Below are positions 1-64,000 of a DNA stretch of 64,000 nt, one piece after another (the stretch's first letter is position 1; each line of letters opens with the position of its first letter). The DNA comes from Octopus vulgaris (Eukaryota), in the NCBI GenBank assembly GCA_951406725.2, contig OX597825.1, positions 37,696,001 through 37,760,000 on the forward strand. Reading direction: 5' to 3'. The translations under genes were made by a program, and so were the position numbers. The notes under the pieces were generated by a model that saw nothing but the letters and a program-made list of their open reading frames with translations, ran no database searches and was not told the DNA's origin.

Positions 1-3000
1 ACTTAACTCGATAATCTTAATTGAAAGCTAAATAAATCATCATGCCTAGACAGACATAGGACAAAAAAATGGTGACTTCAAATAGAAAAGAATTCACAAA
101 ATGTGAAATAGAGATACATTTATTACAAATAGAGACAGGAGGAGGGAAACGCAAAAGGAGAGCAATCTTAAAATCGCACAACTACGAAAATATGTAGAGG
201 AGAAGAATGGATAATAAATACGAATATCCAGTAAATATGAACAAAATACAAAACTATTTTTTGTATCTTAGGAATCCTAAAACTTCAAGCAATTATGAAG
301 GGGCTGTACTACATTAATAGAAAAGCATAAATGAAACTAAAAATGAGATTGTATGCAAAATGTATGCAAAAACCATGGCAAGAAATTCCACTATATAGGC
401 AATGACATCTAAAGCCTAATAGGGTGAAAATAATATAACAAACAAGACAGGTGTTGTCTGAGAAGGACCCCATAGAATGATGACATTGATGGACATTTCA
501 GTGTGGTGCAAATGTCAGAGACGGAGAGAGAGAAAGAGAGGGAGAGAGAGAAATAGAGACAGATAGACAGAAAGAAACAAAGACCGAAAGAGGGGGAAAC
601 AGAAGCAGAGAGAGTAGCGAGCTTTCTTTCCGGGAAACTCTTTGTGTCCTTCTCGATTTATTTTACCTTTGACGTGCATTTTTCTTTTTTCTTTATTCTA
701 AATTATTTCGTCACCTTCTCTATATCTGCTCTGCATCGTCTTCTGATGATAGATGAAACTACTGATAAAGCGTATATTAATTATCTGATTATCGACTCCA
801 ACCACAATCGAATTTCCTCTTTTCCTAAGAAATGCAACCAGAACTCTTCAAAAGACAAGTTTCAAGATCCTTCTGCTCTTCTTGTTGCCTTCTTTGCATT
901 CTTTGATGACAGACCAATAGCAGCTTGGCTTTCCCCGCACTGCTCCACAACAGTTTTGCTGTGTTCCCGGTGTGGATATCATCAGGACTTGTATATCTGA
1001 ACAACCGTCTCTAGATAACATTTCTTTGTATCGCATCAGTAATTTCCACCTCTCCCTCAGAGTTGCAAATGTAAGGATGATTTCAATGTCAGCCCCACGC
1101 GTAATAGCTCTGCCTATAAACCCTTTAACTTTTTTCACTATGTCTTGCGCTACCAGTCTGGCAGCAGGTGTGCAGAGAGCCATTAATGTTATCTCACTTC
1201 GTTCTGTACATCTCACTTCTGTCGATCAAACGAATCACGTGTCATATATTAGACAATGTTTATAGCTCCTCGTTTGTGATCATGGGAAAATTTATAATAA
1301 TATAAAATAATTTAATTTAATCTAATATGATATAATATGATATAATATAAAACATATATGTTAATATACTTTCTGTGAACAGTGGAGACATGTATTGTCT
1401 CTACTTTGATGACACCAACACTTCCAGATCCTTAGATTAAATCACACTACTAGTAAACAACACAGATTCAAATTATGTGGACCCCAGAAATATCAGCCCT
1501 AAAATGTGATTATGACAATATATTTGCTGGTGCTGAATATGGGAAGAAATCCTAGTAATGTTTAACAAAACTAGTAACATTTGGAAGAATCACGAGAGAA
1601 ATATTACTGTTACTGCTGAGAATAACTATAACAACGTTGACAGAATAGACATTACGTTTCCGGTAGCCATATCACATCGGTGACACAAATTCTGGTATGT
1701 ACCGCTGAACAATAAGAATCCTAGATTACATGTATCAACTAAATACAGTGAAAATACAATACGCTAAAGAGGCAATTTCTTAAAAACCAGCCTAGGTTAA
1801 TGGATTCTATCAGTACCATACAAAGGAGAAGGTTACCGTTTACTACGTTATATTACACAGTGAAACAATTCTCTACCAAATTGAATACTCACTACAAAAT
1901 AATTGGGATTAGATAAACATGCGTACCCACTACAACAGACTATGTCGGATTAAATAAACAATGTACCATTATAAATGAGATAAAATACCAACATAGAAGA
2001 GGTTTGGGTTACAAGAAAAGTAATTTAATGTATAGAATATATTTTGCATGTTGTGAAGCAAGTAAAAAAACGAAGTTAACAATATTTAAACTTTGTAGAA
2101 ATTTTTACAAATGTTCGTACTCTTATCAGATACTAAATACAACATGAATAATGAACAAAGGCAAAGCTCTATGGCATATCAAGAAGAAAAGATTAATCCT
2201 TGAAATCAAAGATTACAAATGTTTTGTAGTCGAGAGAATTGTACTCCCAAAACCACAATTTTGAAAGCAATCTGCTCAAATCTTATAAAATTCTGATAGA
2301 ATTTAATAGGAAAATAATCAATTTATAAAAGAAAGAACGAAAAATGGAGTAGCTGACAAGAAAAGTATTAGAAATTGAAATACCATCATTTCTAAGAACT
2401 ATACAGCCTGATTTCATGCTTACATTAATAGCTTTGGGAACTAGAAAATTCCTGACTGTTTTACGAAGTAAATTTATTAGAGGTTGTCCTTTAACTGATT
2501 ACACTGACAGATAACGACAGTTTTCTGCTCTCTGTTAAGCTGTCCAGCACAAGTATCTCGATGTCTCCTTATACGTAGAACAACAATGGTTTTCAAGAAA
2601 GAGCGTAAAGATATGCCGTCTATAAACTAATCCATTGTCCGTTGCTAAATCATAAAGTGTATCCCAAAATCTAATCAATCACGATAATAAAAAAATTACA
2701 AAAATTAAAATGAAAAAATACATATTGTAACTTTTGTAGAACAGAAGTATTGTATTCACATGATCTACTCGACTCTTGACCAGCGTCTTATTAACAAAAC
2801 TGACACTGCTAAAATAAGGAGAACGAAAACAGTTTAAGTGCATAGATTAACGGCAAGAAAGCATTCGTTTTGTTTCTAAGTATCTTGCTTATCAACATAT
2901 TGGAAGTACTTCCCCGTTGTGTACTTCATTAAAATAAAAAATGAGGCGTTGCCAAACACTATGATTATAAAGTCTAGGCACAATTTGGGTTGCATGTTTC

Positions 3001-3789
3001 TGCAAACTGACTATAAACAACAAGTAGTATAAGCTAAAATAAAACAGTGTATTAAAGAAGAAATCATACTCTCGTAAACGACAATGCCTCATACAGCTCA
3101 GATACACGAGCATGCATTTGAATATTCATAAATCCTTTTCCGGAGAAGAGAAGGCTTGCTGCAAGACCTAATTTTTCTGTAAAGAACAATTTCTGATTAT
3201 AAAGCCATAACCGAAATTTATGGCTGGATATAAAAACTGTGAATATTGCATGGATGAATTGAGTGCTATAATCCGTTAGACAGTCCCTACCGGTAATCGT
3301 GGAAAATTTAACCACGTGTAAAATATTATTAATCGGAAGGAAATGCATTAAACATGCATGACTAACTGGTAAACAATTACACAAACGCAAAATAAAGTAT
3401 CTATTGTAACTGTACAGAAATATTTCAATAAAACAAAGGATTCTACCATATATAAAACAAACGCTGAATTAGCAAAAAGTTATGAAAAAAAAAGGAGAGC
3501 AACAAAAGAAGTTAGTGAAGAAGCAGAAAAAGACACAAAAGAAAAACACTAAGGTGAAACTAGGAACCTCAGAATGCCATCCCAACACAACAAGAAAATT
3601 TCTAACATGATATATGTCTGTAAACAAAAAGACACTATGAACGCTTCATGACAATCATGTTAATATCATAATATTTTTCATACCGGCCAACTTATAAAGT
3701 GACAAACTTGTATTGGTCACAAACAGGCGTTTTCAGTATTTGTTTCTTTAGTATGTACTGCAAGGGATTCATTTAGTGTATACAGAGGT

Positions 3790-4030
3790 ATTTCCTGCAA
3801 TATTAGCCACCAAAAGGATATCAAACGCAGATCACCGAATCTCGTAAACACAGTCAACTTTCAGCCTATAATATCGATAAATCGAACCAATATATGAATA
3901 ATTCATATTTTTTGTAGAATGAAAACTTGCCTAGTAGACTGCCGCTTTATTTGAACAAGCTCGAAGATAAGGGAACTATGCAAAGGTGTGTATGTACTAT
4001 CTCTTGATCGCAAAAGCGACATAAAATACT
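3790..4030 (+). pseudogene. Possible highly decayed non-LTR RT fragment
   Basis: Manual translation gives VNFQPIISIN (cf. NYRPISLL) and VYVLSLDRKS (cf. xLDxxKAFD) in the expected order, with many stops and frameshifts. Confidence 0.2.
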
Positions 4031-5280
4031 AACACTATTTGAAATTTTATCACCGGATTAAAAAGAACAAAAATGAACAATTCACTTTTGTTCAATTTAT
4101 AATAATTACCTTTTATATCTTATTAATAAATGCTTAGCAGACGTTAGATGTGATTCTAGTTTAATATTTATCTGAATCATTTTTCTATTTAGCTCAGCCT
4201 AAATTGTACTATTCAACTAGTCTTCAAATCCATTAAGGTACTCAGTTTTCAGTGTGTGTGTGTAAGAAAATTAAAGAGCTGACCTTCGATCAGAAACGAA
4301 TCAATTTTTGTTATGGTTTAGATTTATAATATACCATTCGAACAGGCCGATGCTAATATCCAAGCAAGCTACATTGAAACCTTGCTATTCAAACGATGCC
4401 ATAAATTTGGTCTGCCATTGTTATCTTGGGCGGATTTGTTATAGGTTAATAGCACAATTTGGTTAAGGGAATACAGAAAACTTTGTTCTAGTTGACCTTT
4501 CTTTGTAAATTCATTGCAATGACGTTGGCTGCTGTTCACATTTCAGTATTTCTAAACAATAAAACATCTAACCAAGTTGAGAAAAATGCTCAATAAAATG
4601 ATAACTAGAGAAATAAAATAGTATTTAGATAAATGGAATAATAAAAATGCTATTAAATGGGTTATATATTTGACGAATATGATGAAGATATGAAATAAAA
4701 TAAAATACAATAGATAAACTATTGAAAAAATGATATCAATATATAGTTTGAGATTTTATGGGGATAATAGTTTAAATGCATTAGAGAGTTTAACCTCGTA
4801 TTTTATCTAAACAATTCTGTAAAGTGATCTATTAAACTGAAACATCCCAATGGAGATACAATTATTGATTCCTTACCTAGACCAACGTTTTCACATTTAA
4901 GAGTACCATGTAATGTTATGGCGTCCATGCCTTAACCAATGCTACTACTGAGTATTATCGAAGCGAATTAGTTTCAAGCGGGAAAAATAAAAGATCAAAA
5001 ACTTGACAAAAGTGGAGAGGTTGCTTAAATAATATAATAAAACTTTCCATATAATAAACTTCAACACGCAGATATCGAAATAATACGATAATTGTACTTC
5101 CTCCAAGCAATCACACACAAAAAATAACGAATTATAGTTTTCTATAATCCGTTCGGATCAGTAAGACAGAGGTGAAAATATCAACATCAAAAGTAATATA
5201 TAGATAAGCAGATACGTATATACATAAGCAAGTATGTATGTTCATGTACATACATAAATACATATATACATACACACGCA

Positions 5281-5317
<37 letters not shown>

Positions 5318-6198
5318 GGAATCGGGAAACAGAGATACAAAATATTAATATATAATGTAAGATACACTGAGAGAGGGGGCGACTGAATAAGATAAGGAAC
5401 TATGTATATGTGCATGTGTAAGTTTGTATACGTGTGTGTGTGTATGCGTGTATGTGTGTTTGTGTGTGTGTGTTTATTTGTGTGTGTTTGTTGCTTTATT
5501 TTGAATGTTTCTCTTATGAAGACTCCAAGCTAGATGGGTATATTAAAATTTAGAAGAAAATTCAAAAGATTTTAATATCAATCTTGTGTTCTTGGTGGTA
5601 ATGGTGATAATAGTGCTGGTGTAGATGTTGTTTAGGACAGACATAATAAGTAGGAATATTAATGGAAGTCAAATACGTCAGGCGTAATCAGAACTAATTT
5701 GTTCAATTAATTAATTTTTTCCCATTAAAAGTAGAATTGTTTCAATCGCCAAGAGATGGCTCACAAACTGTATAATTTCAAATGACAGCGATGCTTAATG
5801 CAAACTAGTCTGATGCATTTACCGATATATTGACACATATGACTCGATCTTTAAGTCAAGAAATATAAGCCCCAGTAACTTGTTGTGCGGTCCATCGTCA
5901 CAAAGTACAGAAAGAACTGTGTAATTCTGAATAAGGCCTTAGCGCCAACACTATACAATCATTTTGAAGGATTTCTATAACAAAAATTAGTATTCTCATT
6001 CTAATAATCAGAGAATTTCCCAATATAATATCTCTTTCTGAGTATAGAATCTTATATCAACACACAATCTCACCTGGTAACATATATTTGTTACAAAATT
6101 TAAAAGTATTTTGCAGGACACCCAAGGTATAACTATTTCTTTCTCTCTTTCTCTGTCTGTTTGTCTGCCTCCGTCTGTCTGTCTGTCTCTCTCCCACT

Positions 6199-6241
<43 letters not shown>

Positions 6242-6247
<6 letters not shown>

Positions 6248-6441
6248 TATAGAAGGAGCTTCTACAGGACTAGAACTGTTTCATTCAAATGAAATCTTCA
6301 GGAAGCTCAGATCTCCCTGAAGATTTCATTTCAATGAAACAGTTCTAGTCCTGTAAACTCCTTCTATAAAATAAATTAATTTACTCTGCTATGTATTGAG
6401 TACCTTATTAACTGTGGTTAACCCCGACTCAACCCGGGACC

Positions 6442-6445
<4 letters not shown>
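6242..6445. mobile_element. Short PLE-terminus remnant with fold-back, inserted in (TA)n
   Basis: Inverted arms about 6247-6302 and 6316-6369, a unique tail to about 6445, (TA)n on both sides, and an HHR core in the arms. Confidence 0.7.
6256..6308 (-). ncRNA. Type I hammerhead ribozyme motif
   Basis: Minus strand reads GAGCTTC-CTGAAGA-TTTCATTTGAAT-GAAA-CAGTTCTAGTCCTG-TA-GAAGCTC: 7-bp stem I, intact core, stem III ACAG/CTGT, GUA cleavage triplet. Confidence 0.75.
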
Positions 6446-6489
<44 letters not shown>

Positions 6490-6844
6490 CTATATTTAAA
6501 TCTTATTTATATCTTTAAATCACGTCTCATATTTTTTAATGTATGAATTAACTCCATGTTGGACACTGTAATGATATTTGATCCCTTTATAGACCGTTTG
6601 GGTATCGGTCTGGTGTGTAGCATGCCATAACTTACCTCATGGACTGTTAGACGCTTTTTAACCTAGTTTTTTTTAACCTAAGAGAAAGGAATCTCCAAAA
6701 TAAAACCTGAGGCATTGGAAGATCCCGGTTTTGTGAATTTTAATGTCACAGCGGCGAAAATGTTCTTGGACCAATAGTTGGGGGTAATTAAATTCAAGCT
6801 ACACCCACTGAAAATTATTCATCTGCACAGGTGCATCTTGTACA

Positions 6845-7040
6845 CCAAGTGCTTAGTAGTATTCTGTCTGCATTACGTTCTGAGTTCTAATTCTGCCGTG
6901 GTCGACTTTGCCATACATCTTTTCGGTGTCGATTAAATAAGTATCAGTTATGCACTGGAGTCGATGTAATAGACTTAATCCATTTGTCTGTCCTTGTTTG
7001 CACCCCCACCATGTTTAGTCCCCTGTGGGCAATAAAGAAA
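6845..7040 (+). mobile_element. SINE family B, 5'-degraded copy
   Basis: Clearly homologous to 24644-24825 (shared gtcgattaaataa...cactgg.gtcgatgtaat.gacttaatcc...atgtttag.ccc.tgtgggcaata). Confidence 0.7.
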
Positions 7041-8244
7041 TATATATTCAGAGGCATGACTTAAAAGTTAAGGCATTAAGTGCATGACCAATTGAAACCA
7101 TAAGCTTATGTTTACTAAGTAGAATATCTGACCGCTTGTGCAACTGGGTTGCATGTCCTTTCCTTCATAATAGTACTCTATTTCAATCTGGGTCAGTCTG
7201 AAATTGGATACCATCCCAATGCTAGTGGTGGCGGTTTTTCTTCCAGCTGAGATGTTCTTGATGATCTACGATGTCATAGTTTTGGAGGTCGCGGGTTTGT
7301 CAGTATCTAATAATGTCTCCCTAAGTATAAAGAAAAATTAGCGAACGAATAGTACAAATTAGCAGATGACACTCGCTTACCAGTGACGGCTATGCTTCTA
7401 TGTATATATACTACTCTTCATTTTCAGTAACTTTTCACATCATTTTCAAAAGTTTCCTGACCTCATGTAATTTCTTTACAGGTTTATTGATGTTACAGAT
7501 GATGACATGCTCGTGATCTGAATCTGACTGGTTTCGCAAGGATAGAAACAAAATCATGCAGACAGTCATCAAGATGCATACGAGCACTTATGATTGTTTT
7601 ATTTTATTGCCTACGTTATACCATATTTAGTATCACCTACTCGCACAACAGACACATGAAATACGATACTGTTTTCTCCTTTTCTTATTTGGTTGTGATA
7701 AAAATTCATGTAAACTTTACAAGTGGATTGATCATTAAAGTACTGGTAACGTCATGGATTTGCATTTAGTTTTCTGTTAATGATATTTTCCTTTTAGTAT
7801 GTTGAAAGAATGCGGCAGAGTATCAGTTGTTGACCCGCTTGCAATAAATCATAGGATGTTCATCTATAGCTTCCGGCTGATTACTGCATTACTTTCTTTA
7901 CAAATTCTTTGAATGCTATCGTTCAAAGTCGCCTCTCCGTCATTTTGCTTTGCATCGGATCACTTGACGCCATTATCAATAAGGCTATCTGGTGACTTCT
8001 GCAAGAAGAGAAGCCATATATGATTTTTTTTCTCTTGAGCTAACTACAACATTCACCCTTTGAACCTTTTCGCTTCCTTCGTATTTTCTTGCTTTTGTTT
8101 TCCTTGGAGCCAACTAACTATTGGATAAGAAATAAATCTGGTCAATAACAAGAAGACAGGTTTTTGAAAGTGCTTTGTTCTTTGATGATATTGATACTAC
8201 TGCTCCTAAAGATAATAATAGTAATATTGATATGAAAAACGAAA

Positions 8245-8292
8245 TAATAATAATCAATAATAATAATAATAACAACAACAACAACAACAACA

Positions 8293-8326
<34 letters not shown>

Positions 8327-8390
8327 GAGGATGATGATGATAATAATAATAATAATAACAAAAGTAAAAGTAATAATAAAAGTAATAAAA
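8245..8390. repeat. Compound trinucleotide microsatellite (AAT)n(AAC)n(GAT)n(AAT)n
   Basis: Seen directly; explains the poly-N/D/I ORFs. Confidence 0.95.
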
Positions 8391-9689
8391 ATGTCGATGT
8401 TGAGACTAAGAAAACTTGTAAAAAGAACATATATAATAAAAATAAAATAACTAAATCAAGTAATAAAAATAGAAAAAATGGGGAAAAACGCAAGTCTAAC
8501 ACATGATTCATTATTCGAAAACGACGCCTGTAAACCATTTTCTGTTGGTTGAATTACTGAGACCTAATTCCTACGATGATGAAAAACAAAAATATCTTAG
8601 AAATGTCGAATACCCATTCTTAATAAAGAAACTGATATCAGAGAACAAAGACAAAGAAAGACAAAAGAACGATAAGCAGCTTTCTTAGTAATTCCTATAC
8701 TTTGCTTTTCTATAGTATTAACGATACGTCTCTGTTTTCATCCGATTTCTAGCTTGTAGCTTATCTCATACATGGTCACAGCAATAGTGAATTGGTTCAG
8801 ATAGGTTTATTGCGTAGAAACAGTATCCGATTCAACGTGCGAATCTCTTCGTGTTGGCCTGACTTTCAAGAAGTAACTACTAAACGAATTTTAAATCAAA
8901 CCCGACTATCTTTAAAGTATACTACATTGCCAAATATGATCATAAGGATATATCTGAAAAATTTCACGATGATCTTTTGATAACAGGGTTACTAAAGTTA
9001 AGGGACTGTAGGTAGTAAAATATACTTACGACCTAAGGTTCATAATCGAATCACATTATGTTATTCTGGTATTCGGTTAAGTCGTATATTCAGTTCGGTG
9101 AATTAAAAACTAAAACTAGGACTCCAAAAGGTTATATTACACTATTCAGATTTCGATTCAGTCACAATTCTATAACTAACACGTGTATTCTGTGTCATCA
9201 TTACAACATTTAATGCTGGTTCGGCAAATAAAGTTATAATTCATATACCTTTACTCTCGGATTATCAGTTATAATATTTAAGACAGATTTCTGTCACTTT
9301 CACATGGAACAATTGCCTGGTCCTGGCATCGATATTTTTGCTAGCATGACTAGTTGCTTAAAGTTGACAAGACAAAAATCAATACTCCTAGGAAGGTGTA
9401 TATTCTTTATAATTCAGCATTTCATTTAAATCATACCTTAATTGTAATGTGTACATGTTTTTTAACAAAACACATCGGTCCAGATGTAACAAAGCTTAAG
9501 GAAATTACACGAACCAACTCATCTCATTGATCACAAAAGTCGAGTTTCTAGCTGAGAGTATTTTCTGACCTCATCTCCTTTACATCGCTATTCTCAAGAC
9601 ACGCAAAACCTTTGTGTAAGTCAAAGTGAGGGGTATATATGCTTCTCCTATTTTCGGAATGCAGACTCTGACATTTTTCAGTCGATTCA

Positions 9690-9890
9690 TATAGCATTTT
9701 CATGTTAGAAATAGCTATCAAATTACCTTCAAATCACACTCTATACACTGTATATTTAAAAAAAAGGACATTATTGTTCTTGATACAATATTCCTGCAAT
9801 CAAAATGACAGGGTAATTATAAGTGGAATGCCTCTTATCATAAGTCAACTTGATTAAGGCTCACTCGATGATGAAAATAGCAGCTCTCTT
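9690..9890 (+). mobile_element. Old interspersed repeat, related to 18741-18945
   Basis: Shared order of motifs gaaatag..caaatt..cttca, ggaa..ctt.at.a..g, tcga...gg.t.ac with the 18.8-kb copy; heavily diverged. Confidence 0.35.
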
Positions 9891-10147
9891 AAAATAAACT
9901 GAAGAAAAAATCAATACATTGGGCAATCATGTAGTAGATTGTGTGTTAATGTTAGCCACCATGATGCCAAAGTTTATGATCAAATGCATTCTATATTCGT
10001 GAGCCTCTCTGAAGTGTCTCTTATAATAGTTGACGTGAGATCTGAGGGAGTGGTGTCTACAATTTTTAACAAATGGAGAAGTACATATATACAGACATAC
10101 GTGCATGCATACATACCCCCACACATACACATATATGCATATATGTA

Positions 10148-10207
<60 letters not shown>

Positions 10208-10217
10208 ATATATATAT

Positions 10218-10544
<327 letters not shown>

Positions 10545-10576
10545 TAGATAGATAGATACATATATATATACATATA

Positions 10577-10997
10577 GGCGCAGGAGTGGCTGTGTGGTAA
10601 GTAGCTTGCTAACCAACCACATGGTTCCGGGTTCAGTCCCACTGCGTGGCATCTTGGGCAAGTGTCTTCTGCTATAGCCCGGGCCGACCAATGCTTTGTG
10701 GGTGGATTTGGTAGACGGAAACTGAAAGAAGCCTGTCGTATATATGTATGTATATATATAAGTGTGTGTGTATATGTTTGTGTGTCTGTGTTTGTCCCCC
10801 TAGCATTGCTTGACAACCGATGCTGGTGTATTTACGTCCCCGTCACTTAGCGGTTCGGCAAAAGAGACCGATAGAATATGTACTGGGCTTACAAAGAATA
10901 AGTCCTGGGGTCGATTTGCTCGACTAAAACGCGGTGCTCCAGCATGGCCGCAGTCAAATGACTGAAACAAGTAAAAGAGTAAAAGAGTAAAAGAGTA
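10577..10997 (+). mobile_element. tRNA-derived SINE family A (CORE-like, octopus OR-type), full length
   Basis: A box tggctgtgtgg, B box ggttcagtccc, CORE-like cttgggcaagt, internal (TA/TG)n, and a (GTAAAAGA)n tail. Second copy at 15337-15721. Confidence 0.85.
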
Positions 10998-11242
10998 TAC
11001 ATACATATACATATATATATATATATAGATATATATGTGCATATATATATAGATATATATATGTGCATATATATATAGATATATATATATGCATATATAT
11101 ATATATATATTAATAAAAAGAATTCCAACCTTGTCTGATTTTCACGTTTTATTTACAATCTTATAATGATATATTATAAGATAATATATTATAATTGAAT
11201 AAAATAAAATGAAATAGTAGAATGTTAAATATTCATTCTGAT

Positions 11243-11287
11243 TGAACTAGTACTTTCATGCATTGAATTCTGCAATCTTCGGGTTCA
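11243..11287 (-). ncRNA. Minimal type I hammerhead motif in the PLE 3' region (U4C core variant)
   Basis: TGAAC-CCGAAGA-TTGCAGAATTCAATGCAT-GAAA-GTAC-TA-GTTCA: stem I TGAAC/GTTCA, stem II TGCA/TGCA, palindromic stem III AGTACT. Confidence 0.75.
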
Positions 11288-11781
11288 TGTAGTAGTGTTG
11301 ACAGTCATGCTTCACAATTTTTGACTGTAGCAAGATGAGTGATTCTGTGCTATAAATACAGCTGGGTAGGCTCCAGAGTGCTAGGTTTTGCAAACTGTAT
11401 TCTGACCAATCAGTGTGTAGTATCACTCAATTACTTAAGCTGATTGGTTGGTTGAGCTGATTGGTTTAGGCATCACGCTTTGTTGGACAGGTCAAGAGTC
11501 CTGTATCTTGACCCTGGCCGAAGCAGCAATTGTTGGCTTATTTTTAGAAATGTTGTAAATATCCTTTGTCAGAGATTTTTATATTTTTATATTTCAATTG
11601 TCATCATCATCATTGTCAGCACCTTAATTATTGTTGCTAGTGGTGATGGTGGTGGCAATAGAACTTTTAACCCTAAATAAGATAATTTTCCTGCTATCTT
11701 CGTCTTGATCACCTTTAGTATTGTTGTTGTTGTTAGTGGTCATGGTCGTAGCAGTGGAAGTAATACCTCTAAGTATTATTA

Positions 11782-13600
11782 TTATTGCTTATTTAGCTTG
11801 GGTTCGAATTTATCAATAAAATTCTTTTCTCTGATTTTCCTCTCGATTTCACTTGGGCTGTGTAATTTGTAGAATGGAAATATTATATATATTTTCCGAC
11901 CACATGTTGCTAGGTGGTTACTCAAAGGTATCTGACGGACCTCTGGGTCTCTAATCTGTTGCCGGTGTACACGTGAGCGTTCTAATAGTGCGTTTCCCGT
12001 CTGACCTACATATATTTCTTCACAATTTGGGCATTTGATGCAGTAAATTAAATTTCTGCTTTTGCAGTTCATATTCGCGTTTGTGAATATTTTCCCGGTT
12101 TTTGTGTTTATATATTGACCGGTATGTATGAATTGGCATGTGCCACATCGGCTATCATTGCATTTAGATACCGTGAATGTTTGGTCTTTGTTGCTGAGGT
12201 CAAATTTTGCCTTTGTTAGTAATGTTTTCAAGTTTTTAGGCTGTCTTTTACTAAGTACCATAGCTCGATCCTTGATTATGTCTTTTAATTCATTACTTTG
12301 GGCAATGATTGGTAGGTTTGCTTTGGCAATGTTGAAGATATTCTGGTGACATGGGTTGTGTGTCACTATGAATGGTATGACTTGTTCTTGTTTTCCTCTT
12401 CCTTGGGTTGTCCTAAGTTGTTGTATAGGTATTTTTATAGCCCGCTGTATGCCATTTTCTATAAGTAGAGATGGGTATTTTTGTTTGAGCAAAAATTCTC
12501 TTAGTTCTATTAGGCGTTTGTTCCTGATATTTGCATCTTCTACAATAGTACAAATTCTTCTGGCTAGGCAGTATGGGATGTTACGTTTTGTATGTGGTGG
12601 ATGGCACGACTTAAAATTTAGGTATTGATGTGTGTCTGTGTGTTTATAGTATATATCTGTGGTGATGGTGGTGTCTTTTTTAATTACCATTATATCCAGG
12701 AATGGTAATTTGGTACTACTCATCTCCTTTGTAAATTTGAGAGATGGGTGTAGGTTGTTCAGGAGGATATTGAACTCTTCCAGAGTATTTAGAGATTCTG
12801 TCCAGATTATGAAACAGTCGTCTAGGTATCTCTTCCATGCCTTTTCAATATACTTTCTAAATCCAGTGCCATAGTTTACCTCCACCTCTTGGTAGAGTTG
12901 TTCTTCTAAGTATCCCATTACAGAGTTGGCGTAAACGGGAGCAAACCTCGTTTCCATCGCCGTGCCTCTAATTTGGATGTAATTCTTTCCATTGAAGAAG
13001 AATGTGTTATTTTCTAGAATAAGTTTGACTGTGTCTAATATAAATGGCACTGTGAATCTGCTGGGAATCACTTCTCTATGTTTTTCTAACCAGTATTTAA
13101 TCGCCTTTATTCCTAAATCGTGTGGAATATTGGTGTAGAGGCTTACCACATCAAAACTTAGTAAAACTGAATTTGTTTCTGTTGTTTTGGGAAGATGGGA
13201 CAGGAAGTCGATGTCATCCCTGATGAAACTTGGTATGTAAGTACATAGTGGTTTCAAAACAATGTCAATAAAATTGCTTAGACGGTGTGTAGGGCATGCT
13301 GGACCAGCTATAATAGGTCTAAGTTTTAGGTCTTTTGGATGTAATAATTTTATGTACTCACTTTCTTGTTCTTTTACTGCCTGTTGAATGTTTTTTGATT
13401 TGTGTATTTTTGGTAAGCCGTAGAAGTTGCTGGGTTTTGGTTCAAAATTGGTGATGTAGTCTTTTTCATTATCCGTAAGTGAGTTGCGGTGTGTTGAAAT
13501 CAGGTTGTTGATCTTTTTTCATGATGTGGTGGTCTATATTTGCGGGTATTTCACAATAGAAGGTTGTATCCTTCAGTTGGTCTTCAACCAAATCCTTCAA
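11782..13600 (-). pseudogene. PLE reverse transcriptase-GIY-YIG endonuclease ORF (5'-truncated, one frameshift)
   Basis: The 491-aa ORF extends in frame upstream to about 13515 (FYGLPKIHK...LRPIIAG); a +1 A in an A run near 13514-13519 shifts to LKDLVEDQLKDTTFY up to 13600. Motifs: SFDVVSLYTNIP, GTAMET (canonical GTAMG), RYLDD, FLD, YYKHTDTHQYL, Cys linker CNDSRCGTC, LIYCIKCPNC-IYVGQT, R..H, NH. Confidence 0.93.
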
Positions 13601-13626
13601 GAAAGAAGCAACAAGAATGGATAGGT

Positions 13627-13717
13627 TTTTAGTACAATCGTTTCATACAAGGACAGGCTTTATTAAAAGTTGCAAAAATTACAGCATATAAACGTGTCCT
13701 GTACTCATCAGCTAAAA
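13627..13717 (-). ncRNA. Type I hammerhead ribozyme (inverted copy)
   Basis: Exact reverse complement of 14046-14136. Confidence 0.85.
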
Positions 13718-13859
13718 TACATGTGAGTTCTCTAGACATCCTATTGGTTGAGGCTATACTCATGAAGTAGATAATTAAGTAACATAAACAGATTTCCAAA
13801 GTTCATTAAAGTTCTTTAAAGATGATGTACAGTCTTATCACAGAATTTAAAAAAAATTC

Positions 13860-14279
13860 ATATGTGCACTATGGATTAGGTCACCTTCTCTGTGATGCTG
13901 TTAAAACTTTTTTAAAATTCTGTGATAAGACTGTACATCATCTTTAAAGAACTTTAATGAACTTTGGAAATCTGTTTATGTTACTTAATTATCTACTTCA
14001 TGAGTATAGCCTCAACCAATAGGATGTCTAGAGAACTCACATGTATTTTAGCTGATGAGTACAGGACACGTTTATATGCTGTAATTTTTGCAACTTTTAA
14101 TAAAGCCTGTCCTTGTATGAAACGATTGTACTAAAAACCTATCCATTCTTGTTGCTTCTTTCTCGCTTATAATCACCCCACATTATTGTATTGTTAAAAC
14201 AGTATAGTTTTTTTGGTGCATCTAAGTTAGGTATATTCAAGTAAATTCATTTAAATTAACTTGAATCTTTATTGCTTTT

Positions 14280-14281
<2 letters not shown>
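13860..14281 (+). mobile_element. 3' terminal segment of a second PLE family or non-autonomous HHR element
   Basis: Contains an HHR, continues past the IR to a T-rich end at (TA)n, and shows no visible similarity to the Neptune 3' region (11112-11780). Confidence 0.65.
14046..14136 (+). ncRNA. Type I hammerhead ribozyme with extended stem II
   Basis: TTTTAG-CTGATGA-GTACAGGACA...TGTCCTTGTAT-GAAA-CGATTG-TA-CTAAAA: 6-bp stem I, canonical core, about 10-bp stem II with a large loop, near-palindromic stem III ACGATTGT, GUA site. Confidence 0.88.
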
Positions 14282-14341
<60 letters not shown>

Positions 14342-14841
14342 ACATATTTGCGTCCAATACAGGCATAGTGGTAAAGAAAACTCTTAAATCTCCCAGATAA
14401 TGAATAATATTTCCTATCATTTTTGCTATCAATGCAAGCCTGGTTGTTGGTTATTTTCTTTGTGTAAATGCAAAGACACAACCTTTTATGAAAAGATTGC
14501 TGTATTAACCAAACTGTGAAATACAAACCACATGGAAAATTACTATACATATATTATGACAACGAAATGACCTGGAATCAGCTTTCACAGATCGCAGAAT
14601 TATTGCGAAAAATCACAGTGGACATATGAACTAAACAAAACCTATACCAGTTCCAGAGGAAAACTAAGGAAGGTCAGTCGAAGAGCTGCATAAAAGGACT
14701 TGAAGAATATTAGGATAAGAATTACCCAACATTTTCAGATTTTTCCGAAGAACAATTACGCCAAAAAGCTACATTTATGGAAAACACATATCACACACAT
14801 ACACACACATACACACACACACGCATACACGCACACACACA

Positions 14842-14896
<55 letters not shown>

Positions 14897-15027
14897 TGAT
14901 TGATAGATAGATAATTCCAGTCAAGGAGCTTTGTATCTACGTAAGAAACCGGCTCATTCTCTGCTAGTAATAAATTTTGAAATAAAACTGCATAATGACA
15001 TATATATATATGTATATATATATATAC

Positions 15028-15060
<33 letters not shown>

Positions 15061-15336
15061 TGTGTGTGTGTATGTGTGTGTTTGTATACATATATGTATG
15101 AATATACACATATATATGCATATACATATGTATATGGTAACTAATATAATTTAATGAAGAAGGAAATATATACTTATCTTTTATTTATGACATACATTAA
15201 TATATCAATATATGCCAAAAATGAAAGATAATTACCTAATATTTCTTTTTTCTTTGAATTATATTATTTACTATCTAGCGCGTCGGGTTCAACCTGAGCA
15301 CTTGGAAGTAGTTATATAATTAGAAGTAAGCAGTCA

Positions 15337-15518
15337 TTTCAGTCATTTGACTGTGGCCATGCTGGAGCACCGCCTTTAGTCAAGTAAATCGACCCCGCGA
15401 CTTTTCTTTGTTAGCCTAGTACTTATACTACCGTTTTCTTTTGCTGAACCGCTAAATTACGGGGACGGAAACATACACGCATTCCTTGTCAAGCGATGTT
15501 GAGAGGGAAACACAGGTT

Positions 15519-15550
<32 letters not shown>

Positions 15551-15719
15551 CATATATACGACGGGCTTCTTTCAGTTTCCCTCTACCAAATCCATCCACA
15601 AGGATTTGATCGGCCCGAGGCTATAGTAGAAGACACTTGCTCAAGTTGCCACGCAGTGGGACTGAACCCAAAACCATGTGGTTGGTAAGCAAGGTACTTA
15701 CCATACAGCCACTTCTACG

Positions 15720-15721
<2 letters not shown>
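15337..15721 (-). mobile_element. SINE family A, full length
   Basis: Reverse complement aligns over its length with 10577-10970. Confidence 0.85.
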
Positions 15722-15770
<49 letters not shown>

Positions 15771-16246
15771 CAGTTGCTCCGGCAAAACAAATTAATTAAT
15801 ATTGGGAATTTTGCGGAGAGTCAAAATTGGTGACACAAACGGAACAGTAAAAACTAAAAGGAAGGGCTGCCAAGCTTAAACGAGGTTGTGGTGGCGAACG
15901 CGTAAATCAAGCTTCGACAGGAGACAGACAAGAACACGTCTTCCTTGTTCCAGCTACAACGGAGATAAAGAAAGAAACACAAGTTAGTAGAAGAAAGAAA
16001 GTTGACCGATGGTCACGTATGAGCCACGTGAGCAAGGGACGAGGAATGACGGAGAGAGAATGACAGAGTAATAGGATAGAATAATGGGAGAAGTGGAGTA
16101 AAAGAATACGAGAGAAAAAGAGAGAAAAACGAAAGAGTAAAAATATCGTATAGAGTGCACTTCTGAATTATTAAGATAAAACTTCCTTGGAAGAGGATGC
16201 GTTGTGTTCAGTCATATAATAATATAAATAATATATATATATATAA

Positions 16247-16259
16247 TAATAATAGTAAT

Positions 16260-16356
<97 letters not shown>
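16247..16356. repeat. (AAT)n microsatellite
   Basis: Seen directly. Confidence 0.95.
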
Positions 16357-17150
16357 TTGCATATATACATACGAATATGTATATACTTACATCAATATAT
16401 ATATATATACATACATAATTATGTATATGCAGGACGTCACGAAATGTGTACAACAAAAAATACGAAGTACGAGTACATGGAATATGAACTATTTTTCGCA
16501 CAACGAAAGACACAAAGGGAAAACAAAACAAACAACATTATATATACACGCACTTAGAACAAGAAAAGAAAATGGAGATGAAGAAGTAAATAATTATTTA
16601 TTATTAAAAAATTGGCCATCTTTGAATCTTACAGCCGTTTCAATTATTACTAGATAAATTATTCCTCAAAGTTGTTCATTAAATTTGCATTTATGTGACA
16701 AGAACATAATTTCATCTGAGGGAAAAAATGTACATTGGGATTTTATATATGGATATGTCAGATCATTTCAGCAGACTAAATATTACGGTTTAAGATTTGT
16801 ATCATTGTATGATCGCCTGAAGTGTTTACAGATTAATTAGAATATGATTAAGGAGAAAGTAAATAAAATAAAACTAAAGCAATAAATAAAATAGAAATAG
16901 AGATGATTGAGGAAAGATGAATATAGTTATGGTACATTTATAGTTAATAAGAAAATGAAACATTCATTTGATAAGGAATAATTATTAACTTCCTTAACTC
17001 CATTTTCTTGTCTTTTTTTTAACTAGATACAAACTATGTGTTTGATATATTGTTATTTTTAAAAGGGAACTTCATTCACCAACAATACTAGTTATTGAAC
17101 CAGTATTTCCTTGGATGCAACCATCCTTTTGCGAGGCTAACATGTCCAAT

Positions 17151-17429
<279 letters not shown>

Positions 17430-18740
17430 CATTCATTAATATACAATCTCAAAACAAACGTAGTATGGCCGCATAATGCAAGCTGATGTTACAGATTCCC
17501 AACTAGGTAGCAGCGGCTTTGTATAATGTAGAATCGTTTTCAAATAAAAGTCAGTTGCTATGTTAATTTGCAGATACTTTTGCATACTCTATATATCCAT
17601 GGGCGAGTATAGTCATTAGAAAAGTTGCACTTTGTAAAATACATCGTTTGCAGCAATAGTGGAAATATAGGAAAATTTTATTTAAGGTTCCCTACTTAAT
17701 CAGTTTTCTGAATGCTGATTAAGATTTTCAAAATCTTCTGGAAAGTTTGGATGCAGACTTCTGAGCGTATCGATATTCCCGGACAAATTGGAGGTTTTCA
17801 CTTTCTTTTTAAAATAATATATTGAAAATAATATGAACTTGAATGCGTGATATATCTTATAGATATTACAGAAAACAAACAAGAATGGTTGTATACATAC
17901 ATATTTGTGTGTGTATGTGTGTGTATGACAAAACGTGTATTTATTAACCACCCCTCATTATTATTTGGGATTGTGAACACAAGAGAAGTATCGAATTAAT
18001 CAAGTGACCATCACGATCTCAATATAAAGGCATGTTGATAGAACTGTGAAGAATAGAACATACATTCTAAGAACGTCATCCCCAATTATTGCGGAATTTC
18101 GTCAGATTTGAAATAATATCTTGCTGTAATTAATATGAAATGAGTGGTACAGTTGGAACTTTTAAATGAACTCAATTTCAGATTTTCAGTCACTTTTATT
18201 ATGCTCTACTATAAACATTGCACACGATTTTGAAACACTGGTGAAAGTGATAATTGCAAATGCTCCCTATCATAAAACCGAATAATTATTTTGCAGTAAT
18301 AAATCAATGCTTGGTCGGTTGGCATCTTTAATAGGAATACGTTTATTTGTGCGGCAGGTAGTCATTTTAATTTTAATAACTATTTCGTAATTAATAATAT
18401 AAAAGATGGGCATTTATTCTAGCATTAAAAAACATAAATCTTCTGAGAGTGAATCATGAAGCAGATTTCTCTAGCAGATAATTATTTGATAATACATCAC
18501 AGGTAAATCCATAGAAATACAAGAACAAACCATTTATGGAAATATTTATTTTGCCACCCGATCTGCTAGATTTCCCCCAGATCACAATTTGTAAATGAAG
18601 AACACGTTGAATTATGTAATCCTGAATAAATTTTCCTGATATATATGTGATTATCATCACTAGAAAGCTTTTAACGTAAGTCTGCTTCATTAGAGATGAA
18701 TTAATGGTAATCCCTAAGCGAAGAAAACGAATCACTCAAT

Positions 18741-18945
18741 GTGGTAGAAATAGACGCCAAATTTTCTTCACGTCAGAAAATATTCCAAAAACAGAAGACG
18801 GAAACTTTTGACAATATGGTCTTAGATATTGTGTGTTTGAAAAGAGATGGAGAGGTTGTGACAGGAACATCTTTGATTAAGGCCTGCTCGACCAGGATTG
18901 ACCTGAGATTAAACTTCTACAAAAACACAACAGCAACAACTGCAA
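18741..18945 (+). mobile_element. Old SINE-like repeat with (CAA)-type tail
   Basis: Ends in caacagcaacaac; related to 9690-9890. Confidence 0.4.
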
Positions 18946-20842
18946 CTAAACGCACACTAGCAATATTAAATTAAGTTGTCGGCCGTGTATCATATTGCAA
19001 TCTCTGTAATGGATGTGACATTACGACCCACCAGTGTGCATTTGATTTTTAAAACATTAAAATTTTAAAGCAACAATGAAGAAATTTATTCTAAAGTGTT
19101 GCACCGTAAAGGCAAAATTCTGAAGATAGAATTTGATTTTAATAAAATGAAAAATGGAACGTTTCGGTGAAGGAATTAAATAGTCTAATAACTTTAAAGT
19201 AATTACTAAAATACTTCGAAATTGTATTCACTTGAAAAAGAACAGCATTGCAGGTATGTTATAAAGCTTAATTGCATTTACCATGACATTTACAAATGAA
19301 ATCGAATATGAACAAAGAGGATATTGGCTTTAAAAATATATTATAATACACACCCTATTATTTGTACGAACGAAACCGTCCTGTTGATTATTCAAGCTAT
19401 TAAGATTCTCTTATCTGTAGAACAGAATGTATATAAAGCATGACTGTGAACTAATGCATGTAACACTATTTGCAAATGTTCTGGAACAAAAGCGCAGTGA
19501 ATACTTTTTATTATTGAAAGGTTAATTATTTTCTTCGCGACGGACTGGCTACAGAGACATCACATGCTTCTGACACATTATGACTCAACAAAATTTAAAA
19601 TTATTGCTTGCTTCGTGTATTCTGATGGAAATTACAACGACAAACGCTAATTGCAAAGTCTTAAATTACTAACCCACTAGCTGAGAAAGGAATTTGAAAA
19701 ATATATCACGCATTTCCAAATCAATTTCTTGGAAATTATGCCAGATATATTTTGCATAATTTTCATTTAAGGTCGTCAGAGAAGCAGTGAGCACGACTCT
19801 AGTAGAGTGGCTTCTCATAAAAGAACTCTAATTAGCTGTGGAAATAATTAGCACTGTATATAATATATGATTAGGATTTATTTTTATAGCCACCTCATCA
19901 GCAACTTCGTAACTCTAGTAAATTACATGAGTGAACTCACGTTTGTGTGTCAGCAAAGTGGATAAAATTGCTTCAAACTACCAACATTCATATTAGTCAT
20001 AGTGTCTACAGCACTAAGGGGGTGAGTTCGCATTAAAAACTATCTGGTGAATGTATTTCTATCTTATTTCGAGGGAGCGGGATATGTTAACTACATTCCT
20101 AAGTGGTAAAATTAGTGTATAACCATTCCAATGTATAGGGTATATCAGACCATGAATGTGCAAAGTGCTAAATCTGCGATTACTTTAATTGCCAAAATGA
20201 ATATCAATTTTTTATCAGATATATTTTTAGCAGCTTTCTTCATTAGCTCAATGATAGTTGATCTATGTAAACAGAAGTGAATAGAGCTAGATGTTTTATA
20301 GTATAATTGATTACTAAGTTTCACTTTGCCTTCCATATTTGCAAGGTTGGTAAACAGAAAACAATCATTGTATCATTTATTAAATTATATTCCTTAGTAA
20401 TTTCGTTCTTCCTCCCAAAGTGAATAATATGATTTTTAGTGTGCATTTGGTCTCTGACATATAGCTGACTTATAGCTATTTTGAAGCAGCAGAAACTCTC
20501 CATCTCTTCTTATGGTAATATTTTGTGCGCATATATGAACGGATGAGAACCGAGCCATTAAAATGCATCATGCAGATCAACATTAGTTGAACTGCATAGA
20601 GGCACCATAAATAGATTGGCCAGATGTATGAAATAATGTTCTGAAAACAGAAGGTAACATTGGTTATTGAATCTTTGTGATATGTACAATTAGGTAATAC
20701 AATTATACTTAAAATAACATTTAGGATATACCGCTCGAGAACACCACATAGGTTATTGCTGAGCTTGAACACTGAATGTGTACACACACACACACACATA
20801 TATATGGGTATACATATATTTTTCCATATATATGTATGTATG

Positions 20843-20897
<55 letters not shown>

Positions 20898-22349
20898 TTA
20901 TACACATATATATATATATATGTATATCCAAAACAGATAATGGAGATATACTTATAAACATAAATGCAAATAATCACGTTTCCATTCGTATAAATACACG
21001 TTGTGTATATATCTATATGCCATTGTGAATGTATGTATATATAATTCCATAACCTCAAAGAGCATAATAAATCGCCTTTATGTTATTCAGAGTTCGTTGT
21101 TCTACTCAGAGAGAAGACCTAAACACCTCTGCTAAACTAGCTTATCAAAATATGAGAGTGTTCAAAATTCATTACTATTTCCAAGGCAATAGACAGATAA
21201 TAGTATAAGTTTCTTCCAATGATTAGACTTAAAACTGGGGAACCTCACCTTCATTTCCTGGGTAATGTTGGGCTTTACACTCAAAAAGAAAACAGAACAT
21301 CTTATTCTCAAGTATCATGCAACGAAAGTAATCTGTAGTGACATACAGCCTTTCGGAATCATACTTATAGACAGTGAATTTAAAGCCAACACGAGAAAAT
21401 AATAGCGTAAGATATCATTAAAAGCCATATTCTTCACGTAGCATTTCCTATATTCTGCATTCTAAATATACTATCAAAAGTGAATGAAAAATATAACGCA
21501 TTGATGGAGGTGCAGTGGCCAGGTTTGTTCCATTTCCTACCTCTAAATATTGTAATTTTTGATTTTAGATCTAGGTCACGTATGATGAAGTTGAACTTTG
21601 ATCACAGGTCGTTCGCTGTAATTATCCATAGCTTATTCAGAAACACTATTTATGTTGGATTTATTCACTGTATCATTTGGACATGTCAGATGGTAATGTG
21701 TGTGTGTGTGATTTGAGGGCGATTAGACTCCTATGTCCAATACATCGAACAACTATGTAGGCGTCCATTCAGTATGTTAGTTGAAAGTAGGTCAAAAATT
21801 TTGAGACGTTCGATTTTCGTGAAGGTCTCAAAAGAAAGAGACCACTGGAGCATGATGATAGAAAGCAGGTGTCTTGAAGATGTATTCCTGTGGAAGACAA
21901 TTGTTGTTACTGAGTGAGAGGAAGAGAAATAGGGAGTGAGAAAAAGAGGGGGAGAGAGAGGGGATAGAGAGTATATGTGTGGATGCGCGCGTGTGTGTTA
22001 GTGTTCGTGTGTGTGTGTGTGTGTGAACAAACAATGAATAACACATTTGGTTGTAATTTCATATGCTTAATGACAGTTTCACACATTACGATTTTACTTG
22101 AAATTTCGTCAGCATTGGACACATCCACGAAACATTAAGTACTGTGGAAGGGAGGCACCCACTTGGGAAATATGTAAGCGGACATGTGTGTTTATGTATG
22201 TATATGATGTATATGTACACATATGTGTGTATGTCTGTGCTTAGTGTGCGTTTGTGACTGTGTGTTAGTATGTATGCCTATATGTGCGCGTGTGTTCAGT
22301 AATAGGTCGGTGGCCATGCTGAGGCACCGACTTAAAAAATATTTAATTT

Positions 22350-22588
22350 CCCTCTTTTTTTCTCTCCGTTATTTCTCGCCCTCTTTTTCTTTATTCCTCT
22401 TCCTGTCTCACTCTTTGCCTTATCCTTTTTTTCTATCCCCTTTTCCTTTCTTCTCATTTCCCCTCAAACTAATTAAGTGAAAGCATTACAATTACATTCC
22501 CTCTGTCTCACGTCATGGTCACTCCTTTCTCCCTCTTTTTCACTATCTCTCTCTTTATCTCCAATCATGTGAAAGAGTTTCTAATGGG
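22350..22588. repeat. Pyrimidine-rich dispersed repeat, direct copy of 24123-24359
   Basis: Shared ctaatt.agtgaaag.attacaattacattccct...cacgtcatggtcactcct...aatggg. Confidence 0.85.
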
Positions 22589-23543
22589 CTATCTATCTAT
22601 CTATATATATATGCATATATAGAAACGTATATATATATACATATATATATATATAAGTAGATATGTATATATATATACGTATATGTGTAGATACATATAT
22701 ACATACATATATATGTATATGTATATATCTCTATCTACCTCTGTACCTATCCATAAATCTATCTATATAAATATATACATACATGCATATACATACATAT
22801 ATATATAAATCGGAAATGTGATTAAGGAAGTAACTCAGAGAAGGGCGTGGCATATATTTGAAGAAGGAAGATAAATATGTTAAAGTATATACCATTTAAT
22901 CTTTATTTTATTGAAATATACGCTTCTAAAGGCGGTAAAGCAAACGCTTGGTAGCAAATGGAAAGTCTTTGTAGCTTCACAAGCCACCGACTTATAATCT
23001 TTGCAACGATATGTTTTAGTGTCTTGTGTTTTAAAAAAGATAGCGTAAGTGCTGTGCTAATGAGTTATATTGCATCAAGCATACATATGCATAGATGTAG
23101 TCATGTCTGCACGCAGTCAGTTTGTATTTTTCTTATGCCATATCATCTTTATTCTTGAGATGTTCTCATTCGATATTTGTATCATTGTGACGTAGCGAAT
23201 ATTCTACCGTTTCTGGAAGTGAAAATAATATCAGTCAACCACCAACATTTTATCCGATCACACTGGCTGTTGTTGGCTACACAGTGACATGGGTAGTGAG
23301 TTACCTAACTGATTTAGCATCCAGTCACTAAAGTGACAATGAAGTTGGCACGTTTTTGTAGTGCACCTTTATTATTTCCTCTAACGATTTAAATGCTTTG
23401 CGAATTTTCCTCCTCTGTGTGTTTCCCACAAAGGCTCAATTATCTGTTTGTTTCTTTCTTCTTTCTTTTCAGAAATTCCTCTCACTTTTTATCTCCGTTT
23501 CTGTATGTATGTATATTATATATATATATATATATATACACAA

Positions 23544-24394
23544 ACTAGCGAGACCGAGGGTATTTCATGTAATTAATGATAAACCTATTGGGTTATTTCT
23601 GAAAACTTTATACAAATAACTTGAAAGTGTAGCCTGTGTTGTGTCGGTATGGAAACATAGTCGCTCATCTGCTGCTCATTGAAAAGTGAAAGAAATTGAA
23701 TACGATGATTACTTAATGCACTTTCTATATACACATTATATACTTTATGCACCGGTTTATGGATTTAATACACAGCACCCATAAAATAAACATCCACTCT
23801 TAATTTACCATTTTTGCCATAAAATAAAAACAATAACCCGTATATAAGATAAAACCTTTGCTTAAACTGCATATATCCGCCACGTAAATAAGCGTGAATA
23901 ATTCCCGTAATTGCACTTAAGTGACAGGTGATAAACATTGCACTTAAGTGATAAGCGCTGAGCGGTAAGTAAAAAATTAGTTCAATTAAAAAAAAAATAC
24001 ACCCTTCACTATTCAGTCACCATCAGAATATCACCCTCTGCTAAAACTATGTTTAATTTTTCTCCTCTATATCATCAATAACTTCAGCAAAGTTTTACAA
24101 TCAATTAACAAATATTACGCTACCCCTTTTCTCTCATCGTTTTTTGTCGCCCGCTTTTTCTTTATTCCTCTTCCTCTCTCACTCTTCGCCTTATCCTCTT
24201 TTTCTCTCCCCTTTTCCTTTCTTCTCATTTTCCCTTCAACTAATTCAGTGAAAGTATTACAATTACATTCCCTATACGTCACGTCATGGTCACTCCTCTC
24301 CCCTATTTTTCACTATCTCTCACTTTTTCTCTAAGCAAATGAAAGCGTTACCAATGGGTTAAGTAAAGTAATGACAAGTAGAATTATTATAAGG
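23544..24394 (-). mobile_element. Possible non-autonomous Helitron-like element
   Basis: Minus-strand 3' end ...cgctagt (CTAG|T) and an internal segment repeated at 22350; no 3' hairpin evident. Confidence 0.3.
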
Positions 24395-24537
24395 TAAATA
24401 TAAAATTAATATAACCAGCTACGCGCAATATAAAACTATACAGGAGACATTTAAATGTCACTAATTGCGGAAGAGGGTGCTGAATAGCACCTATATGGCT
24501 AGAAATGATAAGAGTTGATACAGATAAGGCTGCATAA

Positions 24538-24611
<74 letters not shown>

Positions 24612-24643
24612 GTGTGTGTGTGTGTGTGTGTGTAAATATGCAT

Positions 24644-24825
24644 GGTGAGCTGGCAGAATCGTTAGCCCGCAGGGTGAAGTGCTTAGTGGCATTTCGTCTG
24701 GCGAGGCCGACTTAGCATTTCATCATTTCAGGGTCGATTAAATAACTACCAGTTACACACTGGGGTCGATGTAATCGACTTAATCCCTTGTTTGTCCCGT
24801 CTATGTTTAGCCCCTTGTGGGCAAT
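24644..24825 (+). mobile_element. SINE family B with internal deletion
   Basis: Head ggtgagctggcagaatcgttag and the body shared with 6845-7040. Confidence 0.75.
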
Positions 24826-24964
24826 ACATACATACATACACACATACATATATATATAGTCTTCTTGACTAATTTTTTTTTGCACGGTAGACCACTGGAA
24901 ATGTAAATTTTGATTGAATATTTTAATTTTAATTAAATTCAATTTCTCTTTGAAATGATTAAAT

Positions 24965-25041
<77 letters not shown>

Positions 25042-25052
25042 TAGATATCAAT

Positions 25053-25084
<32 letters not shown>

Positions 25085-25634
25085 CAATAGCTATAACTAT
25101 ATATATAGAAAGAGTTAGGGGAAATATTGTTTAGAAGAACTGCAATAATCTATAAGTGCTTAGACAGTACCTTTAGATTCAGGAACAAAATCTTGTATGT
25201 ATGTGTATGGGCAGATAAATGCATCTACACACACAATGTCCAAATTTTCTTTACAGTACTTTCTCTTCAGAGAGATGAAGAGGAAAGAATTCTTCCCTGC
25301 AATTCATTGCAGGATGTAAGCAGAGATTATTATATACTTCTTGTATTAGAAATGTTTTCCTATATATAATGCAATGTGTGTTCATGTGTGCGTGTGAGTG
25401 TAAATGTATACAAGAAGTACATGTATGCTCGTCTATGTTATGTATTTTTTAATTTTATATAAAACTGAGGCGTAATGTATAGTCGTTAGTCTTCTAAATG
25501 ATATATTTATATAAACAAACACAAGCACATATACATGCGAACTCCTATGTAAATACAGATACTCTCTTAGACAAACATGTATATATTATACATATATGCG
25601 TACATATATAATATGCATATACATACATACAAAC

Positions 25635-25665
<31 letters not shown>

Positions 25666-25734
25666 CATGCATATATATGTATATATATGTATATATGTAT
25701 ACAAATATATATATGTACACACATATATATATAT

Positions 25735-25836
<102 letters not shown>

Positions 25837-28800
25837 AGGCAAGGTGTCTGTGTGTGCGCGTGGGTTTGTAGATTATCAAATGGTAACTATTCAAAATAGG
25901 AAACTAATGCAACTTTAAAGATAATGTATTGTTATTTTTCCTTTTGATTGTTGTGTGTATTTCTTTAAGCCAGAAGTGTATCAACGGATGTATGGAATCT
26001 TTGTTGAATGAAATGATATATAAATGCGACATCAACTGATATTATCTCACATTTATTATTTAATTTTCTAAGTTTTATTTAATCTACACTACATATTTTA
26101 TCTTTAATGGCCCTCTTTGCTGCAATCTACTTCATTCTGTGACAGATCTATCTCTTTTTATTGAAATACTTTTACAAAATATTTATTTTACTTCACCTCT
26201 ACCATAAGCGTGCATAACTGTGGATAATGAAAGTTGTGATATTAATACATTTCTAAAAAGTATGTGAGATTCCAGTTATGTGGGCCGTGTCGTCGACTGC
26301 ACGGTTTCTCAATATTTACTTTCAATTATATATTTTGTCGTTTCGCTTCACCATTGGATTATGAAAACTAAAGTTAAACTTCAAACCCAGATAAAGGAAG
26401 CCTTTCCTGTTATATGTCTAATGACATATCTATAACTTATATTTTGACAATATTTAGAATGTCATACACATTGCATACTCACTTATTATAACCTTAGAAC
26501 TTCAATCACACCTCATTACATAATTCTGTAGTCATTACTTTTCGTATTTGAAAGGGAACAGAAGGGGAAAATGTATAATGTAATTATGCGATACCTTAGA
26601 TTTAAAAAGTGGAAAATAGTTAAGCATACGAAGTTTACTAGCTTTAATTTAGCTAATAGTTTGCTCTCAAAGGAGTAGAAGCCACTATTCTAGTAGGATC
26701 TCCGTATAAATAAGAAGTGATAAGACTGTGGGATTAATGGTGTACTGAAATAGTGACAGGATCGTTAAATAAAAGTTGCATACGATTTTAGTATGTCTAA
26801 ATTGTTTTTACGAAGACTATCCGCTGTCGTTTTGTTCTTGGGCATAGAAGAGGAATTCGGACAGGATTTGAGGTCTGGAATGGATTCGAATTAGAATTTT
26901 GGCTAGAAGTACTGTGAAATAATCGTAGATAAAGGAATATTCAGATCAGGATTGGGAGGTCAATCCTGAGTTTATGATTTCATTATGGTTACATAATTTT
27001 AAGGTCTGGAACTGATTAGATATTTGGCAGTGAGTAACTTATGCGTGAAAAGAATGTACAGTACGAAAGCTGCTACTTGGTTTACATGTGATACATGTAT
27101 ACTGATGCTGTTAAAATATTCAAAGGATCAACATGTAAAGGAGTTACCAGGATAGTAGTTAGGAGACTCCTGATGGCCATTCCCGTGGTGTTATGAGTTT
27201 TTATAAATGAAAAAGAGAGATGGACATGTAAGAATTACCTAAAAGCATAACATACTCGCTATAAGTAGGCGGATGGCAGAAAGTATTAAAGATTATTGGG
27301 CAAGACACTTTTAGTATCTTTGCTAGTTGCAAGACAATTCTCAAAGGGAAGCGATGGCTTCAAATTCTACAGAAATTGCACTGAAAGGCTCTGAGACGGG
27401 AAAGAAATAAGATATAATAAAAAATGTGGTTATTTACTTTTCAGATAGTGGAAATGATATCGTAAATCTGGCAATTCTAACGAAAATACTTTTTGGAGGA
27501 TGGGATAATCTATGTTATAATCCTATATGTTAGCGTATATATAGGAAGGTATGAAAAATGATAGTGAATCGAGATTTATAAAATCTTCCAGAACATAACA
27601 TAATCTACGCAAAAGTTTAAAATGTCATTGCTACTATATAACACGCTTTTCTCAACAGACGTTAGTGTTGTCCCAACTATACTGACATTGAATTAAATGC
27701 AATAGTTTAAAAACTATGTATATCCATTGGTAGCAAAATTTCAAGCTATATTCTCTGTTGGTTTACAGCAATTTACTTTCCAAGTAATATCATCTATATT
27801 TGTGATGACATAAATCTCTATGATTATAGTCATTGAAACAAAACAATTTTCTTTTACTTTCATGGGACCGATCATATTTCCTTCACGATACACTATACAT
27901 TCAAGATGGCATCTACTTGTCTACTATCGATTTTTTACTCACATAGAATGCAGCTGATTATAGGGAAGTGTTTCAGTTGATTTTCACAATTATAGATGGT
28001 TAAAGCGGAATTATAGAATATATTCTATTACCCCAGTTTGCTCTGATGTCAACTCTCTCTATTTTTTTTCATAAACTTTCTATTTTACTCAGAATTGATT
28101 GAATATTCCCATATCTATTATTGATATATTATTCAATTGATGTCTAAGAGATTAACAATAAAGTTGACTCTATTCATATTTAAATTCACATCGAGCAAGC
28201 TTTATGAAATGCCGCGTATATAACACTGAACTTCACGTAAACGATGTTGTGAAATATTTAAAGAAAATTCATAAACAATAGACTTATTCAGAATATATAT
28301 GAAGGAGAATTGGGACAAATATTTAGTACGAATTCTACTCTAGAATGAAGGCTATTTCAAGATACGTTCGGGGAAAATGTTTCAAGTCAATGCAAGTGTC
28401 GTGCTTAATCAAACAAATATTGTATTCCTACAAAAACAAAAGAACAAAAGAAAAAGGAATTCTACTCTTACATCACAGAAATGTGTTATACTGTTTAGTC
28501 GCATTGTTGTGCGATTTTAATTCAAGTAACTTCAAGTTTAGGTAAAGCTGGTTAATTAAAAAAACTTGCTTCAAAACAATGTGTTCCTAATTGAACCGCA
28601 GTATAAACGCATTTCTTCTACTATACTCTTGGAGTCATCGCGTCAATCTTACGTTAAGAGCGGAATTTAGTGAAGTAAATCTGTGCGGAATTCCCCATGC
28701 CTGAGTTATATTCGAACTCGTAAGAAAGTTATTCATTGCAGACATCATTCTCTCTAGGATTATCCAGTGCAAACGTTTCCATGCAAAGAAGAATGCTATC

Positions 28801-29620
28801 GCATTTGTCAAGGACGACGCGAAAAAAAAGGTCATCTGTCAGGTTCCTTACCTAGCAAAAGGGGATATAACAGCCTAGTGGTAGCTTCCGAGCCTACTAT
28901 CCCAGGACTAGGAGCTGGAAATCAATCTGGAGAGGAAACAGAAGCTCCCTCAAATATTACTTCAAAATGCCTAAGGCCGAACATGGTGTTGCTTTGAGAA
29001 GCATCCAAGCGGCTGTTTTTCTTAGCACTCACCATTTCAATGTCCTTACTTACGAGGCAAATGTGTGGGTGAGAATGATATACGAGGAGTTTATAGAATT
29101 ATGCCTAAACAGTGAGGTGGAACAAATGTATGATTCTACTGGTGCAGAGAGTTTGCAGGCAAGTCTCGTTACAGAACATGCGACGTGCTGCAAATCACAA
29201 AGTCTAGTAAATGGAAGCCCGTCATGTTGGCTATGAATCCAACTCAGGTAACATCGACGTGGTTGTGAATTAGAAATTTGGATTCAATGAAAGGGAAGAT
29301 CTACTTTGGGTAGCGCTAACAAGTTGGGTCGTGATGAACACTTGATGAATCATTTCGGCGAGAGTATTAGATAATGAAAAGCCACGAAATAAACAAAAAC
29401 TCCACGTAACATAATAGATCGTGTATCCAAGTGTATCACAGTATAATGTTTGGAAAAACACAAGCAAAAATGCACACGTGTACATACATATGTACGGTTA
29501 AAATGATTCGAGTATAAAACTTGTAGAATGCTATATAAATCTTGGCTACAGATATTGGCAACTTGCGAAAGGATCCAGCTACTGGATATGTATCAGGAAT
29601 TATATTGCATCCTTAAAGTT

Positions 29621-30198
29621 TATATAAAGAGATAAATTATACAAAAATTGAATGAACGATATTTTGTATTTAAAAATACTACAATTGTTTCGAAATATTT
29701 CTAAATCCGTAGTATATTGGTGAGATGTGTAATTCTTATCATGCATCCAAAGTGTAAAATGCTCTTCCTCAGATTATTGTTTAAATAAGTCTTTTTGAGA
29801 TTGTAACGCCATTTCACTGAGGGTGAGAATGCATACCGAAAGTGATGTGTCACTTTCAACAGTTTACAGGCAAAACTAAACCCATAGATATAGTAACAGA
29901 CAAAATACAGTTTTTCTATTGTAACTGTATTTAGTCTGACACTATAAATATTGGTTTAGTTTTGCCTGTAAACTGTTGAAAATGTCATGACATTACTATA
30001 CTGTGTGAAATGTCGCTAGGTTCTAACAAAGGACTTATTTTAACAATAACCTAAGAAGGAGCATTTTACAACTTGGATGCATGATACTGATTACACTACA
30101 TTTCACCAGTTTACTACGGATGTAGAAATGTATCAAAACAAGAGGCATGAAGTTTAGAATGTCGTTCATCCCATTTTCTATCATCTATCTGCATATAT
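29621..30198. repeat. Long imperfect fold-back (about 290-bp arms), MITE/foldback-like
   Basis: For example ttcaacagtttacaggcaaaactaaacc vs ggtttagttttgcctgtaaactgttgaa; tcatgcatccaa vs ttggatgcatga; tccgtagta vs tactacgga. Centre near 29917. Confidence 0.85.
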
Positions 30199-30556
30199 AT
30201 TTATATATGGGAAAGGTTAAACTAATAATCCATTTGTAGATAGGAAATTTGTAATTTACATATAAATTAATTTAATAGCTAGAGGGCAATTTAGCTTTGA
30301 CAATGCATTTGACGTATATGTAAATGTAAGCTGTCTTTGAAACCTGCTATTCAATAGAGTTTGAGTATTTACTAGCGATCTGAAGCGTAATAGTGAAAGG
30401 AATATCATATATTGTATATACACTTATATGTGTGTGAGTGTATATATATATATTTATATATATATATGCATATATATGTATATATATATATTTATATATA
30501 TATATTTATATATATATATGCATATATATGTATATATATATATGTGTGTGTGTGTA

Positions 30557-30713
30557 TCACAAATGTAACACATCCTTTACATGTTACATGCGCAATAACT
30601 CTCTCAATATACTTATGTAGGACAATGTTGATTATGTGTAGAAGAGAAATAGCTACAAGCAATATGAATCAAATTATAACGTCATAGCTAATATTTTGTA
30701 TATGATTTCCGCA
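30557..30713. repeat. Local about 160-bp direct duplication (copy 2 at 31767-31926)
   Basis: Near-identical tcacaaat...gatttccgca. Confidence 0.9.
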
Positions 30714-31422
30714 CTGAGGAAAGCTATATAAAACATTTCCGTTAAGACAACTTTGAAGCTTCTTTGAGTGAAAAAGTTGACTGCATGTATTATGACTTCA
30801 CCAGCTCTCTATTAAATTGATAAGGAAATTCTATGCCATTAACTAAAGGGCTTTGAAATATCAGGAAATCAAAGACGTGGCAATCATAATAGTTATATTT
30901 TTCTTTTGTCTTCCAAAAAATATTTGATTTCTTGAAAGCCAAATGCAAAAGTAAAATTGAAATAAAGTAGTATCTTATCGAAACTGTCAAAGCTTGTCGT
31001 GGAATAGGCAAGAGATGTGATACTTGCATGACACAAAAATATCAAATGCTGATGTTACTTTATAATCTATATAAGTAAAGACAAAACTTAATGACTATTC
31101 GCAGACATAAATACAAAACATATCCTTAGGATTTAATAGTGTTACAGCGAGACTGACAACGTCTTATTAACGAACATATCAGAAAGAGAAACTCAATAAT
31201 TGCGTGACAAACAAGCCTGAGGTATGTTTTACGAAAAATATTTTATAAAAAAGTTGGCGGTTCTCAGTCGTGGACACCGAATAATAATAAATTTCTTTTT
31301 AATATATATGTATATAGATTCATACAAAAATGTTAATGTAGGTGAGTGTGCATGTGTGTATGTATGTGTGTGTTTGCATAAGCATGACAATATATATGTA
31401 CATATATATATATATGTATATA

Positions 31423-31474
<52 letters not shown>

Positions 31475-31519
31475 TACATATATATATATACATATATATA
31501 TATATACATATATATATAC

Positions 31520-31601
<82 letters not shown>

Positions 31602-31674
31602 GTACAAAATTAATGATATACGCATTTGAAAAACACTGATACTGCTCCACCTATAAATGCACGCAGAAGTATCA

Positions 31675-31725
<51 letters not shown>

Positions 31726-31926
31726 GTATATATAAATGTATTTATATATATATGTGTGTGTGTGTGTCACAAATTTTAACATATCCTTTACATGTTACAT
31801 GCGCAATAACTCTCTCAATATACTTATGTAGGACAATGTTGACTCTATGTGTAGAAGAGAAATAGCTACAAGCAATATGAATCAAATTATAACGTCATAG
31901 CTAATATTTTGTATATGATTTCCGCA

Positions 31927-32462
31927 TGACCCCATACAAAACAAAAATCTCGAGGATTGAATCACCCCAGAGGGCACTCGCTAAGCGAATTGAAGGCATG
32001 GCTGATCTCAATCATTGGGACCGCCTTAAAGCTCTGAAACTCTACTCTCTCAAGCGCCGCCGCGAGCGGTACATTATTTGTACGATGTGAAGAATATACC
32101 GCCAGCATTGCCCAAACGACCTGAACATTAGTTTCAAGGTTCATCCAAGGCTGGGACCACGCGTCATACTTCCCCTGCCCAATTCAGGATCACAGCATAT
32201 AGGTACACTTTTCCTCAACAAGCCCTGCCCTGTTTAACATTGTTCCGAAAGAGATCAAAGAGATCTTTAAACGGAGTCTGAACTGATTTCTTCAAGGAAT
32301 ACCGGATAAGCCACCCATACCTTGATACAACTCACTACTTGAATGGACCATGAACAAACTTTGACTTAAAAAGGATTTATATAATCCTATCAGGTGGTGC
32401 TATTAAGTTAGACATGGCCTGGACCAATCTTTGGTCGAAACATATCTAAGTTTTATCTAATT
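31927..32462 (+). mobile_element. CR1/L2-group LINE 3' end (RT C-terminus + 3'UTR), 5'-truncated
   Basis: Translation PYKTKISRIESPQRALAKRIEGMADLNHWDRLKALKLYSLKRRRERY...PALFNIVP...FK..L..FLQGIPDKP, with stops; short (tatctaa) tail. Confidence 0.8.
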
Positions 32463-32492
32463 TGATATATATATATATATATATATATATAT

Positions 32493-32882
32493 GGGGGTAT
32501 AATTTGTGTGATGGGGTATGTGCTGGGTGTGGTGCCGAATAGTTAACTGCAGGGTGTCCACCTCATTGGGGTGTGCGTATGTGTACATTGGTGGAATGGG
32601 GTGTGCCATGGTCAAACTCTTTATACTGGACCCTAGGGCATGGGTTGAAGGTCATTTGCGGAAGGTGGAAGCAGGGAACCCGTGGTTGTAGTCATGGTGG
32701 GCTGCGAAGTAAGATGAAATTAATTTTCTTTCATGCAGATAAAGATTAAACATCTCGCTGCTACTATTGAGGTAAATATATGGGCGTTGAGTGCCTTTTA
32801 TAATAGCCCTCTTCTCGGTCAGGTATAATCTTCACTTCCTGCTATTATTGAGGTACGGCTTGCATTCTTCTATGATCTTCAA
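32493..32882 (-). mobile_element. Naiad-type PLE fragment (GIY-YIG C-terminus + 3' region)
   Basis: KIIEECKPYLNNSRK*RLYLTEKRAII...LNSSSEMF..LH..K matches the PY..C.LC..EK..I..LN..SE..C.H pattern also seen in the 47.4-kb fragment. Confidence 0.6.
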
Positions 32883-34427
32883 CACAAATACACACATACA
32901 CACATACATATATATCCATATACATATATATGCATGTGTGCGTGCGAATATATATATATATATATACACACATCCATGGTCCCCAGGGGTTCGCCTCATC
33001 CGTGTTGTCATTATCACGAGTCTCCAATAAAAGTAATCTCGTGTCGATCCATGCATATGGCGGTAGCTACAACCGATTTTGAATGAGAGAAAACATCATC
33101 AAACCACCAATACTCCGAATTTAACATTTCTTTCTACAGTCAAATAAGTCGACTGTCAACACATGATTCACCCATGCCTAATTCAACGTCACTAGTACGC
33201 AATATTCCTACGCTGGAGCGCAGCCAGTCATTAGCTTTCATTCACAAACACACATATTAATTTCTATACACATACTAACAACTACACACACACACCCTCA
33301 CATGCACGCGCACACAAATGCGCATAAAAGAAAAATTCAACGGAAACATTAATACAGTTTAATGAATGAGACGACAGTTGCATAGTCATGTCTGGTGACG
33401 TGCTCTGTGACTTGATATGGTTCATTCATGTGTCGTTTGACACAATTTAAGATGCTACTTCTATCAAATGTTCGTCAGCTATTACTGTTAAATATTAGTG
33501 ACTGGGTCTATTTACGTATGTAATACATATGTCCTTGTTTACATTGTTAAAGATCTCATTCAGCTTTGTTGATGTTTGTATGATTATATATTCCCAACGC
33601 ACATGATACCCTTAACATCTCGGTTTAGCATTCTTGAGAAGATTATATCATAAACTAGTTGATTCATTTCTATATCTGTAACTAGATATATTTGAGTGAA
33701 GCTCTTACGTTCGGCTCGTAGACGCTAGTAGTGTGATTCAAGTTGCAGGTTTTAATAGAATGGAATACAGTCGAATTGTTGACAATCGAGAACTTTCTTT
33801 ACTTTTGCTTCTGTTACAGCCACACGTTTTAGATACTGACTTGTTTACTTAATATGATATAACACTATGTTGTGTACACATATTTATGTACATTCTCTTC
33901 CAGAACTTACACATAAGCCCAAACACACATACCAATAAACGCACGCATATATCCTTATGCATATATGCATGTATATAAGTCTGTATACACAAATTTATGC
34001 GTTAGTTAAAAAAAAAACGCATTGCCAGTTTATAACGAAGTAGAGAGTAATATATAATTTTATGTTTTAGCTGAAAGCTAAATTACTTGTGAAAGATCAA
34101 TCGCTTAATCTTACGAATCGACGCAATATGTATGTGTATTTCCACGTATGTACATATATATGTGTGTGTGTATGTTTGCATGTGTGTTTGTGAATGTGTG
34201 CCGTGTCTGTGTACACATAAATGGATAAATATAATTATACGTGTGTGTATATACGCATACATACAGTTACATTTACACACGTACACGTATGTGAGGGAAA
34301 GTCTTTAAGTCTGTTTTACTGAGTATTTGCATGTGATCAGTGAATGCAGACAAGTCATAGCTGTGTATACCTTCTCATATAGTGTTTTTAATCTAGATAC
34401 TCACACGCACGCTCACACACATACACA

Positions 34428-34471
<44 letters not shown>

Positions 34472-37400
34472 CACACGCACAAGCATACATAGCTGAGGTA
34501 GTACACATAAGCACACAAACAAATACACCCTTTTGTACATACATCATTCAGATATATCAGGAAGATATATAATTTATTTATATTCACACTGTTTAAACAT
34601 GCCAGTTGTTTTTAAACAAGTATAAGGTTTTTCTTTCTATTCGCGCTTTGTATTTTACGTGAGTCATGAAATCTGATTTGGTTGTTGAAAATAGACCTGG
34701 ATGTTGTAACAATGAAATTACAATGTTCTTTCAACCTTTCTGCTTCCAGTCATGCGCACAACGTCAGCATGATATTTTCTATCAACTTTGAACTTTATTA
34801 CATTTACACTCTATGCGTTGCCCATCGTATATAATGCTTGTCGTGACGATACCCTTATCTCATAAATGACCTTAAACAAGCATAGCAAACAAGGGTTGTG
34901 TTTCACTCAGATAAGCGAATATATTAAACAAATTATGTTATGTACACCCACAAACACACAAATACATGTGAGCGTGCGTGCGCTTGAATATCATATATAG
35001 TTTTATTATCATCTTACAAGATAGCTAAATGTCACAACTCTCGTCTGTTGAGACAAATGTAGTAACAGCTGGGCCATGTTAAAAGAAAACAATAAAACTG
35101 TATTTATTCTATACTCAGCAACTCATTTTTCATTGGTCATTATTATGATCTTCACCGGAATTTATTTACATTTGGATTCATACGTATCTTCATCCGTCCA
35201 TCCATCCATCCCTGTATGTATGCATGTATGCATGTACGTATGCATGCATGTATGCATGCGTGCGTGCATGTATGTATGCATGCATACATGCATATATGTA
35301 TGTCCGTCCGATTGTCTAACTGTCCGCCTTTTAAGTAGGTATATATACAGAAATGCATATATATATATATATACAGAGAGAGAGAGAGAGAGAGAGGAGA
35401 GAATGAGAAGGAGAGAGAAAGAAAGATATTGATATCTAGATGGATTGATAGATACTTGAACAAACATAAAACGATAAACACGCCATGTTTATAATTCACT
35501 TATAATTCACTATAATAAATATAAATAATAGTTAAAAATAAGAAGAAATATCTTACCGAAATAAACTTGTACGTGTGTTTGTGGTTTGTCAGCCTTATGA
35601 TCTAATTATTTTTTTACTCGTTCCACCGAACATGGTCTTCTCTATATGGTTAAATTAATTTGTTATATCAAGTTCCGAAGCGAGAACTATATGTGATGTT
35701 TCATTTGATGTACAAATTCAGTAAACATCAAGTTTTTATCCTGCTCATGTTTTTACAACGATTCCTTTTATATAAGCACAAGGACAAACATTTGCACACA
35801 AGTGATATAGCTGAATGGTTCGTCTGCAGTTCATAGGTGGCACTTATTTTATCAGTCAGTCTGCAATTCTATTTGAAATTAGAACACAAGGAAGAAATCT
35901 AATCTCTGCATATTTTGGTTCCGTATACTTTTTTTTCTCTTCTCCTACTACTTTCTCCGATGTCTATACAATAGTCACCAGTAATTATATATTATTTTCC
36001 TCGCATGCTATTCTGAGATGGAAGGAACAAAGAACTATAGTTGATATTTTTCAGTATTTAAATTTGGTTTGTTCTTTTCCACTGATTATTTATATTTAAT
36101 CTGAATAGTGTTGATAGAATAAGTAATGAACTACCAATTAACCAACTCAATAGGCTTCTAATTAGCCATCTCAGAAGAACATCAGACAACTGACCAATTC
36201 ATCAATAAATTATATTCTATCACTTGTAACTCTAGACACTTAACTCGCATATTGCAGTTTTGCTAGTAAGCAATTTATATTTTGCTTAGATCCAGATAAG
36301 GAAATGAATCACCGAGGAATGTTTTACAAAAGGTTCAGTATGCTTTAGTGATTTATTTTTTAAAGTATAACATTGAAATTAACACTAAACTGTTCAAATA
36401 CAGTTCCAATTGGAAACGCTGTCAATAGTTAAAAAAGAAAATATTAGCATGAAATTGAGAGAGAAGAGTGAAAGTAATGCTTCGCATTTTTAAAGCTTCT
36501 AAGGTTGTTGGAGAAATGCATAATATTACTCTTGCTCGTATGGTAGTGTCAAACTAGGTGATAAATTATTTCTATCATCAATAAAAAGAACTGTTCTCTC
36601 AGCCTGGGTTCACCAACGCTATTTTACAAGAGACTTGCCAAAGGGGTTGCATAATGTGATTGAACTGGAAGAGATATTTCTGTGAAGAAACTTCTTAATC
36701 AGAAATCTTTAACAACAATGTTATACAACAGTGTTAGTCTCAATGTAAAATATTTCACTGACTTTAAAAATTGTGTTAATTTGGGAAATGATATTATATA
36801 CTTTTCAAAGGTTTCTCAGGATCTCTTGGAAGCCTGAAAAAAGTAAAAACTTACCTATGATAATCAAAATGCAGCAACGATTTATGCTTGTAGGTATTTG
36901 TTGCCAATCAGCCTCGAATTATTCTAATGAATTTAATCGAAACAATATACACCTTGTTGGCAATTGATGTAGAATGAAATCAAGACAACAGTGTTTCATT
37001 ACTCAGTGACTGATAGCTCTCGTCATCATTTTGTCGAACTAGGCTAGAGTTATTCTATTCTAACACGCTATTCCTTGCGATCTCACAGAATTCTCACGGG
37101 GTCAGTAAACATTTCGTGTTTGTGTAAAACCGCCCAATAGAGAATATTTCTATGTGATAAAGATCTGAAATGTAAGATCTTCTCTACCATGATGACGGAG
37201 ACTCGTCTCATCCTATGTTAAATGCATCTCCACGGTCGCATTTTGTGAAGAACAATATTATTGTGGATCGCCAAACACACAGAAACAGCTGTTGGACTTA
37301 TAATAGCTTTCTTCCGTCCCTTTAATTTTCTCTGTCGTTTGTGCTTTGTGTAAATTGGACCTAATAATATAAGTATCTATATATTAATTCACATAAATTC

Positions 37401-37508
37401 GTCATCTAAACGTTTCCACCGTTTGCTCTCTCGTTTTGCATACATATTTTGCATTTGATGTATTTAATATATTTGATGTGTCTAACTTGTTTATCTCCAT
37501 AATTTCTT

Positions 37509-37614
<106 letters not shown>

Positions 37615-37914
37615 GCATGTATGTGTGTGTGTTTATAATACATGTATATTTATGTATGCATGTCATTATTCAGGTTTCAAGATTTCTTGCCAATGCAGAA
37701 ACTAGATCTAAAGCTCCTTCATTGGAATTTCATCCACAGCAGGGTATGTATGTATGGATATATGTATAGGTGCAGATTTGTACATTTTATTTTATGTGTG
37801 TCTTCTCATACATATACTTGCATAACTAGACATGCTCATATATACTTAAACGATAAACTACTGGAAAGTTTCGCAGATTTTTACAGTTCCAGCAATTGCT
37901 TCGATCTGTAGTGT

Positions 37915-39325
37915 TCGAATCAGCTTTCTCCTTTCTGGTTTTGAGAAGCCAAATTTCTCAAGATTACTATTTAGGCAATGTTTTATATATCCCAGAACCC
38001 AAATTATTTCAGGTATAAACCTGAACTTGTAATCTGGATAGAGTAACTACAGATTTCTCAATAGTTCAGCGTAGGTGTACTCTTTTTCACGTTTCTTTGG
38101 CTTTATGTTAGCATCAACTGGGAAACTGGTTTCCATAACTTTCAACAGTTTCTATTCTCTATCCTAAATCCTTTTATCAGGTATATTGTGTTTAGATTTT
38201 AATGAGGTCTTCACTGGGATAGTCCACCAGTACTCCTTTCTATTATGAGTAGCTATGGCGTCCACCATACTCTGATGCCTTGTTTTTGTTTAGGTAAAGA
38301 CGGTCTACTTAATGAGCCTAATTTCTCAAGATTGCTATTTAGGCAGGGTCCCCCAATAATTAAAGATATAAACCTAAACTTGCAATCTGGATAGAGTAAC
38401 TGCAGATTTCTCAATAGTTCAGCATAGGTGTTCTCTCTTTCACTGATTTTCAGCTTTAGGTTAACATCCGCTGGGCAGTTATTTTCCACAATTGTGCACA
38501 GTTTCTCTTCTCTATTCCAAATCATTATATCAGGTCTGTTGTCCTTACATTTTATTGAGGTCTTCACTGGGATATTCCACTAGTATTCCTTTCTATCATG
38601 AGTGGCTGTGGCTTCTACCATATTATGGGTTCTTATTTCTTTGCCCTTGGAATTATTCTTCTGACGGATTTCCTTATAGAGTGTCCTAGCTACAACATCA
38701 TGTCTCATGGGTAAACAATACCGTGATGATATTTTCTGACAACTGATTATGATATGTATGATATCTCCAGTGTAAACTCCACAAAGTCTGCATCAGTTGT
38801 CACATGTTGCTGCTATTCCTGCATCCCTATCACTTTTGTTCCTCAGGTACTTCATTGATATTTCTTGTTCCTGGTTTGCACACATCGATGTGCAGTCTTC
38901 TGCTCATATAAGCTCATCCTTTCATCTAATGATACGTTGCGGTAGAGTCATACGAATTCTTTGTGAATGTATTCTAGGTTATCAGACAAAGAGTGTTGCT
39001 CCAAGTGTTCTCTTCCAAGTCTTATGATGTTGTCAGTCTCATATATGCAACCTTGGTCAAGGGATGCACCTCGACTCTTGGTGGTTAAAAGATGTCGCTG
39101 AAGGGATATGATGCGTCATTCAAAGGCAATTTTGGTTTGTGTTAAGTCTCTGCCTCCTTGTTTTGGTTTTAGGCAGATGCGGTCTACATCACAGTTTATG
39201 TGGAAATTATTTGTGCTTGTTAGTATTTTTCGGGATTTCACATCAATGGCTTGAATCTCAACAAACGTACAATCAAGCAGCCCAAATGTTGGTATGGGTA
39301 ATGGTACTGCAAACACAGGATTTAT
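37915..39325 (-). mobile_element. R4/Dong-like non-LTR retrotransposon fragments (RT C-terminus, CCHC, RLE); RLE segment present twice
   Basis: DVDRICLKPKQGGRDL (cf. DVDRLYLPRxxGGRGL), CRLC...HIIISC...RHDVVA, NRPDIMIWNREEKLCTIVE..CPAD. Diverged second RLE copy at about 37990-38258. Confidence 0.85.
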
Positions 39326-40254
39326 TTATGTATGTATGTGTGTATGTATGTATGTGTGTATGCATGTATGTATGTGTGTATGTATGTGTGTATGTATGTG
39401 TGCACGTGAGCTAGGAGTTTTATTTACTTTATGGACCTCATTAACTGTATTCACTAATACGATACAAAGTACAAACTATAAATTTTTCAAAAGTCGGAGT
39501 CAGCTTCAAAGGGAATCATTTGGGGATGAGCAATGATCAAATTTCGTATAGAGTCGAGTGTTGGGAATATTCTGTTATCGAACATATGAAAGATTTTCTG
39601 ATTTTCTAAGCTGTATGTACCTCCTAGAAATCAGTGGTAATAAATTAATCCAGCAAACAAACTTTCCAGAACCCTTTTAGTTATAAAGTACATGGAAAAT
39701 CTACGGTATATGTTAAGTAGTGTTATCTCGTAGATATCTGTAATGGATAAAATGCATGGCGCCGTAGCAATACCGTCTTTGAACACCTAACAGTGACACT
39801 ACCAACATAAGCAATGTATTAACTTAAGCGCGCTATTTACGACTGTAAACCCGAACTATTATACATTCGGCCAGTCACAATTCCTTCACACAAATTTAAT
39901 ATACATTAACTTTTGTAAAGGCCAGCAGCAATAATGTGCCTCTTCAAATGCTAACTTTCCTGGAAAAAGTGTATATAAATCGAAAATAGTAATAAAAAAT
40001 GCATCTACTAATGGAAATACTATTAGTTGAGCTATTAGTAACTGTTTAATATTCGGTGTACAATCTACCATTATATTTTAAAGCTTCATTTCATGGCAGT
40101 AAAATTGTCGATTCTCGAGCGCTAAAGATTCAGCCTGAGGCTGTTAATGCCTCCAGCTGCTAATAGATAACAGAAAACGAATATTGAAAGAAATAATGAA
40201 TAACAAGCTGTTCAGATTACTTCTAATATTTATATTGTACACGAAAGTAATGAA

Positions 40255-40440
40255 ATGGCAGTAACGGTAGGGAACTGAACTGAATGCCTTGCGGTATTAT
40301 AATACGTTTGTATTCAAATCCCATCGGTCTTTGTTTTTATGGAATAAACAGCATAAGTAACAGTAATATACTTGAGTCGATTAAATCGAATATATTCATT
40401 TTCTACTAATATGTGGCTTGTAATAAATTTAGAAATCAAT
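40255..40440 (+). mobile_element. Old SINE family B-like copy
   Basis: Degenerate tggcag..acg.tag...aatgc.ttgcggtatt...ttcaaatccc...taagta.cagt...gagtcgat.aaatcga. Confidence 0.4.
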
Positions 40441-41950
40441 ATTTATGATTACCCTCTAGAGTATAATTATTAAAAGATCATGAGTTTAAAAATGTATGTT
40501 AGAGTCAGATTTAGACTTTCATTCTACAATATATCAACAGTATGCATGGTTTGGAAATACGTAACGCTTTCTGTGATTATGTATATAACCTGTACTCCAA
40601 TACAGAAATTTATAAATTGGTTTTTATTCATTTGATATTTTGAAATATATTTGATATCACGACTGATATTTAAAATAATTCCAACATTTGATTGTTACTA
40701 TTTCTTTAAATATATTAAGAATAAAAAGTATCAATAATAAAGAAATATGTTTGAGATGCTTCAACGAGAGCATCAGGGTCAACAAGTCGATGCAGTTAGG
40801 ATGGTACGTAGAACGCTAAAGTGAGATTATATGTATATATTAGTGTATTGTTCATTGGCTTCGATGTTGAAGATCCAAATGAAGTTCCTCTCATGAAAAT
40901 AATATATAAGGGCTCATTATACTAGAGACACGTATGCTCTTAACGCAAACATTTCGCTTAGCGTGATACACTATAACAGAGCTAAACATCTGGATTACAG
41001 CTGCAATCCAGAAAGAATGCGAGAGAAAACGATTGATCACCGTACTTGACTGCTATTTTTTTACGACCATGGAGGATGAAGGACAATGTTAACTCTGGCG
41101 AGTAGTCAATTCAGAGACGCAGAACTAATATTGCAAGATAATGTATTGGCAGTTTTCAAAATTCTAGTAATTCACCGTACTAAATATGTGTAACGTTATT
41201 GAATTAGTGGCTAATTCTTGATGTTCCTAATACTTAAATATCCTAAAATACCCGGTCATTTTTATATCAGTTAACCCAAAAGTTGCCTCATCTCACGCCC
41301 TGTGATTTTAAAACTCAGATAACACCAGTAATTCATATATTGATATTAGTGAATATTCATGATTAAGTGTATAATGATGAAGTAGCTTCCATAGTTATAA
41401 CGAATTGAATATAATACATAAAAAATGACCTACTTCATTTCGGAAACAAAAGAACCCAAAACTTTTTTTATCAATGTAATTGTTATATGTTAACAAGAAT
41501 TGGCAATCAACTTGAATTAATTTGGAGTTCGGATGAAATGTAACAGTAATATATGTTATAATTCATTTTGGCAAAGTTTACCAATTTACCTGAAGAGAAA
41601 ACAAACATATTAGACATTTAACTGTCACATGATAAAAGTTTTGATTTTTACGTTTTCTATGAATTGATGAGTTAACAAGTTCTAATTAATCGCTTTAATG
41701 AATCAAGCTGATCAAGCTCTAATGATTAATCATTGTTTTTAAATTAGTGTTTATCATAAAATGGAACCGCCAAAAGTATTTTCTTTAATTAACACTATAG
41801 ATAATGTCTGAATGTTTTAGTTGTTATAAGACTTTGTTTTTCGAAGGAAGGAAACGGCATAGTTCTTGCTTTTAACATTAACATCTCTCTCTCTCTCTCT
41901 TTCTCTCAAATATCTTTCAATTTCAGTATATGTGTGTATACATGTGTGTC

Positions 41951-41989
<39 letters not shown>

Positions 41990-43422
41990 GTGTGTGTGCG
42001 TGTATGTGTATGTGTGTATATATGCACACACACACATACATACAAACATATATATATGTATATATGTATAAATATATATATGTATGTATACATACATACA
42101 TATATATGCATATATGGATGAAAGAATTTCTGCATATTCCAGTCTGAGTTTGTGTGCGTGTATATGTAGGTATCATTGTGAATATTTCTGCGAGATTGCA
42201 TTGAAGAAACATCCGGAAATTGCCCAGGCTCAATTACTTTACATTTCTATAAATTCTCAGGATCTCAATTAAGTGGGTTGTTTAACATAACACAAAGGTA
42301 CGTTTTACCGAAAGAGGCATTATGTTGATTTCAGAATATTCCTCTATTTTTAAAGGGATTAGAAGACGTTTGATTTTAATCATTATGACGCTTACATCCT
42401 TATCAGTGAAATATTGTGGCTGTTATAATTATATGGTCTTTAATGGTATTTACTGAGTTGGCTATTTTGATAAAAAATTCCATTGGTATTTCCACTTTAA
42501 CTCAAAGGATACCAACGATAAATTTATGGACTAGAGATATTGAAAGAATAAAAATGTTATGATAGGGTTTTTATAGTATAAGTAGAGAAAAATTTCTTGA
42601 AATTAAATTCGAGAAAGTCACCAATCTGGATCAGGTGGTGCTTAAAATATTTTCAAAAGTGAACACGAAGCATTTTCTGTACCAATGAAAAGGTTAGTTT
42701 GTTACAACACATAATTGTTGCTTATTTCTTGTAAAATAACAAGGTTCTTGAAACTGGAATTATGACTCAAAGAAATATCTCCCATAATTGGATTTTCTGA
42801 AATGTAGTTGTCTTTTCTAGATATCGACTTTCTATAAAGATCTCCTCGATATTGCAAAGATTTTACATAATTTCAAAATCTGACTCTCAACTCAAGTCAG
42901 AGAGAATGTTTTTGTTTGACAATCAAAACAACTTTCAATTATTGATCAGAGGTTTATTTTTCAAGTGAAAGAATTTCATTCTGTCTGTCGATTATAAATA
43001 AAGAAGGAAAACAAAACAAAATATCGAGGTTTCTCTGACCCAGACAAAATATATAGTCAACAATGGAATCACGTGATAGCTAGATGAATTTAAAGGCACC
43101 TTCCATCAAAATATTTAATTGGGTAATTTCTGTGAAATAATAGAAAGACATACAAATAAAATAAGAAATAGATTATTCCAATTCGAATGAATAAATTCGT
43201 GCAGAGTCACAGTTACAAACGCACATACGTATGCGTGTTTATACTGTGTGTGTGTGTGTATGTGTAAACACACACACACACACAAACACATATATAAAGA
43301 CATATATGTAGCAATATCCCTAACATATATAAGTCTATGTAGGTAATATATATATATATAATACGTTTTCTGATATATAAAATACTTTTACAAATATAAA
43401 TATGTCATACATACATAAATAC

Positions 43423-43454
<32 letters not shown>

Positions 43455-43472
43455 GTATATATGTATATATAT

Positions 43473-43519
<47 letters not shown>

Positions 43520-45728
43520 AATGCATATATATATATACGTATACATATTTATTTACACATATGTATATAATGTATATATTTGTGTGTGTGTGTGTTTATA
43601 GAAATTCGATATGAATGCAAAGAAATTGTCAAAATTAAGATTTATGTTTCCTCTTAATTTATATAATCCGAGTAATGCACTATTAATATTGCCCTCTAGG
43701 CTATTTTTGATTACTCGGAATTCTTCTGAAAAAGTGTCAAGTATTTTTAAATTTGTCTTCCAGTACGTTTTACAATGTAAAACAGTATAAAAATCAATAA
43801 ATATTTTTTCGAGGAGTAAATAGAAGATGGTTTAAAGATAGGTATAATCTCAAAATAAAATGAATAAAACACAGACAAGCGTCTTAGTCCACTAACTACT
43901 TTCTCTTCGTTTGGCAAAACTTTTATATATTGCTTTTCAATAAAATATGTCGAAAAAGGAAACTCGTAAGAACTTTCTGAATTCTATAATGGTATTTAAT
44001 GTTATTGCAGCAACACACCTTTCCCGTTGTATTTGTTTACTTTGTTAATAAAGCAGTAACTCTCCTTGCTGAAGATTCCTATTCTAATAACAGAAATATC
44101 TTTAAAAATTGCAGGAGTACTAAAGTTACGCGGTACAATGAAAGTATATTCTATTGGTGAAAGATGTATGTAAAACAACAGTAGAGATAATTGGAATATT
44201 CTATGTCAAAGCTAATTGTCCATAACTAGTGTCTCATTAATACAATTATTGTAACGCCATGTTAAAAAAACCCATCTCTAAAATACGTTAGGTAACTTCA
44301 GTTATAAGTTAGTAATAAAGAGCAATACAGTCGATTGTATGTTTGTATGGGATATATCCAATGCCGTGTAATTTACTCACCCTAGTGAGTGTTTTTCTTT
44401 CAGGGTTATGATTTCAAGGAAACTTCGTTAAGGATAAACGGCATAGATATATAACATTCATGTAGAATTGATATAAAAGTGCTGGCTGTCATATCCACGA
44501 TAATATAGAGCAAAGATACACACATTGACTTAGATAATACAAACATACATATATACACACAAACACACAGACACAAACATTTATACGAATGCGCGCGTAA
44601 CTATCGTTAATATTTCAACTGTTAAATTATCGTTTCCGTTTTTCATTGGGAAATATTTTATGATCCACTATCGTTGGAGAAACGTTGCACACGCATACGT
44701 GCTTAAATACACACACATATATACTAATAGAAATGGTAATATGCTAGAGACGTTACCACACAAATTAGGTGAGATAGGCTCGAAAATTATACTACGTTAA
44801 ATTTTCATTCTCGTATATAGGTGTGTATAGCATCTGGTCAGTCTTAACGCTATTGGCGGTGTGATTTAACCCAGTGCAACGTCAAAAGTTAAACCGGTAA
44901 CCATCTCAAGTCCGTTTGCTACGGAGAGTGGTTTTCGACTCAGAAGATGCAGAACACAAAGCAAAATCGATCGATAGATGAAGAGGTCTACTGAGATAAC
45001 GTCTATCCAACGTGCGTGCAGAGAAAACCCACAGGAATCCCTGTATCTCTATCTACTGTTTGAACATCCTTCAAGGAGAATAAAAGACTAATGTAAAACG
45101 TTCGGTTTCCCGTCATAATTGAAGATCTTTCTTTGGCCTGGTACTAAGTACTAATCATAAGGACACAAAGGGCGGTACTCGTGCTACACAAGCGAAAGCT
45201 GTTAAAACACAATGACGTAAGGGTGGCTCTTTATGGCGAATTCATTTGTGATTCCCTCAATTGAAAATGTTATGGCAAAAATAGTGTCAAAGTGTGGCGT
45301 CTGAGACAATTCGCCATGACATCTATAGCAGGATTAGTCATCTGAATGTTCATGGATAAAATGCCATTGGCAAATACAGAGCGCAAATAGATGACTATCA
45401 TCTGTTAAAATAGAGCAATCAGTAAAACACAGTCACACGCACACACACATACACGCGCAAACACACACATATGTATATATGTGTGTGTATTCTAGCATTT
45501 ATATATACATATATGCACAAATATATATATATATATATATATTGCACTAACATATATATATATATGCATATATGTGTATATTATACTAATACTAGCATAT
45601 ATATATATATACATATATATATATATGTATATATGTATGTGTATCTATATATGTATATATAGACAGAGATAAAGAGAAGGAGAGAGATACATATATATAT
45701 ATACATACATACATTTTCATTCATATTG

Positions 45729-45771
<43 letters not shown>

Positions 45772-46839
45772 ACTATAGATTAAATCACATGTAATTATGT
45801 GTAACTATGATGTAAGCTTTGACATTCCTCGATAATTAATGCTTTATTTACAAAAGTAAGAGGAATTAAAACTTATTTTTAAAATTACACCTATCACATT
45901 TGTCAGTCAGAATCAAGTACACTGGATGAACATTAATATTCTATTCGAAATACAATAAGATTGCACGAAGATCCAGATCAATTCCCAATAACGTATCTCT
46001 ACTGATTTATGTGGTATAAGATGAAATAAATGCTTTTCATTAGCATCGCAGAAACTCTACTTTATTAATAGCTATAATGATGTACGAAATGAAAACAATT
46101 GCATATACATACCAAACTAAAAACTCCATTAGAGTTTTAATGACGCCTTTGCACGAGTGGAGTTAAGCTGATATAAGAAAGATTTAGCATTTACAATGCT
46201 TGCGGGCAACGCTGTCACGGTATTTCATAAAATTTGGTAAAGAAAGAATATTCATATAATTTGGTAAAGTAAAACTGGAAAGCACAGCCGGAAGAAAATA
46301 TCGCTTCACATTTCACATTTGACCTACGGCTTAGATCACGGCGAAGAAAAATTTGAAAGTCATATTTTCTCTTCTTATTACACGTAACTTTCTCCTTTTT
46401 CGCTATACTCTTCTATAGAACATAAATTCGAATATAGTACGAGAATGATGTATAAGTAGAAATATAATATGTTTCCCCGTTCAAATACGTACGGACATAA
46501 ATATAGAATATTTAAAAAGATAGCTATATGTAAGCGTATATGGAAGTTCTACTTGTATAATCTGTTCACAATATTTAACTACCTGCGAGTTTTTAAATGA
46601 TGTAGTAGCTATAAAATATTCTATATAACATGATGCACAATATAGCTTTTAGAAAGAATTTACTTTCCAATATAAATGTCCGTCCGACTCCCTGACCGCA
46701 TACATACACACACACGCGCACGAATGCACACACACACACACATATACATGTATATATATATGAATATCTATATTTATATGTGTGTGTATGTAAGTTATGT
46801 ATATATAAATATATATTTATTTGTATGTGATTGTAAGTC

Positions 46840-46885
<46 letters not shown>

Positions 46886-46889
<4 letters not shown>

Positions 46890-47905
46890 CATTGGTCTCA
46901 TGTTAAAAAGAGTTGGAAACTCCTAGTATCTTAATAATTTTTTCAAGCCGATCATCTAGAGGAAGTTGTTCGCCTCCATTGTGAAACATAGTCTCGTCTC
47001 GTCCATCGGATTTCTCAGAAATTCGCGTAAATGAACCCATGAAACAATGAATCAAGGGACGTTATTCTAGACGGAAATGATGGAGTTTGTCGTTTCGTTA
47101 ACTTTCTTAATTTCTTTTGGCAATATGTGTTTGTTTTAATCTGGGCATGTATGTTGAGGTTGTACATCATTGGGACATATTTCTTCTTTGTGTGAATTAT
47201 GTGATTTATTACCTCTTTATTGTGTGAAGTTTGTGTGCTATGTGTATTCACATTTATGAAGGAGCTACCCTGGTAGGGTTGCTTTCATTCATAGCTATCC
47301 TCGTTTATAGGGAGTCCTCTTTAACATATATGTGTATAAAATATTGTTTATATATGAGGGAGAGTAGGTTTCATCCTTAAATTTTAAGATGTTTGTTGAT
47401 TGTATAATAATTAATTTTTCAGTAATACAGAGGTTACATTCGGTAACCGTCCACTGTATTTTTTGGCTTTAACAATAATATTTCATTTTATTTTGGAGTT
47501 GCTTATTCTACCGTCTTTCAATATCCATACTATATTTGTTAGGGATGTTGGCATACATTTTTCTTTCTGTTTGCAAGTGAGGCAAGATTTTTCGGATTCC
47601 TTTCCTTGAAGGAGTCTCCTGTTATTTCGATATACGTGTTTGGTATTCATTTGGTGTCTGTGATGTTTCTTGAGAAAGTTGGTGTTTAGAGGGAAGAGGT
47701 TTGGTGATCTGAAGTTGCACTGGCTTTGTGTGACATTTCTGGTGTGTTTACAATTTTTGAGATTAAATATTTCTGACCTACATTGGGAAGACGAATATAG
47801 CTGACGTTAACAGTTTTTAAGTTGAAGATTTTGTGTTATTTGTGTCAGTGTTTGAAGTGGATGTCTATTAGATTTAAGAATTTCCTAGTATGTTACTAGC
47901 TATAT
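46886..47905 (-). mobile_element. Decayed Naiad-type PLE (linker + GIY-YIG + 3' region), between (TA)n arrays
   Basis: RKFLNLIDIHF..HKIFNLKTVNVSY..LPN, CNFR..PLN, TYIEITGDSFKER, TSLTNIVWILK, ECNLCITEKLII; contains stops and frameshifts. Confidence 0.75.
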
Positions 47906-47914
47906 TCATGCTAT

Positions 47915-47974
<60 letters not shown>

Positions 47975-48399
47975 CATACATATACATACAAATAAGCATT
48001 TTTAGCAAATGAATATAATTTATCTGCCAAGGCTAGACTCGTCAGCAAGCAGCCTTTGTAATCCGAGAAGTACATATCATTAGAAGCACGTTCAATTGTT
48101 TTATAAACCTAACAGCGTGGTGTTACGTAAATAAACGGCGTAAATTAACGAAGGTATAAACCTGACGTAAATACACGAAATCGACGTACTTTCACTTCTG
48201 ACAGATAACAGCATGACAGTCTGGGTCAACAGTTCGTTTCCTCGGAGGATATGGAAATTCCTATTACCCGTCAGGGAAATAACTACAGCATCTCACAACT
48301 ATTTCAACAAAGACAAGGTTACCTGCTTACCAGTCGAATTCAGCGTCAACGCTCACGTATGAGAGAGACTCCAACACACACACACACACACATATACAT

Positions 48400-48434
<35 letters not shown>

Positions 48435-48442
<8 letters not shown>

Positions 48443-48705
48443 GTGTGCATTATGTGGTAGGTCGGTTCAGCTGAAAATATGCACACCTATGTTAAAAGTG
48501 CTGGCAAGTTTGCATGGCAACTATTTTTTTCCTCAAATGAAACGCGTTACTTCTAGGACAAAATTCCTCATCTTATAAAATGTGGCCCCAGTACACCCGA
48601 ATGAAATCGGGTTATATTAACCAAAATGTGAAAAGGGGTCTAAATGGGGCTGGAAAGGGATTAAAATTTAAAGGAGAGGGTGTTTATGAATTCTCTGTTA
48701 CATCA
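48435..48705 (+). repeat. Partial (5') copy of the element at 49232
   Basis: Near-identical to 49232-49500. Confidence 0.85.
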
Positions 48706-49009
48706 ATGCGTTCATTTATATATGTGTGTGCGTGTGTGTTCTATATATAAATACGTATATATAATGTATATATACAAAGTGTATATATCTGTATTTATGT
48801 CTATTAAACTTTTTAATACTTTTTGATAGTTATATATATTTTTAAACAAATTATAAATAGGATTTAATTTTTTTTTAAATTTAAATAATTTACATTTTTC
48901 AATTTTATAATTTATATATTTTCTATATTATATTTTTATTTTTATGTTTTTGTTTTTGGTTTTTCACTGTTTGATTTGCCTATTAGTGATTTTATCTCTA
49001 ATTTAATTT

Positions 49010-49058
<49 letters not shown>

Positions 49059-49078
49059 TTTGTATATATAATGCGTGT

Positions 49079-49189
<111 letters not shown>

Positions 49190-49197
49190 GTGTGCAT

Positions 49198-50526
<1,329 letters not shown>

Positions 50527-50716
50527 ATATATATATACATAAATATATATATACATATACATATATAGATTAAATAATAAGAAGCACCCGCGCACAAAGG
50601 CACACACGCACAAAGGCACACACATACCTTCGTGCAGACGGGTTATCTTTTAAATAAATAATTAAATTTAAATAAATAATTTTCATTCATACATTAGATG
50701 CTCACTTTATATATAT

Positions 50717-50792
<76 letters not shown>

Positions 50793-51441
50793 ATATATGC
50801 ATATATATATATATATGTATATATACATACATACATACGTATATATACATATGTATATACTCATATATATATACATATATATGAATATATATATATATTT
50901 ATTTATTTAAATGTATATATAAAGAATAAGTAAATTTCTATACGTTAGTTTGCATTTGATATCAAAACATTGATGCATTCAATGCAAGAGTTGGCAAAGA
51001 ATAGTCTGTTTTGTTCAAAGTGTAATAATACGGTGTAGCTTGAAGCAATATAAAAAAGTAACATATAAAACCAGTGGTTTGATAATACTTGGTGCCATTT
51101 TAATTGAAAAGTTGCGCTCAGAAAAGCGTTGATTATAGATTTATAGAAGTGATGTATGTCGTATAGTATTTAGAAAAAAGAAAGAAAAGAAAATATGAAA
51201 AAGAACCCAGTACACTATCAGATAAAGGAAACAAAGAAAAGAAGTTCTAATAAGATAAGTAAAGAAAATTACAAGAGCAACAAGACAAAAGGTAATTAAA
51301 TAATACACGAGAAAGTTCTTGTAATTACAGCTAACACCCATGTAAAATATATTTGATCTCTCGGAGGTACTTACTATACAGACAAGAGTATATATGTACG
51401 TACACACATATAATTATACATCTACATGTATATATACCTAC

Positions 51442-51473
<32 letters not shown>

Positions 51474-52829
51474 ATATATTTATATTTCTCTAGATGTATA
51501 TAAGTGCTTGTATACAACCATTCATGCGGATAAATACATATGCCTGTGAAGGTTTTATCACTGAATTATCTATGCAATATGTTTACACATGAATACGCAG
51601 AGACGAAGAGAAATGCTCACATTTACACGACCAGTGAAAGAGAGACACATAACTGTAAAACGCGCGTGCGGTAATGAAGCATGCACACATATGAACATAT
51701 ACGGATTTACGTAATTATATGTGAGATTATAAATCTACAAACACAAATACACATGCATATATTTATGATTATGTGTGTATGTATGTATTCATATACAATA
51801 TATGTGCATTTATTGATACGCATTGTTGTCTGCTTGCGTATGCGTGCGCGTGTGGGGGAGTTTGCGTTAGCGTATGTGTGTGTGCGTGGGGGGAGGGGGC
51901 AATGCCATTTCTCTTCTATAAATATTGGCCAATTTATCTTGATTACAAAATTCGTAAATTCTCGATAGATATCTAATAATATGTAATAGGAAATCTACCC
52001 ATCTACGAACGAGGCATTAGATGAGGGAAGGAAGTCGTAACCGCATTATTTATTGAAGAATGTGTAAATGGATTATTGGGTGATGTCTTATAGAAATCAC
52101 ATTACTACTGGTGATAGAGCATTCTATTGCAGATATATATGTGTTTGCGACTGACATGTGATGACGATTCACTCCCGATCTGAAATAGGCTGTCAGCCTC
52201 TGTATCATGAATAGTGAATAGTTATGTGGACCACTCCTAACGAAAACCAGAACTCCCTTCGACCGCTGCATAAAAAGTATTAAGAAAAGGATGTTATTTA
52301 GATATACTTTTATTTTAGCTCTTTACACTATTTTACTCTTATTTATACTCTTATACATTCAAGCTTCACAAATTTCCCGATTTAAATTATGAATCATATT
52401 CCTTTCGATAATATCAATATGATTACAAAACTTCTTTGTAGATGATACTTTTGTTTGGGCGACACTAATTTTCAAAATACTGGAGTCCGTTGCTCTTCTC
52501 ATAGCGACATACGTAAACATCAGAATGGTCAAAAATACACCTATGCAATCTTAAGTCTAGCCTTGTGCCTTGTTAGCTGTGAATGCCCGCGCGAAATTTT
52601 TAGGTTTGCAAAAAATCAAACTAAGACTTACCTCTCACTGTTCTATGCGACTAATATCTGGATATTCTGGTATCATGGGTTATTTTGATTGACAAAACTG
52701 AGATGTAAACACCATCCGCTTCGATTAGCTGTTTCGAATCCTGCTTAATACTGACACACGTCAATATCTACTAAAGAATCACACACGCTATATAGTGACA
52801 CACACTTTTCCATATTATTTTTCGCTATT

Positions 52830-53123
52830 AACCGTCCTCGCGACCCTCTTCGTATCTACGATGGGGCTACGAACTATGCAATGCACATCCAGAGTTACTC
52901 GTGGTCATTGAATGTTTAATAGAAATGCGAAGGTGGTTTATATATTCGAAAATCGATATCCACGAAATAATCGTACTTTCCGGTTTTTTAATGCTTAAAA
53001 ACCTTCTTAATGACCGTCTTTGTAATCTCGAAATATATCGTGATCATTGGTCCAGCCGTCCGGACGTGAAGAGGGAACAAACAAACGGACAGACAGACGG
53101 ACGGAACTCCCATTATAATAAGA
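52830..53123 (-). mobile_element. Helitron/HINE-like 5' end
   Basis: Minus strand A|TCTTATTATAATGGGAG followed by (CCGT/CTGT/TTGT)n tetramers, typical of DINE/Lep1-like elements; left boundary uncertain. Confidence 0.5.
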
Positions 53124-53311
53124 TAGCAAATATTCCCATCTACGATGGGAAATAAAAGGATAGTATCGCAAATCTAAACACTCCAAATTCACTAACTATA
53201 CGGGGGGGGGGAGAATCCAGAATATATATTTACACAAAAAGATCAAAGGTGATTTATTAATACACAAACACACACACACACACATAAACACACACACATA
53301 CACACACACAT

Positions 53312-53368
<57 letters not shown>

Positions 53369-53369
53369 A

Positions 53370-53540
53370 CCTTCGTAACGCGGTGTAGACGAAACAGGGA
53401 CAACTGAAGAAGGAGAATATTCCTTGTGTTGTATGTCTTGTACCCTGTTTTGTTTCGTTTTTCGTTGTTTAAAAAAAGTTCGTTTCTATGTTTTTGTTTC
53501 TCATTGTGTTCCACGTTTTTCTTTATGTCCTGTACCCATA
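53370..53540 (+). mobile_element. Short PLE-terminus-like insert between (TA)n arrays, with a partial HHR motif
   Basis: ACAGGGACAA-CTGAAGA-AGGAGAATATTCCT-...GTC-TTGTACCCTGT: stems I and II present, GAAA absent. Confidence 0.4.
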
Positions 53541-53592
53541 TATGCATGTATATACATATATATGTAGGTATGTACATATATGTATGGATTTA

Positions 53593-53654
<62 letters not shown>

Positions 53655-53687
53655 TAGATAGATAGATAGATAGATATATAGATAGAT

Positions 53688-53771
<84 letters not shown>

Positions 53772-53779
53772 TATGTGTA

Positions 53780-55045
53780 CCTTTCAATGTGTACAAATAA
53801 CACGGAAAAAATACCAGGATAGCAAAAATTCACACAAGTGCCAAGCATATTACAGCCTACTTATAAAGGTAGAAATTTCAGGGTTAAGTGAGATGTTTTT
53901 GTATAGAATAGATAAATTAAGAATGGGAGTCAAACGCAGGTGTTATTCAAGGTTACATTCCTTTAGAGACTAAATTAATTTACTAAGCCCAGTATTGTTG
54001 CATTTATTCATATGTCTAAATGTAGATATAATGGTTGGATATTCTTTTCGACAAATGGACGAAGAACTACCTTTGTAAAAAAAGACATCAGAACCGGAAG
54101 TAATTTTACATTGATAAACAGTCTTTAGTCTTAGAATTACTGCTCAGGAAACGAATACGATTCGAATTTATATCAGAAATATTAATATTGTTGTTATTAT
54201 TGTCCAAAGAATGGTTAGCGTTAATAATATCAATATTATTATTTTCATTAAGAGGATTTGTATTTCAATACTAATTGTTATGCGAAGAAATGATTTGTGA
54301 AAGGTTTCTGGTGTTTGAAAACCCAGTTTTGTTTGGTATGAATTGATAATGGAATGGTATCTTGAATTTTTGGGGAGATTCTTATCTATAGCTTCACAAA
54401 ACTGGTAAGGAAGGTTGGATTTGATTTGCTTACCATATGGAATTACCAACTAAACAGTTTTGTTAGGACACACATTGTTATTAGGGTAATTATCTTTAAA
54501 AGTCCTAGATTTATTTTTATTACGCACAAAGTGACATAATGAACGGACATCTCCCTTACATTGCAAAATTAATTTTTTTAATTTAGTATTGTCATTCGAA
54601 CTAAAATTTATATTGTTATTACCGTTATGGCGTATTTTCATGTCCTGATTAATAGAGGTAGAATTTAGGGTCAATATAGGTAATATTTTTTTATAGCCTG
54701 TTTTAAGTAAGGCAGAGTTATAAAATTCTGAGAAATCAGATTATATATGTTTCCAACACTATCTGTGGTCGTTGGTTTGGAGCCAAATGAAACAATGAAA
54801 CCTACTGAAAGAGAAACCGAAGCAGTTAAAACCAACTCAAGATGATTTTGACTCAAACATCGCTACCGAAAATCGTTTGCAGGCAAATCCTAATTGGGGT
54901 CTAGTTGCGTATTGGTCATGAGAAGAGAATAGTTTAAGAGTTGATTTTCTAGTGACTTTGACGTATCTAATGAAGAAGCAGAAGTGTTCCAAACAATGTT
55001 ATAGCATGAGTTTTCAACATATTTAAATAGCTCCTACTGATTTCC
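53780..55045 (-). mobile_element. Decayed Naiad-type PLE
   Basis: VIPYGKQIKSNL..FCEAIDKNLPKNSRYHSIIN..TKLGF (linker) and TVYQCKITSGSDVFFYKG...STFRH.NK.NNTGLSKLI*SLK (GIY-YIG). Confidence 0.7.
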
Positions 55046-55558
55046 TTGTGTTGGAGAAAAACATGTATATGTATGTCACGTTTTACATTTTATCTATCTA
55101 TCTATCCCTCTATCTCTCTATCTCTCAATCTATCTATCTATCTCTATGACTATATATATATGTATGCATATATATATAAATATAAATATCTATTTATATA
55201 TATATACACATACATCCATCTATATATACATATATGTTTATATACATACATATATACGTGCATACATGCATACAAATACATATCGTTTGAAGTGATACTG
55301 TGTTGAGATTATATGAGAAATAGGAAAACTAATTAGTTGAGCGCGAAGAGAACCGTAATTAAAATCCTATACATATATTCACAGACATTTATATCGTAAT
55401 TATTACCCTACTCTCTCCCTCTCTTTCCTTCTCCCCTATGTCTAATTCACTCTCTCGCTTCCCGCTGCATTAAATACAAAAGTAAAAAAGCATATATTCT
55501 CATATACTGATGTAGTAACAGGCATACATACAGCCACACATACAAATGTACTAATCTT

Positions 55559-55593
<35 letters not shown>

Positions 55594-56596
55594 ATTTCAG
55601 TACATATACTTACATATATAAACGTACATATGCATACACGTACACAGATATATTTGTACAAGAACCACATAAAAGACAGAGTGATAAAACAAAACGATGT
55701 TTCACTGAAGAGAACACGTTATACTAAAACCGCTTATAATGATAGCCTTTCATTTTATCTTCTGAAATCATAGATAATTATGTCTTAAGTGTAATCTCTT
55801 ATGACGAAGAATCACACCAATATGATTATTAGCAATCCTGTTCTAATTTAAACAACTTCGATTCCCCCTCTTCCATTTTCTTTGAATCAAGTGCAATGAC
55901 TGTGTTTTCGATACAAAAAGTAGGTACAAAGTATGAACAACAATCAAGTTATGCATTTTTTTGCGGAGAAATTCTTTAATATAATTGCTTGTGTTGTGCG
56001 GGGTATTTTATTTTTATATTTTATCTTGTAACAAATGTCAAGCAGTGGTAACAGCAGCAGTATAGGCACTACTATTGCTGTTACTGTCGCTGATGAGAAT
56101 GATGATAATTGTGGCAGTGTAGGCAATGATGATGTGTGTAATAATTACGATAATGATGGTTCCCCTTATATGAATAAAGATTGCTATACAATTGCACTTG
56201 ATGTTAAGACACCCATTAATTCAATGTTATTTTTCTTGACACTCCTGTTCTCGTAAAATCTCAAAAAATATACACGGTGACACGGTGCAGATCATTAACA
56301 ACATTATCTTGCAAAGTGTTTACGTCAGTACTGCACCGATTCTGCCAAGCCCCGGATCTCAGTATTAACAATTATTTACAACTGGCTTAATTGATGTCAC
56401 ATATTTCGAAGTGAGCGAAATATATTAAATTTACTCTAGATCTTGTGTGATAGTTAATTTGAACTACGTAGAAGTATGGTATGCAAAATTGATCAATGCG
56501 TTATTTCATTTAAAAATACAGCAGTATATAAAAACCAGCAAATACCTACCAATCTAGGAATTTTATTATCCATCACTCTTATAAGTATATATATAT

Positions 56597-57140
56597 ATAT
56601 ATAGGCAAATTTGTTGTAGAAAATGCACCAAAATTTGAAAAAACTTGCGATTGTTTCAAATAAATTTAATTACATATATACCAAATTAGTTTCAACAATG
56701 TTCATATTTAGAGAAATTGTAAACCAGATCCATTTTTTACTATCTTGACTTTTCCCTTGTTTTTTCTTCGTCTTAACTCAGTATGACTGAAACTTCGATG
56801 ATATTTATTTCTAGTCTATTACTACTAACACTAATGAACTTTGTGCATTTAAACAAGTTGATGCACAGTTATAATATAATTGACTGCAATGAACATTTAA
56901 ACTTCTCAACATTAAAACTTTAAAACATATTTTTCTAACCCCTATTTCTAAATTTGTTTGTTATGAACATTTAAACTTGTCAACATTGAAAAATTTAAAC
57001 ATGTTTTTCTAAATTTTTACCACTGATAAACAAAAAGAAATATTGTTGAAAGTAGTTTGGTATATATGTAAATGAATTTACTTTAAACAATTACAAGTTT
57101 TCAAATTTAAGTGCATTTCAACAACAAATATGTCTATATA
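56597..57140. mobile_element. MITE-like element with about 105-bp diverged terminal inverted repeats
   Basis: 56597-56700 matches the reverse complement of 57040-57140; internal about 50-bp tandem duplication (56889-56938 / 56963-57012); TA flanks. Confidence 0.7.
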
Positions 57141-57196
57141 TTTTTCCCTGCGTGGAAATACAAACCCCATTTTTGTTTTATATATATATATATATG

Positions 57197-57240
<44 letters not shown>

Positions 57241-57244
<4 letters not shown>

Positions 57245-57510
57245 GATGAGATCGTTAATTAAAATATCGATCTTATCAGCATGGGAATAAAAACCTTCAA
57301 AGGTAATAATTATTATTAAAATTGTAATTTAGAGTATCCAACATATACCGTCGCGCTGGAAATAGCAGCCCAAAACCTGACTCTAAAACCAGATTAAATG
57401 TTCATACAGCACGTGGTGCTGTATGAACATTTAATGTTGTGGTTTTAGAGTCAGATTTCTGGCTGCTATTTCCAGCGTGACGGAATCTCTTAGATACCCT
57501 AAATTATAAT
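57241..57510. mobile_element. Fold-back insertion in (TA)n (probable PLE terminus)
   Basis: Arms about 57320-57412 and 57416-57510 around gcac-gtg-gtgc, a unique tail 57241-57320, and (TA)n on both sides. Confidence 0.65.
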
Positions 57511-57603
<93 letters not shown>

Positions 57604-58168
57604 TCTAATTATTAGAGCATATATTTGAGCAAAACTATCGGGAAGTAAACTGGATGAGAATCTGACATGCTACGAAAAATATAAACTTACCAACAATAAA
57701 TGGATTCTGTGTAAAAATTTTCGCATGTGAATAGACGTTATTACGTCTAATGGTATTGAAATTATGATTAGAGCAAAGGGAAACGTCACATCTCCTGAAT
57801 GATAGTAATGACAATACAAATCGCAAGCATTATATGTGTATATACCAATATAGATGTGAGTGTGCTTATGTGTGTGTGTATCATCACGAAAAATGTATAC
57901 GAACAGAACGTGGTGGATCAACAATTAACCGAATGTGTAAAATGGGACTGTGGCTTTTGCGAGGTGAAAGGATGCATGGAGAAGGTGGCTTTATCCATTC
58001 TATCTTATATAGTAGAAATATTTTTAGAGTTTACAGAGGGATGTAAGGGTATCATGTAATTCTAGCTTTACATCACCTCCAAAATTAAAACCATCTGTAG
58101 AAGAGGTATCCATTGTACAGTATACACAGAGTATCCTCTGATCGAATGTCCCTGATAATTCACCTTCT

Positions 58169-58211
<43 letters not shown>

Positions 58212-58273
58212 CTATATTTTCTACCCAGGTATCGGTTAACCGAATTACCAATACTAGGATAATTCATTCACCT

Positions 58274-58336
<63 letters not shown>

Positions 58337-58353
58337 GTATGTATGTTTGTATG

Positions 58354-58384
<31 letters not shown>

Positions 58385-58389
58385 ATGTA

Positions 58390-58707
58390 TAGATTGTTGT
58401 ATTTCGGTATGGTCATTATTTGTTTTTGCCAAATAGACACACGCACTATATATTTTTGTATTTATATTCGTGTAACGTCGTCCGTTTTTCCCTCCTCGTC
58501 TCGTATACATTCGATCCTTTTTCCAAGGAATCTAATGCTCTTAGCTTAGTTTTTACTTAGGGCTGGCCAGATTGGAGCACTCTCAAGATTAATCAGCCGA
58601 AATTGCAAGGATGATCCGGTTCTTGACTGGAGATTACAAGCTTCGAATGACCCTTCCGTGTTTTTTGTATCGTCTATCTGGATGCTTTGCGTTCTTGTCC
58701 CATTTTG
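58390..58707 (+). mobile_element. Dispersed repeat in (TA)n, copy 1 (copy 2 at 63171-63366)
   Basis: Shared ttccaa.gaatctaatgc.ct...gctggccag...caagattaatcagccgaaattgc.aggatgatccggttcttgactg.agatt...cttcgaatg. Confidence 0.8.
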
Positions 58708-58750
<43 letters not shown>

Positions 58751-59665
58751 GCTAAGTAATTCAAGATGTTATGTTTTGTAATCAAAGGAATCTTCATTTA
58801 TATTAGCTACATCTGCATACATAGCAATACGAAAGTAGATTAATAGGAGAAAGGAATTATTTGCAAGTTCGAAGATATGGAAGCATATCGTGACTCTGTT
58901 ATATGATTTCTTGCATTTGACGTCAGGTTTGCAAAAACGTTGCGGTGGCTTCCTTGACAAGGACTATGTACTTGTCATGGAAATTGCGTAATGACTTGAA
59001 AAATATCTTCTTGGTGCCATTTATGCATCGTTTACGAGACATTATTTATTCAGTTAAATGCAAGCAAGTTTACCATATCTTCCTCAGCTCTCTAAACTTA
59101 TCATGAGCAAATAGTGCAAGCATTTCACATATCCACTGATCTGAGCTGGTACCAACACCGAAAGGATAAAACATAACATCGACTTCGGCACTATGTGAAT
59201 GGCAATAGCTAGAATACATAACATCACCAATTAACCCGACATTGTAACGATTCAGTCCATGTGTCTTCACTGAAATATATAAACATGAATACATACTAAG
59301 AAAGATAACTCTAACGAGGGATAAACCGTATATTTTGTCATGATTTCTGTACCAGGTTTGTGCAAATGACCCGACTTGAAACAATATAAAGTGAAATGAA
59401 ATGGTATAAGTTGTTGCACTAAATGATCTTCAGTATAACATGAATATAATAAACTAGTTTCCTGATTCCATAGGCAGTGACATAGTTCTACAGAAATTAA
59501 AGTTTAAGGTGACCAATTTTTCTACCAAATCGAAATTATCTTTATAACGAAATGTTAGCTATCTTGGTGTGATTTCTCTGTAAGAATAAACTAACTGGCA
59601 CTTACTACTTGTGAAATTATCTTGCAAGTTGACCCTTAGTATAGTACTAGTTCTCAGGAAGATTC

Positions 59666-59854
59666 AGCATGACACAGAATGAGATAAACCTGACTCTTTA
59701 AATTTTTAGTACAACACATTTTTGCCAGCTGACTTCACTAGAGCAACAGGAAATAAAGTGCTTTGATCGAGGACAGAGTATGCCACCAGGAATCACACTC
59801 ACGACCTTACGATCGTGAGTCGAATATCCTAATCACTTTACCATGCGCCTTCAC
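59666..59854 (-). mobile_element. tRNA-derived SINE family C
   Basis: Minus strand gtgaaggcgcatggtaaagtgattagg...tcacgatcgtaaggtcgtgagtgtgattcc (tRNA-like head with A/B boxes), then a tgtcctcgatcaaagcacttta core. Confidence 0.65.
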
Positions 59855-62396
59855 ACGTGACCACGCGCCTCATCAAGTTGAAAGAAGTGAATCATTATTC
59901 GTCACACTTCATGTTTCTGTACGTTTGTCTGTAATTCTTGCACATTTTGCAACTGTCATTTATATATGAGGTATTAAACGACTGGTGCTACAGACTTGTT
60001 CATAAAACAAGGGCAAATCATTCTTCCAGTTAGGCTGCTAGTCTATCACATAAGGTATTTCTACACCATTTGTTAACTAATGGTGCCAGTCTTTGTAGAA
60101 GAATTTATTGAAAATAATTATTGTGTATAAAGAAACTCTTCGAATTTTTCCATCATTTCCATTCGAAATAATACCTTCGGCATATAGATACGTGTGACAT
60201 TTTATTTAGATACTTTAGAAAAAAGCAGCATTTCATAATATATTATACATTTTAAACTACATTAATGCATTAAATAATCATATATAGGAAGGTGCACATA
60301 TTATTTAACTGCATTTACCATATTTTATTTACTTTAATGTCTAATGTGAGAAACCGATACCCGCTGTTATATTATTAACTGCAAATTTTACCAAAAAGTT
60401 TGGCAAGTGAGAGGCGAAAACTAGAAACTTATATTGAGTCAGAATTTCTGTTTACTCTTCTGAGAAAGATATTAATCTCTCTGTTAAATCTATTAAATAT
60501 ATACACTCTGTTATATAATATCATATCATATCTCTATGCAAAGAGAGAGAGGGAGAGAGAGAGAGAAAGAGAGAGAGGAATAATGAAAGTCAGAAAGTCA
60601 GAAATAAAGAAAGATACCACCGCTTCAACAACACGCACATATGTATAGTGAGAGAAAGTTACAGATATTTGCATTTATACCAATACATATTTACATATAT
60701 ACAAATATAGGCATATATATATATGTGTGTATGTGTGTGCATGTGTGGGTGTGTATTTGTGTAAACACACATTGTGTATGCATGTCGACATGTATGTACG
60801 AGTGTGTGTAAATATAAATGAACTAAGTGAAATAATTTAGTGTGGCCAGTAGCATTAATTATAACTAATAAAGTTATACTGATTACCATGTAAGATAAAT
60901 ACTTGATTTACTGAATCTATCTTCGTTTCCAGAGAACGTAGGAAGCACTTAATGGAGTTGGCAACGATGTTGGAAACAGATGAGTGAGATAGGCTAAATA
61001 AATCGTCAATGTAAAATATTGCCAAAAATGTTTGTGCTTGGTGACAAGTGAAAAAAAAAGAGAACATGCGTTTCTGCCACAATGCGCATCAGCATTGTAC
61101 TGACTGCCACCACTAACATAGAAACAATAGTTTACAGCTCTTCTGTCTCCTTGTACTTTGTTGAATAGTACAGCACAGTATACTTGTGTTTGTAGCTCCC
61201 AGTATAGAGAGAATACACTTAAATGGTACACATTTCTTTCTTCCTTTTAGCACGTAGCAGTCGACTGTGAATCTACTGTAGTTAGTTATATGTTTACTTA
61301 CTGAATTTAATAATATTGTTTTTGTTCATAGGGAAAATGCATTTATGCGTTGTAGTTTAATTAATAGCGTTAGTATTTAATCCTTCTTAAAATTATGATC
61401 GAATGAATGTGGTGATATTTAAGGTATGTTTGTTCCCAAACAACAGTTATTTTAGTGCTGTTGACATAGCCGGATTGTATGGTACTGCCCAGGTGTCAAA
61501 AACATAGTGATATTCATGGGGCAGCTGATGATGGGGGTATATTATATTGTTGGTATAGCTGTTATTGCATGTCGGAATAGACATCTATTTGCTATATAAT
61601 ATGCAAGGCCCACTTAAAACCTATTCTATCATTCCCTGTAAAAAATCAAACTAGTTTCCTACTTTATCACCATGTATACTCCATGTAATTGTAAACTTAG
61701 ACTATTAAGGATAACTTATACTCTTCATTGTGACTGATCACTGTAGTGTAGCAGCTTTGCTATTCTATATTAAATCGAATAAATTTGACAACTTCATTGA
61801 AATGGATTGATTCCTTACATTTGTAGACTTCAAACAGTAAATTTAAATCAAAACATCAGTACTTAGTTTGGTGATCTTAATTTGGTACACTTAGTAAGGT
61901 TAGAGTTGTAAGCATGTAGTGGTAAGCTTGACGAGTATACTTAAGTTAATAAATTTCATTATAGAAAACGGGTAAACGGCTTGGGGTACGCTGCAGTTCA
62001 TAAAATTAGATCGATAAACTTACGAGATACACTTCGAGTTTTACACTTACATGAATAAAATTTTGCAGTAAATGGGTAACATTCGTAAAGAAGTAATGTT
62101 AAATTTATACATTTTTATGGTTATAGTGGAATTATACACTTAAATTATTCGTTAATTTACTTACTGGGCTACGATAGAATTCTGAAATTGATAAAAATAC
62201 AGTAGTTCACATAAATGGATATAGTTAATGCAAAAATATAGTGGCACACTTCAACTGCTGCACTTGCAATAAAAGTGGGACATTTAAACTGTTGCAGAAG
62301 AGTAAACTTGGAATGGTGATAACTTTCATTGGAGTAATAAGCTTAAAATTACTTTCAAAATTTGATACCAAGCCATATTTGATCACTTAGAATAGC

Positions 62397-62438
<42 letters not shown>

Positions 62439-62791
62439 AAAGGTAAACAATGAGGCATTATTATTTCTTTGAATGCTGGCATGAGTGTGTGTCTGTACAT
62501 GTAAGTAACACGCACGAGTGTGCGTGAGTGCGTGCGTGTGAGAAATCGTGTGTGAGTACATGTGTAGTGTGGTCGAAAGTGCACTGTTGTTGGCGTTAAT
62601 AAGGCAGGTTTTATTTGGAGCCAAATAAATGGTACCGCGTATATCCACAAGCTGGGGTATAACGAGAATATTTAAGCAAGGAAACAAAGTATGGGTCAAT
62701 TTCCTTTGGTAAAAGAAGGCACTCCACTTCCTGAAAATTGGAAATGACCGTTCAGTTGAAGGAAAGAGACACACAAATTGAAACACAAATG

Positions 62792-62877
<86 letters not shown>

Positions 62878-63100
62878 GTTGAAATTTACAGAAAAATAAA
62901 AGACGAAGGCAGGTGTATAAACATCAAGTGTATAAACATCAAGTGAGAAATTCATTTAAGTTTCGATCCTACGCTCTTCAACAGAGACGAACACGAGAAA
63001 ATAAGCAGACAGAGAGAGTGTGAGAGAGAGAGGGCGAGAGAGAGAGAGAATATAAAACTTTTGGAGTTATCCATCAATCATGGCCACAAAGGTATTGATT
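62878..63100 (-). mobile_element. PLE-terminus-like remnant with a degenerate minimal HHR
   Basis: Minus strand TTGAAGA-gcgtaggatc-GAAA-ct-TA at about 62957-62981; flanked by microsatellites. Confidence 0.4.
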
Positions 63101-63115
63101 GATTGATTGATTGAT

Positions 63116-63160
<45 letters not shown>

Positions 63161-63170
63161 CATACATATA

Positions 63171-63366
63171 CATTCGATGCTTTCTTCCAAAGAATCTAAT
63201 GCGCTTGGCTTAGATTTTCCTTTGGGGCTGGCCAGGTCGGAGCAATCTCAAGATTAATCAGCCGAAATTGCGAGGATGATCCGGTTCTTGACTGAAGATT
63301 GAAGGCTTCGAATGTCCCGTCCGTATTTTTTGTATCGTCTTCTAAATGTTTTGCCTTCTTGTCCCA
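63171..63366 (+). mobile_element. Dispersed repeat in (TA)n, copy 2
   Basis: Homologous to 58508-58702. Confidence 0.8.
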
Positions 63367-63391
63367 GTTAGTGTTTTTTTTTTACATATAC

Positions 63392-63456
<65 letters not shown>

Positions 63457-64000
63457 AGTATTTGTATATATATGTATATGTATTTGTGGTCATATGTCTA
63501 CATACGAGGGCCACACACATGTGCGTGCACATACGCTCGCATGTGCGCAAACTCGCAAACACACATATGCTCGTGTGCTTGCTTATATATGTACATATGT
63601 ATATATGTAAGAATCTATATCTATGTGTGTGTGTATATATATATATATGCGTGATTATAAGTATATGCGTATATACACATACATGTATATATATATATAT
63701 AAGTATACATATATATATGCTCAAGTATGACCGTAGCCAACTGCATGGCAACAATAAGGAATATATATATTTATATATATATATATATATATACATATAT
63801 CTATCTATCTATCTATCTATCTATCTACCTCTCTTTCTGTCTTTGTACATTTAGATATATATATATATATATTATATTTGGCACCTGAATGTGTCTAACC
63901 CTTAAGGGCTGATGTTGCTGTAGCTTGTAGCCCCAGGATGACATCTCCTCAAGCTGGTTATTGACACACTATCAGATAATATGTCAATAGCCTGCTGGTA

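What the first reader, a model, noticed from the sequence alone, without database searches (positions are those of the whole stretch)
11112..14281. Chimeric two-headed Penelope insertion carrying three hammerhead ribozymes from two unrelated termini
Seen: one block bounded by (TA)n at both ends. The left part is a 5'-truncated Neptune-type RT/GIY-YIG element (minus strand) with a 3' HHR (11243-11287). Its ORF breaks at 13600 and runs straight into an inverted copy of a different HHR-containing terminus, whose direct copy (plus strand) ends at the right-hand (TA)n. Established: PLEs normally carry direct or inverted pseudo-LTR copies of their OWN 3' end, and these contain minimal HHRs (Cervera and de la Pena 2014). 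Here the 5' 'pLTR' shares no visible sequence with the 3' end, and its HHR has a different architecture. Inference: both ends of a break in a TA array were primed on different ribozyme-processed RNAs, or the RT switched templates onto a non-autonomous retrozyme-like passenger. That would imply cross-family mobilisation of HHR-capped RNAs.
Basis: partly seen in the sequence, partly recalled or inferred. Interest (0 to 1): 0.8.

Follow-up and report, generated by a model that had tools for sequence, protein, structure and literature searches.

The report
Two abutting Penelope-element insertions
This block is a cut-down copy of one Penelope-like jumping gene sitting flush against a small mirror-image stump of a second, unrelated ribozyme-bearing repeat; it most likely records two ordinary insertions at the same TA repeat, with a smaller chance that one event stitched the two RNAs together.

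Summary
The anatomy is real. Family A (11112-13597, minus) is a young, 5'-truncated Neptune/Nematis-type RT/GIY-YIG element with hammerhead HHR1. It abuts block B (13598-14281): a 261-bp inverted arm plus a direct copy with a 116-nt one-sided tail, each carrying an unrelated hammerhead, HHR2. Public contigs show A normally continues into its own ORF past 13597 (3 of 4 runs), so B is not its usual upstream sequence; B is a separate multi-copy repeat whose helix-III variants restore perfect palindromes. But B alone already has the textbook two-ended PLE insertion structure, a third family forms the same ORF-less stump alone between (TA)n 5 kb away, and A breaks exactly at a T|ATA step (2-5.5% of ORF positions). 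Best reading (0.65): A attached to a TA array first, B later inserted at that edge. A one-event cross-family template jump (0.2) is not excluded. No listed contig bridges the junction, no genome was available, and B's autonomous partner is unknown, so cross-family mobilisation is not shown.

The parts
11011..11110 (.). Left (TA)n target, imperfect
11112..11781 (-). Family A 3' UTR / pLTR end; 3' end 136 nt past the HHR1 cleavage site; many family copies leave the sequence near 11121
   Evidence: table 7 (24 contigs with loose ends at 11121 in X4)
11243..11287 (-). HHR1: type I, 5-bp helix I, 4-bp helix II closed by U-U, palindromic 6-nt helix III, core with U4C change; predicted cut between 11248 and 11247
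   Evidence: variant at 11281 restores the canonical core in other copies (table 3)
11782..13597 (-). Family A ORF, 5'-truncated at 13597: RT, CX4CX2C linker, GIY-YIG with CCHH; one extra base near 13514 relative to family contigs shifts the frame
   Evidence: table 4
13597..13600 (.). A/B junction: blunt, no microhomology; either 2 untemplated bases or the B arm extended by 2 nt with a CpG-type change; in family A the next plus-strand bases are ATA
   Evidence: table 7
13598..13858 (-). Family B short (tail-less) arm with HHR2 copy at 13717->13627; 3' end 33-35 nt past the predicted cut
13854..14281 (+). Family B long arm, 5'-truncated at 13854 (joined to the short arm inside an A run), with 116-nt tail 14166-14281
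   Evidence: table 7 (B continues before 13854 in 4 of 4 runs)
14046..14136 (+). HHR2: canonical core, 6-bp helix I, long helix II with about 40-nt loop, wobble-palindromic 8-nt helix III; predicted cut after 14130
   Evidence: variants at 14124 and 14127 each give a perfect palindrome
14282..14329 (.). Right (TA)24 target

Best explanation
Two successive, ordinary Penelope-like insertions at one TA array. Step 1 (inferred): a family A RNP nicked a (TA)n array, copied its RNA from the 3' end near 11112, and the 5'-truncated cDNA was attached to the array at a T|ATA step in the ORF, most simply by microhomology with the target. Step 2 (inferred): a PLE-type RT/endonuclease carrying family B RNA cut at that A/(TA)n edge (or at the same TTATA inside a longer A copy, with loss of the rest), primed both broken ends on one B template or on identical ones, starting at two internal sites 111-116 nt apart, and the two short cDNAs were joined at an A run. 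Shown: the three 3' ends, the two-family origin, the shared rare alleles in both B arms, the T|ATA break. Not shown: the order, and which protein moved B.
For: B alone has the published two-ended form: inverted 5'-truncated arm plus tail on one end only (PMC8557442 Fig. 2 legend; PMC3846280). An unrelated third family forms the same ORF-less inverted stump with a one-sided tail by itself between (TA)20 and (TA)21 at 6242-6445. One X17 contig shows a B copy passing from 14170 straight into a TA/TG microsatellite, 5 nt from this arm's end, so the short end is a natural target-facing end (table 7). Family A continues with ATA right after 13597 in X9, X1 and X17; a TATA/ATAT straddling a random cut occurs at 37 of 1811 ORF positions, and ATA/TAT just outside at 100 of 1811. 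Secondary insertion of one PLE family into another is on record (Pen2a into Pen3, PMC3846280). A and B depths do not keep a fixed ratio across runs (about equal in X1, B higher in X17; table 2; a weak measure).
Against: No TA unit is left between A and B, so B must have hit the exact edge of the array (roughly 1 in 5 to 1 in 25 by my estimate) or deleted target. Both parts are young: A differs from the X1 contig by 5 letters and 1 gap in 2486 nt, the B arms by 0-1 change over about 250 nt away from the centre, so ages do not separate the events. The T|ATA argument rests on one junction. No A-only allele was seen; only 23 of 572 loose-end rows were displayed.
Confidence: 0.65

Rival explanations
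1. One event, two RNAs: the left target end was primed on A RNA, the free 3' end of the stalled A cDNA then primed B RNA at its short start site (template jump), while the right target end was primed on B RNA at its long start site. This would be cross-family or helper-parasite co-integration.
For: Blunt A/B junction with no target remnant; B short arm lies in the same orientation as A, where A's own pLTR would normally sit; similar young age; PLE RT starts at internal RNA sites not homologous to the primer and is predicted to be a dimer (PMC11167929); pLTRs have carried unrelated passengers (PMC3846280).
Against: Does not predict the T|ATA break (2-5.5% by chance); needs three priming events on two families in one reaction; B-type stumps insert alone (block C); PMC3846280 reports no cross-mobilisation between families in Adineta (said of EN+ versus EN- types).
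Confidence: 0.2
2. B belongs to family A's own unit but lies outside the assembled contig (far 3' extension or far 5' leader), so the block is an ordinary pLTR structure with an internal truncation.
For: In X1 summed depth of B (37.6) equals that of A (37.7) (tables 2, 3). The letters of the 1659-nt upstream part were not displayed beyond 30 nt.
Against: X1 record 1 (4196 nt) holds A from 1659 nt upstream of 13597 to 52 nt past 11112 with only one piece listed; relative L003 has 1699 nt upstream of the homologous position, coding-like and without a convincing hammerhead, which accounts for that length; B splits into subfamilies about 7% apart in X1 while A is one contig; depth ratio differs in X17; HHR1's U-U-closed short helix II recurs behind relatives L002 and L007, HHR2's form does not.
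Confidence: 0.07
3. The A/B junction or the inversion is an assembly artefact between repeats.
For: No listed contig bridges 13597/13600 (32 of 6156 pieces shown, table 8); a near-perfect 260-bp hairpin is hard to assemble.
Against: Both arms share alleles that are rare in the family (14063: window letter in about 3% of X4 depth and none in X9, X1, X17; 14019: none in X4, X9, X17; table 3), not consensus letters; the short arm stops within 5 nt of a natural B end; the centre joins at an A-run microhomology.
Confidence: 0.05

Closest known systems
Canonical EN+ Penelope-like insertions with inverted 5'-truncated pLTR and one-sided tail (PMC8557442; PMC3846280)
   Same: RT then GIY-YIG, linker Zn finger, 3' hammerhead, (TA)n target, 5' truncation, inverted arm with a tail at one end; solo pLTRs are described.
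   Different: The inverted pair upstream of the ORF is from another family; the tail is 111-116 nt, not 30-40 nt.
Pen2a_Av secondary insertion into Pen3 in Adineta vaga (PMC3846280)
   Same: One PLE family found inserted in another.
   Different: Here the second element is an ORF-less stump at the 5' boundary, and no remainder of A lies on its far side.
Pen3a_Av pLTR capture of unrelated sequence (PMC3846280)
   Same: Inverted plus direct pLTR upstream of foreign sequence.
   Different: There the passenger is closed by a third pLTR of the same family and a TSD; here the far end is A's own terminus.
Animal non-LTR retrozymes (PMC7229834; bioRxiv 10.64898/2026.07.22.740005)
   Same: Type I hammerhead with palindromic helix III in a non-coding multi-copy repeat; proposed PLE-derived and PLE-mobilised.
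   Different: No head-to-tail array here; B's unit is longer than 630 nt if it repeats at all; long helix II as in PLE hammerheads.

Membership tests
EN+ PLE (family A) | RT followed by C-terminal GIY-YIG endonuclease | tested here: met
   Pfam GIY-YIG at residues 490-576; homologues at up to 65% identity carry PF00078 and PF01541; my own Pfam scan did not report the RT family
EN+ PLE (family A) | CCHH motif in the endonuclease | tested here: met
   C496, C499, H518, H535 invariant in 32 of 32 rows
EN+ PLE (family A) | Hammerhead in the 3' terminal repeat | tested here: met
   HHR1 motif; cleavage not tested
Neptune clade (family A) | CX2-5CxxC linker between RT and EN | tested here: met
   C453, C458, C461 invariant; shared with Nematis per PMC8557442
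Neptune clade (family A) | RT phylogeny inside Neptune rather than Nematis | not testable with these tools
   No clade-labelled reference proteins were returned; 'Neptune' is therefore Neptune-or-Nematis
Naiad / Penelope-Poseidon / Hydra (family A) | N-terminal EN (Naiad); no linker Zn finger (Penelope/Poseidon); no CCHH (Hydra) | tested here: not met
   against the definitions in PMC8557442
PLE pLTR (family B) | Hammerhead, 5' truncation, inverted arm, one-sided tail, microsatellite target | tested here: met
PLE pLTR (family B) | Lies downstream of an RT/EN ORF in full-length copies | not testable with these tools
   No genome held; no tblastn hit of 120 stored PLE proteins outside A in the window; no match in viral contigs
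Non-LTR retrozyme (family B) | Head-to-tail tandem units of about 150-450 bp (up to about 970) each with a hammerhead | tested here: inconclusive
   No internal repeat in 428 nt and a further 202 nt upstream lie on nothing here, so the usual size range is not met; a longer unit is not excluded
Non-LTR retrozyme (family B) | Expressed as small circular RNA | not testable with these tools
   Only contigs of runs not on record as RNA were available

The most novel reading that the evidence does not exclude
A single integration reaction used two unrelated hammerhead-bearing RNAs: the stalled cDNA of Neptune-type family A primed reverse transcription of family B, and B is a non-autonomous repeat moved by A's protein. 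This would be a junction-level record of PLE cross-family template jumping and would name the helper of a hammerhead parasite.
Probability: 0.15. Interest if true: 0.6.

Novelty: new member of a known kind. Interest (0 to 1): 0.27.

Why it matters
If sequential, it is an ordinary pile-up of PLE families in TA microsatellites, useful only as a hint that array edges are re-cut. If a single event, it would be direct genomic evidence for what is so far argued from co-occurrence and pLTR similarity: that PLE proteins can copy foreign hammerhead RNAs, the proposed route for animal retrozymes. One locus cannot decide this; a genome-wide count of A-B junctions can.

Tried and rejected
Rfam gathering scan: 0 hits. 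BLASTN of A and B against the rest of the window: no further copy. Relatives with flanks: 1 locus from metagenome contigs, ORF only; 6 from genome contigs, of which L002 and L007 show a clear 3' hammerhead and L003 a weaker candidate, and only L003 has a long upstream region; 0 from viral contigs. HHR2 pattern in viral contigs: 0. B, block C and A's 3' end match none of the 7 loci at DNA level beyond one 14-nt hit. B's six frames show no PLE-like ORF. Expression: no RNA holder listed, so nothing is concluded. The DNA alignment of five hammerheads misaligned block C and was not used. Earlier scan notes: nothing for this genome or these sequences; one word search returned 35 notes from other genomes, 8 shown. 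The Terminon paper was not held and is not used. Literature searches for a cross-family PLE chimera found no such report; this covers only the open library. No structure prediction was run, as the protein family was not in doubt.

Full report
Observation. The block is as described, with one coordinate change. Between an imperfect TA array ending at 11110 and a (TA)24 starting at 14282 lie a minus-strand RT/GIY-YIG frame (13518->11782, 578 aa), its 670-nt 3' region with hammerhead HHR1 (11287->11243), and a 259-nt inverted repeat (13600-13858 / 13905-14163, 2 mismatches, both near the centre) whose arms each hold hammerhead HHR2. The A 3' region and B are unrelated (best local score 24, matched by 122 of 200 resamplings). 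A strict descriptor, set after I had seen the motifs, gave 4 hits in the window against 1 in 30 resampled windows. Rfam found nothing and monomer folds are no better than shuffles, which is expected for PLE hammerheads thought to act as dimers (PMC4209133, parts 1-2 of 4 read). Cleavage is untested.

Family A. The protein has the CX4CX2C linker and CCHH motif, invariant in 32 of 32 aligned rows, so it is Neptune or Nematis by the definitions in PMC8557442 (introduction and passages); I could not separate the two. Its best relatives are 55-65% identical and, where named, mostly from bivalves. No genome was available, so I laid contigs of 4 of the 24 listed runs on 11112-14281 at 88% likeness. 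A is multi-copy. In X9, X1 and X17, contigs leave the window at 13597 with the same continuation, which I translated by hand as AIVIMD(T/V)(E/G)YY, the motif that follows DKGG in the alignment consensus. X1 record 1 is 4196 nt long, covers 11112-13597 with 5 other letters and 1 gap, and has 1659 nt further upstream with no second piece listed; X17 record 10 has 870 nt. The tables were cut (32 of 6156 pieces, 15 of 41 joints, 23 of 572 loose ends shown), so absence of a second piece is not proven. Relative L003 has 1699 nt upstream of the homologous position, filled by coding-like frames, which accounts for A's upstream length without B. The extra base near 13514 is absent from the family contigs (table 4), so this copy is broken.

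Family B. It is also multi-copy, with subfamilies: contigs continue before 13854 in 4 of 4 runs (202 nt in X1), an alternative upstream sequence joins at 13908 in X9, X1 and X17, one X1 contig runs 282 nt past 14281, and one X17 contig passes from 14170 into a microsatellite. Two independent variants in HHR2's helix III (14124, 14127) each turn the window's wobble palindrome into a perfect one, which is what selection on a dimeric hammerhead predicts. Both arms share letters that are rare in the family (14063, 14019), so they were copied from one template or one from the other. No tandem unit shows within 630 nt, which is outside the usual 150-450 bp of retrozymes (PMC7229834, passages) but inside the range up to 972 bp in bioRxiv 10.64898/2026.07.22.740005 (parts 1-3 of 5 read; its supplements were not seen). 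B's ORF, if any, was not found.

How the block arose. It has three 3' ends: A at 11112 (136 nt past its predicted cut), B short at 13598-13600 (33-35 nt past), B long at 14281 (151 nt past). None coincides with a cleavage site, in line with internal initiation at two sites and dispensable hammerhead cleavage in PMC11167929 (parts 1-2 of 4 read). A standard inverted PLE insertion has two outward-facing 3' ends with a tail on one, and B is exactly that by itself. Block C at 6242-6445 shows such a stump from a third family alone between two TA arrays (arms 89% alike). So the question is only whether B's left primer, the 5' boundary of A, was a nascent cDNA end or an old junction cut again. A breaks at T|ATA, a context found at 37 to 100 of 1811 ORF positions depending on the definition; that fits microhomology attachment to (TA)n or a later cut at a TA-like site, and a random template jump does not predict it. 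Against this, no TA unit survives at the junction, and the two parts are equally young. My weighing (inference): with 48 TA clusters in the window and hammerhead blocks at two sites, second hits on an array are not rare; the edge requirement costs a factor of 5-25, the T|ATA context gives a factor of roughly 5-10, and the frequency of cross-family jumps is unknown. I put sequential insertion at 0.65, one event at 0.2, B as part of A's unit at 0.07, artefact at 0.05.

Comparison with what is known. Inverted pLTRs, one-sided tails, solo pLTRs, (TA)n targeting, a secondary insertion of one PLE family into another and pLTR capture of unrelated sequence are all described (PMC8557442; PMC3846280, sections 9 and 11 and passages). 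My searches found no report of an EN+ PLE body headed by another family's inverted pLTR pair, but they cover only the open library, and consensus sequences in supplements, which I did not open, may already include A or B. The host looks like an octopod from a SINE at 10578-10990; that label is recalled, not tested.

Verdict. Real structure, two genuinely different hammerhead families, most likely ordinary sequential insertion. Interest 0.27; the one-event helper-parasite reading has probability about 0.15 and would merit about 0.6.

Noticed in passing
window 6242-6445: Third hammerhead family: ORF-less inverted pair (6242-6374, arms 89% alike) with a roughly 70-nt one-sided tail between (TA)20 and (TA)21; the minus-strand hammerhead (6308->6256) has a 7-bp helix I and a 4-bp helix III, the plus-strand copy lacks part of helix I.
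   Followed up: partly
window 11281: The non-canonical U4C core of HHR1 is the majority form by summed depth in X4 (about 63%), X9 (about 67%) and X1 (all), while X17 contigs carry the canonical core; the family may have amplified with an altered ribozyme core. Depth is a poor measure of copy number.
   Followed up: partly
window 11287-11243, 6308-6256; L002:1846-1888; L007 near 2705: Four hammerheads, three of them behind Neptune/Nematis-type ORFs, share a short helix II closed by a U-U mismatch; L003's candidate near 3660 does not.
   Followed up: partly
window 13855 / 13908: The short B arm ends at the very point where family B splits into two upstream variants in public contigs, a T/A run that may be a recombination or template-switch hotspot.
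   Followed up: no
L003:3-1268: A relative carries coding-like frames upstream of and overlapping the RT frame (3-683, 684-1268, RT frame from 1199), suggesting an ORF1-like or frameshifted N-terminal part in this lineage.
   Followed up: no
window 11628-11783: Internal 52-nt duplication (75% alike) with GTT/GGT-rich repeats in family A's 3' UTR.
   Followed up: no
L002-L007: Animal-type PLE contigs are binned inside bacterial genome records, probably host contamination.
   Followed up: no
window 10578-10990: A tRNA-type SINE-like repeat lies 120 nt left of the block; a partial inverted copy lies at 15404-15498. Family name recalled, not tested.
   Followed up: no

What the first reader, a model, noticed from the sequence alone, without database searches (positions are those of the whole stretch)
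13600..14163. 249-bp inverted repeat placing an intact hammerhead on both strands
Seen: arms identical by eye, each holding a complete type I HHR with canonical CUGAUGA/GAAA core, GUA site, a long stem II with a large loop, and a near-palindromic stem III (ACGAUUGU) too short to close a monomer loop. Established: palindromic stem III in PLE HHRs supports dimeric cleavage. Inference: a transcript from either strand contains one sense HHR downstream of its full antisense copy. Read-through RNA would therefore form a 249-bp duplex that silences the ribozyme (and is an ADAR/Dicer substrate), whereas RNA starting in the spacer could self-cleave: a built-in conformational switch. Arm identity implies a recent origin or gene conversion.
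Basis: partly seen in the sequence, partly recalled or inferred. Interest (0 to 1): 0.72.

Follow-up and report, generated by a model that had tools for sequence, protein, structure and literature searches.

The report
Head-to-head Penelope retrotransposon ends with hammerheads
The inverted repeat and its two hammerhead motifs are real, but they are most likely two copies of the end of a Penelope-like jumping gene joined back to back during insertion, an arrangement already described, and probably not an evolved RNA switch.

Summary
Observation confirmed: arms 13600-13848 and 13915-14163 are identical over 249 nt, each with a type I hammerhead. Contigs of four public runs show both are 5'-truncated copies of one high-copy repeat end: the 'spacer' is native sequence of the right copy, which alone carries a ~28-nt tail. 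This is the head-to-head inverted pLTR of Penelope-like elements, in print with opposite-strand hammerhead pairs (PMC4209133), the one-sided tail (PMC3846280, PMC8557442) and siRNAs from such repeats (PMC3681739). The scan noted a similar hinge on other DNA (e1-9509687, not checked). Silencing in read-through RNA is predicted, but nothing shows an ON state or selection, so the 'switch' is likely a by-product. Two additions: the stem III palindrome varies in the family as A-U / G-U / G-C, as expected for a dimer-forming ribozyme (phase unknown). And the adjacent Neptune/Nematis-type RT-endonuclease ORF has its own, different, core-mutated hammerhead at 11287-11243, so the locus joins two families, by nested insertion or, less likely, a cross-family template jump. 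No listed contig bridges the fold, so an assembly artefact is not fully excluded.

The parts
13600..13853 (-). Left copy: 5'-truncated 3' end (pLTR-like) of repeat family B, without tail; perfect arm is 13600-13848
   Evidence: family contigs cover it and continue past 13600 with the same letters as window 14164 onward (loose ends at 13600)
13627..13717 (-). Type I hammerhead of family B, core at 13711, predicted cleavage after 13633
   Evidence: mirror of the + copy
13849..13856 (.). Head-to-head junction in an A/T run, about 3 nt of possible microhomology
   Evidence: sequence; native upstream continuation leaves the window sequence at 13854 and 13855 (loose ends in X8, X7, X1, X18)
13854..14191 (+). 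Right copy of family B: native 'spacer' 13854-13914, perfect arm 13915-14163, tail of about 28 nt 14164-14191
   Evidence: X1 record 7 runs from spacer into arm as one native piece; X1 and X18 loose ends at 13600 match 14164-14191
14046..14136 (+). Type I hammerhead of family B, CUGAUGA at 14052, GAAA at 14119, predicted cleavage after 14130
13598..13599 (-). Two-base join between the family B end and the truncated family A ORF (filler, or a CpG-decayed first two bases of B's continuation)
11782..13597 (-). 5'-truncated RT + GIY-YIG ORF of Penelope-like family A (Neptune/Nematis-type CX4CX2C linker, CCHH); frameshift in an A run at about 13514 and a private change at 12953 in RT motif B'
11210..11781 (-). 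3' UTR of family A; family contigs leave the window sequence at 11208 and 11218
   Evidence: depth, X18 record 8 covers 11299-13597, loose ends
11243..11287 (-). Family A's own type I hammerhead (stem III word AGUACU, U-U at base of stem II); this copy has C at core position U4 (11281)
   Evidence: MFE fold equals hammerhead fold; family contigs show U4 in 37%, 33%, 100% of depth in X8, X7, X18
10996..11110 (.). (TA)n tract left of the composite insertion
14282..14341 (.). (TA)n tract right of the composite insertion

Best explanation
The repeat is two 5'-truncated copies of one high-copy repeat end, each with a hammerhead motif, joined head to head, most likely made in one insertion of a Penelope-like retrotransposon and likely without a function of its own. 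Inferred mechanism: reverse transcription started at the element's outer 3' start site (giving the tail at 14164-14191), stopped at 13854, and the cDNA end likely folded back on an A/T run 55-60 nt earlier, primed on itself and recopied 249 nt, stopping short of the tail. I put fold-back self-priming at about 60% and priming of both target strands from two neighbouring start sites at about 40%. The hammerheads are passengers of the pLTR; any read-through RNA would be a long hairpin that masks them and would be a plausible siRNA or editing substrate, as a side effect. The neighbouring RT-endonuclease copy belongs to a second family (A) with its own hammerhead and most likely inserted separately into the AT-rich site at the left end of the hairpin.
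For: Shown: spacer and tail are native family sequence and only one copy has the tail, as described for PLEs (PMC8557442 passages; PMC3846280 passages and Discussion, which report head-to-head inverted pLTRs, a 31-bp one-sided tail, and propose self-priming). Opposite-strand hammerhead pairs 100-700 bp apart are reported in PMC4209133. Both arms share two alleles rare in the family (13700: other letter in 96-100% of depth in 4 of 4 runs; 13744: 88-100% in 4 of 4), while at least 8 other arm sites are polymorphic, so the arms came from one template (two rarest sites alone about 0.004, independence assumed). Hammerhead anatomy fits PLE types: long stem II, small palindromic stem III (PMC4209133). 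PAc extends both target strands from two adjacent start sites and does not need hammerhead cleavage in vitro (PMC11167929). Penelope inverted copies yield siRNAs that match the inverted regions (PMC3681739 passages). Four other non-microsatellite fold-back repeats lie in the same 64 kb. Family A has a separate hammerhead and 3' end and no similarity to the arms (best blastn E 1.0).
Against: No ORF of family B was seen, so that B is the end of an autonomous PLE is inferred from anatomy, not shown. No contig listed bridges the fold or the B-A join. No target-site duplication was found (7-8-nt candidates in AT-rich DNA only). The B end meets A exactly at A's truncation point, same orientation, which a template jump predicts directly and a nested insertion only through shared target preference. 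The junction run (T3A8) does not match either priming model exactly (T4A6 expected). Cleavage, transcription and small RNAs were not tested.
Confidence: 0.8

Rival explanations
1. One insertion made the whole 3-kb locus: the RT copying family A RNA stalled at 13597, jumped to the 3' start site of a family B RNA, and the B part was then duplicated in inverted form. The hairpin is still a by-product, but it records a cross-family template jump. (Alternative for the A-B join only; compatible with the PLE reading of the hairpin.)
For: A's 5' truncation (13597) abuts B's natural short 3' end (13600; X8 loose ends go into TA-rich DNA about 8 nt further on), same orientation, 2 bases between. Both parts are young: A differs from an X18 contig at 6 letters and 1 gap in 2301 nt. 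The layout mimics the published pLTR + inverted pLTR + ORF unit.
Against: The B pair is complete by itself (two ends, one tail). Both ends sit near (TA)n, a shared target (PMC8557442). Secondary insertion of one Penelope into another, and 5' joins without target duplication, are reported (PMC3846280). An 8-nt match to B's continuation lies just beyond A's 3' end at 11180-11173, though most of it may be A's own tail.
Confidence: 0.22
2. The hairpin is an evolved conformational switch: read-through RNA silences the ribozyme, RNA started in the spacer self-cleaves.
For: Geometry and folding give a complete OFF state. The core is intact in both arms. A 2-bp stem III hammerhead can cleave weakly as a monomer (PMC7229834). 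A bidirectional pLTR promoter was suggested for a rotifer Penelope (PMC3846280).
Against: No ON state shown; stems I and III are not predicted to form in RNA from 13854; no same-strand partner with a matching stem III in 64 kb; PLE hammerheads cleave poorly without dimer or protein; arm identity needs no selection; the layout is routine for PLEs.
Confidence: 0.03
3. The fold-back is an artefact of long-read sequencing or assembly, or polishing made the arms identical.
For: No listed contig bridges the fold (tables cut). The nearby frameshift and the junction mismatch are both in homopolymer runs, as long-read errors are. No whole genome was available to check.
Against: The mirrored part stops at a biological end (tail on one side only), the offset between copies is native pLTR sequence, and flanks are not mirrored; this matches published PLE insertions.
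Confidence: 0.07
4. B is a native upstream module of element A, and this copy lost the part between by an internal deletion.
For: Same strand and adjacent; a 45%-identical relative has at least 1.2 kb upstream of its RT ORF (L003), so a far-upstream module would be missed.
Against: The X18 contig runs 870 nt upstream of 13597 with no piece laid on the arm; B copies end in TA-rich flanks and have three different upstream sequences; A has its own hammerhead end.
Confidence: 0.08
5. B is a non-autonomous non-LTR retrozyme (short tandem hammerhead repeat making circRNA).
For: Type I hammerhead with 2-bp stem III and tetraloop, low GC, arms more abundant than the ORF in 3 of 3 runs that cover both; retrozymes derive from PLE pLTRs (bioRxiv 10.64898/2026.07.22.740005 passages).
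Against: Not in tandem here; at least 478 nt upstream of the cleavage site without a second hammerhead (276 nt in window plus a 202-nt loose end), above the 150-450 bp range.
Confidence: 0.08

Closest known systems
Head-to-head inverted pLTR insertions of EN+ Penelope-like elements (D. virilis Penelope; Adineta vaga Pen2/Pen2a; Naiad/Neptune Fig. 2 of PMC8557442)
   Same: Two 5'-truncated ends of about 250-340 nt joined head to head, unequal truncation, ~30-nt tail at one end only, AT-rich surroundings, hammerhead near each 3' end.
   Different: Here the direct copy is not followed by its own ORF and no third direct pLTR exists; the adjacent ORF is from another family with another hammerhead.
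PLE hammerheads with small palindromic helix III (PMC4209133), including Schistosoma opposite-strand pairs
   Same: Type I, long helix II, palindromic helix III, two motifs a few hundred bases apart on opposite strands.
   Different: 6-bp stem I, no extra base after A9, G-U instead of G10.1-C11.1, stem II extended by about 39 nt; not matched by Rfam hammerhead models.
Neptune/Nematis-type PLE ORFs of molluscs (closest named proteins from Mytilus, Pinctada, Saccostrea, 49-66% identical)
   Same: RT + C-terminal GIY-YIG, CX2-5CxxC linker, CCHH; DKG motif in relatives just upstream of the truncation.
   Different: This copy is 5'-truncated and frameshifted; no tree against reference clades was built, so Neptune versus Nematis is open.
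Penelope inverted repeats as siRNA sources in transgenic D. melanogaster (PMC3681739)
   Same: Long perfect hairpin predicted on read-through.
   Different: Transcription and small RNAs untested here.

Membership tests
Type I hammerhead ribozyme (arms, family B) | CUGANGA and GAAA core, NUH site | tested here: met
   CUGAUGA 14052, GAAA 14119, GUA ending 14130
Type I hammerhead ribozyme (arms, family B) | Stems I and II can form, stem I open | tested here: met
   Stem I 6 bp (pair probability about 0.45 in the 97-nt piece, 0.07 or less with more flank), stem II 10 bp (0.4-0.99)
Type I hammerhead ribozyme (arms, family B) | G10.1-C11.1 pair | tested here: not met
   G-U here; no variant at that site among the 40 rows shown of 48. 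A conserved, not obligatory, feature (PMC4209133).
Type I hammerhead ribozyme (arms, family B) | Covariation in stems | tested here: inconclusive
   Stem III central pair seen as G-U (window), A-U (24-53% in 4 of 4 runs), G-C (2% X8, 37% X18, 0 in X7 and X1); phase of the two changes not given; A15.1 to G in 32% of X18 depth goes against; no stem I variants listed
Type I hammerhead ribozyme (arms, family B) | Match to Rfam hammerhead models | tested here: not met
   No hit
Type I hammerhead ribozyme (arms, family B) | Self-cleavage | not testable with these tools
   needs in vitro assay
PLE inverted pLTR insertion | Head-to-head pair of 5'-truncated 3' ends | tested here: met
   Native sequence continues upstream of 13854 and of the left arm's inner end in family contigs
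PLE inverted pLTR insertion | 30-40-nt tail on one end only | tested here: met
   About 28 nt at 14164-14191, absent at 13600; exact end inferred from two loose ends
PLE inverted pLTR insertion | pLTR repeated downstream of the element's own ORF | tested here: not met
   No third arm copy in 64 kb; adjacent ORF ends in a different hammerhead; B's own ORF not seen
PLE inverted pLTR insertion | Target-site duplication (optional, variable) | tested here: inconclusive
   Only 7-8-nt AT-rich candidates
EN+ PLE, Neptune/Nematis type (family A ORF) | RT followed by C-terminal GIY-YIG | tested here: met
   GIY-YIG E 1.5e-5, RVT_1 E 0.0013 below cut-off; 998 relatives at E<=1e-30 among 7990 scored
EN+ PLE, Neptune/Nematis type (family A ORF) | CX2-5CxxC linker and CCHH motif | tested here: met
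   C453, C458, C461; C496, C499, H518, H535 invariant in 30 aligned sequences; definition from PMC8557442
EN+ PLE, Neptune/Nematis type (family A ORF) | Hammerhead near the 3' end | tested here: met
   11287-11243, core mutated in this copy; relative L003 has a minimal one 145 nt after its stop
EN+ PLE, Neptune/Nematis type (family A ORF) | Placement in the clade by RT phylogeny | not tested
   no reference clade sequences in session
Non-LTR retrozyme | Tandem 150-450 bp units each with a hammerhead | tested here: not met
   inverted, not tandem; at least 478 nt upstream without a second motif
Non-LTR retrozyme | Abundant circRNA | not testable with these tools
   only contigs available

The most novel reading that the evidence does not exclude
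The locus is a single-event chimera: a Penelope-like reverse transcriptase jumped from one family's RNA to the ribozyme-bearing end of another family's RNA, giving a truncated family A ORF a foreign pLTR pair. This would show cross-family template jumping in PLEs and a route by which hammerhead modules move between families.
Probability: 0.22. Interest if true: 0.45.

Novelty: new member of a known kind. Interest (0 to 1): 0.2.

Why it matters
As it stands it is a clean, young example of a known PLE insertion shape, useful as a fossil of the unresolved PLE integration mechanism (shared rare alleles in both arms, one-sided tail, A/T microhomology at the fold). The family-level A-U / G-U / G-C series in the stem III palindrome would, if phased, be evidence of selection for dimeric hammerhead folding in a mollusc PLE. 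If the A-B join came from one event it would overturn the view that PLE ends are family-specific and explain hammerhead turnover among families. The proposed RNA switch would be new, but nothing here points to it.

Tried and rejected
Rfam: no hammerhead hit in the window, in 11000-14300 at E<=5 or in 9 related loci at E<=1; miRNA-precursor hits only reflect long hairpins. No whole genome held. No RNA holder listed by record; 'RNA?' labels are guesses, so X1/X18 cover says nothing on expression of this locus; one X1 contig (13714-13827, 0 differences, depth 4.3) carries this locus's rare allele but may be DNA or a subfamily. PDB sequence search: 0 hits. Related loci: metagenomes 1, genomes 0 then 10, viral 0; none matched the arms by blastn. 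L011's 441-nt inverted repeat beside a distant PLE ORF looked analogous but has no hammerhead and TTAA-like ends, so I read it as a DNA-transposon insert and dropped it. My first hammerhead scans missed family A's motif because they demanded a perfect core and a paired stem II base; the chance test was faulty (it did not even count the real motif) and was redone; the descriptor was relaxed after I had seen the motif, so its chance figure (0.05 per simulated window, 100 windows) is generous; the family's U4 allele is the independent support. My first reading that the arms are the pLTR of the adjacent ORF was abandoned. The bacterial promoter scan is not applicable. A weak PLE-like hit at 30896-31039 (E 0.003; profile E 0.077) is not convincing. 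Earlier-findings look-ups by sequence and place gave nothing. Paper searches for cross-family template switching in PLEs and for octopus PLE hammerheads found no direct report; subscription papers and supplements were not seen, so this is not proof of absence.

Full report
Observation. The repeat is as described. Arms 13600-13848 and 13915-14163 are exact reverse complements; with two mismatches they extend to 259 nt around a 46-nt loop. Each arm has a type I hammerhead motif: on the + strand stem I 14046-14051/14131-14136, CUGAUGA at 14052, a 10-bp stem II with one bulge, GAAA at 14119, stem III word ACGAUUGU, predicted cleavage after 14130. None of 150 simulated windows held so strict a motif. 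Rfam does not recognise it, probably because of the long stem II (inference). The base of stem II is G-U rather than G-C.

Setting. The window is AT-rich and full of microsatellites. The host is likely a mollusc, probably a cephalopod: named protein relatives are from bivalves, and the SINE-like pieces at about 10575-10960 resemble octopus SINEs from my recall; no call names the organism. Directly left of the repeat, on the minus strand, is a 578-codon RT + GIY-YIG frame with the CX4CX2C linker and CCHH motif of Neptune/Nematis-type Penelope-like elements. Homology continues in another frame to about 13597.

Family evidence (contigs of four coded runs laid on 11200-13914; depths are summed contig depths, not copy numbers; tables were cut). 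(a) One 3171-nt contig covers 11299-13597 with 6 differences and 1 gap and goes on with the native N-terminal coding sequence, so the ORF is 5'-truncated at 13597 and young; the extra base near 13514 is absent from 81-100% of depth in the 3 runs that cover it. (b) The 'spacer' is native sequence upstream of the right arm, so the right copy starts at 13854 and the left copy about 55-60 nt further in. (c) Family contigs continue past the arm end with the letters of window 14164-14191 (X1, X18), while 9 X8 contigs pass into TA-rich DNA after about 8 nt: two 3' ends, i.e. a tail of about 28 nt that only the right copy has. (d) Both arms share two alleles that are rare in the family (13700, 13744), so they come from one template. 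(e) The stem III palindrome occurs as ACAAUUGU (24-53% in 4 of 4 runs), ACGAUUGU (window) and ACGAUCGU (37% X18, 2% X8, none in X7, X1); self-duplexes are -8.4, -7.8 and -12.0 kcal/mol against -0.1 for the mismatch combination. Phase is not given, and 32% of X18 depth has G at A15.1, which would harm the core. (f) No listed contig bridges the fold or the arm-ORF join.

A second family. A variant at 11281 led to a third hammerhead, at 11287-11243 on the minus strand in the ORF's 3' UTR: 5-bp stem I, 4-bp stem II over a U-U pair, palindromic stem III word AGUACU. Its minimum-energy fold is the hammerhead fold. This copy has C at core position 4; family contigs have U in 33-100% of depth (3 runs). 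Family contigs leave the window sequence 25-35 nt later (11218, 11208). So the ORF (family A) has its own end, unrelated to the arms (best blastn E 1.0). The arms are the end of another family (B), whose ORF I have not seen.

How it most likely arose. Shown: two truncated B ends, head to head, one tail, one template, an A/T run at the fold. Inferred: cDNA begun at the outer start site stopped at 13854, folded back on the A/T run and recopied itself (about 60%), or both target strands were primed from two neighbouring start sites and the two cDNAs joined by microhomology (about 40%); the junction cannot separate these. For the A-B join I favour a separate insertion of A at the AT-rich left end of the B hairpin (about 55-60%) over a cross-family template jump in one event (22%), B as a native upstream module of A (8%) or artefact (7%).

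The switch. In the whole repeat all hammerhead stems have pair probability 0.0; RNA from 13854 forms stem II (0.97) but not stem I (0.001) or III (0.01). So the OFF state is predicted firmly and the ON state is not. The two B motifs are on opposite strands and cannot dimerise in cis; the A motif has another palindrome and a broken core. Weak monomer cleavage remains possible (PMC7229834). Identity of the arms is expected from youth alone (P 0.15-0.6). Four other fold-back repeats lie in the window, one decayed to 72%.

Known work. [quoted passage not shown] PMC3846280 (passages and Discussion): head-to-head inverted pLTRs, one-sided 31-bp tail, self-priming proposed, secondary insertion of one Penelope into another. 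PMC4209133 (parts 1-2 of 4): dual hammerheads 100-700 bp apart on opposite strands, palindromic helix III, low in vitro activity. PMC11167929 (parts 1-2 of 4): both strands extended, two start sites define the tail, hammerhead protein-assisted and not needed for insertion in vitro. PMC3681739 (passages): siRNAs match Penelope inverted regions. PMC7229834 (passages and section 15) and bioRxiv 10.64898/2026.07.22.740005 (passages): retrozymes. No supplements were read; they may hold cephalopod PLE hammerheads or chimeric copies. Searches found no report of this family or of cross-family jumps in PLEs.

Verdict. Real, well explained, a new member of a known kind. Interest 0.2. The parts worth a specialist's look are the two-family join and the stem III variant series.

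Noticed in passing
   Followed up: yes
window 6242-6374: About 60-bp-arm hairpin next to (TA)n with a CUGAAGA...GAAA pair of motifs on each arm; resembles another head-to-head PLE end pair, but stems I and III do not form by inspection.
   Followed up: partly
window 10211-10341, 57317-57514, 29621-30199: Further fold-back repeats (92%, 84%, 72% by blastn), the first two beside (TA)n; MITE-like or PLE ends, origin not determined.
   Followed up: no
window 11330-11470 (-): Family A's 3' UTR holds two CCAATCAGC repeats, an inverted CCAAT and a TATTTATA box about 80 nt upstream of its hammerhead: a candidate pLTR promoter (motif meaning recalled, untested).
   Followed up: no
window 13766 and 13855 (loose ends): Family B's last 170-250 nt are shared by at least three different upstream sequences, so the hammerhead end may be shared or exchanged among subfamilies.
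   Followed up: no
L003 1-1260 and 3660: A 45%-identical relative in a bacterial MAG contig (likely animal contamination) has long coding-like sequence upstream of the RT ORF and a minimal hammerhead 145 nt after the stop.
   Followed up: partly
L007-L009: Four tandem 3083-nt PLE units at over 99.5% identity on a contig filed under a Poribacteria MAG; PLE proteins are also filed under bacterial symbiont names: likely host contamination of MAGs.
   Followed up: no
window about 10575-10960: Two adjacent SINE-like repeats between (TA)n tracts (identity recalled, not tested).
   Followed up: no
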